Positions 1 through 64,000 of a stretch of DNA of 64,000 nucleotides are shown one piece after another. The notes beneath the pieces are model-generated. The model saw only the letters and a program-made list of their open reading frames with translations. It made no database searches and had not been told where the DNA came from. Source of the stretch: Syntrophorhabdaceae bacterium (GTDB lineage Bacteria; Desulfobacterota; Syntrophorhabdia; Syntrophorhabdales; Syntrophorhabdaceae); contig CAXXUO010000001.1 of NCBI GenBank assembly GCA_963666485.2, positions 288,001 through 352,000 on the forward strand. Direction: 5' to 3'. A program made the position numbers and the translations under genes. Position 1 is the stretch's first letter. Each line of letters begins with the position of its first letter.

Positions 1-43
1 TCATATCAAGGACTAGTGTGGGGAGATCCCAAAGGGGGCTGAC

Positions 44-274
44 ATGGCACAATTTATCAGGATAAAGTCCTACGTCATCAATCTCGATACCCTGACGTAC
101 ATCCGTATCGAGGACGAATGGATCGATTTCGGATTCGCCTTTCCGACAGAAAAGCCGGGCGGCCAGAATTTCGTACGGCTCGTCCGCGGCGTCAACCTGC
201 AGGACCAGGAATTTTACGAGGTCAAAGAGTTCGTTCTTCAGCTGGTCGATCCGGACCGGGTGGTCCTGGTATAA
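44..274 (+). CDS. hypothetical protein (76 aa)
   Basis: Clean ORF with purine-rich RBS upstream; no recognised motif. Confidence 0.6.
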   Translation: MAQFIRIKSYVINLDTLTYIRIEDEWIDFGFAFPTEKPGGQNFVRLVRGVNLQDQEFYEVKEFVLQLVDPDRVVLV

Positions 275-318
275 AAACATGGCCCGCATAAACGCGGACA
301 TGCATATTCAGACAACGT

Positions 319-699
319 TCAGCGGCCGGCTTTGGTCAGGAGGTCAATGACGCGCCGCCCTTTTTCTGTTGGGATGATCCGCAGGTAAGCGCCGCGCCCC
401 CCGCCGGGCACGTCATCAACACCTACCTCCAATTTCGCATACCCGTTCTTCTGCAACGCCTCAATGGGACCAAGTTGATTATTCTCAACGAGGCTCGCCT
501 GGAGAAAATAGCTGTCGGAGGATGCATCGAGGAGCCATCGCAGGGAATTGAGATCGATATTCAGCACCTTCATTGCCTGTTGATTCAGCTGCATAACCGC
601 CTTTGCATCAAGTTCATCGCCCTGTGCAGGATAAACTTGCCCTGCGAAAAGGGTGGCGATCAACACGAGGGCAGCTGCAAAAATGAACTTTTGTATCAT
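319..699 (-). CDS. exported hypothetical protein
   Basis: N-terminal signal peptide MIQKFIFAAALVLIATLFAG; co-oriented with neighbours. Confidence 0.65.
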   Translation of the reverse strand: MIQKFIFAAALVLIATLFAGQVYPAQGDELDAKAVMQLNQQAMKVLNIDLNSLRWLLDASSDSYFLQASLVENNQLGPIEALQKNGYAKLEVGVDDVPGGGRGAYLRIIPTEKGRRVIDLLTKAGR

Positions 700-721
700 T
701 GCTGTTCTCCGTGAATGAGGA

Positions 722-988
722 CTACGGGCACGTCACCACCTGAAAACATCGTCTGCCATTTTTTGTGAAGCAGCATTTATGGCTCGCACCACAATCAGAA
801 TCCCTTGTACAGGCGTCAGTCCCGGGAGGCCAGTCTGCCAAATTAATGAGTTTCTTTTCTGGTTGCATGGAACACGACTGGCCATTATCCTGCTTTCCCT
901 CGTGCATCGCACAGGCGATGCCCAGGCTAAACGCCACGCAGCATACTGAAACGATCATTATTTTCAAAAAAGACGATTTCCAGGTCAT
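722..988 (-). CDS. small exported Cys-rich protein, WAP/four-disulfide-core-like C-terminus
   Basis: Signal peptide; CTRDSDCGASHKCC..GRRC motif; start overlaps stop of upstream gene. Confidence 0.6.
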   Translation of the reverse strand: MTWKSSFLKIMIVSVCCVAFSLGIACAMHEGKQDNGQSCSMQPEKKLINLADWPPGTDACTRDSDCGASHKCCFTKNGRRCFQVVTCP

Positions 989-1485
989 TATCTTCCCCCC
1001 AAGCGTACCGGGAGAATTCTGAGACCATCCCAGGATTGAGGATAAAACCGGGAATAGCCCCGGTCAAAGAAATAGAAAGCGAATTCCCCTCCCTGCCTCT
1101 CAGAACTCCAGGCGTAGCGGCACGTAAGCTTGATAAGATCCGTGGCGAGGTGCACCGGCGCTCCGCCGCACTCAACGTTCTGCAATTTCCTGCCATCATA
1201 TAGTGTCTCAAGTTCGGCTATCGTGGGCATGCGCCAATCCATATACCCGCCTGCCCGGAAATTCTCCGTAAAATTTTTGGCGTGAAACCAATTAATGTTT
1301 CCGCCATTGTCTTTTGCCGGCCACATGAGGTTTGTACGTGTGTCTAGCACGGTCCCGTCATCGTAGGCGATAAACCTGCCATCCTTTCCCATCACCGAAG
1401 CGCTGTATCCTGGAAGTGCGGCAACAAATACGGCAAAAACCACGATTAATACGGGCATTATCATTTTCCGCACGTTTTGTTTCAT
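988..1485 (-). CDS. DUF1566 (Lcl C-terminal) domain protein
   Basis: Signal peptide; GTVLDTRTNLMW and DWRMPTIAELETL motifs. Confidence 0.85.
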   Translation of the reverse strand: MKQNVRKMIMPVLIVVFAVFVAALPGYSASVMGKDGRFIAYDDGTVLDTRTNLMWPAKDNGGNINWFHAKNFTENFRAGGYMDWRMPTIAELETLYDGRKLQNVECGGAPVHLATDLIKLTCRYAWSSERQGGEFAFYFFDRGYSRFYPQSWDGLRILPVRLGGR

Positions 1486-1576
1486 AGGCTCCTTTTTTTA
1501 GGTATAATATGGTAATACGCTTTAAATAGCATAACGTAAAGAGAAAAACAATTCCCGACATTAATCGGAGACGGAC

Positions 1577-1930
1577 ATGAATAAACGCGGTTTCGTGCAT
1601 GTTGCCTGCATGGACGGGATGATACTCCTCGCGATACTGGGGATCATCGCGGCCATTGCCATTCCACAGATAGTCAATTTGAAAAACAGGCCCCTCAACC
1701 GGGAGGCGAAAGCGCAGGCGTACAAGGCATATGAAGCGGCGCAGGCGTACTTCCGGGTAAATCCGTCAGGTCAGCCGACAGAAAAGGACCTGGAAAAATT
1801 CGGCTATAAAGGCTCTCCCGATATCCTCGTCATGATCGAAGGGGGGAAAGGCAGCCTTCTGATACGGACCGAACACACGAAGGGCAGGAAAGTATACAGG
1901 ATAGACTACAAGGGCGAGCTATCGCAGTGA
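1577..1930 (+). CDS. type IV pilin-like protein
   Basis: MNKRG|F prepilin cleavage site followed by hydrophobic ILLAILGIIAAIAIPQ helix. Confidence 0.7.
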   Translation: MNKRGFVHVACMDGMILLAILGIIAAIAIPQIVNLKNRPLNREAKAQAYKAYEAAQAYFRVNPSGQPTEKDLEKFGYKGSPDILVMIEGGKGSLLIRTEHTKGRKVYRIDYKGELSQ

Positions 1931-1942
1931 CCCGCCCGGACC

Positions 1943-3430
1943 TCATCGGGTTTTCAGGGCATTCGTGATATCGTCGCTCTTCCATCCCCCGCCGAGGGCT
2001 TTGATGAGAAGAACGCTGGCGGCCATCCGCCTACCGAGTATGTCTATTGCCACCCTTTCAGCATTCAACGCAGCCGCCTGGGCGACGACCACGTTCAGGT
2101 AGCTTACGGTCCCCTGTTCGTATTGATTAAGGGAAAATTCCAGCGATTTGCGTGCCGCGGCAAGGGCTTCGTCCTGCGCCTTCGATTCCTCCTCGAGGAT
2201 CCTGAGCGCCGCCACGTTGTCCTCGACCTCCTTGAAACCGGTAAGCACGGTCTGGCGGTACGAGGCAACCGCGGCATCGTAGGCCGCCCTCGACTGGTCG
2301 GTCAGGGCCCCTCTCAAACCGCCATCGAAAAGGGTCTCGCTGACAGCGGGGCCGACTGCCCAGTAGCGGCTTGGCCACGTAAGCCAGTTGGAGCTCTCGG
2401 TGCTTTCATAGCCGCCGGTCGCGCCGAGCGTGACCCGGGGAAAGTACGCTGACAGGGCCACGCCGATCTGCGCGTTTGCCGCCGCGACCCTGCGCTCCGC
2501 CGCCGCTATGTCGGGCCTGCGCTCGAGCAGGTCGGACGGCAGGCCGACAGGGACATCCGGAGGAGTAAATACAAGCTTCTTGACCGGCAGCGAAAAAGAC
2601 GATGCAATTTTCCCGGTCAGCACGGCAATGGCATGCTCCAGTTGAGCGCGCTGGACGCCGGTATCGATCGCCTGGGCTTTCGTCGTTTTCAGCTGGGTCT
2701 CGGCCTGCAACACGTCGGCGCGGGTAGCGACACCGCTTTCATACTGGTTCTTCGTCAATTGCAGCGATCTCTCGTACGCGGCGACCGTTGCATTGAGAAG
2801 TTCCCTTTGCATGTCCAGTATCCGCAGCTGGAAATACGCAACCGCAAGTTGCGACTGGCTGCTCAAACGGATCCCTTCGAGGTCTGCGGCGCTCGCTTCG
2901 GCCCCCGCCTTCGCGGCTTCCACGGTCCTCCTGATGCGGCCCCAGAGGTCAAATTCCCAGGAGACGGTGACGGGCAAGAGAAAATTGTTGTAGGGGGAAG
3001 CGGAGGCTCCGGATTCGGTGTTGTTGGCCGATCTCTGAAGACGCGTCACTGACGCCCCGGCCGTGATCGTCGGGAAATATGCCGACTGCGCAGCCTGGAT
3101 GAGGGAGCGCGCCTGCCGGAACTGGGCCTCGGCCGCGATCACGGTCTGGTTGGAAACGTTCACCTCGCCGGCAAGGGTATTCAAGTCGTGATCCCCGAAT
3201 ACCTCCCACCAGGGGCCCCGGGCGATCGCGTCGCGCGGCTGCGCAACCTTCCAGCCGTCGATCTCTTTGTATGTTTCCGGCACGGACATCGTCGGCCGCA
3301 CGTAATTCGGGCCGACCGAGCAGGCCGCGAGAACGGCTGCAGCGATCACCGCAAGACAAAAGCGGGAGGTGCGGAACGTATCATTCGCCTTTTTTATTGC
3401 CGCCAGTATACCCATTCGATCAGATATCAT
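1943..3430 (-). CDS. RND efflux outer-membrane factor lipoprotein (NodT/OpmB family)
   Basis: LAAC lipobox, GPNYVRP, WWEVFGD, PSDLLERRPDIAAAER, LIKALGGGW. Confidence 0.93.
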   Translation of the reverse strand: MISDRMGILAAIKKANDTFRTSRFCLAVIAAAVLAACSVGPNYVRPTMSVPETYKEIDGWKVAQPRDAIARGPWWEVFGDHDLNTLAGEVNVSNQTVIAAEAQFRQARSLIQAAQSAYFPTITAGASVTRLQRSANNTESGASASPYNNFLLPVTVSWEFDLWGRIRRTVEAAKAGAEASAADLEGIRLSSQSQLAVAYFQLRILDMQRELLNATVAAYERSLQLTKNQYESGVATRADVLQAETQLKTTKAQAIDTGVQRAQLEHAIAVLTGKIASSFSLPVKKLVFTPPDVPVGLPSDLLERRPDIAAAERRVAAANAQIGVALSAYFPRVTLGATGGYESTESSNWLTWPSRYWAVGPAVSETLFDGGLRGALTDQSRAAYDAAVASYRQTVLTGFKEVEDNVAALRILEEESKAQDEALAAARKSLEFSLNQYEQGTVSYLNVVVAQAAALNAERVAIDILGRRMAASVLLIKALGGGWKSDDITNALKTR

Positions 3431-3438
3431 AGTCTACC

Positions 3439-6400
3439 TCAGGCTTCCGGTTCCATGTATATATTTTTCATGCCGCTTCTCTTGCTCTTGCACCACAACC
3501 TGAACCGGTCGAGGTACAGGTACATGACGGGCGTCGTGTAGAGGGTCAGCATCTGGCTGATGACGAGCCCCCCGACGATCGTGACCCCTAAGGGACGCCT
3601 CAGTTCGGAGCCGACCCCGAACCCCAGTGCCAGGGGCAGCGCCCCGAGGAGCGCGGCCATCGTGGTCATCATGATGGGGCGGAAACGCAAAAGGCACGCT
3701 TCATAGATCGCCTCTTCGGGCCCTTTTCCCTGGCTGCGCTCTGCCTCGAGGGCAAAATCGACCATCATGATGCCGTTCTTTTTCACGAGACCGATGAGCA
3801 GGAAAAGACCGATGAGCCCGATAAGGTTCAGCTCCATGCGAAAGATGATGAGCGCGAGCAGTGCCCCGACGCCTGCCGAAGGCAGCGTCGTCAGGATGGT
3901 AATGGGGTGCACGTAGCTTTCATACAGAATGCCGAGAACGATATAGACGGTCAGGATGGCGGAGAGGATGAGAAGAGGCTGGTTGGCAGCGGCATCCTTG
4001 AACGCCTGGGCGGTGCCGGAAAAGCTGCCTCGGATCCCTGCCGGGAAATTCATCTCCTGTTTCGCTTTCTCTATGGAGGCGACCGCATTCCCGAGCGGTA
4101 TTCCCGGCGCAAGATTAAAGGAGACCGTAACGGACGGGAATTGCCCCTGGTGGGCGACGGCGAGCGACGTCGCGGTCCGCTCGAATTTCGCAAAACTGCT
4201 GAGCGGGACCATCTTGCCGGTCGTCGATTTTATGTAGATCTCCTTCAATGAGTCCGGGTTCTGCCAGAAACGCGGGTCGACGACCATCACGACACGGTAC
4301 TGGTTGAGGAGCGTGTAAATGATGGAGACCTGCCTCTGGCCGAAGGCGTCGTAGAGGGTGTTGTCGATCATGGCGGCAGTAATGCCGAGGCGTGAGGCCG
4401 TGTCCCGGTCGATCGTCAGCATGGCCTGCAGCCCCTTTGTCTGCTGGTCGCTGTTCACGTCGACGATCTCCGGCAGAGAGCGCATCATCTGCACAAGGGG
4501 CGGCCCCCAGTCATAGAGCACCGAGATGTCGGATGCCTGGAGCGTGTACTGGTACAGTGCGGCGCCTGCCCGTCCCCCGATGCGCAGGTCCTGCACGGAC
4601 TGGAGATACGTGGGTGCCCCCGGAAGCCCGGCAAGTTTTTTCCTAAGCCGCGACATGGTCTCGGTCAGGCTGCTTTTGCGCTTTTCAAAAGGCTTCAACG
4701 TGATAAAAAGGTTCGCGGTGTTGGCCGCCCCCGCCCCGCGGCCGCTGCCGCCCGTGAAGCCGGTCACGTACTCCACTTCAGGGTCTTCCTTTACTATGTT
4801 GACCACGGTAGACAATTTTTCCTTCATGCTCTGGAAAGAGACATCCTGTTCGGCCTGGATCGTACCGCGCAGCCGGCCGGTGTCCGTCTCCGGGAAGAAC
4901 CCCTTGGGAACGACAATGAAGAGAAACACGTTAACAGCGAAGGTGCCCATCATGATCACGAACATGAGGCGCGAGTGGCGCAGCGCCCACCGGAGGGTCA
5001 CATCGTAGAGGTCCCTCATCCTGTTGAAAATCCCTTCGCTCATCCTGTAAACCCAGTGATGCGCATGGGTCCTCTCCGATCTCAGGAACACGGCGCACAT
5101 CATCGGTGTCGTCGTGAGCGATATGACGAGTGAGATCATGATGGCGGTCGACAAGGTCACGGCAAATTCCCGGAACAGGCGGCCCACCATACCGCCCATG
5201 AGAAGGATGGGTATGAACACGGCGACGAGGGACAAGCTCATAGAGACGACTGTGAACGCTATCTCCCTCGACCCGCGCAGCGCTGCGTCCCGGGGAGAGA
5301 GTCCTTTTTCCATATAACGCGTGATGTTCTCCAGGACAACAATGGCATCGTCCACCACGAACCCGGTAGCGATCGTCAGGGCCATCAGGGAAAGGTTGTC
5401 GAGGTTGTACCCCATGAGGTACATCACCCCGAACGTGCCGACGAGCGACACGCCGACTGCGACGGCGGGGATAATGGTGGAGCGGACATGCCGTAAGAAC
5501 CCGAACACAACGAGAATAACGAGCGCTGCGGAGAGAAGAAGCGCATGCTCGACGTCTTTCAGCGAACCTCGAATAGGCGGCGTACGGTCCTGTACAACGG
5601 AAAGTCTCGTGCCGCCCGGTAGAGACGCCGTCATCTGGGGCAGGAGCTCGCGGACACGGTCCACCGTCTCGATTATGTTTGCCCCCGGCTGGCGGAAGAC
5701 TATCACCGAGACCGACGGTTTCCCGTTCATAAGGCCCATCGTGTTGATGTCTTCGACCGAATCCTGCACGTTGGCCACATCGGTGAGCCGGACCGCCGCC
5801 CCCGACCGGTAGGTCACGATCACATCCCGGTACTCGGCGGCCTTGCGCAGCTGATCGTTGGCCGTGACCTCCCAGGTCCTCGTAGCATCCGAAACCTGCC
5901 CTTTCGGCCTGTTGACATTGGTCGATGTAAGGACGCCGCGCACGTCCTCGAGGCTAATCGCATATTTGTTCAATGCCTCGGGGTTGATCTCCGCGCGGAC
6001 GGCCGGCAGCGAACCGCCCCCGACAAACACCTGGCCCACCCCCTTCACCTGGGCCAATTTCTGCTGAAGTATGGTGGATGCGGCATCGTACAGCTGGGGC
6101 ACACCCATCACGTCAGACTGGAGGGAGATGAGAAGAATAGGCGCATCAGCCGGGTTGACCTTACGGTATGTCGGGTTGTTAGGAAGGTTTGGCGGGAGGA
6201 ATCCCCTGGCCGCATTGATGGCCGCCTGCACATCTCGCGCCGCCCCGTCAATATTGCGATCGAGGTCGAACTGGAGCGTGATGTTCGTGGTGCCGCGGAA
6301 GCTGGTCGATGTCATCTCCGTCACGCCGGCTATCCTCCCGAACTGTCGTTCGAGGGGCGCCGCAACCGAGGTGGCCATGGTCTCAGGGTCGGCCCCCGGA

Positions 6401-6552
6401 AGGCCTGCGGAAACCTGGATCGTCGGAAAGTCAACTTGCGGCAGCGGCGCGACGGGCAGCAGCCGGAAGGAGACCACGCCCGAAAGCACTATGCCGAGAG
6501 TAATAAGGGCTGTGGCAACGGGCCTGCGGATGAATGTTGCCGAGAAATTCAT
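3439..6552 (-). CDS. mdtC: multidrug efflux RND permease MdtC/MuxC family
   Basis: [40 protein letters not shown]; second permease of a heteromeric pair. Confidence 0.9.
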
Positions 6553-9500
6553 GGAAGGCCGGCACCCCTGCCGTCATCGCCCGATCTCTTCAGGCGCCAG
6601 TCGGCCAGTCTTCTTGCCGCGCGGTCAAACGCGAGGTAGATGACCGGGGTTGTATAAAGGGTCAGGACCTGGCTGATAACGAGCCCGCCTATGATCGTGA
6701 TGCCGAGCGGGCGGCGCAGTTCGGACCCGACCCCTGTCCCGAGGGCGAGCGGCAGGGCCCCGAGCAGTGCGGCGAGCGTCGTCATCATGATGGGGCGGAA
6801 CCTTAAGAGGGAGGCCTGGTAGATCGCTTCCCGGGGGGTCTTCCCCTCGGTGCGCTCCGCATCGAGGGCAAAGTCCACCATCATGATGCCGTTCTTCTTC
6901 ACGATGCCGATGAGCAGGATGACCCCGATCAGGGCAATGACGCTGAACTCGGACCGGCAGGCCATGAGCGCAAGGATCGCCCCCACGCCGGCCGACGGCA
7001 GGGTGGAGAGGATAGTGATCGGGTGAATATAGCTTTCATACAGTATGCCGAGGACGATATAGACGGTAACGAGGGCGGCAAGAATGAGAAAGGGCTCGTT
7101 CTCGAGGGAGACCCGGAAAGCCTGGGCCGTACCCTGGAAACTCCCCCGTATGCTCGCCGGAAAATTCATCTTTTTTTCCGCGGACTCTATGGCATCGACC
7201 GCGTGCCCGAGGGCCGCCCGGGGCGCAAGGTTAAAGGAGACGGTCGCCGCCGGGAACTGTCCCTGCCGGCTGATAACGAGAGGCCCCGTCGTCTCCGAGG
7301 TCTTGATGAAAGCCCCGAGGGGCACCTGTCCGCCGTTTATGCCCCGGACGTAAATATTACGCAGGGCCTCCGGTCCCTTCTGGAATTCGGGTTTCGCGGC
7401 CAGCACCACACGGTACTGATTGAGCTGGGTAAAGATCGTTGAAACCTGCCGCTGGCCGAATGCATCGTACAGCGCGTCATCGATCACCTGGGGGGTGACA
7501 CCGAGCCGCGAGGCCGTGGTGCGGTCGAATTCGACGAAAAGCTGAAGCCCTTTGTCCTGCTGGTCACTGCTCACATCGCGAAGGTAAGGGTTTGTCCGCA
7601 GGGATTCGACGAGCTTCGGGGTCAGCGTGTTCAGTTCTTCAAGGTCCGGGTCCTCGAGCGTGTACTGGTACTGGGTGCGGGTAACGCGCGCATCGACCGT
7701 CAGGTCCTGCACCGGCTGCATGAAGAGGGTTATCCCGTCCACCTTCTCCAGTTCCGGCTGAAGGCGCCTGATCACGTCACTTGCGCTTCCGTTCCTTTTC
7801 GAGAGAGGCTTGAGATTTATGAGGATCCGGCCGCTGTTGAGCGTCACATTCGTGCCGTCGACCCCGATGAACGACGAGAGGCTTTCGACCGCCGGGTCTT
7901 GCAGGACCACGCGGGCAAGCGCCTGCTGGCGTTCGGCCATTGCCGCGAAAGATATCGACTGCGGCGCCTCCGAGATCCCCTGGATGACCCCCGTGTCCTG
8001 CACCGGGAAGAAGCCTTTCGGTACAAAATAGAAGAGGAGGAGCGTAAAGACCAGCGTGCCGAGGGCAACCCAGAGGGTGGCCTTCTGCCTCTCCAGCACC
8101 CAGGTCAGCGTCCTGGCGTAGAATGCGATCACGCGGTCGAGGTATTCCTGTGACAACCGGTGAAACCGGCCCTGCCGGGCCTCTTCTTCATGTTTGAGCA
8201 GTTTTGCGCACATCATGGGTGTCAGCGTGAGGGACACGACGGCAGAGATAACGATCGTAACACCCAGCGTTATCGCGAATTCCCTGAACAGGCGCCCGAC
8301 CACGTCCCCCATGAACAGGAGGGGAATGAGAACGGCGACGAGGGAAACGGTGAGGGACAGGATGGTGAACCCGATCTGCTTCGAGCCTTTGAGCGCCGCC
8401 TCGAGCGGGGAATCGCCGGCTTCGATATACCTGGCGACGTTCTCGATCATGACGATGGCGTCATCGACGACAAAACCGGTCGAAATGGTGAGCGCCATCA
8501 GGGAGAGGTTGTTGAGGCTGAACCCCAGGAGATACATGGCGCCGAAGCTTCCGACAAGCGACAGCGGGACCGCCACGCTGGGGATGATCGTCGCCGGGAT
8601 GTTGCGTAGAAAGAGGAACATGACCATGACAACGAGGACCACGGCAAGGATCATCTCGAACTGCACGTCATGGACCGATGCCCGGATCGTGGTGGTCCGG
8701 TCCGTCAGGACGGAAACCTTTACGGACGGCGGCAGCGTCCCTTCGAGTACCGGGAGCACCTTCTTGATCTGGTCGACAACCTGGATGACGTTGGCCCCCG
8801 GCTGCCTCTGTATGTTGACGATTATGGCAGGGGAGCCGTCCTTCCAGGCCGCCTGCTTGACATTCTCGGCATCGTCGATGGCATCGGCGACATCGGACAA
8901 TCTCACAGGGGCGCCGTTGCGATAGGCGACGACCAGTTCCCTGTATTGCTTGCTTGAATAGAGCTGGTCGTTGGCCCCGATGATGTAGGACACCCGCGGG
9001 CCGTCAAAACCGCCCTTCGCCTGGTTGACGTTCGCGGCTGCAATCGCGGCCCTAAGGTCCTCGAGTGTCAGTCCGTACGCGGCAAGCGCCGTGGGGTTGG
9101 CATGCACCCGTACCGCCGGCCTCTGACCGCCGCTCAAGCTGACGAGCCCGACCCCGGGAAGCTGCGAGATCTTTTGCGCAAACCGCGTGTCAGCAAGGTC
9201 CTCCACCTGTGCGAGCGGCATCGTCTCCGATGTCAGGGCGAGCGTCAGGATCGGCGCATCTGCCGGATTCACTTTACTGTATACCGGCGGGATCGGAAGG
9301 TCCCGGGGCAGGTAGGTAAACGACGCGTTTATGGCCGCCTGCACCTGCTGTTCGGCGACGTCGAGGCTCAGGTCCAGGGTAAACTGGAGCGTTATGATCG
9401 AACTGCCGCTCGAACTTGTCGATGTCATCTGCGTCAAGCCCGGCATCTGCCCGAACTGGCGCTCGAGAGGGGCCGTTACGGAAGACGCGATAACATCGGG

Positions 9501-9668
9501 GCTTCCGCCCGGGTAAAATGTCCTTACCTGGATGGTGGGGTAATCCACCTGGGGGAGTGCTGAGACCGACAGCTGCTTGTACGCCACCGCGCCGCTTAAG
9601 AACAGCGCCACCATGAGCAGCGTCGTCGCCACGGGCCGGATGATGAAAATACGGGAGATGTTCATCAA
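6549..9668 (-). CDS. mdtB: multidrug efflux RND permease MdtB/MuxB family
   Basis: [45 protein letters not shown]. Confidence 0.92.
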
Positions 9669-11035
9669 CGCCCCTTTCGGGGTGTTTCCGCAGCCGCAGG
9701 CTTCGGTGTTTCCTTTGGTGCCTCCCTGGTTCCTTCCCGGGGTGCCTGCGCCGCCGCGGGCTTGGGTATTTCCTTCGGCCCTTCCTTTGCTCCTTCCCGG
9801 GGTGCACGGGCCGTTGCATTCTTCGGCGCTACTTTCGTTCCTTCAACGAGCCTTTCGGCCCCATCCGTCACGACCTGTTCGCCCGGGGCGATCCCGGTTT
9901 TGATCGAGGCGTCCTCACCCTGTATATCGTCGACAACGACCTTGCGGGCCGTGACCGTCCGGTCCTCTTTCATGACATAGATAAACGTCCCCTGGGGCCC
10001 CCGCCTGATCGCGGAAGACGGCACGATGGTGGCCCCGGCGCGAACGTCGACCAGCAGTTTCGCGTTGACGAACTGGTTCGGGAACAGCTCGTTTTCCTTA
10101 TTGGCAAAAACCGCCTTGAGCTTGACCGTTCCCGTTCCCGTGTCTATCTGGTTGTCTATCGTCTGCAACTGGCCTGTTGCCAGTTTTTCCTTCTGTTCGC
10201 GGTCATAGGCGTCGACAGGCATGGCGGTTCCCGTTTTGAACCTTCGCAGCACCTGCTGAAGGCTGTCCTCGGTGACGGGGAATACCACGGTCATCGGCTG
10301 GAGCTGGGTAATCACCATGAGCCCGTTCGTATCGCTGGCACGGACCATGTTCCCCGGGTCAACGAGGCGAAGGCCGACGCGCCCGGCGATCGGCGATGTT
10401 ATACGGCAATAGACGAGCTGCAGCTTCGCATTGTCGACGAGCCCCTGGTCGACCTTTACCGCGCCCTCATACTGCTTGACCAATGCCGTCTGCGTATCGA
10501 GTTGCTGCTTTGAGATCGAGTCCTTCTGCCAGAGCACCTTGTAGCGCTCGAGGTCAACGCGCGCGTTGGCAAGCAGTGCCAGATCACGGGCCAGCTGGCC
10601 TTCCGCCTGTTCGAGCTGCACCTTGAAGGGCCTCGTATCGATCATGACGAGGAGGTCCCCCTTCTTCACAACCTGCCCCTCTTTGTAATGGACCTCCATG
10701 AGCTGCCCGTCCACGCGGCTGCGCACAGTCACCGTATTTATCGGTGTCACTGTGCCGAGGCCGTTCACGTAAACGTAAAAGTCCCCCTTGCGTGCCGGGG
10801 AGATCGTAACCGGCATGACGCGTCCCTGGTTGCTGTTTGCTTTTTTGGCGGCACTCGCCCTGTCCATGGCCGGTTTTACGAAAACGATGTACACCAATAC
10901 AAGAATGGCGCACCCTATCCCCAGTGCGATCCATCGGTGCTTCCTCAAAGCGTTGAAAAAGACCTGGCCACGGCCGCCGCCGGTGCCTTTCCCGCTTTGT
11001 TCGTTTTCCATAGGTCCTGCCTCCTCACGCTGCAC
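9665..11035 (-). CDS. mdtA: RND periplasmic adaptor MdtA/MuxA family
   Basis: [42 protein letters not shown]-terminal TM anchor. Confidence 0.9.
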
Positions 11036-11214
11036 GCATCGGGCATGGGACGTGCGTGATGCCGGCCTTCCCTGCCATCCTCGAAATTCTCTTATTTTAA
11101 ACGCAACTGTATATTAAAATCCTTGCAATATACATACCTTGTACGACAATTATCACATCAGGTCAACAAAAGCTTTAAAACATGCCGGATTGGTTAAAGA
11201 AAAAGCGTACACTT

Positions 11215-11260
11215 CGACAAAATTGTCGTCTGGAATGCGCTTAGAATGACAAAATTGTCG
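11215..11260. promoter_or_regulatory. two near-palindromic operator-like sites (C/T)GACAAAATTGTCG upstream of mdtA
   Basis: Copies at 11215-11228 and 11247-11260; weaker copy at 11144-11155. Confidence 0.5.
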
Positions 11261-11369
11261 GCAGGGAGATGCGATCCTCTGACAGCGTTATAAGAAATGA
11301 TGACAGATGATGTACCAGCTCAGGAGGCGTGCCGGTTTATTGAATTTTCTTGAGAATGTCCTGTCGACA

Positions 11370-12503
11370 TCATGCGATCTCAATCATCAGGGGGGTGCTC
11401 TCAAGCCCTGGCTTAATAACGATGAATCCGTTTAGACCGGGAGAATAATACCTCTCGTGCAGTGCTTTTTCATCCTGCGAGGAGGGGGCATTTTCGTTGC
11501 TCCATCCGATCAATCCGTACAGCCTGTTCTCCCTGTGAATGATCATGGGGTTGTTCTCGAAGAACTTGGCCACTTTTTCAGATATCCGGGGGATAAAGAA
11601 AAAGACCGATGACCGGGGATCGCCGTCGAGGTAAACCTCGGCCCCCCATTTCCTTTTCGTGACATAAACCCCGTCGTCGAAGAAAGGGCGGCTGCGCATC
11701 AGGTCTACCCTGCGGATATTGTGTTCCAGTGCATATTTAAGGGTAAAGTAATACTGGGCGGATGAAGCACCCCTTTTGACATATTCGTCGTCTCCATCCA
11801 GAATGCCCGTCCTGACAAAGAACAGGGTGTCGTCAACGACCTTGCAGAGGACGCCTGCGACTGTCCTGTCTCCTTCTTCGATCAATAACAGGAAACCCTC
11901 CCTGAATAAATTCTTCATATGTTCGTACGGGTCGAGGTCCGCGAGACCCTGAAATCTGTTCCGGATATGAGGTACGTGCATCCGCGTATAAAACAGGTCG
12001 AAATCCTTTATATCGTTGCTGACCCGGCAGGCAAAAGCCGGCCTCCTGTCCATCTTGTTATAGAACCGCCTTTTGTTGTCACGCATTCTTTTCTTGAGGA
12101 CGTCCGCACCGCCGGAGGTGTCAATGAATGACCGGACAAGCATGTGGCTCTTGAACGTCACCTGATTTTCCAGGTCGAGATCATACCCCAGGGGGAGGAC
12201 CGCAATACACATATCGATGTGGTTTGCATATCCCCTGAGAATTGTCTTGAGAAGAGGGATCCAGATCCGGCTTTCCTTCCGTACAACGGGAGGACCGTCA
12301 TACATGCGCGGTATGATATATCCGCTCAGCGGGGTATTCTCCACGAACAGGCAGCGGAATGTTTCATTCATGCCCTTCAATCTTCCTTCGATCAATTTGG
12401 CACGACTGAAATACCTGGACAAGGTCGGATACATCCTGGCCTTCAGTTTCCCGACGATCCCGGCCCTGTTATCGACCTGCTCAATCTGAGAAAGCTTCGC
12501 CAC
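11370..12503 (-). CDS. GNAT/FemAB-like acyltransferase-fold protein
   Basis: 377-aa ORF; LLLIEEGDRTVAG, VDLMRSRPFFDDGVYVTKRKWG resemble Acetyltransf_6-type C-terminus. Confidence 0.6.
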   Translation of the reverse strand: MAKLSQIEQVDNRAGIVGKLKARMYPTLSRYFSRAKLIEGRLKGMNETFRCLFVENTPLSGYIIPRMYDGPPVVRKESRIWIPLLKTILRGYANHIDMCIAVLPLGYDLDLENQVTFKSHMLVRSFIDTSGGADVLKKRMRDNKRRFYNKMDRRPAFACRVSNDIKDFDLFYTRMHVPHIRNRFQGLADLDPYEHMKNLFREGFLLLIEEGDRTVAGVLCKVVDDTLFFVRTGILDGDDEYVKRGASSAQYYFTLKYALEHNIRRVDLMRSRPFFDDGVYVTKRKWGAEVYLDGDPRSSVFFFIPRISEKVAKFFENNPMIIHRENRLYGLIGWSNENAPSSQDEKALHERYYSPGLNGFIVIKPGLESTPLMIEIA

Positions 12504-12747
12504 GAATGCACTCCTTTCCCCGTAAAAGGGGCGTTAGACCATGTTTTGATAAATATATAATCAAAAGTCAGGAATTTATGTCGTCAAAACTACGAAATAA
12601 TTCGTACGCATTTATGATGACATTCATTTTTTCTGCCTGGCCGACACTTTTCTTTCAAGGCCGGGAGGATCGCCCTGCCTGGACAATACCCGCCTTAAGC
12701 TCATTGCCGCGTTGTTATTTTCCGTTACGTGGCGGGTCCACGGTTTT

Positions 12748-13467
12748 TTATCCAGGATGGTGCGGATCCCAAAATGGGCCCGTTTTCCCCAGTTTTTGGA
12801 ACGCTATGATCATTTCCGGCCCGTATTCCTTGAGGTGCGACAAATAATCGTGCTCCATTCTTTTCCTGAACAGCGGGCCGCTAAAGACCGTTGCCCAATC
12901 AGGCAGCGGCATGATCGAATCCGCTGAAATGGGATCGTACGATGACCATTTCTTCGCATGCTCTTCCGACCGGAAGAGGTTCATGCGGCTTCAGGCCATG
13001 CCCCAGGGCACTTCCTGTGTCAGTGCCTTGGCAAACGGGACGTTGACATGCCCGACCACGGACGGCGGGTCTATCCCGATTATGCGATCGTCCCGCATGT
13101 GCACGCGGATCGGCTCGCCGCAATCAAGACAGCGTGTTTCAATAAGGACGTCTTTTCCGGGAAATAGCCAGCGTACCGCCAGCGATTCCATCCCTCACTG
13201 GCCGTACCACTTCCGGACCCCTGCTATCGAGATCAAATAGTGGGTAGGGACATTCGAGAACGGCGCCCACGATTCGATATAGTCGGTATCCTTGACAAAC
13301 CAGCACGCCACCGCAGATTGGGCAGCCTTGTGCTGTATATTTCTTGCTTCTTCAGGCGGTAATCCCAGGATGTCCCCGAGTTCGGTATAATGAGGCGCCC
13401 TACCGGTCTTTATGAAATGATCTAACACAGCAGTATATGCTCGCTGAACCAATACATCGTTTTCCAT
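12748..13467 (-). CDS. MerB-like organometallic lyase, predicted selenoprotein with two Sec (U91, U159), 239 aa
   Basis: ORFs 13195-13467, 12991-13191 and 12748-12984 are in one frame separated only by TGA: WYGQ-TGA-GMESL and PWGMA-TGA-SRMNLF; aligns by eye with MerB WCALD and FCCHVHFF; final stop TAA; GGAGGAG RBS at the start. Confidence 0.85.
12955..12987 (-). promoter_or_regulatory. SECIS-like hairpin after second UGA
   Basis: UGA-AGC-CGCAUG-AAC-CUCUUCC-GGUC-GGAAGAG-CAUGCG; perfect upper and lower stems, GG-led loop 19 nt from UGA. Confidence 0.8.
13159..13194 (-). promoter_or_regulatory. SECIS-like hairpin after first UGA
   Basis: UGA-GGGAUGGAAUC-GCUGGCG-GUA-CGCUGGC-UAUUUCCC; G-led apical loop 18 nt from UGA. 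Confidence 0.7.
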
Positions 13468-13604
13468 CGTCTCCTCCTGTCCAGGGTAGGGAATAGAACA
13501 CGTGTGGTGGACGAAGAGTATTATTCCCTCGTGAAAACGTATGGTTCTTCGTATCGCCTGTCAAGGCCGGTCCGGAGACAGAAGAATGAGGCAGAGGATC
13601 TATA

Positions 13605-14279
13605 TCACATCTTTTTGAGGGTGACCAGGTAGAGCCTTTTCGGCAACCCGGTTTCTTCAAATTCCTCGATATCTATGACATCATAGCCTTTCGCCAGACG
13701 TTGAACCGTCTCCCGGTCAAAGAAATGCACGACGAAGCCGCCCGTGATCTCCCACATGTCATCACCGTGGTCCGCCCCCGTCCGATAGTGAGGGTCGTCT
13801 GCATTGCGCACGGTGTATATATTGAGTCCGCCCGGTTTCAGGATACGGCGGACCTCACCCGACAATTCTTCAAGCTCGGGGGTTGTAAGGGCCATGCAGT
13901 AAAGCATGTGGGAATAGCAGGCGTCGAAGATACCATCGTCAAAGGGCAAAGTCCTCCTCACATCGTGACATGTCGTCCCGACCAATGACGAAACATTATG
14001 GGCCTTCGCTTCCTTCATGACCGCATCGAGCCCTTCCTCGCTATAATCAAGGGCACAGACCTCAAAACCCTGCTCAGCGAAGAAGATGGTATCGCGTCCC
14101 TGTCCACTGCCCAGCTCGAGGACCCTTCTCACGCCCCGGGCCTTAAAAAGATCGCAGGCCTTCACGGCGGCATAGCTTGGCTCATTCCCGAACATCTGCG
14201 TGTGCTGAACGAACATTCTCTGCCAGTGGCCCCGCTGACCGTTCAGTACGTTCCTGTCCTTTTCATCGCCGTTATCCAT
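13605..14279 (-). CDS. class I SAM-dependent methyltransferase
   Basis: VLELGSGQGRD motif I, FDACYSHM, RILKPGG; start could extend to 14324. Confidence 0.88.
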   Translation of the reverse strand: MDNGDEKDRNVLNGQRGHWQRMFVQHTQMFGNEPSYAAVKACDLFKARGVRRVLELGSGQGRDTIFFAEQGFEVCALDYSEEGLDAVMKEAKAHNVSSLVGTTCHDVRRTLPFDDGIFDACYSHMLYCMALTTPELEELSGEVRRILKPGGLNIYTVRNADDPHYRTGADHGDDMWEITGGFVVHFFDRETVQRLAKGYDVIDIEEFEETGLPKRLYLVTLKKM

Positions 14280-14391
14280 TCCGCCTCCGGGCCCGGCCGC
14301 GATCTTTGCGGACCATCCGGCCATTTCATCATTCTATTATAGCAGGGTGCCCCTTAAGGTACATGCGGCCCATTTCCCGGTCAAGATATCC

Positions 14392-14420
14392 TTGACATAA
14401 AAAATGGTGCTTTCTATACT
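14392..14420 (+). promoter_or_regulatory. sigma70-type promoter upstream of pilT pair
   Basis: TTGACA-17 nt-TATACT. Confidence 0.65.
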
Positions 14421-14538
14421 TTACGCTATAATTCTTGAAAAGAAGCGCAGCTTCATCTTTTTTCTCCTGTACCTGATTTAAAGGACATCTCTCGCAGCAC
14501 AGGAATAATTCAAATCTTCTTTGACGTGGAGACTTTTT

Positions 14539-15618
14539 ATGGCTGAGCTGGATGAAGTACTGATCGAAGCGACGAACGCCAGGGCATCGGACCTGCACCT
14601 GGTACCCGGAGAACCTTTTGTCATCCGGCAATTCGGGCGCCTGATAAAGATGGAGCGCCCCTCCCTGGCCCGTGAAAAATGCGAATTCCTTATTTATGAA
14701 CTTCTCGATGACGAACAAAAGGAGGCCCTCGACAAGAGGCTCCAGCTCGATTTCGCCTATCAGATAGACGGGGTCGCCAGGTTCCGCGGCAGTGCGATGC
14801 GGCACCATGCAGGGATCAGCGCATCCTTCCGGATCATCTCATTCGAGATCCCTACATTTGAAACCCTCGGCCTCCCCGATACGATGAAAAGGATCATGGA
14901 CAATCACCAGGGACTGGTCCTTGTGACCGGCGCGACCGGACAGGGGAAATCGACAACGCTGGCGGCCATGGTCGATTACGTCAATACGAACCGGGCCCAT
15001 CACATCCTTTCAATAGAAGATCCTATTGAATATGTTCACCCCTGGAAGAAATGCGCCGTCAACCAGCGGCAGCTGGGCCGTGACACGCTGGCCTATGCCA
15101 ATGCTTTGCGGGCCGCGCTTCGCGAGGACCCGGATGTCATTGTGGTGGGCGAGCTCAGGGACCTCGAGACGATCGCCCTCGCCATTTCCGCGGCGGAAAC
15201 GGGCCATCTCGTCCTCGGGACGCTGGCCACGTCGAGCGCCCCGAAGACCATTGACCGCATCGTCGATTCATTCCCGGCCGGGGAACAGGGGCAGATCCGG
15301 GCCATGCTGGGCGAATCGTTGAAGGCGGTCATCACCCAGAGGCTTATCCCGCGCGCCGATCTCACTTCGATGGCCCTGGCGCTGGAAATATTGATCGGGA
15401 CGCTTCCCATGGCCACGCTCATCCGGGACGGAAAGGTCTTTCAAATCCCCTCGATGATGCAGATGGGAAAGGCTCTCGGCATGCAGATCATGGACGAATC
15501 GATCATGGCGCTGTTTCAGTCAAAGGCCATCAGCGCAACGGAGGCATACCTGAACGCGAACAACAAGGCCCCTTTCAAGCCGTTGATGGAAAGAGAAAAC
15601 CAGACCAGAACAAATTGA
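14539..15618 (+). CDS. pilT: type IV pilus retraction ATPase PilT family
   Basis: ASDLHL, GATGQGKSTT Walker A, EDPIEY, ALREDPDVIVVGELRD, ETGHLV. Confidence 0.9.
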   Translation: MAELDEVLIEATNARASDLHLVPGEPFVIRQFGRLIKMERPSLAREKCEFLIYELLDDEQKEALDKRLQLDFAYQIDGVARFRGSAMRHHAGISASFRIISFEIPTFETLGLPDTMKRIMDNHQGLVLVTGATGQGKSTTLAAMVDYVNTNRAHHILSIEDPIEYVHPWKKCAVNQRQLGRDTLAYANALRAALREDPDVIVVGELRDLETIALAISAAETGHLVLGTLATSSAPKTIDRIVDSFPAGEQGQIRAMLGESLKAVITQRLIPRADLTSMALALEILIGTLPMATLIRDGKVFQIPSMMQMGKALGMQIMDESIMALFQSKAISATEAYLNANNKAPFKPLMERENQTRTN

Positions 15619-15645
15619 CCGACATACGCAGGGAGCGAAGGCGAC

Positions 15646-16707
15646 ATGGCCAGAATTGACGAATATTTTCGGGAGATGAAAGATCGCGGGGCAAGTGACC
15701 TGCACATGGTGATCGGCTTTCCGCCTTTGTTGAGGCTCAGGGGGGAATTGTCCCCGACCGACCACCCGGTCTTGACGGCTGAATCAAACCGGGACCTCCT
15801 TTATGAAATATTGAACGAGGAACAGCGGTCTACCCTTGAAAGCAATCGCGACTTCGACATGGCTTACGAGATAGAGGACGTCGCGAGGTTCCGCTGTAAT
15901 TTTCTCTATCAGCAGCGGGGCATCGGCGCGGTATTCCGGCTGATACCGACAGATATCCTGACCCTGGAGCAGCTGCAGATGCCCCCGGTGTTGAAATCGA
16001 TCTCCATGCTGAAGCGCGGGCTTGTGCTGGTGACAGGGCCGACGGGAAGCGGGAAATCGACCACGCTGGCGGCGATGATCGATTACATCAATGAAATGCG
16101 CGATGCCCACATCATCACGATCGAAGACCCCCTGGAGTTCGTCCACAAGAATAAGAGGTGTGTCTTCACCCAGCGCGAGATCGGGACCCATGCACTGAGT
16201 TTCGCCGATGCGCTTAAGGTCGCGGGCCGCGAAGACCCCGATATTATCCTGGTAGGCGAAATGAGGGACACGACCACCATATCGCTCGCACTCACCTGCG
16301 CGGAACTGGGCATTCTCGTTTTTGGCACCCTGCACACGAACAGTGCTGCCAAGACGATCGACCGGATCATAAACGCCTTCCCGGCCGAACAGCAGGAGCA
16401 GACCCGTACCATGCTTGCCGAGTCTTTGAGCGCGGTTGTGGCCCAGCAACTGTTAAGGACTAAGGATGGCAAAGGCAGGTGCGCGGCGATCGAGATCCTC
16501 ATCGGGTCCACCGCCCTTGCCACCACGGTCAGGGAAGGTAAAATATCCCAGATCAATTCAATTATCCAGACAGGTTCTTCGATGGGAATGCAGAGCATGG
16601 ACCAGCACCTTCTCCAGCTTATCAGGGAGGGACGGATAACGGCCCGGGCAGCCTATGAAAAGGCTCTGGACAAGAAACCTTTCGAGGCCATGCTGGGACC
16701 GGAATAA
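15646..16707 (+). CDS. pilT: type IV pilus retraction ATPase PilT family (second paralog)
   Basis: GASDLH, GPTGSGKSTT, EDPLEF, REDPDIILVGEMRD, GTLHTNSA. Confidence 0.92.
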   Translation: MARIDEYFREMKDRGASDLHMVIGFPPLLRLRGELSPTDHPVLTAESNRDLLYEILNEEQRSTLESNRDFDMAYEIEDVARFRCNFLYQQRGIGAVFRLIPTDILTLEQLQMPPVLKSISMLKRGLVLVTGPTGSGKSTTLAAMIDYINEMRDAHIITIEDPLEFVHKNKRCVFTQREIGTHALSFADALKVAGREDPDIILVGEMRDTTTISLALTCAELGILVFGTLHTNSAAKTIDRIINAFPAEQQEQTRTMLAESLSAVVAQQLLRTKDGKGRCAAIEILIGSTALATTVREGKISQINSIIQTGSSMGMQSMDQHLLQLIREGRITARAAYEKALDKKPFEAMLGPE

Positions 16708-16725
16708 AAAGGGGAGGAACACAGG

Positions 16726-17172
16726 GTGTATCTGCAAAAGCTAAAACACAGGGCAGCCCTTCAGTTAAGTGACGGCACGAAACTCGACGTCAATTTCTTT
16801 CTGGACCTTTATGCAGAGAAGCACTCGGGAAAAGAACATATCCTGGACGTACTCAATTCTGATCTTGCATTTGTCCCCGTGGAAAATACCGGCACGGGAG
16901 GGATCTTTTTCGTTAACAAGAATACTCTCGTGTCCGTGGAGGTCCCCGAAAGAGACCTTGAGGACGAGGTGCTGCTGAACCCGGAGAAGAATGTGCAGGT
17001 AGAGTTGACGACCCACGAGACCCTGGACCTGTGCATTTTCATGGAAATGCGCGAAGAAAGGTCCCGGGTGAGCGATTATCTCAATTTTTCCCCTGAATTC
17101 ATCTATTTTTGCGGAAAGGAAAGAGACCTCATCCTGAACAAGGCTTTCATATTCTCCGTGAAAGATCTCTAG
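16726..17172 (+). CDS. hypothetical protein co-transcribed with pilT pair
   Basis: GGAGG RBS, GTG start; two internally similar halves (DVLNSDLAFVP..FVNK / DYLNFSPEFIY..ILNK). Confidence 0.7.
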   Translation: MYLQKLKHRAALQLSDGTKLDVNFFLDLYAEKHSGKEHILDVLNSDLAFVPVENTGTGGIFFVNKNTLVSVEVPERDLEDEVLLNPEKNVQVELTTHETLDLCIFMEMREERSRVSDYLNFSPEFIYFCGKERDLILNKAFIFSVKDL

Positions 17173-17329
17173 TCTGCAGCACGCACCCATTTAATCGTTC
17201 GCTCCCCGTAACAGATATCCGGATCGGGAAAGAAATGGCCTGGTTCTGAGTTGCTCGATAAGCCGGGCATCAACGCCTCGACGCAGAGATATTTGGGCCG
17301 CTGATCATGAAAGGTGCTATTCTATATGC

Positions 17330-17713
17330 ATGGCGGAAGCGCGGGGGAGAAAAAGGATACTGGTCGTGGACGATGATGAGCCGCTGGCCGCGATGATTGG
17401 CCAGATGGTTCGCCGCATGGGTTATTTATCTGTCGTATGCTGCAGACCCACTGATGCGCTCGCACTCTTTTCAGGGGCTTCGGCCAGGTTTAACGCGGTG
17501 ATACTGGATGAAATGATGCCTGACATGAGGGGGACCGAACTGATCCCCAGGCTTCTCGAGATAAAAGAAAATATCCCCATAATCCTGATGACGGGCCATG
17601 GCGACATGCTCTCGCTCAAGCAGATCAGGGAAAGCGGGGCGCGGGCCACGTTGCTCAAGCCTGTATTGAAGATACGCCTTCAGGAAACCTTATCGAGGCT
17701 GCTCGGGCCATGA
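17330..17713 (+). CDS. single-domain response regulator receiver
   Basis: ILVVDDD, ILDEMMPDMRG, ILMTG, LLKP. Confidence 0.9.
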   Translation: MAEARGRKRILVVDDDEPLAAMIGQMVRRMGYLSVVCCRPTDALALFSGASARFNAVILDEMMPDMRGTELIPRLLEIKENIPIILMTGHGDMLSLKQIRESGARATLLKPVLKIRLQETLSRLLGP

Positions 17714-17867
17714 ACAAAAGATGCGGCGTCATACTACGATAGTGCTCCAGCCTGTCACTGAATACGATTACAACGGAATAGTTGTTTTAACGACAGACAG
17801 TCCCCGGGGCTTGTAATACATTCTGTTATAAGGCGATGGATGTAAAGTCGCAATCGCCAGCAACAAA

Positions 17868-18599
17868 GTGCCCATCGCATCGGGGGCTGCGGCCATGGTA
17901 GAGCGGAAAGCTTTTTTACAGATAACAAAGGCAATGATCCTCGGCTTAAGGAACAGCCTCACCGACCCGCGCGTGAGGATCAAGCAAAGCATATTGAAAG
18001 AGCTTGCCGATATCCTTGGAGCAGAACGATGCGTGTTGTTCAAGATCAACCGTGAGGGGCTGAACGGGTCTTTTAGCGAGTCATGCGAGATCATAGCCGG
18101 CGTGCCGGCTGAAGAATACATGGTGCAGCCCGGCAACAAAGAGCCCCTCAAGGCCCATCCTGACATAGAGGCGGCGATTGCAAACGGTAAAACATTGTTG
18201 ATCAGGGACCCTCATACTGACTGTCGGACCGCCTATTTTGAAGACATGCTTATAAAAAAGGATGTGTCGCAGATCCTCTATATCCCCATACACATTGAAC
18301 AATGCGGGAAAGCGGTCGGGGTCATCGTTATCGACGGAATTCATGGCAAGCAATTCGAAGAGGATGAAATACTCTTTTGCTCGGAAGTAGCGGAGCTCAT
18401 CAGCTTGCTGGTCGGCCAGGAAGCCGCAATACTGCAGCATTTCAGGGACGGGATAGTGAACAGGATAGTCCCCCTGTCAGGTTTCGCGAGAAGAATGCGC
18501 GAAAACATGGAACTCACGCTGGACTATCTCGAGATCATTCACCGGGAAACTGAAGAGATCGACAAGATCCTGCCGAAAACACCCGAAGAAATACTCTAA
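17868..18599 (+). CDS. GAF domain protein
   Basis: LGAERCVLF, ILYIPI, VGVIVID, FEEDEI GAF pattern; short C-terminal helical region; start uncertain. Confidence 0.75.
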   Translation: MPIASGAAAMVERKAFLQITKAMILGLRNSLTDPRVRIKQSILKELADILGAERCVLFKINREGLNGSFSESCEIIAGVPAEEYMVQPGNKEPLKAHPDIEAAIANGKTLLIRDPHTDCRTAYFEDMLIKKDVSQILYIPIHIEQCGKAVGVIVIDGIHGKQFEEDEILFCSEVAELISLLVGQEAAILQHFRDGIVNRIVPLSGFARRMRENMELTLDYLEIIHRETEEIDKILPKTPEEIL

Positions 18600-19807
18600 A
18601 ACCCCGCAGCGGCCCTGGCGTCACGGCCGGCTTTTTTCATCAATGCCGCCTGATCGGTAAGCAGGTTGGCGATATCCCAAACATTGAAGTAGACGATCGT
18701 TGCGACATCCGCCGCAGGATCGTACATCATCATAGACAGGTAGCCCTGGTTCGCGCCCGTGTGCCCATATCCGAGACCGTCACTATGTTGTATGCCCAAC
18801 CCGTAGGTACCCTTGTGCTTCACGCTCTGAGGAGTGGGCGTCATCATTGTGTTCACCGCCGTAGAATTGAGGCCCGCCTCGCCCCTGATAAGCCGCCTCG
18901 CCCATCGGGCGAGATCGGCCGGCGTGGAGGTGATGTTTCCCTCACCGATGTGTTTCGACATGTTATCTTCTGTCACGTCCTGGGACTGCCCGTTATGATA
19001 TGCGTATCCCGGGTTGAAAGGGGGAGGGATCTTCGTATCGGTCCCGAGCATGGCCACCGAGGTGGAGGAGAGCCCGTTCGGTGTGATCAGATTTTGCACA
19101 AGGAACTGATCATATGACATCCCTGACACCCGCTCGATGATCTTCGCGAGGATCGAGTAGCCCGTGTCGGAATAATGATAGTCTGCCCCGGGCGTAAAAT
19201 GCGAGGCCTGGCAGACAGCATTGACCCCGGCGAATTCGTCAGGCGAGAACTGGTGGTACGGGTCTCTTGCTTCGACGTAGTCAGCGTAGGATTTGCCCGC
19301 ATATGGGGCCGGACAGGTGGAAGGGGCCGGATTGTTGTCTGCATCGAAGACGCCGCCGGTATGGGACAGGAGCTGACGGATGGTGATGCTTTTCTTGTAA
19401 GGAATGTTATACCTGTCGGTCTCAGGCACGTAGGGAACTCCCCGGCCCGGGATAAGGGAGACGATGGTATCGTCGATGCGCAGTTTTCGCTGCTGTTCAA
19501 GGAGCATGACCGCTGCTGCCGTGAAGGTCTTCGTAATACTGGCGATCCTGAAGCGGGAATTCTGATCGACTCCGGCGGACATGCCTGAGGATGCATAGTA
19601 ATTACCGGACGGGGTTTCAAGATAGACGGCCATGCCGCCTATCGGGAGACTGTGGGCCTGCCTGTACCGGTTCCAATTCTCGTCGACGGACGCCTGAACG
19701 TTTTTTGCGGCCGAGATATCGTGACGCTTAGCGGAACAACCGGCAAGAACGACGATAATGAAAAGGACCGTTGCAATCGATAATAATTTTTTCCGGTGAC
19801 AGAACAT
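18596..19807 (-). CDS. serine hydrolase, beta-lactamase/D-alanyl-D-alanine carboxypeptidase family lipoprotein
   Basis: FRIASITK (SxxK), LLSHTGG, YSDTGY, GHTG; LAGC lipobox. Confidence 0.9.
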   Translation of the reverse strand: MFCHRKKLLSIATVLFIIVVLAGCSAKRHDISAAKNVQASVDENWNRYRQAHSLPIGGMAVYLETPSGNYYASSGMSAGVDQNSRFRIASITKTFTAAAVMLLEQQRKLRIDDTIVSLIPGRGVPYVPETDRYNIPYKKSITIRQLLSHTGGVFDADNNPAPSTCPAPYAGKSYADYVEARDPYHQFSPDEFAGVNAVCQASHFTPGADYHYSDTGYSILAKIIERVSGMSYDQFLVQNLITPNGLSSTSVAMLGTDTKIPPPFNPGYAYHNGQSQDVTEDNMSKHIGEGNITSTPADLARWARRLIRGEAGLNSTAVNTMMTPTPQSVKHKGTYGLGIQHSDGLGYGHTGANQGYLSMMMYDPAADVATIVYFNVWDIANLLTDQAALMKKAGRDARAAAGF

Positions 19808-19925
19808 GACCTTTCCTCCCTGCACAGACTGACTTCGTATCACAAGAGGCCGTTCTTTTCTGCTTGAAAGGTGAAACATGAAATAATTCCATCCACACGC
19901 GTTCCCGATGCCCCCCCGGGCCAAT

Positions 19926-20516
19926 CTAGTCGGATGTATCCCACGTCTTCGTGCGGGAACTGTACCTCTGCCTCTGATAAACGAATTGTGTACAGAGGAG
20001 CGTGTATTCCCCATCTTCCGTTGACAGGAAATAGCGCATTCGCGGTTCCGCTTTTCCCGGTTTGCACCCGGGGACAGCGGGAAGGTATTCCGGGACCAGA
20101 TCGTCTATGGCACCCGGGTAACGGCCCGCCTTGCCATGGTATGCGCTGAGCGCCTCTATCACGGGCCTGGCAGCCTCTTTCATGACCCGGTCCGGCGGCG
20201 TTATCCACATCATGACGATCGTGAATCCGAGGATGGCAACGCAATAGATGGCTATCGCCGTGAGGCATCCGGACAGGGTCCGCCTGACCATCTTCCGGGC
20301 CGGGTCCTTCCTCTTCCTGTTCACGATGGCCTGGACAAGACGCCACACTGATATCCCGAATATACCGCCGAAGATGATCGCGACCGGGATCCTGTCGGCA
20401 ATGTTTTCGGGTTTTACCGCGAACACCGAGGCAGCGAACAGGGCCATGCCGCCGAGAACGGACCAGAGCCAGGAGAGCTTTTTTGCAAGGGAACCGGGTG
20501 ATCTGTCATTGTCCAT
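19926..20516 (-). CDS. membrane hypothetical protein
   Basis: Three hydrophobic segments; YPGAIDDLVPEYL pseudopilin-like motif in C-terminal part. Confidence 0.6.
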   Translation of the reverse strand: MDNDRSPGSLAKKLSWLWSVLGGMALFAASVFAVKPENIADRIPVAIIFGGIFGISVWRLVQAIVNRKRKDPARKMVRRTLSGCLTAIAIYCVAILGFTIVMMWITPPDRVMKEAARPVIEALSAYHGKAGRYPGAIDDLVPEYLPAVPGCKPGKAEPRMRYFLSTEDGEYTLLCTQFVYQRQRYSSRTKTWDTSD

Positions 20517-20585
20517 ACCGGGCAAGGGCCTCCGTCTCCATTTTCTCCAAATCGACACATTTTCGCAAGGGATAAAATAGCGAAT

Positions 20586-20671
20586 GGGGGTCAGGTCTTG
20601 CAATGTCACATTTTTCTGGATGATTTGCAGCCTATCACACGCAAAATGTGTTAATGCACGACTTGGCCCCC
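20586..20671. repeat. MITE/REPIN-like element with degenerate terminal inverted repeats
   Basis: GGGGGTCAGGTCTTGCA...TGCACGACTTGGCCCCC; sister copy at 24010-24093 and half copy at 21874-21904. Confidence 0.7.
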
Positions 20672-21844
20672 GATGCTATTGTAGGCACCCCACAGCTGCC
20701 TTAACAATTCAGCATGTTTTTCCCAGTCCATGTTGTCCACTGACAGTTCCCCGGTCCCGCGTATGCCGTCGACGGCAGATCCTTTTTCGACAGCCGCCTT
20801 GAGGACGGCCATGTCTTTTTCCGGTGTCAGACCTGACAATAACTGCTCTGCGATATCGGGGCGCAGTACGGCGAGCGCAAACAAAAATGCAGGGCCTCCC
20901 CAGTTTGAAACACCGCACACCTGGAGATAATCCGCTGACGTCTTGCTGGCGATAATTCCTCCTTTGCCGTTGGTTATCGATCTCCTGATCAATTCGCGAT
21001 CAATGATCCCCATGCCTATCTCGTTGCCGCCATCGCCGACAGCCAGCTTTTTCCAGCTTCCGGCTTCGTATAAGAGGTGAAGCGGTGCCGCGTATGCTTC
21101 AACGTCGATGCCGCCCATAGTGTGCGGACGGCCGTCGGAATGGGCCGGCCCAACCCGTTCAAGCGCGATCACGTGCGTCACTTTCTCCGACTTCCACCGC
21201 CCGGCCATACGGGTGATCGTGTCCCTGGAGGATGCAGTGTTCTTTGCGAGCAGATCGGGCGATGGCCCTGACGGGCCCGGCATCTCCCACATGACCACCT
21301 CCACGGGAACGGTCAGACCGCTGCCCCTCACAGCTTCTTCCAGTGCGGCCCTCACCGCGCCCTCATTCGGGCTGTCGGTGACAACGCGCACAGGGATGCC
21401 CGCACGGGCAAGGCCCGAGGCTAAATGCGCGGTGCCGACGGGACCGTCGGTTTCAGATGCATTTCCCCGGGTTTCGACAGTTCCATCAGGCCTTGTCACA
21501 ACCTTTTCGATTATCCAAAACCCCGTTATAATCGCAACGGAAGGTCGCGGTGTGTCGGCGAGCGAACGCGCGGCGTCAAGGAGGCTTCCTTTGACTTTGT
21601 CTGCGAGAGGGCCGATCCCCCGGGGCGGGGTCGCCAGGTCCTGCGCGCATGTCCGCTCCAGGGCGCTTATCTTGTGCAGCGCAACTGATGAGACGGTTTC
21701 TTTGGCTCCTTGTTGCGCTGAATCTTTCGCAAATGAAATGTTCTTAGGGCTCTGAAAGCCGTATGCCTCGATGCATGGGGCGAAACTTATGTAAATTATG
21801 ACGAGGGAGACGAGAATTGCCGCTGCCTGTTTCGCATGCTTCAT
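20651..21844 (-). CDS. D-glutamate cyclase-like (DUF4392) protein with signal peptide
   Basis: ITGF, ETDGPVG, IALERVG, GDGGNEIGMG, VSNWGG. Confidence 0.85.
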   Translation of the reverse strand: MKHAKQAAAILVSLVIIYISFAPCIEAYGFQSPKNISFAKDSAQQGAKETVSSVALHKISALERTCAQDLATPPRGIGPLADKVKGSLLDAARSLADTPRPSVAIITGFWIIEKVVTRPDGTVETRGNASETDGPVGTAHLASGLARAGIPVRVVTDSPNEGAVRAALEEAVRGSGLTVPVEVVMWEMPGPSGPSPDLLAKNTASSRDTITRMAGRWKSEKVTHVIALERVGPAHSDGRPHTMGGIDVEAYAAPLHLLYEAGSWKKLAVGDGGNEIGMGIIDRELIRRSITNGKGGIIASKTSADYLQVCGVSNWGGPAFLFALAVLRPDIAEQLLSGLTPEKDMAVLKAAVEKGSAVDGIRGTGELSVDNMDWEKHAELLRQLWGAYNSIGGQVVH

Positions 21845-22111
21845 GGTGAGTTTCCTTTCTCTGTATAACGAACGGGGATCAGGTCCTGCGATGTAGCATC
21901 TTCACGGTGTAAAGCGTATTATTTTCCGCCTGGCGAGTCAATTCGAGATATGTGACGGCGAACGATAATCGTCGATAATTGACTCACTTCAGATGCCTGC
22001 GCGGGACTTGGCCCCAATACTTCTTGAGAAATTGTTTTTCTTTTGTTAGCATTTTTCATCGGGGAAAAGTAGTTCCCGATACGTTCCCTAATACTGTTTA
22101 GGAGAGAGAAA

Positions 22112-23635
22112 ATGACATCAAGAAACGGAGCGAACATGGTCCATCAAACAGGCGCAATAAAGGTATTCACAACCAGGGAAGACCTGTTAAATCATGGCTT
22201 ACAGGGGGCTACCGCCAGTAAGGGCGTGCTCCATATAGACAATGTGGATGCTTTTAAGGGCTCACTGCCGACACTGGCGGCCAATGCGGCGGATTTTGGC
22301 GACAGGGGCGCCCCTGCGGACGTGCAGGCCCTGGCCAGGTGGATAATAGGCGAAGGGGCACAACAGCTCAATGTAAAGCTGGCCTCACCGCAGGAAGCGT
22401 ATGTCGCAATAGCTGAAGGCCGGATAAGCAGGGAAATGTCTTTTGCGGCGATCAACATACGTGTAGCCACGTTAGACACTGCACGGGCGCTCTTCAAGGC
22501 TGCCAACGATAACAAGGTCGGGGCGTTCATCGCCGAGATCGCCCGTTCCGAGATGGGCTACACCAATCAAAGCCCGGCGGAATATGCCGCCATCCTTCAG
22601 GCTGCAGCAATGCTGGAAGGGTTCGAGGGGCCGCTTTTCCTGCAGGGCGATCATATACAGTTAAAATCGGGCCCGGTGAGGGAAGGCGGACCTGCGGCCG
22701 CAAAGGAAATAGGTGCCCACAGAAAGCTTATTCACGATCTGCTGGCAGCAGGTTTCGGGTCAATTGACCTCGATATGTCCCCTTTCGAGCGAAGGACCGA
22801 AGAAAACCTGTCCTTTGAAGAACAGCAGGCAGAAAATGCCCGGTTAACTGCCGAGAAAATTGCAGATGTACGGGCACTGGAAAAAGAGCTCGGAATTCCC
22901 TGGACGGTCTTGCTTGGCGGAGAAACCGGCGAGGTCGGGAAGATGAACACCCGGAAGGAAGACCTCGAGGCTTACGCCGAAGGTATTATCGCAAACATGA
23001 AACGGTTGGGAGTTGACCCTGCGCTCGGTATTCGTAAGATAGCGGTAAATGACGGTACGGCCCATGGGGGCACCCCTCTTCCCGATGGATCGGTGGCCGA
23101 TGTCGCTATAGCTTTTGACATTTTGAAGATGGCGACAGACCTTGGTAAAAAGTACGGATGGGCCGGTTCGGTCCAGCATGGGGCATCGACATTACCGAAT
23201 AACGCTTTCAGCCTGTTTCCTAAAAACAAAGCCGTGGAAGTACACCTCGCGACCGGTTTTCAAAATATTACCTTTGATCACGGGATTTACAGGGTCAAGG
23301 GGGCGCAGAGCGACATAGAACAATTTCTGGCCGACAAGTTCAGGGGGGACTGGAAAGCCGGCAAGACCTTCGCACAGTTTGCATACAGCACGCGTAAACA
23401 GGCTGTAGGCCCCTTCAAGTGGCTGGCGTGGACCATGCCGGAAGATGTCCGGGCAAAAGTTGCAGAGGACCTGTATGACCAGTTTTCTTTTCTGTTTGAA
23501 CAGCTTGGAGTGGTCGATACAAAAGATCTGGTTGCAAAATATACGACGCTCCATGACTTTCATCAGCCATATCCGGAAACAGGGAGTTCTCCTGCTGCAC
23601 GTGATAAAGAAGATACCGGCGATCTGTCAGATTGA
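22112..23635 (+). CDS. class II fructose-bisphosphate aldolase family protein
   Basis: EIARSEMGYT, FLQGDH, GGETGEVG, GTAHGG, VQHGASTLP, EVHLATGFQN. Confidence 0.88.
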   Translation: MTSRNGANMVHQTGAIKVFTTREDLLNHGLQGATASKGVLHIDNVDAFKGSLPTLAANAADFGDRGAPADVQALARWIIGEGAQQLNVKLASPQEAYVAIAEGRISREMSFAAINIRVATLDTARALFKAANDNKVGAFIAEIARSEMGYTNQSPAEYAAILQAAAMLEGFEGPLFLQGDHIQLKSGPVREGGPAAAKEIGAHRKLIHDLLAAGFGSIDLDMSPFERRTEENLSFEEQQAENARLTAEKIADVRALEKELGIPWTVLLGGETGEVGKMNTRKEDLEAYAEGIIANMKRLGVDPALGIRKIAVNDGTAHGGTPLPDGSVADVAIAFDILKMATDLGKKYGWAGSVQHGASTLPNNAFSLFPKNKAVEVHLATGFQNITFDHGIYRVKGAQSDIEQFLADKFRGDWKAGKTFAQFAYSTRKQAVGPFKWLAWTMPEDVRAKVAEDLYDQFSFLFEQLGVVDTKDLVAKYTTLHDFHQPYPETGSSPAARDKEDTGDLSD

Positions 23636-23661
23636 TCGTCTGACTGCCATGAGGTTGCGGC

Positions 23662-23988
23662 ATGATGTCAGGCGACGATGATGTTCCCCCGAACATGACG
23701 GTCCATCGAATCGGATGCGCCTGTTCCCGTCTGCCGACGAAATATAAGAACGGCTTCCCGACAGAATGGGATTGCACACAGGCCAGGGCACTGCTCATCG
23801 CCGAGCTGGAGGCCGGGAACATGAGGCGGCTTGAGGACCCCGACCCTGATACGCCATTTTTTCACGAATACTTCGAATGCAAACACTGCCGGACGACCTG
23901 GAAACTGAGCCACCCCGACCAGGCGTATCGAGGGGGATTGCACATACTGAAAGATAAGGTGTCAGGCTGGAAGATGGGACGTCCATAA
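23662..23988 (+). CDS. hypothetical Cys-containing protein
   Basis: CAC and CKHC motifs, WKLSHPDQAYRG. Confidence 0.55.
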   Translation: MMSGDDDVPPNMTVHRIGCACSRLPTKYKNGFPTEWDCTQARALLIAELEAGNMRRLEDPDPDTPFFHEYFECKHCRTTWKLSHPDQAYRGGLHILKDKVSGWKMGRP

Positions 23989-24009
23989 AGTTTTAATTCA
24001 TTGGTCCAT

Positions 24010-24093
24010 GGGACCGGGTCCTGTATTCCAACATCTTCATGGCCGATTTATGGCCTCTCACACGCAAAACGCGTCAATGCAAGACCCGGCCCC
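24010..24093. repeat. MITE/REPIN-like element (same family as 20586-20671)
   Basis: GGGACCGGGTCCTGTATT...AATGCAAGACCCGGCCCC; shared core GCCT(A/C)TCACACGCAAAA. Confidence 0.7.
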
Positions 24094-24165
24094 GATGGCT
24101 CCCTGCTCATCTATTTTACTATCGCTGCGTCTGGAATGGTCCAGACTGCATCTTCATCCCGGGTC

Positions 24166-24405
24166 TTACTTCTTGGGAGGTGGGGGCGGCTCCTTGATTT
24201 TCAGGCTTTTCGCCGCCGGGGGCTTGTAGTCGCTGACCGGCTGCCCGACAGGGCTTGGCTTGGTGGTCGTCGATACCTGGGGCGGGTCAGCCTGACGGAT
24301 GTTGTCCGTGGTTGCTTTCGCCTTCCCGAGATCGGCCGCGTGAGCGCAAATGCAGAGTGAACCGACGAGGAAAAGGGCGACGACGAAGAACGCTGCGTAT
24401 TTCAT
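24166..24405 (-). CDS. small exported Pro-rich protein
   Basis: GGAGG RBS before MKYAAFFVVALF signal peptide. Confidence 0.6.
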   Translation of the reverse strand: MKYAAFFVVALFLVGSLCICAHAADLGKAKATTDNIRQADPPQVSTTTKPSPVGQPVSDYKPPAAKSLKIKEPPPPPKK

Positions 24406-24593
24406 GGAAACCTCCTTCTGGAATAAACTTGTGAAAACCCAATTCTGTTTTCCCATTTGCAGCCAACAAGTGTCAAGAGAAATGAGTCGTTCGAACATTC
24501 CGGGGCCACGAGAAAGGGTTGGCGGGCCTGACAGCGAAATATTCCCACGTAAAAATCCCATTTGAATTGATATTGACATCTTCAAGGACGTCC

Positions 24594-25427
24594 CTAGCAG
24601 CACCATGTGCCGTTCTTTTCCCCAACGACGGTGTAAGCGGTAAGCACTGCCAGGAAACTGCCTTTTCGGGTCCTGTCAATAAGCTCCTCTATCCAGCGGC
24701 TGCCCTCAGCCGCGCGGACCACTCCATTCGCGGCGGCCCTTCGGACGGTTTCCCGCAAATTGTAAACCTTATCGGCTGTTTCAAAGTCGGTTAAGCGGAA
24801 AGTGCCGGGATATGCCTTTACATTTGATAAACCGGAAGAAATGAAAAGACCGCGAAGGTCCCGGCCGATGCGGCTGTTCGCGAAGGAACCGGACCAGAAT
24901 TTCTCAAGTGACCGGGTGACCTCGCGGTCCCCGGAGGTTATCGAAAACGTGCCCCAATCGTTATCGTAGGCGAGGAGCAGCCCGCCGGGCTCAAGAACGC
25001 GCACCAGTTCGGATACGGCCGTTTCCGGCCGGGGGACGTGCTGCAGTACCCGGTCGATCCTGCACCGTGAAAAGTAATTGTCCGGAAAAGGCAGGGCCCG
25101 CATATCTCCCACCTGGAACTCGACGGGCAGGGCCGCACAGCCTGTGCCCGACCGGGCCTTGTCTATCATGGCCGAACTCGAGTCGACGGCCATCACCCTC
25201 CCGCCGGGCATTACGCGTTCGGCGATCCTGCGCGCGTCGTCACCGACACCGCAACCGGCCTCAAGGACTTTCATCCCGGGCTCAAGCTGCAGCAGTTCAT
25301 AGCTTTTCAGCTTGTATTCCCTGAAATACGGCAAGGACTCCAGCAAGGTAAGGCAGGCAAAGTACGCATCCCGGTCCGTTGCACCGTCAACGTCTCTAAA
25401 ACCGGTTGAGAGATATTCTTCGATCGT
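24594..25427 (-). CDS. class I SAM-dependent methyltransferase (start at non-canonical ACG or downstream codon 25346)
   Basis: VLEAGCGVGDD, VGDMRALPF, RVLQHV, VRVLEPGG; reading frame open to an ACG with GGGAG RBS. Confidence 0.8.
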   Translation of the reverse strand, partial: TIEEYLSTGFRDVDGATDRDAYFACLTLLESLPYFREYKLKSYELLQLEPGMKVLEAGCGVGDDARRIAERVMPGGRVMAVDSSSAMIDKARSGTGCAALPVEFQVGDMRALPFPDNYFSRCRIDRVLQHVPRPETAVSELVRVLEPGGLLLAYDNDWGTFSITSGDREVTRSLEKFWSGSFANSRIGRDLRGLFISSGLSNVKAYPGTFRLTDFETADKVYNLRETVRRAAANGVVRAAEGSRWIEELIDRTRKGSFLAVLTAYTVVGEKNGTWCC

Positions 25428-25642
25428 TGAAGCTCCCTACAGCACAGGATATGGCGGCGCATGCCGCAGTATGCCAGATCGTATTATATTCCGCCCGGCC
25501 AGTCAATAACGGCCGCCGCGAGTTTTTCTGGATCGAGAATAAAGTCCTGGGGCCGCTCCCTCTGCGATATCTCCAAGCCTTTCCGACTGATTTGGTTCTT
25601 TTGGTGAGATCTTGACCTGAAACCTGGAACACGATTCTTAAT

Positions 25643-25676
25643 TGGAATCGGCATGCGGATTTGAACGGAAAAATAA
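25643..25676 (-). mobile_element. highly degenerate copy of tRNA-Cys 3' end (old att site)
   Basis: TGGAATCGGCATGCGGATTTGAACGGAAAAATAA vs TGGAGGCGGCATCCGGATTTGAACCGGAGAATAA. Confidence 0.6.
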
Positions 25677-25726
25677 AGTACGTCAGCGACCAGATTGGTC
25701 GTTCGACGATCGAGATCACCCTGGGC
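25673..25726 (+). pseudogene. tyrosine integrase relic (C-terminal box II)
   Basis: IKYVSDQIGRSTIEITL vs IKYVSDQLGHSTIKITL of the integrase at 38999. Confidence 0.75.
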
Positions 25727-25891
25727 AACCTGGCAATAACAGGATAAAGGCCAAGCGTCTTCGATACTACTTTGCCATCCAGTAATAACAGGAAAAGAAC
25801 AGGTGCCGCGATAAGGGTACAATTGAGATTGCAGGCCGGGCCGTTGGATTTGGGCAGCCATGTAAATATCCAACCGCCCGGCCGGATAATG

Positions 25892-28405
25892 CTATCGCCT
25901 GTCCGCTGCCTGTTCCATTGCCTCCTGAAGTTTCTTTATGTCCGCCGGCGAGAGTTTCGGCCGGTCCACCTTGATCGTCAGCTTGTTGAGTTTGGCAGTA
26001 AGGGGAAACGGCGGCTTATAGTCTTCGTCATTGACGCCGGTAAGCGTGTCGGAGCCTATATCGAAGCTCTCATCCCACTGAAGGATCATCGGCAGGGTGT
26101 GGGGCATCGTGATCGTCTGGACTGCTTTCCCGTCCACCTTCAGTGTGCCTGTACCGGGGCGGCCAAGCCCGCTCATATTATTGAACGCGAGCGTGCCTGC
26201 TCCCAGGCCATCGTATTTGAAATCGAACTCGAGCACGTGTTTACCCGGTGTGAGTGCCTCGGGCCCTTCCCACTTGATGCGCTTCAGGTCGACAAGGTTC
26301 CAGAGGAATACCGGTTTGCCCTTGAGAAGATAGAAGCCATAGCCCGCAAACCTGCCGCCCGACGTGAGGATCATTCCCTCTGCGCCCCCCTGCGGAACGT
26401 CGATATCGGCCGTGATCGTGTAGGAGCTGTTGAGCAGGGACGGGGAATCGCCCTGCGGCAGCCCGACCATCGGTTTTGTGTAAACGAACTCCGTCCGGCC
26501 TTCAGTGATGTTCGGGCGCGGTGCCACAATGCGGGCTGCCACGGAAGCGTCCATCGGGAAGACCTGGTACTTTTTCGCTTCCTCGATGAACATCTTCTTC
26601 ATTTCCTTGACCTTCTCCGGGTACGTGCCGGCGAGGTCCTGGGACTGACTGAAATCCTTGTTGAGGTTGTAGAGCTGCAGGACCTGGTTGTTGAGCGGGT
26701 CGGGATTGGCAGGTCCAAAGGCCTCCCAGGGCGCCCTGTTGACCTTTGTGCTCAGAAACCAGCCGTCGTGGTACAGGGCCCACTGGCCCATCATTTCAAA
26801 ATACTGGGTCTTGTGTTTCGTCGGCACCTTGCCGCTGCCCGTAGCGAACGTGTAAGCGAAGCTCGTTCCTTCAATAGGCGACTGCTTGATGCCGTCCACG
26901 TATTCCGGTTCCCTGATACCGCATGCCTCGAGTATCGTCGGCACGACATCGATAACGTGCATGAACTGCTCGCGCAATCCGCCCTTCTCCTTGATACGCG
27001 CCGGCCAGGATACAGCCATATTCTGCCGCACCCCGCCAAGCCTCGACGCGTTTTGCTTAAACCAGGTGAATGGCGTGTCAAAGGCCCAGGACCAGCCCGC
27101 CGACATGTGATTGTAGGTCTGCTCGGTGCCCCACACGTCGTAGAACTTCATCTGCACCTCGGCGGGCAGCTGGTTGACCCCGTTGAAGAACGCGACCTCG
27201 TTGGGTGTTCCCATCGGGCCGCCCTCGGCGCTGGTTCCGTTGTCGCCGTTGATGTAAATGATAAGCGTATTGTCGAATTTGCCCATGTCCTCTATGGCCT
27301 TGACGACCCGGCCTATCTCGTGGTCGGTGTACGCAGCATAGGCCGCGAAGATCTCAGCCTGGCGGATGAAAAGCTTCTTCTCGGTGGGCGTTAGCTGGTC
27401 CCATTCCTTGAGGACATCCTTGGGCCACGGTTCCAGTTTTGTATCTGCCGGGATCACCCCGAGGCGCTTCTGGTTTGCGAAGATCCTCTCGCGAAGCCTG
27501 TTCCATCCCTCGTCAAACAGGTGCATCGCCCGAATCTTTTCCACCCATTCCCTGGTCGGGTGGTGGGGGGCATGCGTTGCGCCGGGGGCGTACTTGATAA
27601 AGAACGGCTTGCCGGGCTGTGTCTGGTTGATGCGCGTGAGGTAATCGATGGCGTCGTCGGCCATGGCCGTCGTCAGGTTCCAGCCCGGTTTTCCCTCAAA
27701 GGGGTAGATCTGGGTCGTGTTGCGGTAGAGATTAGGCTGCCACTGGTTGGCGTCGCCGCCCACAAAACCGTAGAAATACTCAAACCCCATACCGACGGGC
27801 CACTGGTCAAAGGGGCCGACCTGGCTCGCCGCGAAGGCCGGGGTGTTGTGGTTCTTTCCGAACCAGGACGTAGCATAGCCGTTTTCGAGCAGGATCCGGC
27901 CGATCGTGGTCTTGTCTTTTGAGATGATGCTGTTGTAGCCCGGGTAGCCCGTTGATTGCTCCGATATAACGCCAAAACCGACCGAATGGTGGTTCCGGCC
28001 CGTGATGAGACCTGCCCGGGTCGGGGACGACAGCGCAGTTGAGTGCATGTTATTGTAGCGAAGCCCGTTATTTGCTATACGGTCCATTGTCGGCGTGGGA
28101 ATGACTCCCCCGAAAGTGCTCGGTACACCGAAACCCGCGTCATCCGTAATGATCAGAAGGATATTTGGCGCACCCTTCGGCGGGGCGGTGCGGGCAGGCC
28201 AATAAGGCTTCGACTCCAGCGCCTTTGTCCCGATCGTGCCCTCGAACTTCTGAGGGCGCGGAGGCAGCTGCTTTCCGTCGATAGAAATGGTCGCACTCGG
28301 CGAACCCGGTGTCCCCGTGATAACCTGGGCTGCAGCCGGCGTCGTCATTGCCGCGGCCACCGTAAGAACAGCGGTCGCTGTCGCGCCTATTGCTTTCCGT
28401 TTCAT
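25892..28405 (-). CDS. arylsulfatase, Ser-type, exported
   Basis: PNILLIITDD, HSTALSSPTRAGLITG, GKNH, GDNG; signal peptide. Confidence 0.92.
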   Translation of the reverse strand: MKRKAIGATATAVLTVAAAMTTPAAAQVITGTPGSPSATISIDGKQLPPRPQKFEGTIGTKALESKPYWPARTAPPKGAPNILLIITDDAGFGVPSTFGGVIPTPTMDRIANNGLRYNNMHSTALSSPTRAGLITGRNHHSVGFGVISEQSTGYPGYNSIISKDKTTIGRILLENGYATSWFGKNHNTPAFAASQVGPFDQWPVGMGFEYFYGFVGGDANQWQPNLYRNTTQIYPFEGKPGWNLTTAMADDAIDYLTRINQTQPGKPFFIKYAPGATHAPHHPTREWVEKIRAMHLFDEGWNRLRERIFANQKRLGVIPADTKLEPWPKDVLKEWDQLTPTEKKLFIRQAEIFAAYAAYTDHEIGRVVKAIEDMGKFDNTLIIYINGDNGTSAEGGPMGTPNEVAFFNGVNQLPAEVQMKFYDVWGTEQTYNHMSAGWSWAFDTPFTWFKQNASRLGGVRQNMAVSWPARIKEKGGLREQFMHVIDVVPTILEACGIREPEYVDGIKQSPIEGTSFAYTFATGSGKVPTKHKTQYFEMMGQWALYHDGWFLSTKVNRAPWEAFGPANPDPLNNQVLQLYNLNKDFSQSQDLAGTYPEKVKEMKKMFIEEAKKYQVFPMDASVAARIVAPRPNITEGRTEFVYTKPMVGLPQGDSPSLLNSSYTITADIDVPQGGAEGMILTSGGRFAGYGFYLLKGKPVFLWNLVDLKRIKWEGPEALTPGKHVLEFDFKYDGLGAGTLAFNNMSGLGRPGTGTLKVDGKAVQTITMPHTLPMILQWDESFDIGSDTLTGVNDEDYKPPFPLTAKLNKLTIKVDRPKLSPADIKKLQEAMEQAADRR

Positions 28406-28655
28406 ACGTCCTCCTTCCAAATAAGAAAAGCCATTCTTGCTTTCATGTCATACCTCGTGTATTCGGATAATGGTATCAACGTACGGTGAAAGATCTTTTT
28501 CCGCCCTCACCCGGTAATAAACCAGAGGTTTGTCGACAACGTCATCTGATTTTGTTAACAGTATGACAAAATTTTGTAAATAGGACTTTGGTCCTACGCA
28601 TCAGGCAAGAAATTACGGCACCGCGGTACGGCTCACCGGCCGATTCGTCCCTTCG

Positions 28656-28718
28656 AAGGCCAATATCAAGGACCTCCGCTTCCACAATGTACGCTGCTGC
28701 TTCGCTTCACATCCGGTC
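28656..28718 (+). pseudogene. tyrosine recombinase relic (HxxR box region), different lineage
   Basis: KANIKDLRFHNVRCCFASH resembles the canonical AGIxDLRFHDLRHxFASxL. Confidence 0.6.
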
Positions 28719-28941
28719 TTTCAACGGGCAATCGCTCTCCAGAGAATACTTAATTAGGGGGTAACGCAGAAATTGGCGTTAAGCTCGGGGGTAGCATTCC
28801 AGCCGGCCATCATGTAGAATTTAAAGATAGTGGCAGGGCAAAGGATTTGAGTATAACGGTCAATCTCGTTTCGCCGGTTTGGAGGAAGATGACAATAGCG
28901 TCGAACAAAAACTCGATGCATTATGCGCCGAGGGAATTGCA

Positions 28942-29526
28942 ATGAAGAATATCGCAATGAGAGTTTCGCTCGTATTCCTTCTCTTGACCCTGGGAGCCTG
29001 CGTTGGGAACGGGTCCTGGGACCGGAAATCCTCTTCGGACCTGGAAGGGTTTTCCCTCAATCATCAGCAGGTCCTCAAACATCTGAGGACTGCCAATGAG
29101 GCCGCCAGGGAAGCGGTGGAATCTGGTCACCCGCCCTTTGGCGCAGTACTTGTGGCGCCGGATGGCGAGACGGTGCTCGTGAAACAGGGAAACGTGAGTT
29201 TGATGGACCATGCCGAAACTGTGATCGCACGGCAGGCGTTTGCCAAGTACGACCCCGACTACTTGTGGAAATGTACCCTTGTGACGACGGTCGAACCATG
29301 CGCCATGTGCGCGGGAAATGTCTATTGGGCCAACATCGGAAACGTGGTCTATGGCGTTGAGGAAATCACAGCGAAGGAACTGACCGGCGCCGACAAGAGA
29401 AACCCCACGATGAACCTGCCGTGCCGCACAGTCTTTACGGCAGGGCAGAAGCCCATCAGGGTGCTGGGCCCCGTTCCGGAACTTGAAGACGAACTGCTCG
29501 CACCCCACAGGGCCTACTGGAAATGA
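28942..29526 (+). CDS. nucleoside/tRNA-type zinc deaminase with lipoprotein-like signal
   Basis: PFGAVLV, HAE, EPCAMC; LGAC after hydrophobic stretch. Confidence 0.85.
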   Translation: MKNIAMRVSLVFLLLTLGACVGNGSWDRKSSSDLEGFSLNHQQVLKHLRTANEAAREAVESGHPPFGAVLVAPDGETVLVKQGNVSLMDHAETVIARQAFAKYDPDYLWKCTLVTTVEPCAMCAGNVYWANIGNVVYGVEEITAKELTGADKRNPTMNLPCRTVFTAGQKPIRVLGPVPELEDELLAPHRAYWK

Positions 29527-29573
29527 AGCAGTCCCATCGCAAACTCCTCAGATACTACGGCTTCCGGAGCAGA

Positions 29574-29700
29574 GGAACGTCGGGAACGTCGGGGACGTTC
29601 CCAAAAAACCAAGTTAAAAGTGCGCGAAAATCGGGGACGTTCCCAAAAAACCAAGTTAAAAGTGCGGGTTTTTGTTTTCTTGGGAACGTCCCCGATTTTC
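29574..29700. repeat. REP/MITE-like composite repeat
   Basis: 36-bp direct repeat at 29589 and 29631; perfect 21-bp inverted repeat GAAAATCGGGGACGTTCCCAA (29626-29646 / 29680-29700). Confidence 0.85.
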
Positions 29701-29749
29701 CTAAGGTCAATTAAGGCAGCGATTGCATTATGATGACGATTCAGAGATA

Positions 29750-30277
29750 ATGGCATTAACGATGAAATGGCCAAGTAAAGAAGAACGGGAAAGTTTTGAA
29801 ATAGATAGATTTATTGATGCGTACGTCAAACTACCTGATGGAATTCGCTTCAAGGTGATTAGCAAGGGAGAACGTCCAGATTATACTGTCGTGGATTCGG
29901 ACACTGGGAATGAATACGGATTGGAATTAACTTCTGTATATAGCAATGACCGCAGCGTACCTGAATCACATATTCCTGGCCATGAAGGTCCAGTTGATAT
30001 ACCTTACAATGAACAAAAATTGGAAGAATATAAGCATAGAATTATTGAAAAAATCAAAGAAAAGGCTCTGAAGGCTCATAAGCATTATGATACTTCCAGA
30101 CCATTAATTCTTGCCCTCTATATCAACGAATATATCTCTATCTACCTCGACAACGCTGACCTAGAAAGCTTCCTGTTTAGCCATGAAGGCTTGCTTGATT
30201 TGATCAGACCTTTTCAAGAAGTAGCATTGTGGAATCTTGTAGACGACCACGTTTTGAGAATTCGACTAGCGAAATAG
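29750..30277 (+). CDS. hypothetical protein, possible PD-(D/E)xK nuclease-like fold
   Basis: ERPDY...YGLELTSVY pattern; AT-rich. Confidence 0.55.
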   Translation: MALTMKWPSKEERESFEIDRFIDAYVKLPDGIRFKVISKGERPDYTVVDSDTGNEYGLELTSVYSNDRSVPESHIPGHEGPVDIPYNEQKLEEYKHRIIEKIKEKALKAHKHYDTSRPLILALYINEYISIYLDNADLESFLFSHEGLLDLIRPFQEVALWNLVDDHVLRIRLAK

Positions 30278-30386
30278 CATTCCCTAAAATTGTCTCGGTT
30301 AGAAAATGGTTAGAACCGGACCATAATTGGCAAGCCAGTGCCTATTCCTTGTTGTCGTAGTATATCGAAATAAATGAGATTTAAAT

Positions 30387-30426
30387 TGGAGGCGGCATCC
30401 GGATTTGAACCGGAGAATAACGGTTT
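30387..30426 (-). mobile_element. att site: copy of tRNA-Cys 3' end
   Basis: 40-bp exact match to 41841-41880 plus upstream GAGATTTAAAT; GGTTAGAA pair at 30297-30315. Confidence 0.9.
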
Positions 30427-30776
30427 GGCCCTAATCGCCCGGTTTTTAAATAATCAACAATAATCTACAAGAACGAGTGATAATGTAGGACAGTTAAACA
30501 GTAATGGACATGAAATAATTTCACATGGAGGTGACGCATGAAGAAATTTTTTTTAGTCCTTATTCTGTTGCTGGGATTGTTTTTTTGTATTAATACCGCA
30601 AAAGCCGACGACTGGGGCCACAATGAACATCAAGATTGCTATTTGTCGATCGTGTGCATCATTTACGAGACTTTTTGGGGTGAATAACGTGGGGCTTTTA
30701 AAGCCGGCTAATCCTGCATATGACGTCCGGCCAGGAGGGATTATTTCTCTATTTGCACGAACATTATCATCCATGA

Positions 30777-31454
30777 TTATTCCCAATAGGTCTGGTAAAG
30801 CTCAAAGGCTTCGAGGTTTTCAAATTTCATACGGTGAAACAAGGCCCATGCCCGCGCCATGCCCGCTATTCTTTCGTACGAAACGAAGTCCTTGCTCCGT
30901 TGACTGACATGGGCCGCGAGGGCACCCTGTTTGGCGGTCAGGCAACTGTCATCCAGGACCACGAAATAGTTTGGTTTAAATGTGTTGGGAGCTGTCGAGG
31001 GCGATTGATAGAAGAACAATGACCCGCTGAAGCTGCGGGCGGCAGAAAGTGTCGCCTGATGCACGTGGCGGTGGTCCGCGTGAAGATCGGATGGCGCATG
31101 AGTTAGTATTAAACTGGGTTCGGTTGTCTCCAGAAGATCTTCTATATACTGGATCATGCTGCTTCCCGCCAATTCCAGGGCCTGGTCAGTGAAATTTCCA
31201 AGATGAACAAAACCTTGCACATCCCTGGAATTGAGGTTCAATAAAATTTCCGCAGCCTTTCCGGATTCAATGTACCGGTCCGGCGTCTCTCCCGTCGCAT
31301 CCTGGATACTCATTCCGGGCGTCATGACCGCAAAATGAACGGTACACTTTTGTTCATTCCTCAATCTATGAATTAAACCGCCGCAGCCGAGCTCGATATC
31401 ATCCGGATGGGCCCCGATGGCCAGGATCGTTTTCTTATATAAGAGTGGTTTCAT
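30777..31454 (-). CDS. PIG-L/LmbE family deacetylase
   Basis: AIGAHPDDIELGCGG, DLHADH, AHVSQ. Confidence 0.9.
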   Translation of the reverse strand: MKPLLYKKTILAIGAHPDDIELGCGGLIHRLRNEQKCTVHFAVMTPGMSIQDATGETPDRYIESGKAAEILLNLNSRDVQGFVHLGNFTDQALELAGSSMIQYIEDLLETTEPSLILTHAPSDLHADHRHVHQATLSAARSFSGSLFFYQSPSTAPNTFKPNYFVVLDDSCLTAKQGALAAHVSQRSKDFVSYERIAGMARAWALFHRMKFENLEAFELYQTYWE

Positions 31455-31532
31455 GAAAGTCCGTCAACCGATACTCGCATAATACCTGATATGTATCCCG
31501 GATTGCAATATCGCATGCCGGTTTCAGTTTCG

Positions 31533-31636
31533 AAGGGGAGATTTCAATTACCAAAGACCAAAAAAGAGCGTCGTAAGATTGATCTACCGCAAAAAGACAT
31601 AGCAATGCTTCTCTGAGGATACAGGCAGGGCAAAAT
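31533..31636 (+). pseudogene. internally deleted integrase relic related to 38999 integrase
   Basis: KGRFQLPKTKKERRKIDLPQ joined to RHSNASLRIQAGQN; both match separate segments of the intact integrase. Confidence 0.85.
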
Positions 31637-31715
31637 AGATATGATTTTACAAGGCAACAGATTGAAATGCTGGAGATTCTTATGAATTAACATTCCGTGA
31701 AAGCGCGAATTCTGG

Positions 31716-32072
31716 TCATTCCTTTCCAATGTAGCGTTCAACCGCGGCAATTAATGTATTCTTTGATATTGGCTTCTCCAGTACTAGATTAATGCTGCGA
31801 TTCTCGATCTGCTTATTTATATGACCAGTAATAAGGATAATTGGCAGGTCCGGCCTAAAGCGACATAGCTCTTCAGCCAATTCCGGCCCTTTCATATGCG
31901 GCATATCCTTATCTATGATTGCAAGGTCAATGACGTCCTTGTTTCGCTCCATGAATGCAAGGGCTTTCCTGGGATCGTCAAAAGAAGCAGTTTTGTATCC
32001 CGATCTATGGCACCTTTCCTCGATCATCTGTTCCACCAATTTTTCATCATCTACAACGAGTATGGTTGCCAT
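31716..32072 (-). CDS. single-domain response regulator receiver
   Basis: ILVVDDE, IIDKDMPHMKG, ILITG, LEKP. Confidence 0.9.
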   Translation of the reverse strand: MATILVVDDEKLVEQMIEERCHRSGYKTASFDDPRKALAFMERNKDVIDLAIIDKDMPHMKGPELAEELCRFRPDLPIILITGHINKQIENRSINLVLEKPISKNTLIAAVERYIGKE

Positions 32073-32210
32073 AGTTTAAAATAAGCAGGCCTTGCAGTGG
32101 ATTCAATGGTCGAATGAGTCTGGTTAGAAAATGGTTAGAATTGGCTTCAACGAGCCAATCGTTGCTTTTTTCCTGCTTTCGTAATCTATCGATATTTAAG
32201 AGATTTAAAT

Positions 32211-32255
32211 TGGAGGCGGCATCCGGATTTGAACCGGAGAATAACGGTTTTGCAG
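32211..32255 (-). mobile_element. att site: 45-bp duplication of tRNA-Cys 3' half ending at the anticodon loop
   Basis: Exact match to 41841-41885; flanked by GGTTAGAA pairs at 32122-32140 and 32365-32384. Confidence 0.95.
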
Positions 32256-32410
32256 CGAGCCGCCAGACCGCTCAGCAAGGCCAGTTGTCTGAATAATATC
32301 ATGTGGATGACTTGGTTTATGACGTGGCTTGTTTGATGCTATTTTGTGCTGGTTTAAGGGGTCTGGTTAGAAGGACGGTTAGAAATGAAAATGAAATAGA
32401 TATTCAGGTG

Positions 32411-33979
32411 TTAATCTAGCAAATCAGAAATATACATTTTTATTTCTTTAAACAAACTTGGTGAATTCATAGCAATTTGTCTGCATAATAGTTGACGAAC
32501 ATAATCTTCATTTCCAATATAGCCAAGTTCTTGGCATAAAATATAAAATTCAGAATGTTTCTCTGCGCGCTTGGCTTTTTTAATAGCATTTTTTAAACTG
32601 TCAGTACTCACTGCAAATAGATTTGATAAGTCATCTATAATTTCATGACATTGATTCAATATCCATAATTCTGGGTGTATAGAATCTGGGAGTGTTATCA
32701 ATCTTTTTTCCACCCATTCTTTTGCTGCCTCTTTCTTTTTTGGATTTTCAACTAAATTTATAAATTGCTTGAAATAATTATCCATTTCATTTCTTTTATC
32801 CCCGTCAAGAATACCTAGGCATTCACCCACTTTAAGGTTTTTATATCTCGCCGATAATTGCCTGATTAACGATGATGCCGATCCTATCGGGATAATATTA
32901 ACCCGATTACGAATCTCGTGATCAAAAAAAGAATGCACGACATTCATGGCACAGTTATCTTCTACAAATATGTCGAGTTCATTACTATTTTCACCCGCGA
33001 GCTTGCCACCTGCGAAAGATGGTGAAATTCCTGATGTTACGATGGTCGAATCGCCTGCATGTTCGATGAAAAAACGTGCCTCGGGGGGAACATTTCTTAA
33101 AATATTTGTTGAATGAGTCGTGCATATAATTTGTATATGGCGATTTTCGCAAACTTTTTTTAATTCCTGTATGAACTTTGCCTGAGCTTCTTCATGAAGA
33201 CCCAGCTCTATCTCATCGATGACTAGCAATGCTCCGCCAGAACAGGCAAAAATTGTGGAAAAAATCTCAAAGAGAGCATTTTCACCCGCTCCCATATTAA
33301 AACCTGAATATGTAATTCCGTCGTTTATTACCATAGGTAAATGATATTTGCTGTATTCGTTGTACCAGAAATTCTCATAGCTATTACCCAGAATTTTACT
33401 TACTACTGCTTTTACAGATTCTTCCCAACCGCGAGGTGCGGTACGCATGAAGAATTTTTTATAACTGCATGAGACACTTTTTTCCGAGTGTGGCACAACT
33501 CGTTCTATTCCGAAAAAAATCACGTTTTTTCTAACCCGCCTTGAGTATTTATTCCATTTTCCACCTTTAGTCTTATATCTCGCTTGATAGGCAAATCCAA
33601 TACCATCCGGAATTTTCGGAGTTTTCTTCCACTTATTATTTAAAAATAAATACCTAATATAGATACCTTCGGGCGGCACTTCTTCATTCGTTTGAAAGAA
33701 AAAATCTGAAAAAGTATAATATGGTTCTTTTCGAGACGGTAATTTGAATCCTTCAGGAGAATTATGATAAGCACATGCAGCTAAGGCAAGAATTGTTGAT
33801 TTTCCACTACCATTTTTTCCAGCAATGACCGAGATTGGATATTTAAATCTTATTTGGAATGCCTTAAGCCCCCTAATTTGGCCTTCAATTAGTGATATTT
33901 CATGTAGTGTGACTTGCGTATTATCGTATGGAAACCACTTTAAATTCGCCCTATCAAGATCAGAATATCGATATGGCAT
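32411..33979 (-). CDS. ABC-type ATPase fused to TOPRIM-like domain (OLD-family-like nuclease)
   Basis: GKNGSGKST Walker A, MGAGE signature, LLVIDEIELGLH Walker B, TTHS, then FVED and LDGD TOPRIM motifs. Confidence 0.8.
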   Translation of the reverse strand: MPYRYSDLDRANLKWFPYDNTQVTLHEISLIEGQIRGLKAFQIRFKYPISVIAGKNGSGKSTILALAACAYHNSPEGFKLPSRKEPYYTFSDFFFQTNEEVPPEGIYIRYLFLNNKWKKTPKIPDGIGFAYQARYKTKGGKWNKYSRRVRKNVIFFGIERVVPHSEKSVSCSYKKFFMRTAPRGWEESVKAVVSKILGNSYENFWYNEYSKYHLPMVINDGITYSGFNMGAGENALFEIFSTIFACSGGALLVIDEIELGLHEEAQAKFIQELKKVCENRHIQIICTTHSTNILRNVPPEARFFIEHAGDSTIVTSGISPSFAGGKLAGENSNELDIFVEDNCAMNVVHSFFDHEIRNRVNIIPIGSASSLIRQLSARYKNLKVGECLGILDGDKRNEMDNYFKQFINLVENPKKKEAAKEWVEKRLITLPDSIHPELWILNQCHEIIDDLSNLFAVSTDSLKNAIKKAKRAEKHSEFYILCQELGYIGNEDYVRQLLCRQIAMNSPSLFKEIKMYISDLLD

Positions 33980-34003
33980 ACTATTTCCTTAATGTTTTAT
34001 ATT

Positions 34004-35725
34004 TTATTTCCATTGAAATGTTTCGGCTGCCAAGTCCGCAAGATTCTTCTGTCTGGAAGTAACTTCGTCGATACCGAGCTTATCTATCTTGGCAACCTTG
34101 TTAAAAGCCTTCGCCATTGTACTGCCACCAGGCATCGCTGTTACAAGTCCCTTGCATTGGATAAAAGAACTGTTTGCATAGACCTCTTTCTTGCTCATAA
34201 CGCTGGCATCTTTAATTGATCTGTTTAAGGGCTTTTCAATCAGGACAAGATTACCAAGTCTTTCGACATTTTCGGCGTGTTCAGCTTCGTTCATAGAAAG
34301 TATTTTTGCAGCATCAAATTTTCTCGGAATGATATGTTCGACTTCATAATTGGAAAATTCATTGATCGCTTTGTAAGCCCCGCCTGTTGTTTCCCTCAAA
34401 AACCCCTCGATGCGCAGCAACAGGTAGACTAATTTTTTCTTCGAGATATCGTTAATTTTTAAATTTAGCAGCTTGTCGTAAGCCAATTGCCCTAACCTTC
34501 TAACTTCGGGCAAAATAGTTTTCCTGATTAATTCTGACACTTGATCATCCGATTTGCATTGAAGCAAGCCTTGTGTCCAATCACTGAAAGTTTTTTCTAT
34601 GGCGCCAGTATAAGATCGCTGTACGGAATACGAAATTAAAAGAGATTCAACCGCAGCCAGAATGCTATCGTAATTAGCACTTGCGGGACTAATCTGCCTC
34701 AACGATATAAGCAAAGGAAAGAACTGTTTTCCTTTTTCAGATAGCCTTCTGATATTTGCTATTTTTTTACTATCGGTACCATCTGGAGCTTTACCATTAA
34801 TAATATTTCTATAAGCTTCAGCAAAACTTTGAACCCTGGTTATAAAATCGAAAGGCGTCCGAGTTAATTCGGTATTTAGCGGATTTTTTATCCATTCAAA
34901 TACATCGTCTTCTGGTATTTTTTTGCTATAGGCGACCAGAATGTAATATTTTAGAAATCGCTTCTCGCTTTCATTTAATTTATCGAGGGTTTCTTTAAAT
35001 TTATTCCATTCGGACTTTAGTTCATCCCAATTTGATTCATCTTCATTGGCGAAAAGGGCACTTTTAACCAGATCGATCGGGGTTAGCGATTTTCCTTTTG
35101 AATTTAATGTCTCAAACACCATTAATGCCTGTCGCATACTATATGCAATGTAAGGAAGAACTACGACGTTCGATAAAATATAATTAGTAAACTTTTCAAT
35201 TGGTATTTCAGGCGCATCGAAATAACTTTCGACAGCCATGAAAGCGTTTTTCATATTGGAAATTGTATCGTTAAAATCCTCAAATAATTTGACCTTATCG
35301 GGATCCTCGACTATCTCTCTGATCAATGCATCTGCTCGAAGATCACTGAAGATAATCCTGAATTTACTTTGCAGTTTTCCCTCTTCCATTCTTTTATAGG
35401 CGATGAGTTGTCCTAAGAAGCCGGCCATTTCAGTATCGCCTTTTTTTAAAAAATAATTTTTGAGGGCGGCAATGATAATGAAAAGAGTGGTCAATCTTTG
35501 TTGGCCATCGATTATCATAAAATCTTGTCCATCATCAATTAACACAATCGCACCAATAAAATATTTTTGGTTGTCATCTCTTTGATAGCTATCGGCAAAG
35601 TCATTTAGCAACTGCGAAACATTTTCCTCTTCCCATACGTATTCACGCTGAAAATCTGCCACACAAAAGAATTGATTGAATAAATCATGAACCGATATTG
35701 AACGGTCATTTCTGAAATTTTCCAC
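34004..35725 (-). CDS. DUF262 + DUF1524 (HNH) protein, GmrSD/SspE-like
   Basis: FQREYVW, IIDGQQRLTT, FETLNSKG, VEHIIP, LGNLVL..LN. Confidence 0.88.
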   Translation of the reverse strand: MENFRNDRSISVHDLFNQFFCVADFQREYVWEEENVSQLLNDFADSYQRDDNQKYFIGAIVLIDDGQDFMIIDGQQRLTTLFIIIAALKNYFLKKGDTEMAGFLGQLIAYKRMEEGKLQSKFRIIFSDLRADALIREIVEDPDKVKLFEDFNDTISNMKNAFMAVESYFDAPEIPIEKFTNYILSNVVVLPYIAYSMRQALMVFETLNSKGKSLTPIDLVKSALFANEDESNWDELKSEWNKFKETLDKLNESEKRFLKYYILVAYSKKIPEDDVFEWIKNPLNTELTRTPFDFITRVQSFAEAYRNIINGKAPDGTDSKKIANIRRLSEKGKQFFPLLISLRQISPASANYDSILAAVESLLISYSVQRSYTGAIEKTFSDWTQGLLQCKSDDQVSELIRKTILPEVRRLGQLAYDKLLNLKINDISKKKLVYLLLRIEGFLRETTGGAYKAINEFSNYEVEHIIPRKFDAAKILSMNEAEHAENVERLGNLVLIEKPLNRSIKDASVMSKKEVYANSSFIQCKGLVTAMPGGSTMAKAFNKVAKIDKLGIDEVTSRQKNLADLAAETFQWK

Positions 35726-36338
35726 TGGTTATCCCCTTAAGGAAAAATAAATAAATGCTTAAATCATTGAAATTCTCATGATTTAATTAGTTTTATGTTT
35801 AACCAGATATTATTATCCACAATTTAAAATGTCAATAAACAATGAGAAAATTACGGATATAGAGTATTTTAGGCGCAATTTATTTGTTAAAATGGTTTTC
35901 TATGCAGTGTATGACATGTCTTTCATGGGTTATCGCTGGCAAATATTGAAATGTCATATTTAAATACTGACCAGCTTTTCGTCGATTACTAACAGTAAAA
36001 TCTTATTAATTATCAAGACAAATTCATTTTATCCATTCATATAAGAAGGAAAAAAACAGCGATAAGAATTGTTTGCCTCTCCTGTGACCGCAACGTTTTC
36101 CTTCATTGGCAAGCTGCATATTACCAAAAAACCATAATAAAAAATCTATTACGAAAAATCAGACCCATTCAAAATTCCTGCCTGATTGATAAAGAGCAAC
36201 AGTTGGACTTTTTTTACCCTGCGTTTTCCTGGTGATAGCACATTGGGCTTCTCACAAAGATTGTATATGAACACTATTGACTATCGGTACACAAATCTGG
36301 TCGTCGCAGACAAATCTATTCAAGGGGAGGTGGTATTC

Positions 36339-36389
36339 GTGGACCTTATCTTCGCGCTCCTGTTGGCATGGCTGATCGGTAAAAAGTAA
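36339..36389 (+). CDS. candidate 16-aa hydrophobic peptide MDLIFALLLAWLIGKK (type I toxin-like)
   Basis: GGGGAGGT RBS upstream of GTG; hydrophobic core with terminal KK; hairpins downstream. Confidence 0.45.
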   Translation: MDLIFALLLAWLIGKK

Positions 36390-36625
36390 ACCGATCCACC
36401 ACAGGCAGGCTCGTGCATTCACGAAATGTTACATGCTACGGAACGCACGGGCTTGCCTCTGCCATCGAGAGCGACGAGGTGACGAAAAGTTTTGGTTACT
36501 GGACAGGGATAACGAGGCTTGCTTCAGGTTGCTTCGGGACATAGAAGACAGACATTCTTGTATTTATGCTCACAGGGCGCCGCCTGAGCAAACCTCAGCG
36601 AAAAGGGGACGAACCTCAGCGAACA

Positions 36626-36856
36626 TCACTTCTTCTTTTTAGGAGAAGCCTCTTCCAGCTTCTGAATTCTTTCTTCAAGGCTTTTCAGTGCATCGCTCAC
36701 CGTTGGGGTTTTATCAAAATACTGGTTAAGCGCATCCTCAACCACTGAAGATATTGACATCTCCTTCTCTTCAGCCACCATTTTTAGCTTATCTTTCATG
36801 GCAAGCGTCATGCGAAGCTGTACTACTTCTGTCTTTAGTCTTCGTCTACGAATCAT
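36626..36856 (-). CDS. ribbon-helix-helix (CopG-like) regulator
   Basis: VVQLRMTLAMKDKLKMVAEEKEMSISSVVEDALNQYF; C-terminal coiled coil. Confidence 0.75.
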   Translation of the reverse strand: MIRRRRLKTEVVQLRMTLAMKDKLKMVAEEKEMSISSVVEDALNQYFDKTPTVSDALKSLEERIQKLEEASPKKKK

Positions 36857-37104
36857 GGATGCGATTGTATCAGGTTTCGGAAAGCCTTTCAATCAATATC
36901 AATACGTTTGGCAATACATTGTAATGATTGATGTATATACATTTGTATTGACACATGGCAACACTTGTGGTCCAATATCGAACCTGCTTGTCTGGTTCAG
37001 GACGTTCGGTGCAGGTTGGGTCGTCTCGGGAAACACAGGTGATCCATATCATTACTCGGCGCCCCCATGAAGGCAACGCCAATAATAATTTAAAGGAGTT
37101 AGAT

Positions 37105-37374
37105 ATGAAGAACCAACCAAGGATTAAACAAACAGAATTGGCGGGTAGTTTGGAATTTGGACGTTACACAGCAGGAGCCGAACTTACACCAGAGGAATCC
37201 ATACGTGGTTTCTGCTATACATGCATGTTCAATTTCTCATCAAGATTCGATGAATTGAGCCCTGAATGTGCCAATGACGAAGAATGTCCTTTATATCCTT
37301 ATTCTCCGTTCCAAGAGGGGAATATAAAGGTCGACCCGCGCGACAGAAGGGACTACATCATCATCAATCCGTAA
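37105..37374 (+). CDS. small Cys-motif hypothetical protein
   Basis: AAGGAG RBS; FCYTC...C....CPLYPYSP possible metal-binding motif. Confidence 0.65.
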   Translation: MKNQPRIKQTELAGSLEFGRYTAGAELTPEESIRGFCYTCMFNFSSRFDELSPECANDEECPLYPYSPFQEGNIKVDPRDRRDYIIINP

Positions 37375-37442
37375 AACGTGAATAGCAAGCAGAAGGTCTT
37401 CCAATAAGGCCTTCTGCGCACTATCCAAAGGAGGGTATTGCT

Positions 37443-38309
37443 ATGACTATACCGCGGTATAGACGAAGAACTGTTTCCGCACGGGATCTTCAAATTAAAG
37501 TTGTGAAAAATATTAATCTGCTCGACAGGCCATTATTCATCCCATCCAGAACACGGGTAGAGCAGGACGTGTATAACGATCAGAACGGATATGAGATATC
37601 ATGTCCGACCGGTCTTCCGGTGTCCAAAGATATCGATCTTCTGAATCTATTATTGCATAAAACACAGGCTACGCGGGGGCTGCTTACAGTCGAGTTTGAT
37701 TCAATGTCGGATTTACTCCAGGAACTGGGGTATAGCGTCGGCGAAAAAAATTATGCAGCCGTCCGGCAATCGTTGGAATGCTGGGGACAGACCCAAATTT
37801 GTTTTCAACAGGAATCGCTGTATATCGGCAGGGGCCGGTATGGCGGATTACCGAGGACGCACATATTGCAGGTCAGCCACCCTCATAATGGGCTTCGCAT
37901 TGAATTTAACAGACATTTTCTGGATCTCAACAATTCGTCGAGTTATGTGATGAAATTCCCGCTGAAGTTAATGCCGAAGTTTACACCCTTCTCTAAGAGA
38001 CTATTCGAGATTCTTCGGAAGAATGAGAAGAACTTCGAGCAGGAATTACAATGGAAAATTTCATTAGATAAACTTCGTCGAAAAATGCCCATAATAAATG
38101 GCTTATCCAATGCCAAATTTGTATATCAGGTTAAAGATTCCTGCAATGAGATCAACGAGAAAATGCACCGTTACGGGATGCGGCACGGCTATGCAGTCGA
38201 ACGAGGCGGCCGAAGATACCAAATATTCATCTTCAATAAAGGATTGATGGAGCGTCGTACTGCGCGGGATACAATTCGTACTGAAGGGCTATTATTTCGT
38301 ACTTCATGA
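37443..38309 (+). CDS. replication initiator protein, Rep_3/RepB-like winged helix
   Basis: LRIEFNRHF, SKRLFEILRK, ISLDKLRRKM, CNEINEK pattern; adjacent iterons. Confidence 0.7.
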   Translation: MTIPRYRRRTVSARDLQIKVVKNINLLDRPLFIPSRTRVEQDVYNDQNGYEISCPTGLPVSKDIDLLNLLLHKTQATRGLLTVEFDSMSDLLQELGYSVGEKNYAAVRQSLECWGQTQICFQQESLYIGRGRYGGLPRTHILQVSHPHNGLRIEFNRHFLDLNNSSSYVMKFPLKLMPKFTPFSKRLFEILRKNEKNFEQELQWKISLDKLRRKMPIINGLSNAKFVYQVKDSCNEINEKMHRYGMRHGYAVERGGRRYQIFIFNKGLMERRTARDTIRTEGLLFRTS

Positions 38310-38360
38310 CATGACGTTCGTACTTGGCGGGATGATTTCTCGTACTTTACGGGATAGAAA
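38255..38360 (+). repeat. five iteron-like repeats (TCGTACT core, 21-22 bp period), putative origin
   Basis: Cores at 38255, 38276, 38297, 38318, 38340; three carry CGGGAT; AT-rich tract at about 38399-38450. Confidence 0.8.
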
Positions 38361-38998
38361 ATGCTCTAAACCATTGGGGGCCAAGGGTATCTGGCCCCTA
38401 GATATATATTTAGATACTATATGTACATCGATATATTCTTTTGAAACTAGGTTTTTGATTCCCGTTCTCCGTACGTTCGCGTTGCTCACTTGCCACTCCG
38501 AACGGGGGGGTTTCTAAAAGAAGACCCCAAAAGCATCTTGTACTGTTCTGGTGCGCACCTTAAGAGGCTCTTTCCCTGACGAATCTAATGCTCTTGTACG
38601 TGGGATTTTACGTTTTCATATAAAACGATCGCCAGAACGCAAGTGCCGACGTCTGAGAAGCATCCTGCAAAGAACTTGAATATCATTTTGACGCAGTATT
38701 CCCGATCCGAGTACAGCGGCACGCTTAATGACAGTTGGCGTTGTGCACGCCGACCATACTCCTTGTCATAAGGTCGACATACTGCACAGACAGTCACCAA
38801 AATTAATGGCCGGCCGGTTAGAAAGCGGTTAGAAGACGCTTGTGAACGCTTTATAAACGCGCGGTTCCGATGGGACAGCAGGTTACCTTAACCGTTATTC
38901 AAGATTGTTCTTGAACCAATCCCGAGGTCTCCTATAATGAAGTCAATTAAATATAAACGCTTGATAGAAGCCAACATACAGCAAAAAGGAGGTACACC

Positions 38999-40090
38999 AT
39001 GCAGGGAAGTATCGTAAAGAAAGGATCAGTTTATTATGCAGTTATCGCCTTAAGTCACATGAAGCGAAAATGGTACAAGGGAGGGGATACTCGAAAAGCA
39101 GCACAGAAGGTCTTACGTGAGAAGCTTGGAGAACTTGACGCAGGGACGTACAAGGAGATACCCAAGGCTACGTTCAAGGAGTTCATCGATCACTGGTTAA
39201 CCACATATTGCGAAAGCAACCTCAAGCCCTCAACATTAAAAGGCTATAAAAGCATCTTAACAGTCAATATGGTTGGCTTTCACGAACGTAAGTTAATCGA
39301 CGTTACGACAGGCCAACTGGCGGCACATGTATCGAATAGACTTAAAGGTGGGGCATCTGCAATGACGATGAACCACGAGGTGGCTCTCATAAAGCTTGTC
39401 TTTAAGCATGCGAGGCGGTGGGGATACGTCAAGATCAGTCCCGCTGAAGACCTCGACAGACCAAAGGCAACATCAAAAGAGATCGAGGTCCTCAGCCCTG
39501 ACGAGTTCAAACTGTTCATTGAGAAGTTACATCCCCATTTCCGAACCGCGTTTACGACAGCTTTTCTTTGCGGTCTGAGGGCTGGCGAGCTGTGGGCACT
39601 GCAATGGGGAGATATTGACTGGGTATCGAACAGGCTGTATGTACGGCGATCTGTTTGGAAAGGTCGATTTCAGACGCCGAAGACGAAGAAGAGTATACGC
39701 AAGATCGATTTACCGCAACAGCTAGTTCAAGAATTGAAGGTTTGGAAGCTTAAATGCCCTGTCAGTGAGCATGATCTTGTATTTCCTGGGCTTGAAGGTG
39801 GCATTGCGAACCATGTGAATATCGCTAACAGGCACTTCTACCCTGCCCTGCGAAGAGCGGGATTAAGGCACGTGTCATTTCACAGCTTACGTCATAGTAA
39901 TGCCAGTTTAAGGATACAGGCAGGGCAAAACATCAAATACGTCAGCGACCAACTGGGTCATTCGACGATTAAGATCACCTTGGATGTGTACGGTCACCTG
40001 TTCGATGACGTAAACTTCACAAGGCAACAAGTTGAGATGCTGGATGCTTGTTTTAATACCAAGAATAAAGAATCTATTACCAATATTTAA
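38999..40090 (+). CDS. tyrosine recombinase/integrase
   Basis: GLRAGE (R), PKTK (K), FHSLRHS (HxxR), QLGHS (H), DVYGHL (Y); N-terminal arm-binding region; GGAGG RBS. Confidence 0.95.
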   Translation: MQGSIVKKGSVYYAVIALSHMKRKWYKGGDTRKAAQKVLREKLGELDAGTYKEIPKATFKEFIDHWLTTYCESNLKPSTLKGYKSILTVNMVGFHERKLIDVTTGQLAAHVSNRLKGGASAMTMNHEVALIKLVFKHARRWGYVKISPAEDLDRPKATSKEIEVLSPDEFKLFIEKLHPHFRTAFTTAFLCGLRAGELWALQWGDIDWVSNRLYVRRSVWKGRFQTPKTKKSIRKIDLPQQLVQELKVWKLKCPVSEHDLVFPGLEGGIANHVNIANRHFYPALRRAGLRHVSFHSLRHSNASLRIQAGQNIKYVSDQLGHSTIKITLDVYGHLFDDVNFTRQQVEMLDACFNTKNKESITNI

Positions 40091-40131
40091 TAATAGTTTC
40101 CAATTTTGTTTTTATTTATTACAATTTCAAT

Positions 40132-40797
40132 ATGAATAATACAATATATGATCAAATCAATAAAAACATATCTAATGTTATACAAGGCATACCGTCTGCC
40201 CACGTTAGCGATTACGATTACTTAATAGAAAACTTAAACAATTCAGCCAACGCTGGTTATCAGAGCCGGTACAAAACATACTGGAGACTGCATGGAGCTG
40301 GTCTATCACAAGATTATTGCGATATTTATTTTCAGTATTTACAGAATGCCGTGCTAAATCCCTTGCCACTCAAAACCCTTGTAACCGAACTTTACCAAGT
40401 ACCCTGCTCTCCAAATAGAAAAGCGATTCAATTTTCTTTTTGTACCAAACTTTGTCATATGATAGATCGCAAATTGCCAATTTACGATTCAAAAATAGCT
40501 GAATTCTATAATTTTAAGCGGCCTGATTCGCAAATATCTGCCGAAAGACGAATCAATATGTACATCAGATTCTACGAATTTCTGAAGGCTGAATATCAGA
40601 AAGTGCTTGATAGTAAAATACTTGATGAATCAATCAAATCTTTTAGGGTTTCTTTTCAGCCCAAGAATTTTACTGATATAAAAATCATAGATTCGTTGAT
40701 CTGGGGTTCAGCCCCAAAAAAAGTGAAAGAACCCTCACCCCGAGAACAAAATATTCAGAGATTATTGAAAATGCTTGCATCCGAAGAGGAGCATTGA
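40132..40797 (+). CDS. hypothetical protein, possible HhH glycosylase-like fold
   Basis: SFCTKLCH..LPIYDS motif and IIDSLIW; AT-rich. Confidence 0.6.
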   Translation: MNNTIYDQINKNISNVIQGIPSAHVSDYDYLIENLNNSANAGYQSRYKTYWRLHGAGLSQDYCDIYFQYLQNAVLNPLPLKTLVTELYQVPCSPNRKAIQFSFCTKLCHMIDRKLPIYDSKIAEFYNFKRPDSQISAERRINMYIRFYEFLKAEYQKVLDSKILDESIKSFRVSFQPKNFTDIKIIDSLIWGSAPKKVKEPSPREQNIQRLLKMLASEEEH

Positions 40798-40821
40798 CAA
40801 CAGAAATGAAAAAATCGAGCC

Positions 40822-41739
40822 ATGATTGAAACACGAACAGTATTTGTTCTGGGTGCTGGTGCAAGTATCCCATACGGTTACCCTTCGGGCGCTGGGCTGA
40901 AAGACCGTATATGTTCGGAATTTATACGTGACATCGAAAAATTTCACGATAGAGATCCCGAAGCACGTAATTCAATGAAGCGGTTCTTCGATAAACGAGC
41001 TGAGTTTGTTGATAGTTTCAAAAGATCGCGGGTGACATCAATTGATAGATGGCTTTTATCGAACACAGATTGTAGTGAAATAGGCAAATTAGCAATTGCC
41101 AATTCGATTATCAGATGCGAAAGTCCTGATATGTTATTCCCGAGTAGAGATATTGACTGGTTCACAGTTCTTTTTAATGAGATCATAAAAGAAGCAGAAA
41201 CCCCCGAACAATGCAGCCTAACGAAAATAGGGTTTATCACATTCAATTACGATAGATTATTGGAACATTTATTTTATGAAAGTTTTACACATACCTATAG
41301 AAATATCGAAAAAGAAAAAATCGATGCAGCTTTAAAAGAACTCCAAATTTATCATATTTATGGTGCAATTGAGAATCCCCCGTGGCAAAAAGGAATTTCA
41401 TTCAATTACGGAAGCCAATACAAATTTGATTTTATAAATCCTGCAAAGGATCGTATTCGGGTAATTGGTGAAAGAATTGATTCTTCTTTAGGAAATATTC
41501 ACGACTTATTATCAAAAGCAGATAGAATATTTTTTCTCGGATTTGGTTTTGACCCTCAGAATCTTAAAATGTTGAGGGCATCGGATATTTTTCCTATGGT
41601 ATCTGAAATTTATGGCACTGCATACACGTTTTATGACAATGAAATAGCAGATGTACTTAAAAGGACGAATCATAACGCAAAGATTGAACCATGTGAAAGC
41701 GTTGAACTTCTGCGCAAATATTTTATCGGACGAAGTTAA
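40822..41739 (+). CDS. SIR2-like domain protein
   Basis: VFVLGAGAS, ITFNYDRLLE, HIYG, FLGFGF. Confidence 0.8.
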   Translation: MIETRTVFVLGAGASIPYGYPSGAGLKDRICSEFIRDIEKFHDRDPEARNSMKRFFDKRAEFVDSFKRSRVTSIDRWLLSNTDCSEIGKLAIANSIIRCESPDMLFPSRDIDWFTVLFNEIIKEAETPEQCSLTKIGFITFNYDRLLEHLFYESFTHTYRNIEKEKIDAALKELQIYHIYGAIENPPWQKGISFNYGSQYKFDFINPAKDRIRVIGERIDSSLGNIHDLLSKADRIFFLGFGFDPQNLKMLRASDIFPMVSEIYGTAYTFYDNEIADVLKRTNHNAKIEPCESVELLRKYFIGRS

Positions 41740-41840
41740 TATTATCTTGTGGTTAGAAATTGGTTAGAAAATATCCCAAATAGACAAACCAATCCCCATC
41801 CTTTGTTATCCTATCCTATCGATTGTATTGAGATTTAAAT

Positions 41841-41915
41841 TGGAGGCGGCATCCGGATTTGAACCGGAGAATAACGGTTTTGCAGACCGTCGCCTTACCA
41901 CTTGGCTATGCCGCC
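41841..41915 (-). tRNA. tRNA-Cys(GCA)
   Basis: GGCGGCATAGCCAAGTGGTAAGGCGACGGTCTGCAAAACCGTTATTCTCCGGTTCAAATCCGGATGCCGCCTCCA. Confidence 0.97.
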
Positions 41916-42039
41916 GCTTTGAGGCGGAGTTAAAAATTTTAAGCGGGTCCTTGGACCCGCGTGATTTCGTATGGAGCGGGAGTCCTCACCCGCTACATTC
42001 CTTATTATAACAAGCGAGCTATGCTCGCCGATTAATCTA

Positions 42040-42114
<75 letters not shown>

Positions 42115-42125
42115 GCGTGTTGTTT

Positions 42126-42155
42126 TTTATAATATAAACCTGTCCCGCATGTCAA
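42126..42155 (-). promoter_or_regulatory. sigma70-type promoter of tRNA-Gly/Cys
   Basis: TTGACA then TATATTATAAA AT-rich -10 region just upstream of tRNA-Gly. Confidence 0.5.
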
Positions 42156-42218
42156 GACGGAAAAGGGACACGGCGGAATCCGGCCTGCGTACATTTCGGC
42201 TACAGCGCAATTCGGAAG

Positions 42219-42578
42219 CTAGACCTTTGCGTAGTCGGCCATTCCCTGGAAATCGATGAGCACGACGGGTTCATTGCCCACTACCCAGGCGTCGTGGCCG
42301 ACCGGGAGCATCGAAACATCGCCCGGTTTACCTTCGAGCCGGGTACCGTCGTCCATAACGATCATGATTGTCCCCGAAACGTGGTATTGAAAGTGGGGCG
42401 CCTCGCACGATTTAGTCTTCGCTATTGGCTTAACCGATTCAGACCACTTCCAGCCCGGCTCGAGGGTCGTCCTGCCTATCACCCTTCCGCCGATGTTGAT
42501 GAGCTCCAGTTTGCCTTTGGGAAATGTACGCACCTCATCCGGTTCCTGAAAAGTTTTTTTCTCGGCTTTATCGGGCAT
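42219..42578 (-). CDS. cupin domain protein
   Basis: LEPGWKWSESVKP, CEAPHFQYHVSG, GHDAWVVG; AGGAGG RBS. Confidence 0.88.
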   Translation of the reverse strand: MPDKAEKKTFQEPDEVRTFPKGKLELINIGGRVIGRTTLEPGWKWSESVKPIAKTKSCEAPHFQYHVSGTIMIVMDDGTRLEGKPGDVSMLPVGHDAWVVGNEPVVLIDFQGMADYAKV

Positions 42579-42642
42579 ATGCCTCCTCCTTGCCTTCGAT
42601 CGGGCCATTTTCAGACCATATGAAGAAGTTAAGACCGTGACG

Positions 42643-43524
42643 TCAATGCGCAAGTGAGAGGACCTCCAGGACCGCATTATTCCATCCCGCCGGCCCGGGG
42701 CCGCCGGCCTTCTCAAAGTTGTATCTTTCGAGTTCGGGATCGTAGGAGCCATCGGGCTTTTGAACTATGATCGGGACATCAACGGCCTGAAGCATGGACA
42801 GGTCACTCAGGCTGTCCCCCAAGGCGACGGTGAGCACCCTGCCGCGTTCGCGGCGGTACATGCCTGTAAGTACCGACACCGCCCTGCCCTTATCAGTCTG
42901 ACCGGAGATATGGAACAGGGACGCCCGGGTCAGGCGAAAACCCCGCTCCTGTATGATCTCGTCCATCTTTTGGACATCATGGATGCTTCCCCGGAAAACG
43001 AAGGGCTCATCAAATTCGCGTCTCGCGGCGAGGAGTGCCTCATCCACCGGCAGGCGGGTAAGGCTTGCAATCTCGGCGACCGGCATATCGCCGAACCCGC
43101 GTACATCGAACCCCCGGGCCCGCAATTCCTTCACTGCCTCGCGCACCTCCCGGTATGGCGCACCGAGCCGGATAACGTGGAACTGCCCATCGATTTCGCC
43201 GCGCCCCGCCAGGCCCTGCGTCCCCGGAGAAAAATATCCGCGGGGAATGAAGATCGCGCCCCCGTTTTCCGATACAAAAGGGTCCGAAATTGCCAGGGCC
43301 TCCCGGTAATGCTCGATCTCGGCCCGCGTCTTGCTCGAACATATCACGAGGGGAATGTTTCTTTTCCGGACAGCGTCAAGCGCCTCGTCTGCGGCATGGT
43401 GCGAATAGTGCCCGTCGAGGAGCGTCCCGTCGAGGTCCGTAAAGACAACGATGCCGGGGGACGTCGCGGATGTTTGTCCGGCGCGGTTTCGCATTTCGGC
43501 CCGGTCGACAGCCCTGTTGGTCAT
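42643..43524 (-). CDS. HAD-IIB mannosyl/glucosyl-3-phosphoglycerate phosphatase (MpgP/GpgP/YedP family)
   Basis: FTDLDGTLL, SSKTRAE, SENG, RREFDEP, DKGRA, GDSLSD, GPAGWN. Confidence 0.9.
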   Translation of the reverse strand: MTNRAVDRAEMRNRAGQTSATSPGIVVFTDLDGTLLDGHYSHHAADEALDAVRKRNIPLVICSSKTRAEIEHYREALAISDPFVSENGGAIFIPRGYFSPGTQGLAGRGEIDGQFHVIRLGAPYREVREAVKELRARGFDVRGFGDMPVAEIASLTRLPVDEALLAARREFDEPFVFRGSIHDVQKMDEIIQERGFRLTRASLFHISGQTDKGRAVSVLTGMYRRERGRVLTVALGDSLSDLSMLQAVDVPIIVQKPDGSYDPELERYNFEKAGGPGPAGWNNAVLEVLSLAH

Positions 43525-43618
43525 ACATATATTATGCTACCTCCGGGGGGCCAAAGGAACCATCCCCCGGAGACGCGGCAAAGTTTTACGCTCGTATGAC
43601 CGTACAGGGGGACGACAG

Positions 43619-44836
43619 GTGTCGGACTTTTTTCAGACCGGCGGAATTGCTACCCTGCATAAACTGGGGAAGAACAATCTCGACGAGCTCGAGTCGAGGC
43701 TGACGCGGTACGCCAAGGACAGGCCCATTGCACTCGTGCTCCCCTCCCTCTTCAGCGAGATAAACGGCCCGGCGTTACAAACGATCCTCAATGAGCTCAT
43801 GACGGCCGATTACATAAGCGAGGTCGTCGTGACCTTAGGCCCCGCTTCAGAGGCTGAGTTCGACATGGCCCGCCGGTTCTTTTCGCCTCTCCCGCAAAAA
43901 ACGTGCGTTATCTGGAATACGGGGAAAAGGATGAGGAAACTGTACCGCGCCATAGAGGGTGAAGAATTGCCCACGGGCTCAGACGGCAAGGGCCGGTCCG
44001 TCTGGATGGCGTACGGGTATGTGCTCGCGCGGCATGAGTTCAACGCCATCGTCCTGCATGACTGTGACATCGTCTCCTACTCCCGCGAAATGCTGGCGCG
44101 GCTGTGCTACCCCGTCATGAACCCCGGCCTCGACTACGATTTCTGCAAGGGCTACTATGCCCGCGTGACGGACAAGATGCACGGGCGCGTGACGAGGCTT
44201 TTCGTGGCCCCTCTCATCAGGGCCCTGCAGACCATGATCGGTTTTCATCCACTCCTCGTTTTCTTCGACAGCTTTCGCTACATACTTTCCGGCGAATTCT
44301 CCATGAGCGTCAACCTTGCCCGGATCAACAAGATACCGGGCGACTGGGGCCTCGAGGTGGGCACGCTGGCGGAGGTCTACAAGAACACCTCCATCAATCG
44401 GGTCTGCCAGGTCGACATATCGGACAGCTACGAGCACAAACACCAGGAGCTGTCCCCGGACGACGCGTCGAAAGGGCTTAACAGGATGTGCATCGATATT
44501 GCCAAATTGATCTTCCGGACGCTGGCATCCGAAGGCATCGTCTTCTCGGACGGCTTCTTCAAGACGCTCCTGGCCACGTATTCCCGCACCGCCCAGGATG
44601 TCCTGAAGCGTTACGAGGACGATGCGTCGATCAACGGCCTGAATTTTGACCGCCACATGGAAAGCCTTTCCATCGAGACATTTACGAACGGGATAAAGAT
44701 CGCGTCCGGGGTGATCATGAAGGACCCCCTCGGCGTCTCCCTTCTTTCAAGCTGGGACCGCGTTATAGCCGCAGTGCCCGATATACTCGACAAGATATGC
44801 GAGGCAGTGAACGAGGACAACCGGAAAGGAAGATAA
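43619..44836 (+). CDS. glycosyltransferase, probable glucosyl-3-phosphoglycerate synthase
   Basis: DFFQTGGIATLH, GKGRSVW, HDCDI, GRVTRL, DWGLEVG, YEHKHQ; divergent from the phosphatase. Confidence 0.8.
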   Translation: MSDFFQTGGIATLHKLGKNNLDELESRLTRYAKDRPIALVLPSLFSEINGPALQTILNELMTADYISEVVVTLGPASEAEFDMARRFFSPLPQKTCVIWNTGKRMRKLYRAIEGEELPTGSDGKGRSVWMAYGYVLARHEFNAIVLHDCDIVSYSREMLARLCYPVMNPGLDYDFCKGYYARVTDKMHGRVTRLFVAPLIRALQTMIGFHPLLVFFDSFRYILSGEFSMSVNLARINKIPGDWGLEVGTLAEVYKNTSINRVCQVDISDSYEHKHQELSPDDASKGLNRMCIDIAKLIFRTLASEGIVFSDGFFKTLLATYSRTAQDVLKRYEDDASINGLNFDRHMESLSIETFTNGIKIASGVIMKDPLGVSLLSSWDRVIAAVPDILDKICEAVNEDNRKGR

Positions 44837-44839
44837 GAT

Positions 44840-45532
44840 ATGGAAGAACATTCAACACACGAAGATCAACGCACGTTCGAATTCCGGCAATGCGTGACCA
44901 TCCTGAAGGCCACGGGCTTAAAGGCATCGAACATCAGGGAGCTGGCACAGGGGATCTCCACGGTCAGCGATGAATCCATATTCCACCACACATACCAGTA
45001 CTTCCTGAAAGAGCACATCCTGGAATACACAAATGACTTTGCGCACTGGGCCGGAGAGAGCCTGGAGGAACGGGCAGTTGCGGAAGAGCTTTCAAATGTG
45101 GACCCGTACGGTTTTTCCACGATCGCAGACTTAAGGTCGGCCCTCCTTTCGGTCATCGATTCCTGCCTCGAGGCCATGCCGCAGGACCGGTATGCACGTC
45201 CGGGAGATGAGTTCTTTTTTAACGAAACGATAACGTATGTCTTCCCGGCAGGCGTCTGGGCGCGAAACCTGGCTGAATTTATGATGGCCTTGAAATTCGT
45301 CGATCACGAGAGCATCTATTATCATTTTTACGAGGCCCGCACCCGCGTATCCGGGGGGATGGACGATTTCTCGCTGTGGATCGGTGAGGCCCTCCAGAAA
45401 ACCAAGCTCGCCGAAAAACTCAGGGCGATAGACCCCTTCATGCACAACACCGAAGAGATCCGCACGCACATCTCCACGATCCTCATGGAGGAAGTGAGCA
45501 GGGACATGGAACGCATGGGGGTGGACCTGTGA
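44840..45532 (+). CDS. DUF5752 family protein (TreT-associated)
   Basis: SIFHHT, NDFAHW, SIYYHFYEAR, DDFSLWI; precedes TreT-like gene. Confidence 0.85.
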   Translation: MEEHSTHEDQRTFEFRQCVTILKATGLKASNIRELAQGISTVSDESIFHHTYQYFLKEHILEYTNDFAHWAGESLEERAVAEELSNVDPYGFSTIADLRSALLSVIDSCLEAMPQDRYARPGDEFFFNETITYVFPAGVWARNLAEFMMALKFVDHESIYYHFYEARTRVSGGMDDFSLWIGEALQKTKLAEKLRAIDPFMHNTEEIRTHISTILMEEVSRDMERMGVDL

Positions 45533-46743
45533 TAGAACGGTATGCCGGGATCTCACCGAAAGGCGATCTCCTGCTCCTGAGGAAGCTCGCGGACAGGCTG
45601 GCGGGCAAGACCTTCCTCCACATCAACTCCACGCGCGAGGGCGGCGGGGTCGCGGAGATACTCCAGAGAATGATACCCATCATGGCCTCGCTCGGGATCA
45701 AGGCCCGCTGGGATGTCATCACGGGCGACGACAGGTTCTTCGATATGACCAAGAAGGTCCACAATGCCCTGCAGGGATATCCTGAAACTATAGACGAGGC
45801 CATGTGGGACCATCACCGCGCCGTCAACGGATCGAACGCGTCCTGGCTCGATCTCGAAGCGGATGCTGCGGTCATCCACGATCCGCAGCCGGTGCCGCTC
45901 ATCGATTTTCGCCGCGGGGACGGGGTCTGGATATGGCGGTGCCATATCGATGTATCGAACCCCGAAAAAGACGTGTTCCGGAAAATCGGTACGTACGTCG
46001 AAAAATTCGACGCCGCGCTGTATTCCGTGTCACGTTTTGCCGGCGGCATGAGCAGGAACGAGTTCATCATCTCGCCGTCCATAGACCCTCTCGCCGAGAA
46101 GAACCGGGCGTTGAGCCAGGCGGAGATCGAAGAGAGCGCCGCAAGGCTCGGCATCCCGCTCGACCGGCCCGTCGTGCTCCAGGTTTCCCGCTTCGACAGG
46201 TTCAAGGACCCCACGGGCGTCATACTCGCCTACCGGAAGGTGAAAAAATATAATGATTGCGTCCTGGTGCTCGCCGGGAGCCCGGCGACCGACGATCCCG
46301 AGGGTGCGCATGTGCTGAACGAGGTCCGCGAATTCGCATCCGACGATCCCGACATCAAGATCCTTCTTTTGCCGCCCTTCAGCGACAAAGACATCAATGC
46401 ACTGCAAAGCATCGCCAGGGTCATTCTCCAGAAATCTCTCAAGGAGGGGTTCGGCCTGACCGTCACAGAAGGGATGTGGAAGGGCAAGCCCGTCATAGGC
46501 GGGGCTGCGGGAGGCATCCCGCTGCAGATAACCCACGGTGTAACGGGGTTCCTCGTACATTCCATCGAGGGGGCTGCCTTCAGGATACGCCAGCTCCTGA
46601 ACAACAGCGACATGGCGGAAAGGATGGGCCAGCAGGCGCGCGAATATGTCCGCCGGCATTTTCTCATAACAAGACAGGTCAGGGACCACCTGGCCGTCTG
46701 GTACTCGCTTTCCGGGGGAACAAAAAGCCTTGTAGAATTATAG
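45529..46743 (+). CDS. treT: trehalose synthase TreT-type GT4 glycosyltransferase
   Basis: HINSTREGGGVAE, HDPQP, WRCHID, QVSRFDRFKDP, EGFGLTVTEGMWK. Confidence 0.85.
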   Translation: MIERYAGISPKGDLLLLRKLADRLAGKTFLHINSTREGGGVAEILQRMIPIMASLGIKARWDVITGDDRFFDMTKKVHNALQGYPETIDEAMWDHHRAVNGSNASWLDLEADAAVIHDPQPVPLIDFRRGDGVWIWRCHIDVSNPEKDVFRKIGTYVEKFDAALYSVSRFAGGMSRNEFIISPSIDPLAEKNRALSQAEIEESAARLGIPLDRPVVLQVSRFDRFKDPTGVILAYRKVKKYNDCVLVLAGSPATDDPEGAHVLNEVREFASDDPDIKILLLPPFSDKDINALQSIARVILQKSLKEGFGLTVTEGMWKGKPVIGGAAGGIPLQITHGVTGFLVHSIEGAAFRIRQLLNNSDMAERMGQQAREYVRRHFLITRQVRDHLAVWYSLSGGTKSLVEL

Positions 46744-46796
46744 GGTACGGTTTACCCGGCATTGCGCGCTTCAGCCCACTGAATTAGTAGATAGAG

Positions 46797-48653
46797 ATGA
46801 GGACACCTCAGCAGCCGTGCGCCTTAACGCCGGTGGGCGCGCTTCCGGATAAAGGCGGAGGGACATTCTTTCGCGTATGGGCCCCTTTTGCCAACCAGGT
46901 CCTCGTACAAATCGCCAGGGACGGTAAGAAAAGGCTCGTTCCCCTGAAAATAGAGGACCGGGGATATTTCACGAACAGGGTCGAGGATGTCCGTGACGGG
47001 GACATATACCGTTATGTGGTCGACGGCAGTGAACTGCCCGACCCGGCGTCCCGCTTTCAGCCCGAGGGTGTCCACGGGCCCTCGCAGGTGGTCGATCATT
47101 CGCTCTTTCGATGGGATGATCGTGCCCGGCACGCCATCCCGGCGGAGCAGTACGTCATATACGAACTCCACGTGGGGACGTTTACCCGGGAAGGAACATT
47201 TGACGCGATCATACAATGTCTCGATTATCTCAAGGAGCTCGGGGTTACCGCCATCGAGATCATGCCGGTGGGCCAGTTCCCGGGAGAGCGTAACTGGGGG
47301 TATGACGGGACGTACCCCTTTGCTCCGCAAAATTCGTACGGGGGGCCGACGGGACTCAAGGCACTCGTCAACGCATGCCATGCCGCGGGCCTCGCGGTCA
47401 TCCTTGACGTCGTCTACAATCATCTCGGGCCCGAAGGGAACTACACCGGCCGCTTCGGGCCGTATTTTACGGACAGGTACCGTACGCCGTGGGGCGATGC
47501 CATAAATTTCGACGGGCCGTTAAGCGACGAGGTGCGGAACTTCTACATACAGAATGCGGTCGACTGGATCAGGCATTACCACATCGATGCGCTGAGGCTC
47601 GATGCGATCCACGGTATTTACGACTTCAGCGCCCGGACGTTTCTCGAAGACCTCGTCACGACCGTCGACGGGGAATTTGGCGGCGGCACCGTGCCATTCC
47701 TCATCGCCGAGAGCGACCTGAACGACATCGGCGTCATAACACCGCAGGCGTGCGGGGGCCGGGGATTTCATGCACAGTGGAACGACGACTTTCACCATGC
47801 GCTCCATGCCCTGCTTACCGGCGAAAAAGCGGGCTATTACGAGGATTTCGGCAGCCTCGCCGACATGGCGAAAACGGTGCGGCAGGGATATATCTACACG
47901 GGACAGTTCTCCCGATATCGCCGGAAAAGGCACGGCACCCCGTCCGCGCACAGGCCCTGCCGGCAGTTTATTGTCTTTTCCCAGAACCACGACCAGGTCG
48001 GCAACAGGGCCTCAGGCGAGAGGCTGACAAGTCTCGTATCTGACGATAGGCTTCGCATGGCGGCGATGATGGTCCTCATGTCACCCTCGATCCCCCTTCT
48101 GTTCATGGGTGAAGAGTACGGGGAGACCGCGCCGTTTCTTTACTTCGTGAGCCATGGCGATGAGGAGCTTGTCGAGGCCGTGAGGATCGGACGGGCCGAA
48201 GAGTTCGCATCCTTTCACGGGCGCTTCACCCCTGCGGACCCCCAGTCAGCCGAGACCTTCCGGAGGTCGAGGGTCAACCGGGACCTGCGGCTCATCCGGC
48301 CCCATTCCCGGCTGCACGCGTTCTACAGGCATCTTCTGGAACTGCGAAGGTCCTTACGGCCCTGGGACATAAAAGAAAACTGGCCGCGCGTCGAGTCATG
48401 GACCGGGAATCAGGCACTGCGCATCGTCCTGCTGACAGGGGCAGAAGAGAAGCTCGCGTATCTCTTTAATTTCGGTACGGAGGCCATGAGCGTTTCCCCC
48501 GGGCTGCCGGATGGGGCGTGGGTCAAACTCGCCGACACCTTGTCGCAGCGATGGGGCGGGGACGGCGAGACGGCACCCGTGCGGGTGCAAACAGGGAACG
48601 CGCAGATACCGCTCGGCCCGCTCAACGCAGTCGTATACCGAAAGGAGAATTGA
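46797..48653 (+). CDS. treZ: malto-oligosyltrehalose trehalohydrolase
   Basis: FRVWAP, PDPASRFQPEGVHGPS, YELHVGTF, WGYDG, DVVYNH, RLDAIH, QNHDQVGNR. Confidence 0.95.
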   Translation: MRTPQQPCALTPVGALPDKGGGTFFRVWAPFANQVLVQIARDGKKRLVPLKIEDRGYFTNRVEDVRDGDIYRYVVDGSELPDPASRFQPEGVHGPSQVVDHSLFRWDDRARHAIPAEQYVIYELHVGTFTREGTFDAIIQCLDYLKELGVTAIEIMPVGQFPGERNWGYDGTYPFAPQNSYGGPTGLKALVNACHAAGLAVILDVVYNHLGPEGNYTGRFGPYFTDRYRTPWGDAINFDGPLSDEVRNFYIQNAVDWIRHYHIDALRLDAIHGIYDFSARTFLEDLVTTVDGEFGGGTVPFLIAESDLNDIGVITPQACGGRGFHAQWNDDFHHALHALLTGEKAGYYEDFGSLADMAKTVRQGYIYTGQFSRYRRKRHGTPSAHRPCRQFIVFSQNHDQVGNRASGERLTSLVSDDRLRMAAMMVLMSPSIPLLFMGEEYGETAPFLYFVSHGDEELVEAVRIGRAEEFASFHGRFTPADPQSAETFRRSRVNRDLRLIRPHSRLHAFYRHLLELRRSLRPWDIKENWPRVESWTGNQALRIVLLTGAEEKLAYLFNFGTEAMSVSPGLPDGAWVKLADTLSQRWGGDGETAPVRVQTGNAQIPLGPLNAVVYRKEN

Positions 48654-51106
48654 TGGAACGCTATATTTGCATACACTGTCATTTCTATCAGCCTCCCCGG
48701 GAAAACCCGTGGCTCGAATCAATAGAGGTCCAGGATTCGGCGTACCCCTACCACGACTGGAATGAGCGCATAACGGCGGAATGTTACGGTCCCAACTCCG
48801 CTTCACGCATCGTGAATGCCGACGGACGAATAACGGACATTGTGAGCAACTATTCGAAGGTCAGTTTCAACTTCGGCCCCACCCTGCTTGCGTGGATGGC
48901 CGTCAGATCAAAGAAGGTCTATGACGCCATCATCGAGGCGGACAGGCAGAGCGTCAAAGAGAGGTCCGGCCACGGCAATGCCATCGCGCAGGTCTACAAC
49001 CACGTGATCATGCCGCTTGCGAACAGGCGGGATAAAGAATCCCAGGTACGCTGGGGCATACGGGATTTCGAGTTCAGGTTCGGGCGCTCCCCGGAGGGGA
49101 TGTGGCTCGCCGAGACCGCGGTGGACCACGAGACGCTGGAATGCCTGGCAGGCGAAGGGATAAAATTCACCATACTGGCGCCGCACCAGGCCAAAGCATT
49201 CAAAAAGATAGACGGAAAAGACTGGCACGACGTCGCGGGCGGCAGGATCGATCCGACCCGTCCTTACCTGTGCCGCCTTCCCTCAGGTTCGTCCATCGTG
49301 CTTTTCTTTTACGACGGACCCGTATCGGGCGGCATCGCCTTCGGGAACCTTTTGGTCACGGGGGAGAACCTTGTGTCAAAGCTCGCCTCGGGCTTCTCCG
49401 GCACACGGGACTGGCCACAGCTCATGCACGTCGCGACCGATGGAGAGACATACGGCCATCACCGGCAGTTCGGGGACATGGCGCTCGCATTTGCCCTGCG
49501 CCACATCGAGGAGAGCAGCCTGGCAACCCTTACCAATTACGGGGAGTACCTCGAGAAATACCCGCCCGATCATGAGGTCACAATCTATGAGAGAAGCTCC
49601 TGGAGTTGTGCGCACGGCGTCGAGCGCTGGCGAAGTGATTGCGGCTGCAATACCGGGGGCCACAGCGGGTGGAACCAGGCCTGGAGGGCCCCCTTGAGGA
49701 ATGCCCTCGACTGGCTCAGGGACGAGCTGGCTGAAAAATACTACCAGTATGCATGGCACTACCTGAAAGACCCGTGGGCGGCGCGCGACCGTTACATCGA
49801 CGTTATCCTCGACCGCAACGGACTGAACGTGGAAAAGTTCCTGGCCCGCGAGGGCAGGCGCGAGTTCTCCTCCGGGGAGCGCGTCATTGTCCTGAAGCTC
49901 CTCGAGATGCAGCGCCATTGCATGCTCATGTTCACGAGCTGCGGATGGTTCTTTGATGAGCTTTCGGGGATCGAGACCGTGCAGGTCATCCAATACGCAG
50001 GAAGGGCCATTCAGCTTATGGCGGGGATCTACAGGAACGGCGGGGCGATCGAGGAAGAATTCAAGGACGTGATCGGCGAGGCGAAAAGCAATGTCCCCGA
50101 GTATAAAGACGGCGCGGCGATCTACGAGAAATGGGTGAAACCGGCTTCGATCGACCTCCATAACGTCGCCATACATTACGCGATAAGCTCCGTCATCGAG
50201 AAATTCGAGGACAGGACAAGGATATTCAGTTACACGGTGGAAAGGAACGGTTACAGCAGGACACCGGCCGGCACCAACACGCTCGTTGTCGGCGATGCGG
50301 TGATCACGTCCGAGATAACCGGGCGACGGGAGCATATATGCTTCTGCGTCCTCCATCTCGGCGGGCATATCTTCAACGGGGGCGCCCGGACATACATCAG
50401 CGACGAGATGTACGAGGTCATGAAAAGGGACGTGTCGGAGACATTCGAAAAAGGCGACATCGCGGGAGTGATCCGTGCAATGGACTCCCATTTCGGCATG
50501 CACAGCTATTCCCTGCGGCATCTCTTCAGGGACACCCAGCATAAAATACTCAACGTTCTCGTCAGGGAGGCCCTCGACAGGCAGGACGACATCTACCGGA
50601 CCCTCTTTGAATCGGGGCAGGTCCTTATGAATGTCCTCGTCGAAGCCGGCATGCCAGTGCCGGCCGTTTTCCGGGCCACCGCGGAATACGCCCTCAATCT
50701 CGACCTGGTGAACGCTTTCCGCCAGGAAAAAATTGATCCCGGGCGGATCGGGGCCATCGTCAACCAGATCCGGAAGGCGCACCTCGCCTGTGATGCAGAG
50801 GTTGAGCTTGCCGTCAGAAAAAGGATCGAATCGTACATGAACGAGCTCAGTGAGAACCCTGACAGCATACCCCTTATGGAGAGAGTCAAAGAGTCCATGG
50901 ACATGGCCCGAATGGTCCCCGTCGCCCGGAACCTCTGGGACGTTCAGAACATTTATTTCACCATGGTAAAGAAGGTCTACCCCGATTTCATCGGGGCCGG
51001 TCAGGAAGAAGCGGCAGGCGTTGCGAGTTGGACGGAGGCCTTCAGGCAGCTAGGTGAAGCGCTCGAATTCGATTACGACGCGATCGTCGCGAACCGGGGG
51101 ATTTAG
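48653..51106 (+). CDS. GH57 family glycoside hydrolase with DUF3536
   Basis: HCHFYQPPRENPW, GMWLAE, ATDGETYGHH, SWSCAHGVERW, MFTSCGWFFD. Confidence 0.9.
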   Translation: MERYICIHCHFYQPPRENPWLESIEVQDSAYPYHDWNERITAECYGPNSASRIVNADGRITDIVSNYSKVSFNFGPTLLAWMAVRSKKVYDAIIEADRQSVKERSGHGNAIAQVYNHVIMPLANRRDKESQVRWGIRDFEFRFGRSPEGMWLAETAVDHETLECLAGEGIKFTILAPHQAKAFKKIDGKDWHDVAGGRIDPTRPYLCRLPSGSSIVLFFYDGPVSGGIAFGNLLVTGENLVSKLASGFSGTRDWPQLMHVATDGETYGHHRQFGDMALAFALRHIEESSLATLTNYGEYLEKYPPDHEVTIYERSSWSCAHGVERWRSDCGCNTGGHSGWNQAWRAPLRNALDWLRDELAEKYYQYAWHYLKDPWAARDRYIDVILDRNGLNVEKFLAREGRREFSSGERVIVLKLLEMQRHCMLMFTSCGWFFDELSGIETVQVIQYAGRAIQLMAGIYRNGGAIEEEFKDVIGEAKSNVPEYKDGAAIYEKWVKPASIDLHNVAIHYAISSVIEKFEDRTRIFSYTVERNGYSRTPAGTNTLVVGDAVITSEITGRREHICFCVLHLGGHIFNGGARTYISDEMYEVMKRDVSETFEKGDIAGVIRAMDSHFGMHSYSLRHLFRDTQHKILNVLVREALDRQDDIYRTLFESGQVLMNVLVEAGMPVPAVFRATAEYALNLDLVNAFRQEKIDPGRIGAIVNQIRKAHLACDAEVELAVRKRIESYMNELSENPDSIPLMERVKESMDMARMVPVARNLWDVQNIYFTMVKKVYPDFIGAGQEEAAGVASWTEAFRQLGEALEFDYDAIVANRGI

Positions 51107-51110
51107 GGAA

Positions 51111-54092
51111 ATGGAAAAGCCTGTCTTTCGAAACCTCCGCATACCCCTTTCAACGTACCGCGTCCAGATGAACCGCAACTTCCGTTTCACCGATGCCGCC
51201 GCGATAGTGCCTTACTTAAGCGATCTCGGCATCACGGACCTCTATACGTCCCCTTACCTGACCTCGCGGCCCGGAAGCCTGCATGGCTACGATATCACCG
51301 ACCCGACCCGGTTGAACCCCGAGATAGGAACTGCCGAGGAATACGAACTCCTCGTCAACATCCTCCGCCAATACGATATAGGGCAGCTCCTCGATATTGT
51401 CCCGAACCACATGTGCCTCGACGACAACAACAGGTACTGGATGGACCTTCTCGAGAACGGGCCGGCCTCGCAGTGCAGCGACTTTTTCGATATAGATTGG
51501 GACCCGGTCAAAAAGGAGTTGAAAGACAAGGTCCTGCTTCCTTTTCTCGGTGACCAGTACGGGGCAGCCCTCGAAAAACAGGACATACAGCTCGCCTTTG
51601 AAAGCGGCTCCTTCTTCATCCGGCTTTACGAGGAGAACCTTCCTGTGCTTCCGGAGACGTATGCCGATATCCTGTCCCTCCGTATCGATGAGCTCGATAC
51701 ACCGGCCGCCGGCCCGGGCGAGGGCCGCAACGAGGTAATGAGCATCATCACGTCGGCCGGCAACCTGCCGTCATATCTCGAAACGGACCCGAAGAAGGTC
51801 GAGGTGAGGTACCGCGAAAAAGAGATAATCAAGAAAAGGCTCAAAGAGGTGTACAACGCCGATCCGCTCGTCCGGGAATTTATCGACAGGAACGTTGCGA
51901 TATTCAACGGTACCCCGGGAGAGCCGAAAAGCTTCGACCTTCTGGACGGCCTGTTGCTAAAACAGGTCTATCGCCTCTCATACTGGCAGGTGGCAACGGA
52001 AGAGATCAACTACCGGCGATTCTTCGATATAAACAGTCTTGCGGCGATCCGGGTCGAGAACCCCGAGGTGTTCGAAGAGACGCACCGGCTTATTTTCGGG
52101 CTTATCGAGGAGGGTAAGGTGACGGGCCTGAGGGTCGACCATCCGGACGGCCTTTACGACCCGACGGAATATTTCGACCGGCTTCAGCGGCGATGCTTCG
52201 CGATTGCCATGAGGTCCCACATCGACGAGGTACGGGAAGATGTCGACCTGCCCTACGGAGAAAGATATATCGAATCGGCCATATCGGACAGGTACGAAGA
52301 GGCCTTGCGGCTTGAGCGGCACTTCAAACCCTTTTATATCGTTGCCGAAAAAATACTCGGAAAAGGCGAGATCATGCCCGTCGAATGGCCGACCTTCAGC
52401 ACCACCGGCTACGTCTTCCTGAATTCCCTCACCGGGATCTTTGTCGACGGCCAGAACGCAAAAGCATTCGATGCCCTTTACAGGAGGTTCACCCGCATCC
52501 AGTCGGACTTCCAGGAGGTCCTCTACCGCAACAAAAAGCTCGTCATGGAGACCGCGATGTCGAGCGAGATCAACACGCTCGGGCACCGGCTGAACACGAT
52601 CACGGAAAAGAACAGGCTGACCCGCGACTTCACCCTGAACAGCCTGACGAGGGCGATTGTCGAGGTCATTGCCTGCTTTCCCGTCTACCGGACCTATGTC
52701 AACGGGCCGGACGTCAGGGAGCGCGACAGGCACTATATCGAGCTCGCCATATCGCGGGCTATACGGAAGAACCCCGTTACCAACGAATCCATCTTCAGAT
52801 TTATAAAAAATGTGCTTCTGCTCGTGTTCTCCCCCGGCACGCCGGAGGATGAAAAAGCCTCCTGGCTTAACTTTGTGATGAAATTCCAGCAGATAACGGG
52901 CCCGGTCATGGCAAAAGGCGTCGAAGACACGGCCTTCTATGTGTACAACAGGCTTGTGTCCCTGAACGAGGTCGGGGGCAACCCGGACCGTTTCGGGACG
53001 CTCCTTGACACGTTTCACGGGCAGAACATAGAGAGGCTCAAGAACTGGCCCTTCGCCCTCATTACCTCGTCGACCCACGACACGAAGCGCAGCGAAGATG
53101 TCCGGGCGCGGATCAGCGTCCTGTCGGAAATGCCCGGCGAATGGCGCGAGCGCATTATCTCCTGGGCAAAGATAAACCGGAAGAAGAAGATGCTCGTCGG
53201 CAATCGGTTCGTCCCGGACCGCAACGAGGAATATCTTTTGTACCAGACACTTATCGGGACCTGGCCGCCCGGTCATACAACAGAGGATGAATACGACACG
53301 TACAGGTCCCGGATAAAATCGTACATCAGCAAGGCCGTGAAAGAGGCAAAGGTCAACTCGAGCTGGATCAACCCGGACAAGTTATACGATGAGGCATTGA
53401 ACGCATTTGTCGACGCGGTCCTCGACAGGTCGAGACCCAATGCGTTCCTCGATGATTTCCTGCCTTTCGAGCAAAGGACAGCGGTCTTCGGCATGTTGAA
53501 CTCCGCTTCCCAGGTCCTGCTCAAGATATGTTCCCCCGGCGTTCCTGACTTTTACCAGGGGTCGGAATTGTGGAACTTTACACTCGTCGACCCCGACAAC
53601 AGGCAGCCGGTCGATTACAGCCGCCGCATCCGCCTTCTTGCTGAAATTAAAGACGAACTTGGAAGGGCGGACCATGCCGTCCTTGCGAAAGAATTGACAA
53701 GGTCCATGGAAGACGGCAGAATAAAACTGTACATAACATACAGGGCCCTGAAGCTGCGCAGGCAATTGCGGGAAGTTTTTGAGGAAGGGGAATATATTCC
53801 GCTTGAAGTGACAGGGGCCCGGTCAGGGCATGTCATAGCGTTCGCCCGTCGTCATCTCACCTCGATGGCCGTGGTGGCGGTCCCGAGGTTCCTTGTGAAA
53901 ATATTGTCCTTGCCGGATCTGCGCTTCGATGATATATGGGAAGATACAGTGATAATATTGCCTGCAGCGGCAGGTGAAGGAGACTACAGGAATATTTTTA
54001 CCGGCGAAGAGATGGCAGGACAGGGACCGGCAATTTCGTGCTGCGATATTTTCCGGAATTTTCCCGTCGCTCTTCTGAACAAGGTCTCGTGA
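51111..54092 (+). CDS. treY: malto-oligosyltrehalose synthase
   Basis: STYRVQ, GSLHGYD, DIVPNHM, INYRRFFDIN, LRVDHPDGL, AKGVEDTAFY, STHDTKRSED, LVDPDNR. Confidence 0.95.
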   Translation: MEKPVFRNLRIPLSTYRVQMNRNFRFTDAAAIVPYLSDLGITDLYTSPYLTSRPGSLHGYDITDPTRLNPEIGTAEEYELLVNILRQYDIGQLLDIVPNHMCLDDNNRYWMDLLENGPASQCSDFFDIDWDPVKKELKDKVLLPFLGDQYGAALEKQDIQLAFESGSFFIRLYEENLPVLPETYADILSLRIDELDTPAAGPGEGRNEVMSIITSAGNLPSYLETDPKKVEVRYREKEIIKKRLKEVYNADPLVREFIDRNVAIFNGTPGEPKSFDLLDGLLLKQVYRLSYWQVATEEINYRRFFDINSLAAIRVENPEVFEETHRLIFGLIEEGKVTGLRVDHPDGLYDPTEYFDRLQRRCFAIAMRSHIDEVREDVDLPYGERYIESAISDRYEEALRLERHFKPFYIVAEKILGKGEIMPVEWPTFSTTGYVFLNSLTGIFVDGQNAKAFDALYRRFTRIQSDFQEVLYRNKKLVMETAMSSEINTLGHRLNTITEKNRLTRDFTLNSLTRAIVEVIACFPVYRTYVNGPDVRERDRHYIELAISRAIRKNPVTNESIFRFIKNVLLLVFSPGTPEDEKASWLNFVMKFQQITGPVMAKGVEDTAFYVYNRLVSLNEVGGNPDRFGTLLDTFHGQNIERLKNWPFALITSSTHDTKRSEDVRARISVLSEMPGEWRERIISWAKINRKKKMLVGNRFVPDRNEEYLLYQTLIGTWPPGHTTEDEYDTYRSRIKSYISKAVKEAKVNSSWINPDKLYDEALNAFVDAVLDRSRPNAFLDDFLPFEQRTAVFGMLNSASQVLLKICSPGVPDFYQGSELWNFTLVDPDNRQPVDYSRRIRLLAEIKDELGRADHAVLAKELTRSMEDGRIKLYITYRALKLRRQLREVFEEGEYIPLEVTGARSGHVIAFARRHLTSMAVVAVPRFLVKILSLPDLRFDDIWEDTVIILPAAAGEGDYRNIFTGEEMAGQGPAISCCDIFRNFPVALLNKVS

Positions 54093-54118
54093 ACGAAATG
54101 GAAGGAGCTTGACCGATA

Positions 54119-55354
54119 ATGGCGCAGGTGCTCGCAATGATCCTGGCTGGCGGCCGGGTCGGGGAACTCGAAGTATTGACCTTTTTTCGGCCGAAGTCCG
54201 TCGTTCCCTACGGCGGATTGTACCGCATCATCGATTTTCCGATGAGCAACCTCATGCATTCCGACATCGAGAATGTCGGGATCCTGTCACAATACCGGCC
54301 TTTTGAACTCATAAGGCACATCGCCAACGGCGAGCCCTGGGACATGACGGGCAGGCAGCGGCGGGCCGTCATACTGCCGCCTTTCCAGGGACGCGGCTCA
54401 TCCGACTGGTACAAGGGGACCGCCGATGCCGTATATCAGAACATCGATTTTATCAGGATGAACGACCCCGAGATCGTCGTCGTCCTGTCAGGCGATCACA
54501 TCTACCGGATGGACTACCGCACGCTGATAGAATTCCACAAGGAGAAAAAGGCGGACCTGACGGTGGCCTTCACGCACGTCCCGCCGTCGCAGGATTCGTC
54601 GCGCTTCGGCCTCGCATCGATCGAGGACGGGGACCCCCGGGGCGGGCGCGTCACGGAGTACAAGGAAAAACCGAGGAGTTCGAATCTCGAATGGGCGTCC
54701 CTCACGATATACGTTTTCAGGACGGACCTTCTCATCTCATCGCTCATGGACAACGCGGCGCATACTTCCCACGAGTTCGGAAAAGATATTATCCCTGCGC
54801 TTTTGAAAAGCAAGCGGGTATACGGTTATAAACACGCCGGCTACTGGGGCTACACGCGGACGATCGATGAATATTACCGCACCAGCATGGATATCCTCGG
54901 ATACACGCCGAAGGTGGATATCCGCTCGTGGGAGCTCAGGACCAACATGGCCAACGACAATGTCCGCGATCGTAAACCGGCCTTTGTCGGCCGGTCCGCG
55001 AAGATCGAAGACTCGTTCTTCTACTGCGGGTGTTCCATCGAAGGAACGGTAACGAACTCGATCCTCTTTCCCGGGGTTTCCGTGGAAAAAGGCGCCGTCG
55101 TCGAAGATTCGATCCTCTTCTTCGATGCGAAGGTCCGCAGCGGCGCCCGGGTGATGCGCACGATCGCCGACAGTTCCTGCACCATTTCCGCAAACGCCGG
55201 CATAGGGGACCCGGGAGGTGCCCTTTCCCTGATCGGCATGGAAACCGTCGTTCCTGAAAATATACGCCTCGCCGGCGGGGTCAAGGTCCACCCCAAACTG
55301 AAAGCCGGTGCTTTCACGAAGGCCAGCTACGCTGCCGGGGAGGAGGTCCAATGA
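54119..55354 (+). CDS. ADP-glucose pyrophosphorylase-like subunit with degenerate Gly-rich loop (GlgD-like)
   Basis: LAGGRVGELEVLT..RPKSVVP instead of LAGGxGxRL..RAKPAVP; GTADAV, SGDHIY; beta-helix tail. Confidence 0.75.
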   Translation: MAQVLAMILAGGRVGELEVLTFFRPKSVVPYGGLYRIIDFPMSNLMHSDIENVGILSQYRPFELIRHIANGEPWDMTGRQRRAVILPPFQGRGSSDWYKGTADAVYQNIDFIRMNDPEIVVVLSGDHIYRMDYRTLIEFHKEKKADLTVAFTHVPPSQDSSRFGLASIEDGDPRGGRVTEYKEKPRSSNLEWASLTIYVFRTDLLISSLMDNAAHTSHEFGKDIIPALLKSKRVYGYKHAGYWGYTRTIDEYYRTSMDILGYTPKVDIRSWELRTNMANDNVRDRKPAFVGRSAKIEDSFFYCGCSIEGTVTNSILFPGVSVEKGAVVEDSILFFDAKVRSGARVMRTIADSSCTISANAGIGDPGGALSLIGMETVVPENIRLAGGVKVHPKLKAGAFTKASYAAGEEVQ

Positions 55355-56613
55355 AAGGTACGGCGGCAATACTTCTCGCAGGCGGTGTCGGCAGCAGGCT
55401 CAACATCCTCGTCCGCCACAGGGCGAAACCGGCGGTGCCCTTCGGCGGCATATACCGCATCATCGATTTCACCCTCAGCAATATCGGCAACTCCAGTATG
55501 ACGAGCGTCGCGGTCCTCACGCAGTACAAGCCCCTCTCCCTGATGGACCATATAGGGGACGGGTCGTCATGGGATATGTCGGGGCGGTCGCGAAGCGTCA
55601 AGATATTCCCCCCGAAAACCGGGGAAGAGGACTGGGACTGGTACAAAGGAACGGCCGACGCGGTGCGGCAGAACATATCATTCGTCAATTCGGCAAACAG
55701 CGACGAGATCATGATCCTTTCCGGCGACCACGTGTATCACATGGATTACCGCGAGATGGTGTCCTTCCACCGCGCTAAAGGCGCCCGGGTCACCATCGCG
55801 ACGATCCCCGTCGCCTGGGAGGATACGCACCAGTTCGGGACGGCCATAATCGACGGCAACAACCAGATCCTCGAATGGGAGGAAAAGTCCCCCAAGGCAA
55901 AATCCAACCTCGCTTCCATGGGTATATACGTCTTCGACCGGAAATACCTCATTTCCCTTCTGACGGAATCCAAAGAAGATGATTTCGGGCATCATATAAT
56001 CCCGCGGGCGCTCGAGGAAAAGGTCGTCTACGCCTATCCCTTCGACGGGTACTGGCGGGACGTCGGTACGATCCAGGCATACTGGGACGCGAACATGGAT
56101 ATCCTCGATCCGTCGTCGGGCATAAATCCTGAGAACTGGTGCATCATGACCAACATCAACGCGGGAGCGCCGCAGTACGACAGGCCACCCGTGTCCGTCT
56201 CCGGCCGCGCCCGGATAAAAAGGTCGATCATATCGGCGGGCTGCACCATAGAAGGCAGCGTCGAGAACTCGGTGCTTTCCCCCGGGGTCGTGGTCAAGAC
56301 GGGCGCCTCCGTGCGCAATTCGATCATCCTGCACGACTGCGTCATCGAGGCAGGGGCCAAGATCGACCGCGCGATAATCGACAAGGAGGTCCTCATCGGG
56401 GAGAAGGCAACCATCGGGTTCGGTGATGCGGGCATCGCCAATGCCGAGCACCCGAAACACCTTTACTCGGGATTGACCGTCATCGGGAAGCGGACCCGGA
56501 TCCCTGACGGGATCATCATCGGGACAAACTGCATCATAGACCCGATGCTGGATGCATGCGTCTTCCCGAAAGAGGTAAAAAGCGGTTCGTCTGTCACATG
56601 CTCGAGGCCCTAG
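55351..56613 (+). CDS. glgC: glucose-1-phosphate adenylyltransferase
   Basis: LAGGVGSRL, RAKPAVPFGG, GTADAV, SGDH, SMGIYVF, DFG, YWRDVGT. Confidence 0.92.
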   Translation: MKGTAAILLAGGVGSRLNILVRHRAKPAVPFGGIYRIIDFTLSNIGNSSMTSVAVLTQYKPLSLMDHIGDGSSWDMSGRSRSVKIFPPKTGEEDWDWYKGTADAVRQNISFVNSANSDEIMILSGDHVYHMDYREMVSFHRAKGARVTIATIPVAWEDTHQFGTAIIDGNNQILEWEEKSPKAKSNLASMGIYVFDRKYLISLLTESKEDDFGHHIIPRALEEKVVYAYPFDGYWRDVGTIQAYWDANMDILDPSSGINPENWCIMTNINAGAPQYDRPPVSVSGRARIKRSIISAGCTIEGSVENSVLSPGVVVKTGASVRNSIILHDCVIEAGAKIDRAIIDKEVLIGEKATIGFGDAGIANAEHPKHLYSGLTVIGKRTRIPDGIIIGTNCIIDPMLDACVFPKEVKSGSSVTCSRP

Positions 56614-57881
56614 ATCTTACCGATTCACAAACTATAGTCAAGAGACAGGATGTCAGGGCGAAGCTGGCCGAGATCGGCGAAGCGGACATCCTCGTCGGGA
56701 TACCCAGCTTCAACAATGCCCACTCCATCGGCCATGTTGTCCGCGCGGTACAGGCGGGGCTCGCAAAATATTTCCCGGACAGGAAAACCGTGCTCGTCAA
56801 TTCGGACGGGGGATCGACAGACGGAACGATGGAGGTGGTCCATGAGACGACCATCGACGATTTCCGGTCGATCCTCGTTTCCCATCGCATGGAATCCTTT
56901 TCCAAGATAGCGATCCCCTACCACGGCATACCCGGCAAGGGAAGCGCGTTCCGGGCCATCTTTGAAATAGCGAAGGCGCTTAACGCCAGGGCGTGCGCGG
57001 TCGTCGACTCGGACCTGCGCAGCATAACACCTGAATGGATAGAATTGCTTGTAAAACCCGTCATTGACGACGGGTACGATTACGTGGCACCGCTCTATCA
57101 TCGCCACAAGTACGACGGGACGATAACGAACAGCATCGTCTACCCGCTCACCCGCGCGCTGTACGGAAAGGACGTGCGCCAGCCCATAGGGGGAGATTTC
57201 GGCTTTTCCGGAAGGCTTGCCGGTTTCTATCTCACGAAGCACGTATGGGCATCGGACGTTGCCCGGTACGGCATCGATATCTGGATGACAACGACTGCCA
57301 TCGCCAACAATTTCCGGATCTGCCAGGCCTTTCTCGGGGCGAAGATACATGACGCCAAGGACCCGGGGTCTGACCTCTCCGCCATGCTTTACCAGGTTGT
57401 CGCGGCCACGTTCGATCTGATGGAGGAATACCGCGAGACCTGGAAGAAGACCATGTCTGTCGATGCCGTACCCGTTTTCGGGTTTACCTACGAGGTCGGC
57501 CTCGAGCCGGTCAACGTCAACATCCAGAGAATGCTGGAAAAGTTCCGGCTCGGCGCGCGCGAGCTCGGCCCCGTCTGGGAAAATGTCCTGTCCCGCGAGA
57601 CGATGAATTTCCTGGTCGGCCTTGCGGATGCACCCGGGGACAATTTTTATATGCCCGACAGGATATGGGTCGACATCGTTTACAGTTTTGCACTGGCGGC
57701 GCACCGCAAGGTCATCAACAAGGAGCATCTGCTGAAATCCCTCACCCCTCTGTACATCGGACGCACTGCATCCTTCGTTATCGAGACCCGGGAAGCGAGC
57801 GGCCCGGAAGTCGAAGATAAGATCAACAAGCTCTGCGAAGAATACGGCCGGTTCAAGCCGTCTTTTGCGGAGCACTGGTAA
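56598..57881 (+). CDS. GT-A glycosyltransferase, glucosylglycerate/mannosylglycerate synthase-like
   Basis: VGIPSFN, SDGGSTDGT, GKGSA, DSDL, RQPIGGDF, YGIDIWMT. Confidence 0.75.
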   Translation: MLEALDLTDSQTIVKRQDVRAKLAEIGEADILVGIPSFNNAHSIGHVVRAVQAGLAKYFPDRKTVLVNSDGGSTDGTMEVVHETTIDDFRSILVSHRMESFSKIAIPYHGIPGKGSAFRAIFEIAKALNARACAVVDSDLRSITPEWIELLVKPVIDDGYDYVAPLYHRHKYDGTITNSIVYPLTRALYGKDVRQPIGGDFGFSGRLAGFYLTKHVWASDVARYGIDIWMTTTAIANNFRICQAFLGAKIHDAKDPGSDLSAMLYQVVAATFDLMEEYRETWKKTMSVDAVPVFGFTYEVGLEPVNVNIQRMLEKFRLGARELGPVWENVLSRETMNFLVGLADAPGDNFYMPDRIWVDIVYSFALAAHRKVINKEHLLKSLTPLYIGRTASFVIETREASGPEVEDKINKLCEEYGRFKPSFAEHW

Positions 57882-57902
57882 TAAAGGCCAGGGGAGCTTT
57901 CC

Positions 57903-58613
57903 ATGAATTTTATACAGAGAATACTTGTTGAACCCTTCGAAAAGTTTTACGAGAGGTTCCTGACCTTCATGCCGAATCTTCTCACCGCGATCGCCCTTCT
58001 TATCTTTGGCATCGTTCTCGGATCTCTCTTGAGGCTGGTGCTCCTGAAGATATTTCACGCGATCCACCTCGATAAGGCCGCGGAGAGGCTCGGCATTTTC
58101 GAAATGCTGCTGAAGGACGGCATAAAAGGTTCCCTTTCCGCCTTTGTCGCCCGGCTCATCGGGTGGGCCGTCATCTTTACATTTGCCGTCATCGCTCTTC
58201 AGACATTGAACATACCAACCATCGAGAACCTTCTCGACCGGTTTTTCGCCTATCTCCCGAATGTCTTCACCGCCGCCGTTATTCTTTTCTTCGGCTATAT
58301 CTTCAGCAACTTTTTCGGGCGCGCCGCCCTGATAGCATCCGTCAACGCCGGGATACGAAGGGCCGGAATGGTCGGCAGGCTGGTCAAGCTCGTCGTGTTC
58401 ATCCTTTCCGCGACCATGGCGATGGAGCAGCTCGGCATCGGCAGGGACACGGTCCTGGTCGCATTCGCGATCGTTTTCGGGGGGATCGTCCTCGCCCTTG
58501 CAATTGCGTTCGGCTTCGGGGGAAGGGACATCGCCCGCAATTACCTGCAGCGAAACGTCGATCACGATAAGGAACCCGAACGGGATATCGACAAGCACAT
58601 CGATCCGTTATAA
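57903..58613 (+). CDS. CmpX-like / small mechanosensitive-channel TM_helix membrane protein
   Basis: FMPNLLTA, YLPNVFTA, ALAIAFGFGGRD. Confidence 0.8.
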   Translation: MNFIQRILVEPFEKFYERFLTFMPNLLTAIALLIFGIVLGSLLRLVLLKIFHAIHLDKAAERLGIFEMLLKDGIKGSLSAFVARLIGWAVIFTFAVIALQTLNIPTIENLLDRFFAYLPNVFTAAVILFFGYIFSNFFGRAALIASVNAGIRRAGMVGRLVKLVVFILSATMAMEQLGIGRDTVLVAFAIVFGGIVLALAIAFGFGGRDIARNYLQRNVDHDKEPERDIDKHIDPL

Positions 58614-58623
58614 AAAAGACCCC

Positions 58624-58955
58624 CTCTCGCCCGTTCGTCGCTTTCGCTCCTCTCTAAAGTTCGCAGAGTTCGCGGAGAAAGGCGGAGGCCGCGGGAGCCC
58701 GGAGCCTTACCATTGCCACCCGCCAATAGCAAGCTCGGAGGCGGGTACCCGGCTATCAGGGCGGCATCTTCGATCCTGCCCTTCAGGCAGGATGGACCGC
58801 TTGGACTATTAATTCCCTTGTATTGTTTTTTTCTTTTCCTCGGCGAAGCCGACGAAAGTGCCGGCTGGTCGTGGTCGGCTCCGCGACCAGCCGGCAAAGT
58901 CTTTTCCTTCGCAGTTCTCTGTGCTCTCTGCGAGCTCGAGCGAAGCGGGCGAGAG
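58624..58955. repeat. MITE-like intergenic element with terminal inverted repeats and internal hairpins
   Basis: CTCTCGCCCGTTCG...CGAAGCGGGCGAGAG; internal GCCGGCTGGTCG/CGACCAGCCGGC hairpin. Confidence 0.65.
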
Positions 58956-59030
58956 AATGTCTTTTCAGGAGCTTGACAGAAGTTGCTATTTCTGGTTTTT
59001 ATTCAAGAAAGTAAAATCGGAGGGTGGGGG

Positions 59031-60059
59031 ATGATCGAGTTCAGGGTGGTGGAATCGGCGAGCACGTTTCTTGACCCGAGGAAAGGTTTCGAGCCGTCCA
59101 CGGTCGATTTCCAGGTCAGGTTCGATCCCCTGACGGGGAGGTCGTGCCACTTCTCCCATTTCGGGGCGCTTAAGGCACAGGAATTGGATTTGCCCGGTTA
59201 TGAAAGGCCCGAGGTGAAGGGGTTCTGCCCGTTCTGCAGCGACAAGCGCGACAAGGCAACCCCGAAATTTACACCGGACATCGTTCCCGGGGGGCGGCAG
59301 ATGCGCGGCGAGGCGTGCCTGGTCCCGAACCTTTTCCCCTATGACATTCACAGCGGCGTCGTCATCATGACTGACGACCACGTTGTCGGGCTTTCCGGAT
59401 TTACACAAGACCGCCTTGCGGACTCCTTTTCCCTCGGCATCGACTTCCTGCGCAGGATACACTCGCTCGACCGCGATCTCCCGTACCATCTCATGACGTG
59501 GAACTATATGCCGCCGTCAGGCGGGGGGCTCGTCCATCCGCACCAGCAATACTTTGCGACCCGGTTCCCCGGCAATCAGTTCATGGACGAACTGTCGGGG
59601 TCGGAGCGTTTCTCGGACACCCATAGGAAGAACTACTGGCATACCCTCATCGAAACAGAGATGTCGGGCAATGTGCGCTATATCGGCAGGGCCGGGGATA
59701 CCCACTGGATCGCCCCGTTCGTGTCAATGGGGCTGCTCGGTGAGATCATGTGCATCTTTCCGGATGTTTTCTCAATCGGGGAATTCAAGGATAAGCATAT
59801 CACGGACCTTGTATCCGGGCTTGAAAAGGTCTTTCGATTCTATGAACACGAAGGGATCTTCAGCTTTAATGCCTCGCTATCGTTCGGCCCCGGGGGACAG
59901 GACCATTTCTGCTGTTTCTTCCGGCTGGTCCCGAGAACATTCCTCAACACGCGGGATTTTGCCCCCGACCTCAACTTCTTCCAGGCTGTGCTTTCCGAGC
60001 CCATCTGCATCGTGTTACCCGAAGACCTGTGCCGCGATATACGGCCCTACTTTGCCTAG
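59031..60059 (+). CDS. galactose-1-phosphate uridylyltransferase-like (GalT/HIT superfamily)
   Basis: RFDPLTG, CPFC, PNLFPY, NYMPPSGGGLVHPHQQ. Confidence 0.85.
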   Translation: MIEFRVVESASTFLDPRKGFEPSTVDFQVRFDPLTGRSCHFSHFGALKAQELDLPGYERPEVKGFCPFCSDKRDKATPKFTPDIVPGGRQMRGEACLVPNLFPYDIHSGVVIMTDDHVVGLSGFTQDRLADSFSLGIDFLRRIHSLDRDLPYHLMTWNYMPPSGGGLVHPHQQYFATRFPGNQFMDELSGSERFSDTHRKNYWHTLIETEMSGNVRYIGRAGDTHWIAPFVSMGLLGEIMCIFPDVFSIGEFKDKHITDLVSGLEKVFRFYEHEGIFSFNASLSFGPGGQDHFCCFFRLVPRTFLNTRDFAPDLNFFQAVLSEPICIVLPEDLCRDIRPYFA

Positions 60060-60106
60060 GCGGCTTTTTGCCTTGCATCACCGGTACACTGTGATATAGT
60101 TGTTAT

Positions 60107-60679
60107 ATGGATGTAAAAGAACTTGTAACAAAGAACCGCAGTTACCGGCGGTTCCAGGAAAACGATCCGCTAACGCCTGAGCAGTTGAAAAACCTCGTCG
60201 AGCTTGCACGGCTGTCGCCATCGGCGGGCAACCTTCAACCCCTCAAATTCATGCTGTCACACGATCCCGTCAGAAACGGGGCTATTTTCTCATGCCTGCA
60301 CTGGGAGAGCTTTATAAAGAATTTTCCGGCGCCCGGCCCGGGCAGGCGGCCAGCGGCGTACATCGTTGTCCTCGGCGACAGGTCGATCACCGAAAAATTC
60401 TGGTGCAACCACGGGATCGCGGCCCAGAGCATCCTTCTCGGCGCGGTCGAGATGGGTTTCGGCGGTTATTCTCTGACAGACATCGACAGGCAGGCGCTTT
60501 CCGGATTTTTGAGGATACCCGAGCATCTTGAAATATTACTCGTCATTGCACTCGGCCTGCCGCGGGAACGCGTCGTGATAACCGATGCAGTCGACGGCAA
60601 GGTGACCTACTGGCGAGACATCAACAAGGTCCACCACGTCCCCAAGCGCGGCCTGAACGAGATCATTCTCGACCTGTAG
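60107..60679 (+). CDS. nitroreductase family protein
   Basis: NRSYRRF, SPSAGNLQP, AAQSILLGA, HHVPKR. Confidence 0.9.
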   Translation: MDVKELVTKNRSYRRFQENDPLTPEQLKNLVELARLSPSAGNLQPLKFMLSHDPVRNGAIFSCLHWESFIKNFPAPGPGRRPAAYIVVLGDRSITEKFWCNHGIAAQSILLGAVEMGFGGYSLTDIDRQALSGFLRIPEHLEILLVIALGLPRERVVITDAVDGKVTYWRDINKVHHVPKRGLNEIILDL

Positions 60680-60692
60680 GGTGAGGAATCCT

Positions 60693-61265
60693 ATGACTTT
60701 ACTGGAACTCGTGACAAAGACCCGAAGCTGCAGACGATTTTACGAGAAGGAGACAATAGGCCTCGATCAACTGAAAGCGCTGATCGACCTTGCCCGGCTC
60801 GCCCCCTCGACAGCGAACCTTCAGCCGCTCAAGTACATCATTTCCCATAACCCCGGCAAAAATTCCGGGATCTTTTCCTGCCTCGGCTGGGCAGGCTATC
60901 TCACGGATTGGCCCGGCCCCGTGGACGGGGAAAGGCCTGCCGGGTACATAATCATCCTGGGGGACACGTCGTTGACGAGGGATTTCGACTGTGAGTACGG
61001 CACCGCCGCCCAGAGCATTGCCCTCGGCGCCACCGAAATGGGCCTCGGCTGCTGCATGATCGGCAACATCGACAAGGACCGCCTCGCCGCTCTTCTGAAG
61101 ATACCTCCCCGCTACGACGTGCTTCTCGTCATCGCGCTCGGCAAACCGAAAGAAGAGATCGTCCTCGAAGAGATAAAAGACGGCAATATAAAGTACTGGC
61201 GCGACGAGAAGCAGGTGCATCACGTGCCGAAACGTCCGCTGGCGGAGTTGATATTCGAACCGTAA
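60693..61265 (+). CDS. nitroreductase family protein (tandem paralog)
   Basis: TRSCRRF, APSTANLQP, GLGCCMIG, HHVPKR. Confidence 0.9.
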   Translation: MTLLELVTKTRSCRRFYEKETIGLDQLKALIDLARLAPSTANLQPLKYIISHNPGKNSGIFSCLGWAGYLTDWPGPVDGERPAGYIIILGDTSLTRDFDCEYGTAAQSIALGATEMGLGCCMIGNIDKDRLAALLKIPPRYDVLLVIALGKPKEEIVLEEIKDGNIKYWRDEKQVHHVPKRPLAELIFEP

Positions 61266-61270
61266 AAGAT

Positions 61271-61391
61271 GGTTCAAGGTTCAAGGTTCAAGGTTCAAAG
61301 AATTTCTTCTTAGTCTAACCATCCCAATTATTTGATACAGCTTAAATCAATGGGTTCTTTTCCTTGAACCTTGAACTTTGAACCTTGAACA
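61271..61391. repeat. inverted arrays of heptamer GGTTCAA x4 / TTGAACC x4
   Basis: Directly visible at 61271-61298 and 61364-61391. Confidence 0.9.
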
Positions 61392-61398
61392 TTTATTT

Positions 61399-61427
61399 TT
61401 GACATTCCCCCCATGCAGCGCTACATT
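61399..61427 (+). promoter_or_regulatory. sigma70-type promoter
   Basis: TTGACA-17 nt-TACATT upstream of 61448. Confidence 0.55.
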
Positions 61428-61447
61428 ACACTATCGGAGGGCAGGAA

Positions 61448-61816
61448 ATGAAGATACGGATCGTTGCGGGGCGGGTCAGCGTTGAGGCGGAGCTTTTCGA
61501 TACGGCGTGCGCGCGGGCCATAGCGAAGATCCTGCCGATAAACGCACACCCGAACGAATGGGGTGATGAATTCTACTTTTCGGTGGACGTAAAAGGATCT
61601 CTCGATGAGACGGCGACGCGCAATGTCAAGGCCGGAGACATCGGGTTCTGGCCTCCCGGTAATGCCATTGCCATATTCTTCGGTCCCACGCCGCTTTCCC
61701 ACGGCCCCGACCCCGTCCCGGCGAGCGACGTCAACCTGATCGGAAGAACGACCGGCGACGCAACGATATTGCGGCAGGCAAAAGGGGCGGCGATGATAAG
61801 AATAGAGGCAATATAA
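61448..61816 (+). CDS. cyclophilin-like fold protein (TM1367/DUF369 type)
   Basis: WGDEFYF, GDIGFWPPGNAIAIFFGPTP, PASDVNLIG. Confidence 0.85.
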   Translation: MKIRIVAGRVSVEAELFDTACARAIAKILPINAHPNEWGDEFYFSVDVKGSLDETATRNVKAGDIGFWPPGNAIAIFFGPTPLSHGPDPVPASDVNLIGRTTGDATILRQAKGAAMIRIEAI

Positions 61817-61840
61817 AAACCGCCGGGGACGGTTTTTATA
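61812..61840. terminator. probable intrinsic terminator hairpin
   Basis: TATAAAAACCG-CCGGGGA-CGGTTTTTATA. Confidence 0.6.
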
Positions 61841-61842
61841 TT

Positions 61843-61995
61843 GTTCCACGTTCCAGGTTCCACGTTCCACGTTAAAGGCAAGAAAATAAAGGTCCAATCA
61901 ATGCAGGACGTTTTGCGATGAAGATAAGGCGGGGGGGTGAACTCCCTTTTAGTGTTTGGTTTTTAACGTGGAACGTGGAACCTGGAACGTGGAAC
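61843..61995. repeat. perfect 34-bp inverted repeat built of GTTCCAC heptamers
   Basis: 61843-61876 is the exact reverse complement of 61962-61995. Confidence 0.9.
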
Positions 61996-62002
61996 GGTTT
62001 TT

Positions 62003-63076
62003 ATGACCGATGACACAATAAAAAGTCTTTCTTTACACGATGTGGTGCGGCCGCTTGTCGCTACATTTGCGACATCCCTCGGGCGAAAGACAATGATGCG
62101 GAGCATTATTGTCAGGGCCCGGCTGAAGGGCGGGGGGGAAGGGTCGGGGGAATGTCCCACGAGTTTTGTCCTGCCGCACGAAAATGCGCGGAACATACGG
62201 GGAATGATCGAAGGTGAAAGACAGGGCCTTATCGGGAAAAGCGCGTCCGGATATGCCGCAATCGCCTCTGCGTTGCGGGATAAGTACCCCCTTCTCCCGA
62301 TGACCGTCTCGGGGATCGAGACCGCCCTGTGGCGCGCATGGCTCGCAGCCTCCGGCAATGATGAACTGAAATGGTTCGGCGGGGCATCCGATCATATCGA
62401 GACGGACATAACCGTCCCGGTCACTCGCGACGGGGCGTTCCTGACCCGCTGGATCGGTCAGGCTGCCAGGAAGGATTTCCGGATATTCAAGGTTAAAGTG
62501 AACGGTAAAACCGAAGATGATACCTGGCTGATCGACCGCGTTGCATCGATGCTCTATAACGCCGGGAAGGAATTCACCTTAAGGCTCGACGGCAACCAGG
62601 CATTTTCCGTCAAAAGCTGCCTCACCCTGTGCGAACGTGTTAACCGTAAGGGATACCCGGTTGAACTTTTCGAGCAACCCTTGAAAAAAGATGATCACCG
62701 GGGGCTCAAGGAATTGGCCCGGCATGCGCCGCTGCCCATCATCCTCGACGAGACGGTCTTTTCACGGACCGATATGGAGATCGCTGTCGGCGAGGGTTTA
62801 GGGCACGGCGTCAATGTCAAGATAGCCAAGAGCGGGATCGCCGGATCGCTCGCAATCATCGATCTGGCGAAAAATCATGGCATGAAGCTGATGGCCGGAT
62901 GCATGATCGAAACGATGACAGGGCTGTCGGCAGGCATCGGGATGGCAATAGGCACGGGCATCTTCGATCATATCGATCTTGATTCCATACATTACCTTCG
63001 CCATGCAAATCGCTGGGGACGGATCATTGTTGAGGGCCCGCGTTACCGCATTGGCAAAGATACCGGCATCAATTGA
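62003..63076 (+). CDS. enolase-superfamily dipeptide epimerase (L-Ala-D/L-Glu epimerase-like)
   Basis: FKVKV, DGNQ, EQP, LDE, NVKIAK, GCMIE, DLD. Confidence 0.85.
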   Translation: MTDDTIKSLSLHDVVRPLVATFATSLGRKTMMRSIIVRARLKGGGEGSGECPTSFVLPHENARNIRGMIEGERQGLIGKSASGYAAIASALRDKYPLLPMTVSGIETALWRAWLAASGNDELKWFGGASDHIETDITVPVTRDGAFLTRWIGQAARKDFRIFKVKVNGKTEDDTWLIDRVASMLYNAGKEFTLRLDGNQAFSVKSCLTLCERVNRKGYPVELFEQPLKKDDHRGLKELARHAPLPIILDETVFSRTDMEIAVGEGLGHGVNVKIAKSGIAGSLAIIDLAKNHGMKLMAGCMIETMTGLSAGIGMAIGTGIFDHIDLDSIHYLRHANRWGRIIVEGPRYRIGKDTGIN

Positions 63077-63150
63077 AGAAAGCCCTGGGGTAATCGACAG
63101 GCTGCAAAACTTGGAACACCCTGTCATCTTCTGTTATACTCTCATCATCA

Positions 63151-64000
63151 ATGAAAAATACCGGCAAGGGGACTTTATTTGAGCGCATCGCCCGGTCGTT
63201 GAGGATCGCCGGCATGATCGTTCGCGAATCTCTGCGGTCTTTCCTCAACAATAATGATTTTGAGATGTCGGCAGCCATGGCGACATACAGTTTTTTTGCG
63301 CTCGTCCCTCTTCTCTTTTTTATCGTAAGCGCTGTGGCAGGGAACGGGCACTATTCCGGCATGCTCGTTACAGGCATCGAAGGCCTGATCGATCATCTAT
63401 TCCCGCGTATCCGGGAGTGGATGAGCCTCGAATTTTCGGTGGTGACGCGAAACCCGGTCACTGTCGGCATAGCGGCAGCGGTCATGGTCTTCGTCGCTGC
63501 CATGTCCCTCGTTGATTCGCTGCGGACAACATTTTTCAAGATCTTCAAGAAGGATCCCCCGTCATCTTTCGTCGCAACGCAGCTTGGCAATATCAAAAGC
63601 GCCCTCATCCTGCTTTTCCTCTTCGTCGCCCTGACCGGCGCGGAGCTGATCTTCAATTCCTTGATCTCTCACCTGTCCTCACGGGGGATCGTGCTCACCG
63701 AAACGAAGAGCATAATTTTATCCGTGGTCGTGGCGACCGGCTGCATGGGCTTTTTCTATTCCATCTTCCTGCCGGTCAGGCTCACTCCCGTGAAACTGGT
63801 CGGGGCGTCCCTTATTTCGGCATTTCTTATAATCGCCATGCGGGAGATCTTTGTCTTTGTCCTCGAAAAGAACCCGTCCTACGGGGAAACTTTCGGTTCG
63901 CTCAGGGTACTCTTCGTCATGATCGCCTGGGTGTACTACTGTTTTCTCGTTATTCTTTTCGGGGCCGAAGTGGCCGTGAACACGGTAAAACGGGACGCCC
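63151..64000 (+). CDS. YihY/virulence factor BrkB family membrane protein (runs off window)
   Basis: SAAMATYSFFALVPLL, YGETFGSL, WVYY..ILFGAE. Confidence 0.85.
   Translation, partial: MKNTGKGTLFERIARSLRIAGMIVRESLRSFLNNNDFEMSAAMATYSFFALVPLLFFIVSAVAGNGHYSGMLVTGIEGLIDHLFPRIREWMSLEFSVVTRNPVTVGIAAAVMVFVAAMSLVDSLRTTFFKIFKKDPPSSFVATQLGNIKSALILLFLFVALTGAELIFNSLISHLSSRGIVLTETKSIILSVVVATGCMGFFYSIFLPVRLTPVKLVGASLISAFLIIAMREIFVFVLEKNPSYGETFGSLRVLFVMIAWVYYCFLVILFGAEVAVNTVKRDA

Follow-up and report, generated by a model that had tools for sequence, protein, structure and literature searches.

The mechanism of organometal cleavage by MerB is protonolysis. MerB of E. coli R831b (PDB 3F0P, 1S6L) and MerB2 of Bacillus megaterium (PDB 5C17), which has Ser at the Asp99 position, are the closest relatives of known structure of the protein described here. 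Cys96, Asp99 and Cys159 are essential in MerB, according to the accessible part of PMC8261052. One MerB-like protein containing selenocysteine (Sec) has been described, namely SaoL, the 'selenocysteine-assisted organometallic lyase' (NCBIfam NF040728; Haft & Gwadz, bioRxiv 10.1101/2022.07.06.499078). In the accessible text of that preprint the single Sec of SaoL is part of a CU dipeptide, the residue at the Cys96 position is still Cys and that at +3 is Asp, and the gene marks a conserved nine-gene SAO locus; the portion of a 2026 review of selenoproteins that is open to us lists SaoL, with its one Sec, as the sole MerB-like protein.

The window, i.e. the whole stretch of 64,000 nucleotides analysed here, contains a gene for a MerB-like protein in which both catalytic Cys positions of MerB are occupied by in-frame UGA codons. 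Our explanation of the locus as a whole, to which we give a probability of about 0.55, is a single gene for a two-Sec protein of the MerB fold, which would carry out a MerB-like protonolysis of an organometal as a stand-alone accessory function.

Gene structure and Sec codons

An ATG at 13467 on the minus strand starts a frame of 239 codons, interrupted only by TGA at 13197-13195 and TGA at 12993-12991. With translation table 11 the frame falls into three ORFs, 13195-13467 (90 aa), 12991-13191 (66 aa) and 12748-12984 (78 aa). The sequence-only reading had joined these adjacent ORFs through their TGA codons into one product of 239 aa ending at TAA; re-reading of the frame gave the same coordinates, and the motifs it had quoted (GQUGME, MAUSRMNLF and ETRCLDCGEPIRV) are all present in the translation. 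The features are as follows.

12748..13467, minus strand: MerB-like coding sequence, 239 codons including two Sec codons, then TAA at 12750-12748
13195..13197, minus strand: UGA codon 91, read as Sec, pairs with MerB catalytic Cys96
12991..12993, minus strand: UGA codon 159, read as Sec, pairs with MerB catalytic Cys159
13473..13478, minus strand: Shine-Dalgarno sequence AGGAGG, read from the letters, 5 nt ahead of the ATG at 13467

No other letter was seen at either TGA in contigs from four sequencing runs, all of one sample, which is possibly the assembly's own source. A promoter and terminator scan around the gene gave counts no better than those of shuffled sequences.

A set of 31 related genome loci was found, and 28 of them were tabulated for TGA conservation. 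Both TGAs occupy the same alignment columns in 25 of the 28, with 45-77 % protein identity across them, and on this conservation the frame with its two TGAs is far beyond chance. The first TGA is also kept in two further loci (L033 and L038), and the second is found in 27 of the 28 loci reaching codon 159. Two Actinomycetota loci (L032 and L034) have Cys at site 1 and TGA at site 2, while L036 is frameshifted and L038 diverges past residue 94. When U is written as C, the column of site 159 is invariant.

Among 120 database relatives, 74 are Cys91 forms that stop at the second TGA and 13 stop at the first, 25 have Trp at both sites, the TGA having been called as Trp under code 4, and two have Cys at both. 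The expectation that standard annotation would split such a locus was thus borne out. Relatives down to about 22-30 % identity have Cys at both columns and D or E at +3, and natural variants with Ser at position 91 also occur (P0004, P0009, P0010). Homologues with Cys or UGA at the two positions, as the proposal of two Sec residues implies, were accordingly found, and at both sites the in-frame UGA aligns with Cys in homologues and is followed by conserved coding sequence.

Each UGA is followed by a hairpin.

13159..13194, minus strand: SECIS-like stem-loop 1, from the fold and from letters invariant across loci, third codon positions included
12955..12987, minus strand: SECIS-like stem-loop 2, from the fold and from near-invariant letters in 28 sequences

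The core of stem-loop 1 (13183-13167) begins 11 nt past UGA 91 and reads GCUGGCG-GUA-CGCUGGC here and GCUGGC-CGUGC-GCUGGC in most relatives; with a folding z of -0.84 it is not exceptional by energy alone. That of stem-loop 2 (12978-12961) begins 12 nt past UGA 159 and consists of a stem of 7 bp capped by the loop GGUC, CUCUUCC-GGUC-GGAAGAG (-18.5 kcal/mol, z -3.04, 1 of 200 shuffles equally good). Synonymous divergence is 0.46 gene-wide and about 0.09-0.10 at codons 94-100 and 162-169. Windows below 0.2, with minima of about 0.09, occur only in the two stretches immediately past the UGAs (about codons 93-97 and 160-165). A SECIS-type element is thus predicted at both sites, at site 1 mainly from conservation. 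As both stems are without variation, compensatory changes cannot serve as proof. No Rfam family matches either hairpin; to our knowledge, a general model of bacterial SECIS elements is not part of Rfam. Metagenome contigs are interrupted at 12959-12998, in the region of stem-loop 2, and word depth there is about 10-fold higher, as is expected if several co-occurring organisms share the exact word.

The genome has the complete machinery for Sec insertion that a selenoprotein requires. Profile searches gave selB with 402 bits, selA with 618 bits and selD with 372 bits and one TGA, and a tRNA-Sec (selC) with an 8-bp acceptor stem was found. In the genome's own selD the GGGU site carries Sec, and a hairpin follows at 11 nt from the UGA. 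It is therefore highly probable that both UGAs are recoded as Sec by SelB and tRNA-Sec, each guided by its own hairpin 11-12 nt downstream.

Fold and comparison with MerB and SaoL

The Pfam MerB model PF03243 matched residues 70-191 with 74 bits, well above its cutoff of 27; on the raw DNA the match scored 57.9 bits with the two TGAs inside it, and this is the sole PF03243 gene of the genome. Compared with PDB by profile, the family retrieved MerB2 at 8.5e-31 and MerB at 2e-15, the alignment covering residues 20-199. The AF2 model (pLDDT 95.9, pTM 0.91) gave 11 Foldseek hits at E <= 0.001, with MerB and MerB2 the only significant ones, i.e. a predicted MerB fold. Residues 1-205 of the model superpose on residues 16-209 of MerB2, and residues 206-239 form a family-specific helix and tail. 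On this model, the three ORFs together make up a single gene, whose product is a cytoplasmic protein of 239 residues with a complete MerB fold.

Each catalytic position has its counterpart in the alignment with MerB and MerB2, U91 pairing with Cys96, E94 with Asp99 and U159 with Cys159, in agreement with the sequence-only reading, which had placed both UGAs at the catalytic Cys positions and had seen the acidic residue at +3 kept as Glu. In the +3 column Glu is found in 99 of 107 rows and Asp in five (acidic in 104 of 107). The winged-HTH-like segment that had been noticed at the N-terminus does exist, but it is MerB's own N-terminal domain and not an added DNA-binding module: residues 1-71 gave no significant Pfam match (best E 0.036) and align to the N-terminal domain of MerB.

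Identity to MerB and MerB2 is 16-25 %. Unlike MerB, the protein has Sec for the catalytic Cys at both sites and Glu94 for Asp99, a triad that is chemically analogous, not identical. It also differs from MerB in an extra conserved CxxC (C113/C116), which lies near the Sec sites in the sequence and of which Cys113 aligns with the structural Cys117 of MerB, in a C-terminal extension of 34 residues, and in the lack of a merA, merT or merR context. The canonical MerB equivalogs NF033555 and NF009710 gave 27.8 bits against a cutoff of 200 and 29.5 bits against 193, respectively.

With SaoL, as far as the published text at hand describes it, the protein shares membership of the MerB family (PF03243), occurrence in anaerobes, the UGA at the Cys159-equivalent and the routine truncation of database entries; the substrate proposed for SaoL is likewise an organometal, not necessarily mercury. 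Unlike SaoL, again in so far as that text covers it, the protein has two Sec, the motif MAUSR without CU, and Glu at +3, and there is no conserved neighbourhood around its gene. The SaoL model NF040728 scored 41 bits (34.9 bits on DNA) against a cutoff of 140. The SAO set (SaoA/P/B, SaoE, SaoC, SaoT, SaoD) had no NCBIfam match among the six flanking genes and none by Pfam in the flanks of the 31 loci. By these profile scores the protein is neither SaoL nor a canonical MerB, and no model in NCBIfam release 20 claims it.

In the tree, Cys91/Sec159 forms of Actinomycetota and Chloroflexota fall into the same clade (98 % SH-aLRT), together with rare Cys/Cys forms, e.g. P0012 and P0048. The motifs WYGQxGxE, CLDCG and xSRMNLFRSEEH and the hairpin at site 2 are common to the clade. 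Single-Sec and all-Cys members have Cys at 91, and some are fused to a nucleotide cyclase. Position 91 flips between U and C at least three times, and Sec159 is nearly universal.

The two-Sec family was not found in the searchable selenoprotein catalogues, a comparison that leaves Haft & Tolstoy 2025 outside, and MerB terms were absent from the BSepDB text and one supplement, the deep-Sep text, and the 2016 and 2008 selenoprotein surveys. A selenoenzyme family that places Sec at the two metal-binding sites of a MerB active site is new to the searchable catalogues.

Genomic neighbourhood and mercury genes

In the window, the neighbours of the gene are a methyltransferase, a GNAT-like protein, RND efflux genes and pilT. 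None of seven window neighbours recurred when compared by tblastn with the 31 related loci. All-against-all clustering of 1229 flank ORFs returned only the pieces of the MerB-like gene itself and their antisense shadows, and Pfam on 104 flank ORFs of related loci gave a heterogeneous set with no common neighbour family. The claim that no mer operon lies nearby can be extended to the whole genome, in which no MerA was above the cutoff (best 339.6 bits, cutoff 454.45) and MerT was not found. The mercury-methylation proteins HgcA (447 bits) and HgcB (115-120 bits) are encoded side by side on contig 9 of the same genome.

The upstream methyltransferase was considered as a second selenoprotein, MduS, and rejected. 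It covers profile positions 5-216 of 338 with 276 bits against a cutoff of 380, read-through of its TGA adds nothing, there is no hairpin past that TGA, and the orthologue in genome G017 ends in TAA at the same place. In an insertion-site comparison within the genus, only this methyltransferase itself aligned, and in genome G002 it lies on a different contig from the MerB-like gene. A further ORF, orf159 (14329-14808), is probably spurious, having no family match and overlapping the 5' end of the divergent pilT.

Proposed function and alternatives

Sec has a low pKa. In the proposed mechanism the selenolates of U91 and U159, deprotonated at physiological pH, would coordinate an organometal through its soft metal(loid) and thereby polarise the carbon-metal bond. 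Glu94 would then deliver a proton, by which the hydrocarbon is released, and the metal would stay between the two Se until a thiol, sulfide or other acceptor takes it. By analogy with MerB, we see about an even chance that the enzyme works in this way, cleaving a carbon-metal(loid) bond by protonolysis. Most likely it would act on a soft-metal(loid) alkyl that anaerobes encounter, such as methylmercury. In the accessible part of a review (PMC10114901), selenoamino acids are stated to demethylate methylmercury abiotically. The gene is probably a stand-alone accessory with a patchy spread, partly due to horizontal transfer, and by its context it lies outside the mer and SAO systems.

The strongest competing explanation, which we regard as somewhat unlikely, is that the two-Sec protein is not catalytic and that its MerB-like pocket is a site of very high affinity for a soft metal or organometal, used in sensing, sequestration or hand-off. 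In fused relatives such a site would control a cyclase or ATPase, and the stand-alone form would buffer or chaperone the metal. Consistent with this, the two Actinomycetota loci L032 and L034 encode a fused class III nucleotide cyclase (PF00211, 40.6 bits) and P0175 has an AAA domain after the Sec159 segment, and these fusions to signalling or ATPase domains suggest that the MerB-like domain can act as a sensor. There is also no conserved enzymatic partner and no MerA to take the product, and the Ser91 variants persist, a substitution expected, by analogy, to cripple a MerB-type lyase. The binding of Hg between two Se is expected to be very tight; as Hg held by two selenolates would be very hard to release and neither MerA above the cutoff nor MerT was found, multiple turnover on mercury is doubtful. 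On the other hand, what selects for Sec is usually catalysis and not binding alone, and the entire MerB architecture, N-terminal domain included, is of the enzyme type. The acid at the Asp99 position in 104 of 107 rows fits proton delivery, although it could also be a metal ligand, and residues 1-71 have no significant match to a DNA-binding family (best E 0.036).

Protonolysis by a two-Sec MerB-fold enzyme is also to be weighed against a role of U91 and U159 as a diselenide/diselenol redox centre, in a reductase or isomerase in which organometal chemistry plays no part. Two Sec in one pocket, deduced from the alignment to MerB, in which Cys96 and Cys159 bind the same Hg, would suit such a centre, as would the nearby conserved CxxC (C113, C116), and bacterial selenoproteins are mostly redox proteins according to the accessible part of a review (PMC13188914). 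The fold is that of MerB, however, and not thioredoxin-like, the Sec sites show no motif of the UxxU or CxxU type, the conserved context offers no redox partners, and the conserved +3 carboxylate fits the MerB triad, so that this role appears improbable.

That the protein is no selenoprotein at all, the TGAs being real stops in a pseudogene or between three small genes, or codons for Trp or another residue, is highly improbable: standard gene calling does give three ORFs, 25 database entries have W at both sites and a few relatives are broken (L036, L038), but 25 loci have both TGAs in the same columns, as do nearly all matches from the 40 of 401 phylum genomes that carry the gene, with the protein conserved across them, they align with Cys and not Trp in relatives, one compact modelled fold (pLDDT 95.9) needs all three pieces, hairpins and synonymous-site constraint follow both TGAs, TGA is an ordinary stop in the methyltransferase next door, whose G017 orthologue has TAA, and the genome has the full Sec apparatus.

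Distribution and link to hgcA

In an even sample of 401 genomes of the phylum, the MerB-like gene was matched in 40, and nearly every match listed has exactly two in-frame TGAs. The family is thus common, yet public protein sets hold almost only fragments or TGA=Trp miscalls of it.

HgcA was above the cutoff in 21 of the 40 carriers and in 100 of the 361 non-carriers (odds ratio 2.9, Fisher p 0.002, with no correction for relatedness). The other 19 carriers had no HgcA above the cutoff, although in two of them pieces of HgcA lie where a contig ends; conversely, the MerB-like gene was missing from 100 genomes of the sample that are HgcA-positive. Sec use does not account for the enrichment, since SelA was found in 375 of the 401 genomes, i.e. 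nearly all. Genome size and relatedness remain as confounders, since genomes with the gene tend to be larger and the sampled genomes are related.

The 21 genomes with both hgcA and the MerB-like gene contrast with the statement, in the accessible part of Christakis et al., that none of the surveyed MerB-only genomes code for HgcAB. As these genes are truncated at their Sec codons, merB surveys based on predicted proteins probably report too few MerB-type genes for methylators.

Should cleavage of methylmercury or some other metal alkyl prove to be its activity, the protein would represent a testable route of anaerobic demethylation and a link between selenium and mercury at the level of an enzyme. 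We regard it as distinctly unlikely that the family is, more specifically, a dedicated Se-dependent methylmercury (organometal) demethylase of anaerobes, independent of mer, splitting the Hg-C bond by means of its two selenolates, present in mercury methylators and their neighbours and entirely overlooked by protein-based merB surveys. Such a demethylase may help to explain the unexplained anaerobic 'reductive' demethylation in hgcAB-positive bacteria, and through it the net accumulation of methylmercury would be coupled to the availability of selenium. Beyond the phylum, the MerB-like family was also found in Nitrospirota, Actinomycetota and Chloroflexota.

Reading frame and gene neighbourhood

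The MerB-like gene is a 239-codon frame on the minus strand, running from an ATG at 13467 to a TAA stop at 12750-12748 and broken only by TGA at 13197-13195 (codon 91, site 1) and 12993-12991 (codon 159, site 2). Translation table 11 splits it into three ORFs of one frame joined by TGA, just as the sequence-only reading had described, and the motifs quoted there, GQUGME, MAUSRMNLF and ETRCLDCGEPIRV (U, selenocysteine, Sec), were all found in the translation. The TGA codons are not contradicted by metagenome contigs from four runs, all of one sample; these give no alternative letters, so the codons are not assembly errors. We conclude that the locus is a real, intact and mis-annotated two-selenocysteine gene of the MerB family.

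Gene order around the MerB-like gene, from upstream to downstream
Upstream end: promoter region shared with the divergent pilT
14324-13605, minus strand: SAM methyltransferase, MduS-like methyltransferase domain
137-nt gap between methyltransferase and MerB-like gene
13478-13473, minus strand: AGGAGG, just 5' of the MerB-like ATG
13467-12748, minus strand: MerB-like gene
244-nt gap between MerB-like gene and GNAT-like ORF
Downstream: GNAT-like ORF, then MdtABC-type RND efflux genes

At the 31 related loci the gene has none of these neighbours beside it, and 104 flanking ORFs show a mixed Pfam content. A SAM/O-methyltransferase is adjacent in just 3 of 32 loci, namely the window and the actinomycetotal loci L032 and L034. 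The methyltransferase of the window scored 276 bits against the MduS profile (cutoff 380), matching positions 5-216 of 338 alone; it lacks the Sec-bearing C-terminal part of MduS and has weak matches to ArsM and TehB. Further upstream, a 159-codon ORF (14329-14808, minus strand) has no family match, overlaps the 5' end of pilT (14521-15618, plus strand) and contains a strong sigma-70-like site, TTGACA-17-TATACT (14392-14420, plus strand); it is probably not a gene.

Protein identity and family placement

The read-through product matched PF03243 (Pfam MerB) with 74 bits (cutoff 27) over residues 70-191. Alignment with PDB sequences by phmmer placed U91, E94 and U159 on Cys96, Asp99 and Cys159 of MerB, in agreement with the catalytic positions proposed from the sequence alone, and C113 on the structural Cys117. 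A family profile built from 37 members (alignment A1) found MerB2 (5C17, E 8.5e-31) and MerB (1S6L and 3F2G, about 1e-15) in the PDB, with residues 20-199 aligned. When the AlphaFold2 model obtained from the same alignment (pLDDT 95.9, pTM 0.91) was searched against the PDB with Foldseek, significant matches were to MerB and MerB2 only (n=11 at E <= 0.001, TM <= 0.69), and the protein as modelled adopts the MerB fold. The carboxylate at +3 of site 1 is conserved: of 107 alignment rows, 99 have Glu there and 5 have Asp. A CxxC motif (CLDCG; C113 and C116, about 13120-13131, minus strand), which sits on a beta-hairpin turn in the predicted model, is conserved family-wide, and many distant Cys/Cys relatives share it; of its two cysteines, MerB and MerB2 possess the first alone (Cys117).

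Identity with SaoL, the known single-Sec MerB-like protein (NF040728), was rejected (41 bits, cutoff 140), as was identity with canonical MerB (28-30 bits where the cutoffs are about 200, and no mer context). Compared with SaoL as described by Haft & Gwadz, the protein lacks the CU dipeptide and the SAO neighbourhood, and has a second Sec and Glu instead of Asp at +3. By maximum likelihood (71 rows; quick IQ-TREE search with SH-aLRT as the sole measure of support) the family formed a single supported clade (SH-aLRT 98). The subclade of the window (SH-aLRT 99) held 33 rows: 28 U/U, 2 Cys91, 2 Ser/U and 1 Ser/Cys. On the tree, Sec159 is almost universal, while position 91 changes between U and C at least three times. 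Nitrospirota sequences were placed within those of Geobacteraceae, which indicates horizontal transfer of the gene. The distribution is patchy: 2 of 19 further genomes from the genus carry the gene, as do 4 of 40 relatives.

A MerB-like selenoprotein was known before; what is new is a distinct clade with predicted Sec at both catalytic positions. The available parts of two reviews of prokaryotic selenoproteins (PMC13188914, 2026; PMC9312934, 2022) hold the same single MerB-like entry, SaoL (CU, one Sec), and in those of the former 'MerB' occurs nowhere else. The terms MerB, mercury and lyase were absent from the main text and one supplement of the BSepDB paper and from the main text of the deep-Sep paper; MerB was absent from Peng et al. 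(2016) and the GOS paper (2008), and no model of NCBIfam release 20 claimed the protein in hmmscan. Within the surveys covered, the two-Sec family is uncatalogued; Haft & Tolstoy (2025), who according to a table in PMC13188914 defined MduS and other double selenoproteins, lies outside this coverage and could bear on priority.

Conservation of the two TGA codons

A search for relatives of the MerB-like gene in genomes yielded 31 loci. Both TGAs stood at the same columns in 25 of them, with 45-77 % identity across the TGAs, in Syntrophales, Syntrophobacteraceae, Geobacteraceae, Desulfobulbaceae, Desulfarculales and Nitrospirota.

States at positions 91 and 159 in the six other loci and in 120 database relatives
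Loci, Cys91 and TGA159: 2 of 31 (L032, L034; Actinomycetota)
Loci, truncated by contig end: 2 of 31 (L033, L039)
Loci, frameshifted: 1 of 31 (L036)
Loci, divergent beyond residue 94: 1 of 31 (L038)
Relatives, Cys91, ending at the place of the second TGA: 74 of 120
Relatives, W/W: 25 of 120
Relatives, ending directly after WYGQ (first TGA): 13 of 120
Relatives, Cys/Cys: 2 of 120
Relatives, Ser/Cys: 1 of 120
Relatives, Ser/W: 2 of 120
Relatives, other states: 3 of 120

The W/W relatives are most simply explained by a gene caller reading TGA as Trp on short contigs. Distant full-length relatives (about 22-30 % identity), drawn from an exhaustive search with 585 matches at E <= 0.001, keep Cys at both columns and Asp or Glu at +3. 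Homologues with Cys or UGA at both positions, which the proposal called for, thus occur among the loci, the database proteins and the distant relatives. In an even phylum sample, matches at E <= 1e-20 were found in 40 of 401 genomes, with exactly two TGAs in almost every match listed. Three database proteins with Ser at position 91 (P0004, P0009 and P0010; Ser/Cys and Ser/TGA) are nested within the U/U subclade; a sequencing error is unlikely for P0004, because it represents 25 member sequences.

Probable recoding signals and selenocysteine machinery

Site 2 is followed, 12 nt 3' of the UGA, by a perfect hairpin (CUCUUCC-GGUC-GGAAGAG, -18.5 kcal/mol, z -3.04), and site 1, after 11 nt, by the hairpin GCUGGCG-GUA-CGCUGGC, with a z of only -0.84. 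The spacing and the G/U-containing loop are akin to those of the E. coli fdhF element. Both post-UGA stretches are nearly letter-for-letter invariant in 27-28 sequences, third codon positions included; given such invariant stems, compensatory changes offer no support. Codon mismatch among same-amino-acid pairs is 46 % gene-wide, and six-codon windows below 0.2 occur only in two stretches just 3' of the UGAs (minima about 0.09, starting at codons 94-95 and 162-164). No hairpin follows the TGA that terminates the upstream methyltransferase, and the orthologue of this methyltransferase in another genome (G017) has TAA at the same position, so that this TGA is an ordinary stop.

The Sec machinery that the sequence-only reading presupposed is present in the genome: selA (618 bits), selB (402 bits), selD (372 bits, with one TGA inside) and a tRNA-Sec (UCA anticodon, acceptor stem of 8 bp). 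The selD gene itself has Sec at a GGGU site, with a small hairpin 11 nt 3' of its UGA. Both TGAs of the MerB-like gene are very probably selenocysteine codons.

Two copies of selA (618 and 565 bits) are present, and two selB-like genes pass the cutoff (402 and 338 bits), at C3:19436-24445, C1:229833-231191 and C4:168611-170485 (contig:positions); on contig 3 a selA and a selB are direct neighbours, this selA lying inside a 795-residue open frame. Duplication of the machinery may explain the copies, or they may stem from the 3.75 % contamination. In a Nitrospirae MAG, selB (L019:3225-5108) precedes the MerB-like gene by about 900 nt, with both on one strand. At 12959-12998, the site-2 hairpin, contigs break in 4 of 4 metagenome runs, word depth rises about 10-fold (e.g. 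from 6.5 to 71), and the loose ends lead into different sequences; the exact site-2 SECIS word appears to be common to homologues from several organisms in one sample.

Possible function and link to mercury

Given the predicted Sec at each of the two metal-ligand positions and the carboxylate conserved at +3, we favour a MerB-type lyase, at a probability of roughly one in two; methylmercury would be the leading single substrate, and other metal(loid) alkyls are comparably likely. In an alkyl- or aryl-metal compound, the metal(loid) would be gripped by the two selenolates, which would activate its bond to carbon; Glu94 would donate a proton to the leaving carbon, and the metal would remain between the two Se atoms until taken off. 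Other details of the protonolysis mechanism are general background. Cys96, Asp99 and Cys159 are essential in MerB, according to PMC8261052, and selenoamino acids demethylate methylmercury abiotically, according to PMC10114901.

Against a lyase speak the problematic release of product from a diselenolate without MerA, the lack of a conserved partner gene and the occurrence of Ser91 variants. A role in binding, sensing or sequestration is a possible though less probable alternative, and sensing is suggested by fusions: in L032 the reading frame of the member continues into a class III adenylate/guanylate cyclase domain (L032:6001-7182, and likewise L034:6001-7182, both Actinomycetota MAGs with Cys91/TGA159; PF00211, 40.6 bits), and P0175, a database member, is fused to an AAA domain. 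Upstream, L032 also carries genes for a SAM methyltransferase and a DsrE-like protein, and L034 one for an O-methyltransferase; L034 further has a second, truncated MerB-family ORF (3137-3835). A diselenide redox role is improbable, a protein that is no selenoprotein at all hardly credible, and some other function takes the remainder.

The MerB-like gene is the sole PF03243 gene of the genome. The earlier remark that no mer operon lies nearby holds genome-wide, with no MerA above cutoff and no MerT; SaoL was likewise not found genome-wide. HgcA (447 bits) and HgcB (115-120 bits) are encoded side by side on contig 9 (C9:149370-150623, locus L043), and the organism is therefore a predicted mercury methylator. 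In the same 401-genome sample, HgcA was above cutoff in 21 of 40 carriers of the MerB-like gene and 100 of 361 non-carriers (odds ratio 2.9, Fisher p 0.002, ignoring relatedness and genome size; carriers mostly have 4-6 Mb genomes), and thus not in 19 of the 40 carriers. As we read the tables, an HgcA match occurred in 15 of the 24 carrier genera and in 80 of the 231 others. Sec use was rejected as a confounder, SelA being found in 375 of 401 genomes. The link to hgcA is loose, a hint and no evidence for a shared pathway. The interest of the gene lies in an uncatalogued yet common design of putative selenoenzyme and in a possible connection, open to testing, with anaerobic organometal chemistry, perhaps that of methylmercury. 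On contig 9 the hgcAB pair adjoins a CusA/CzcA-type RND gene.
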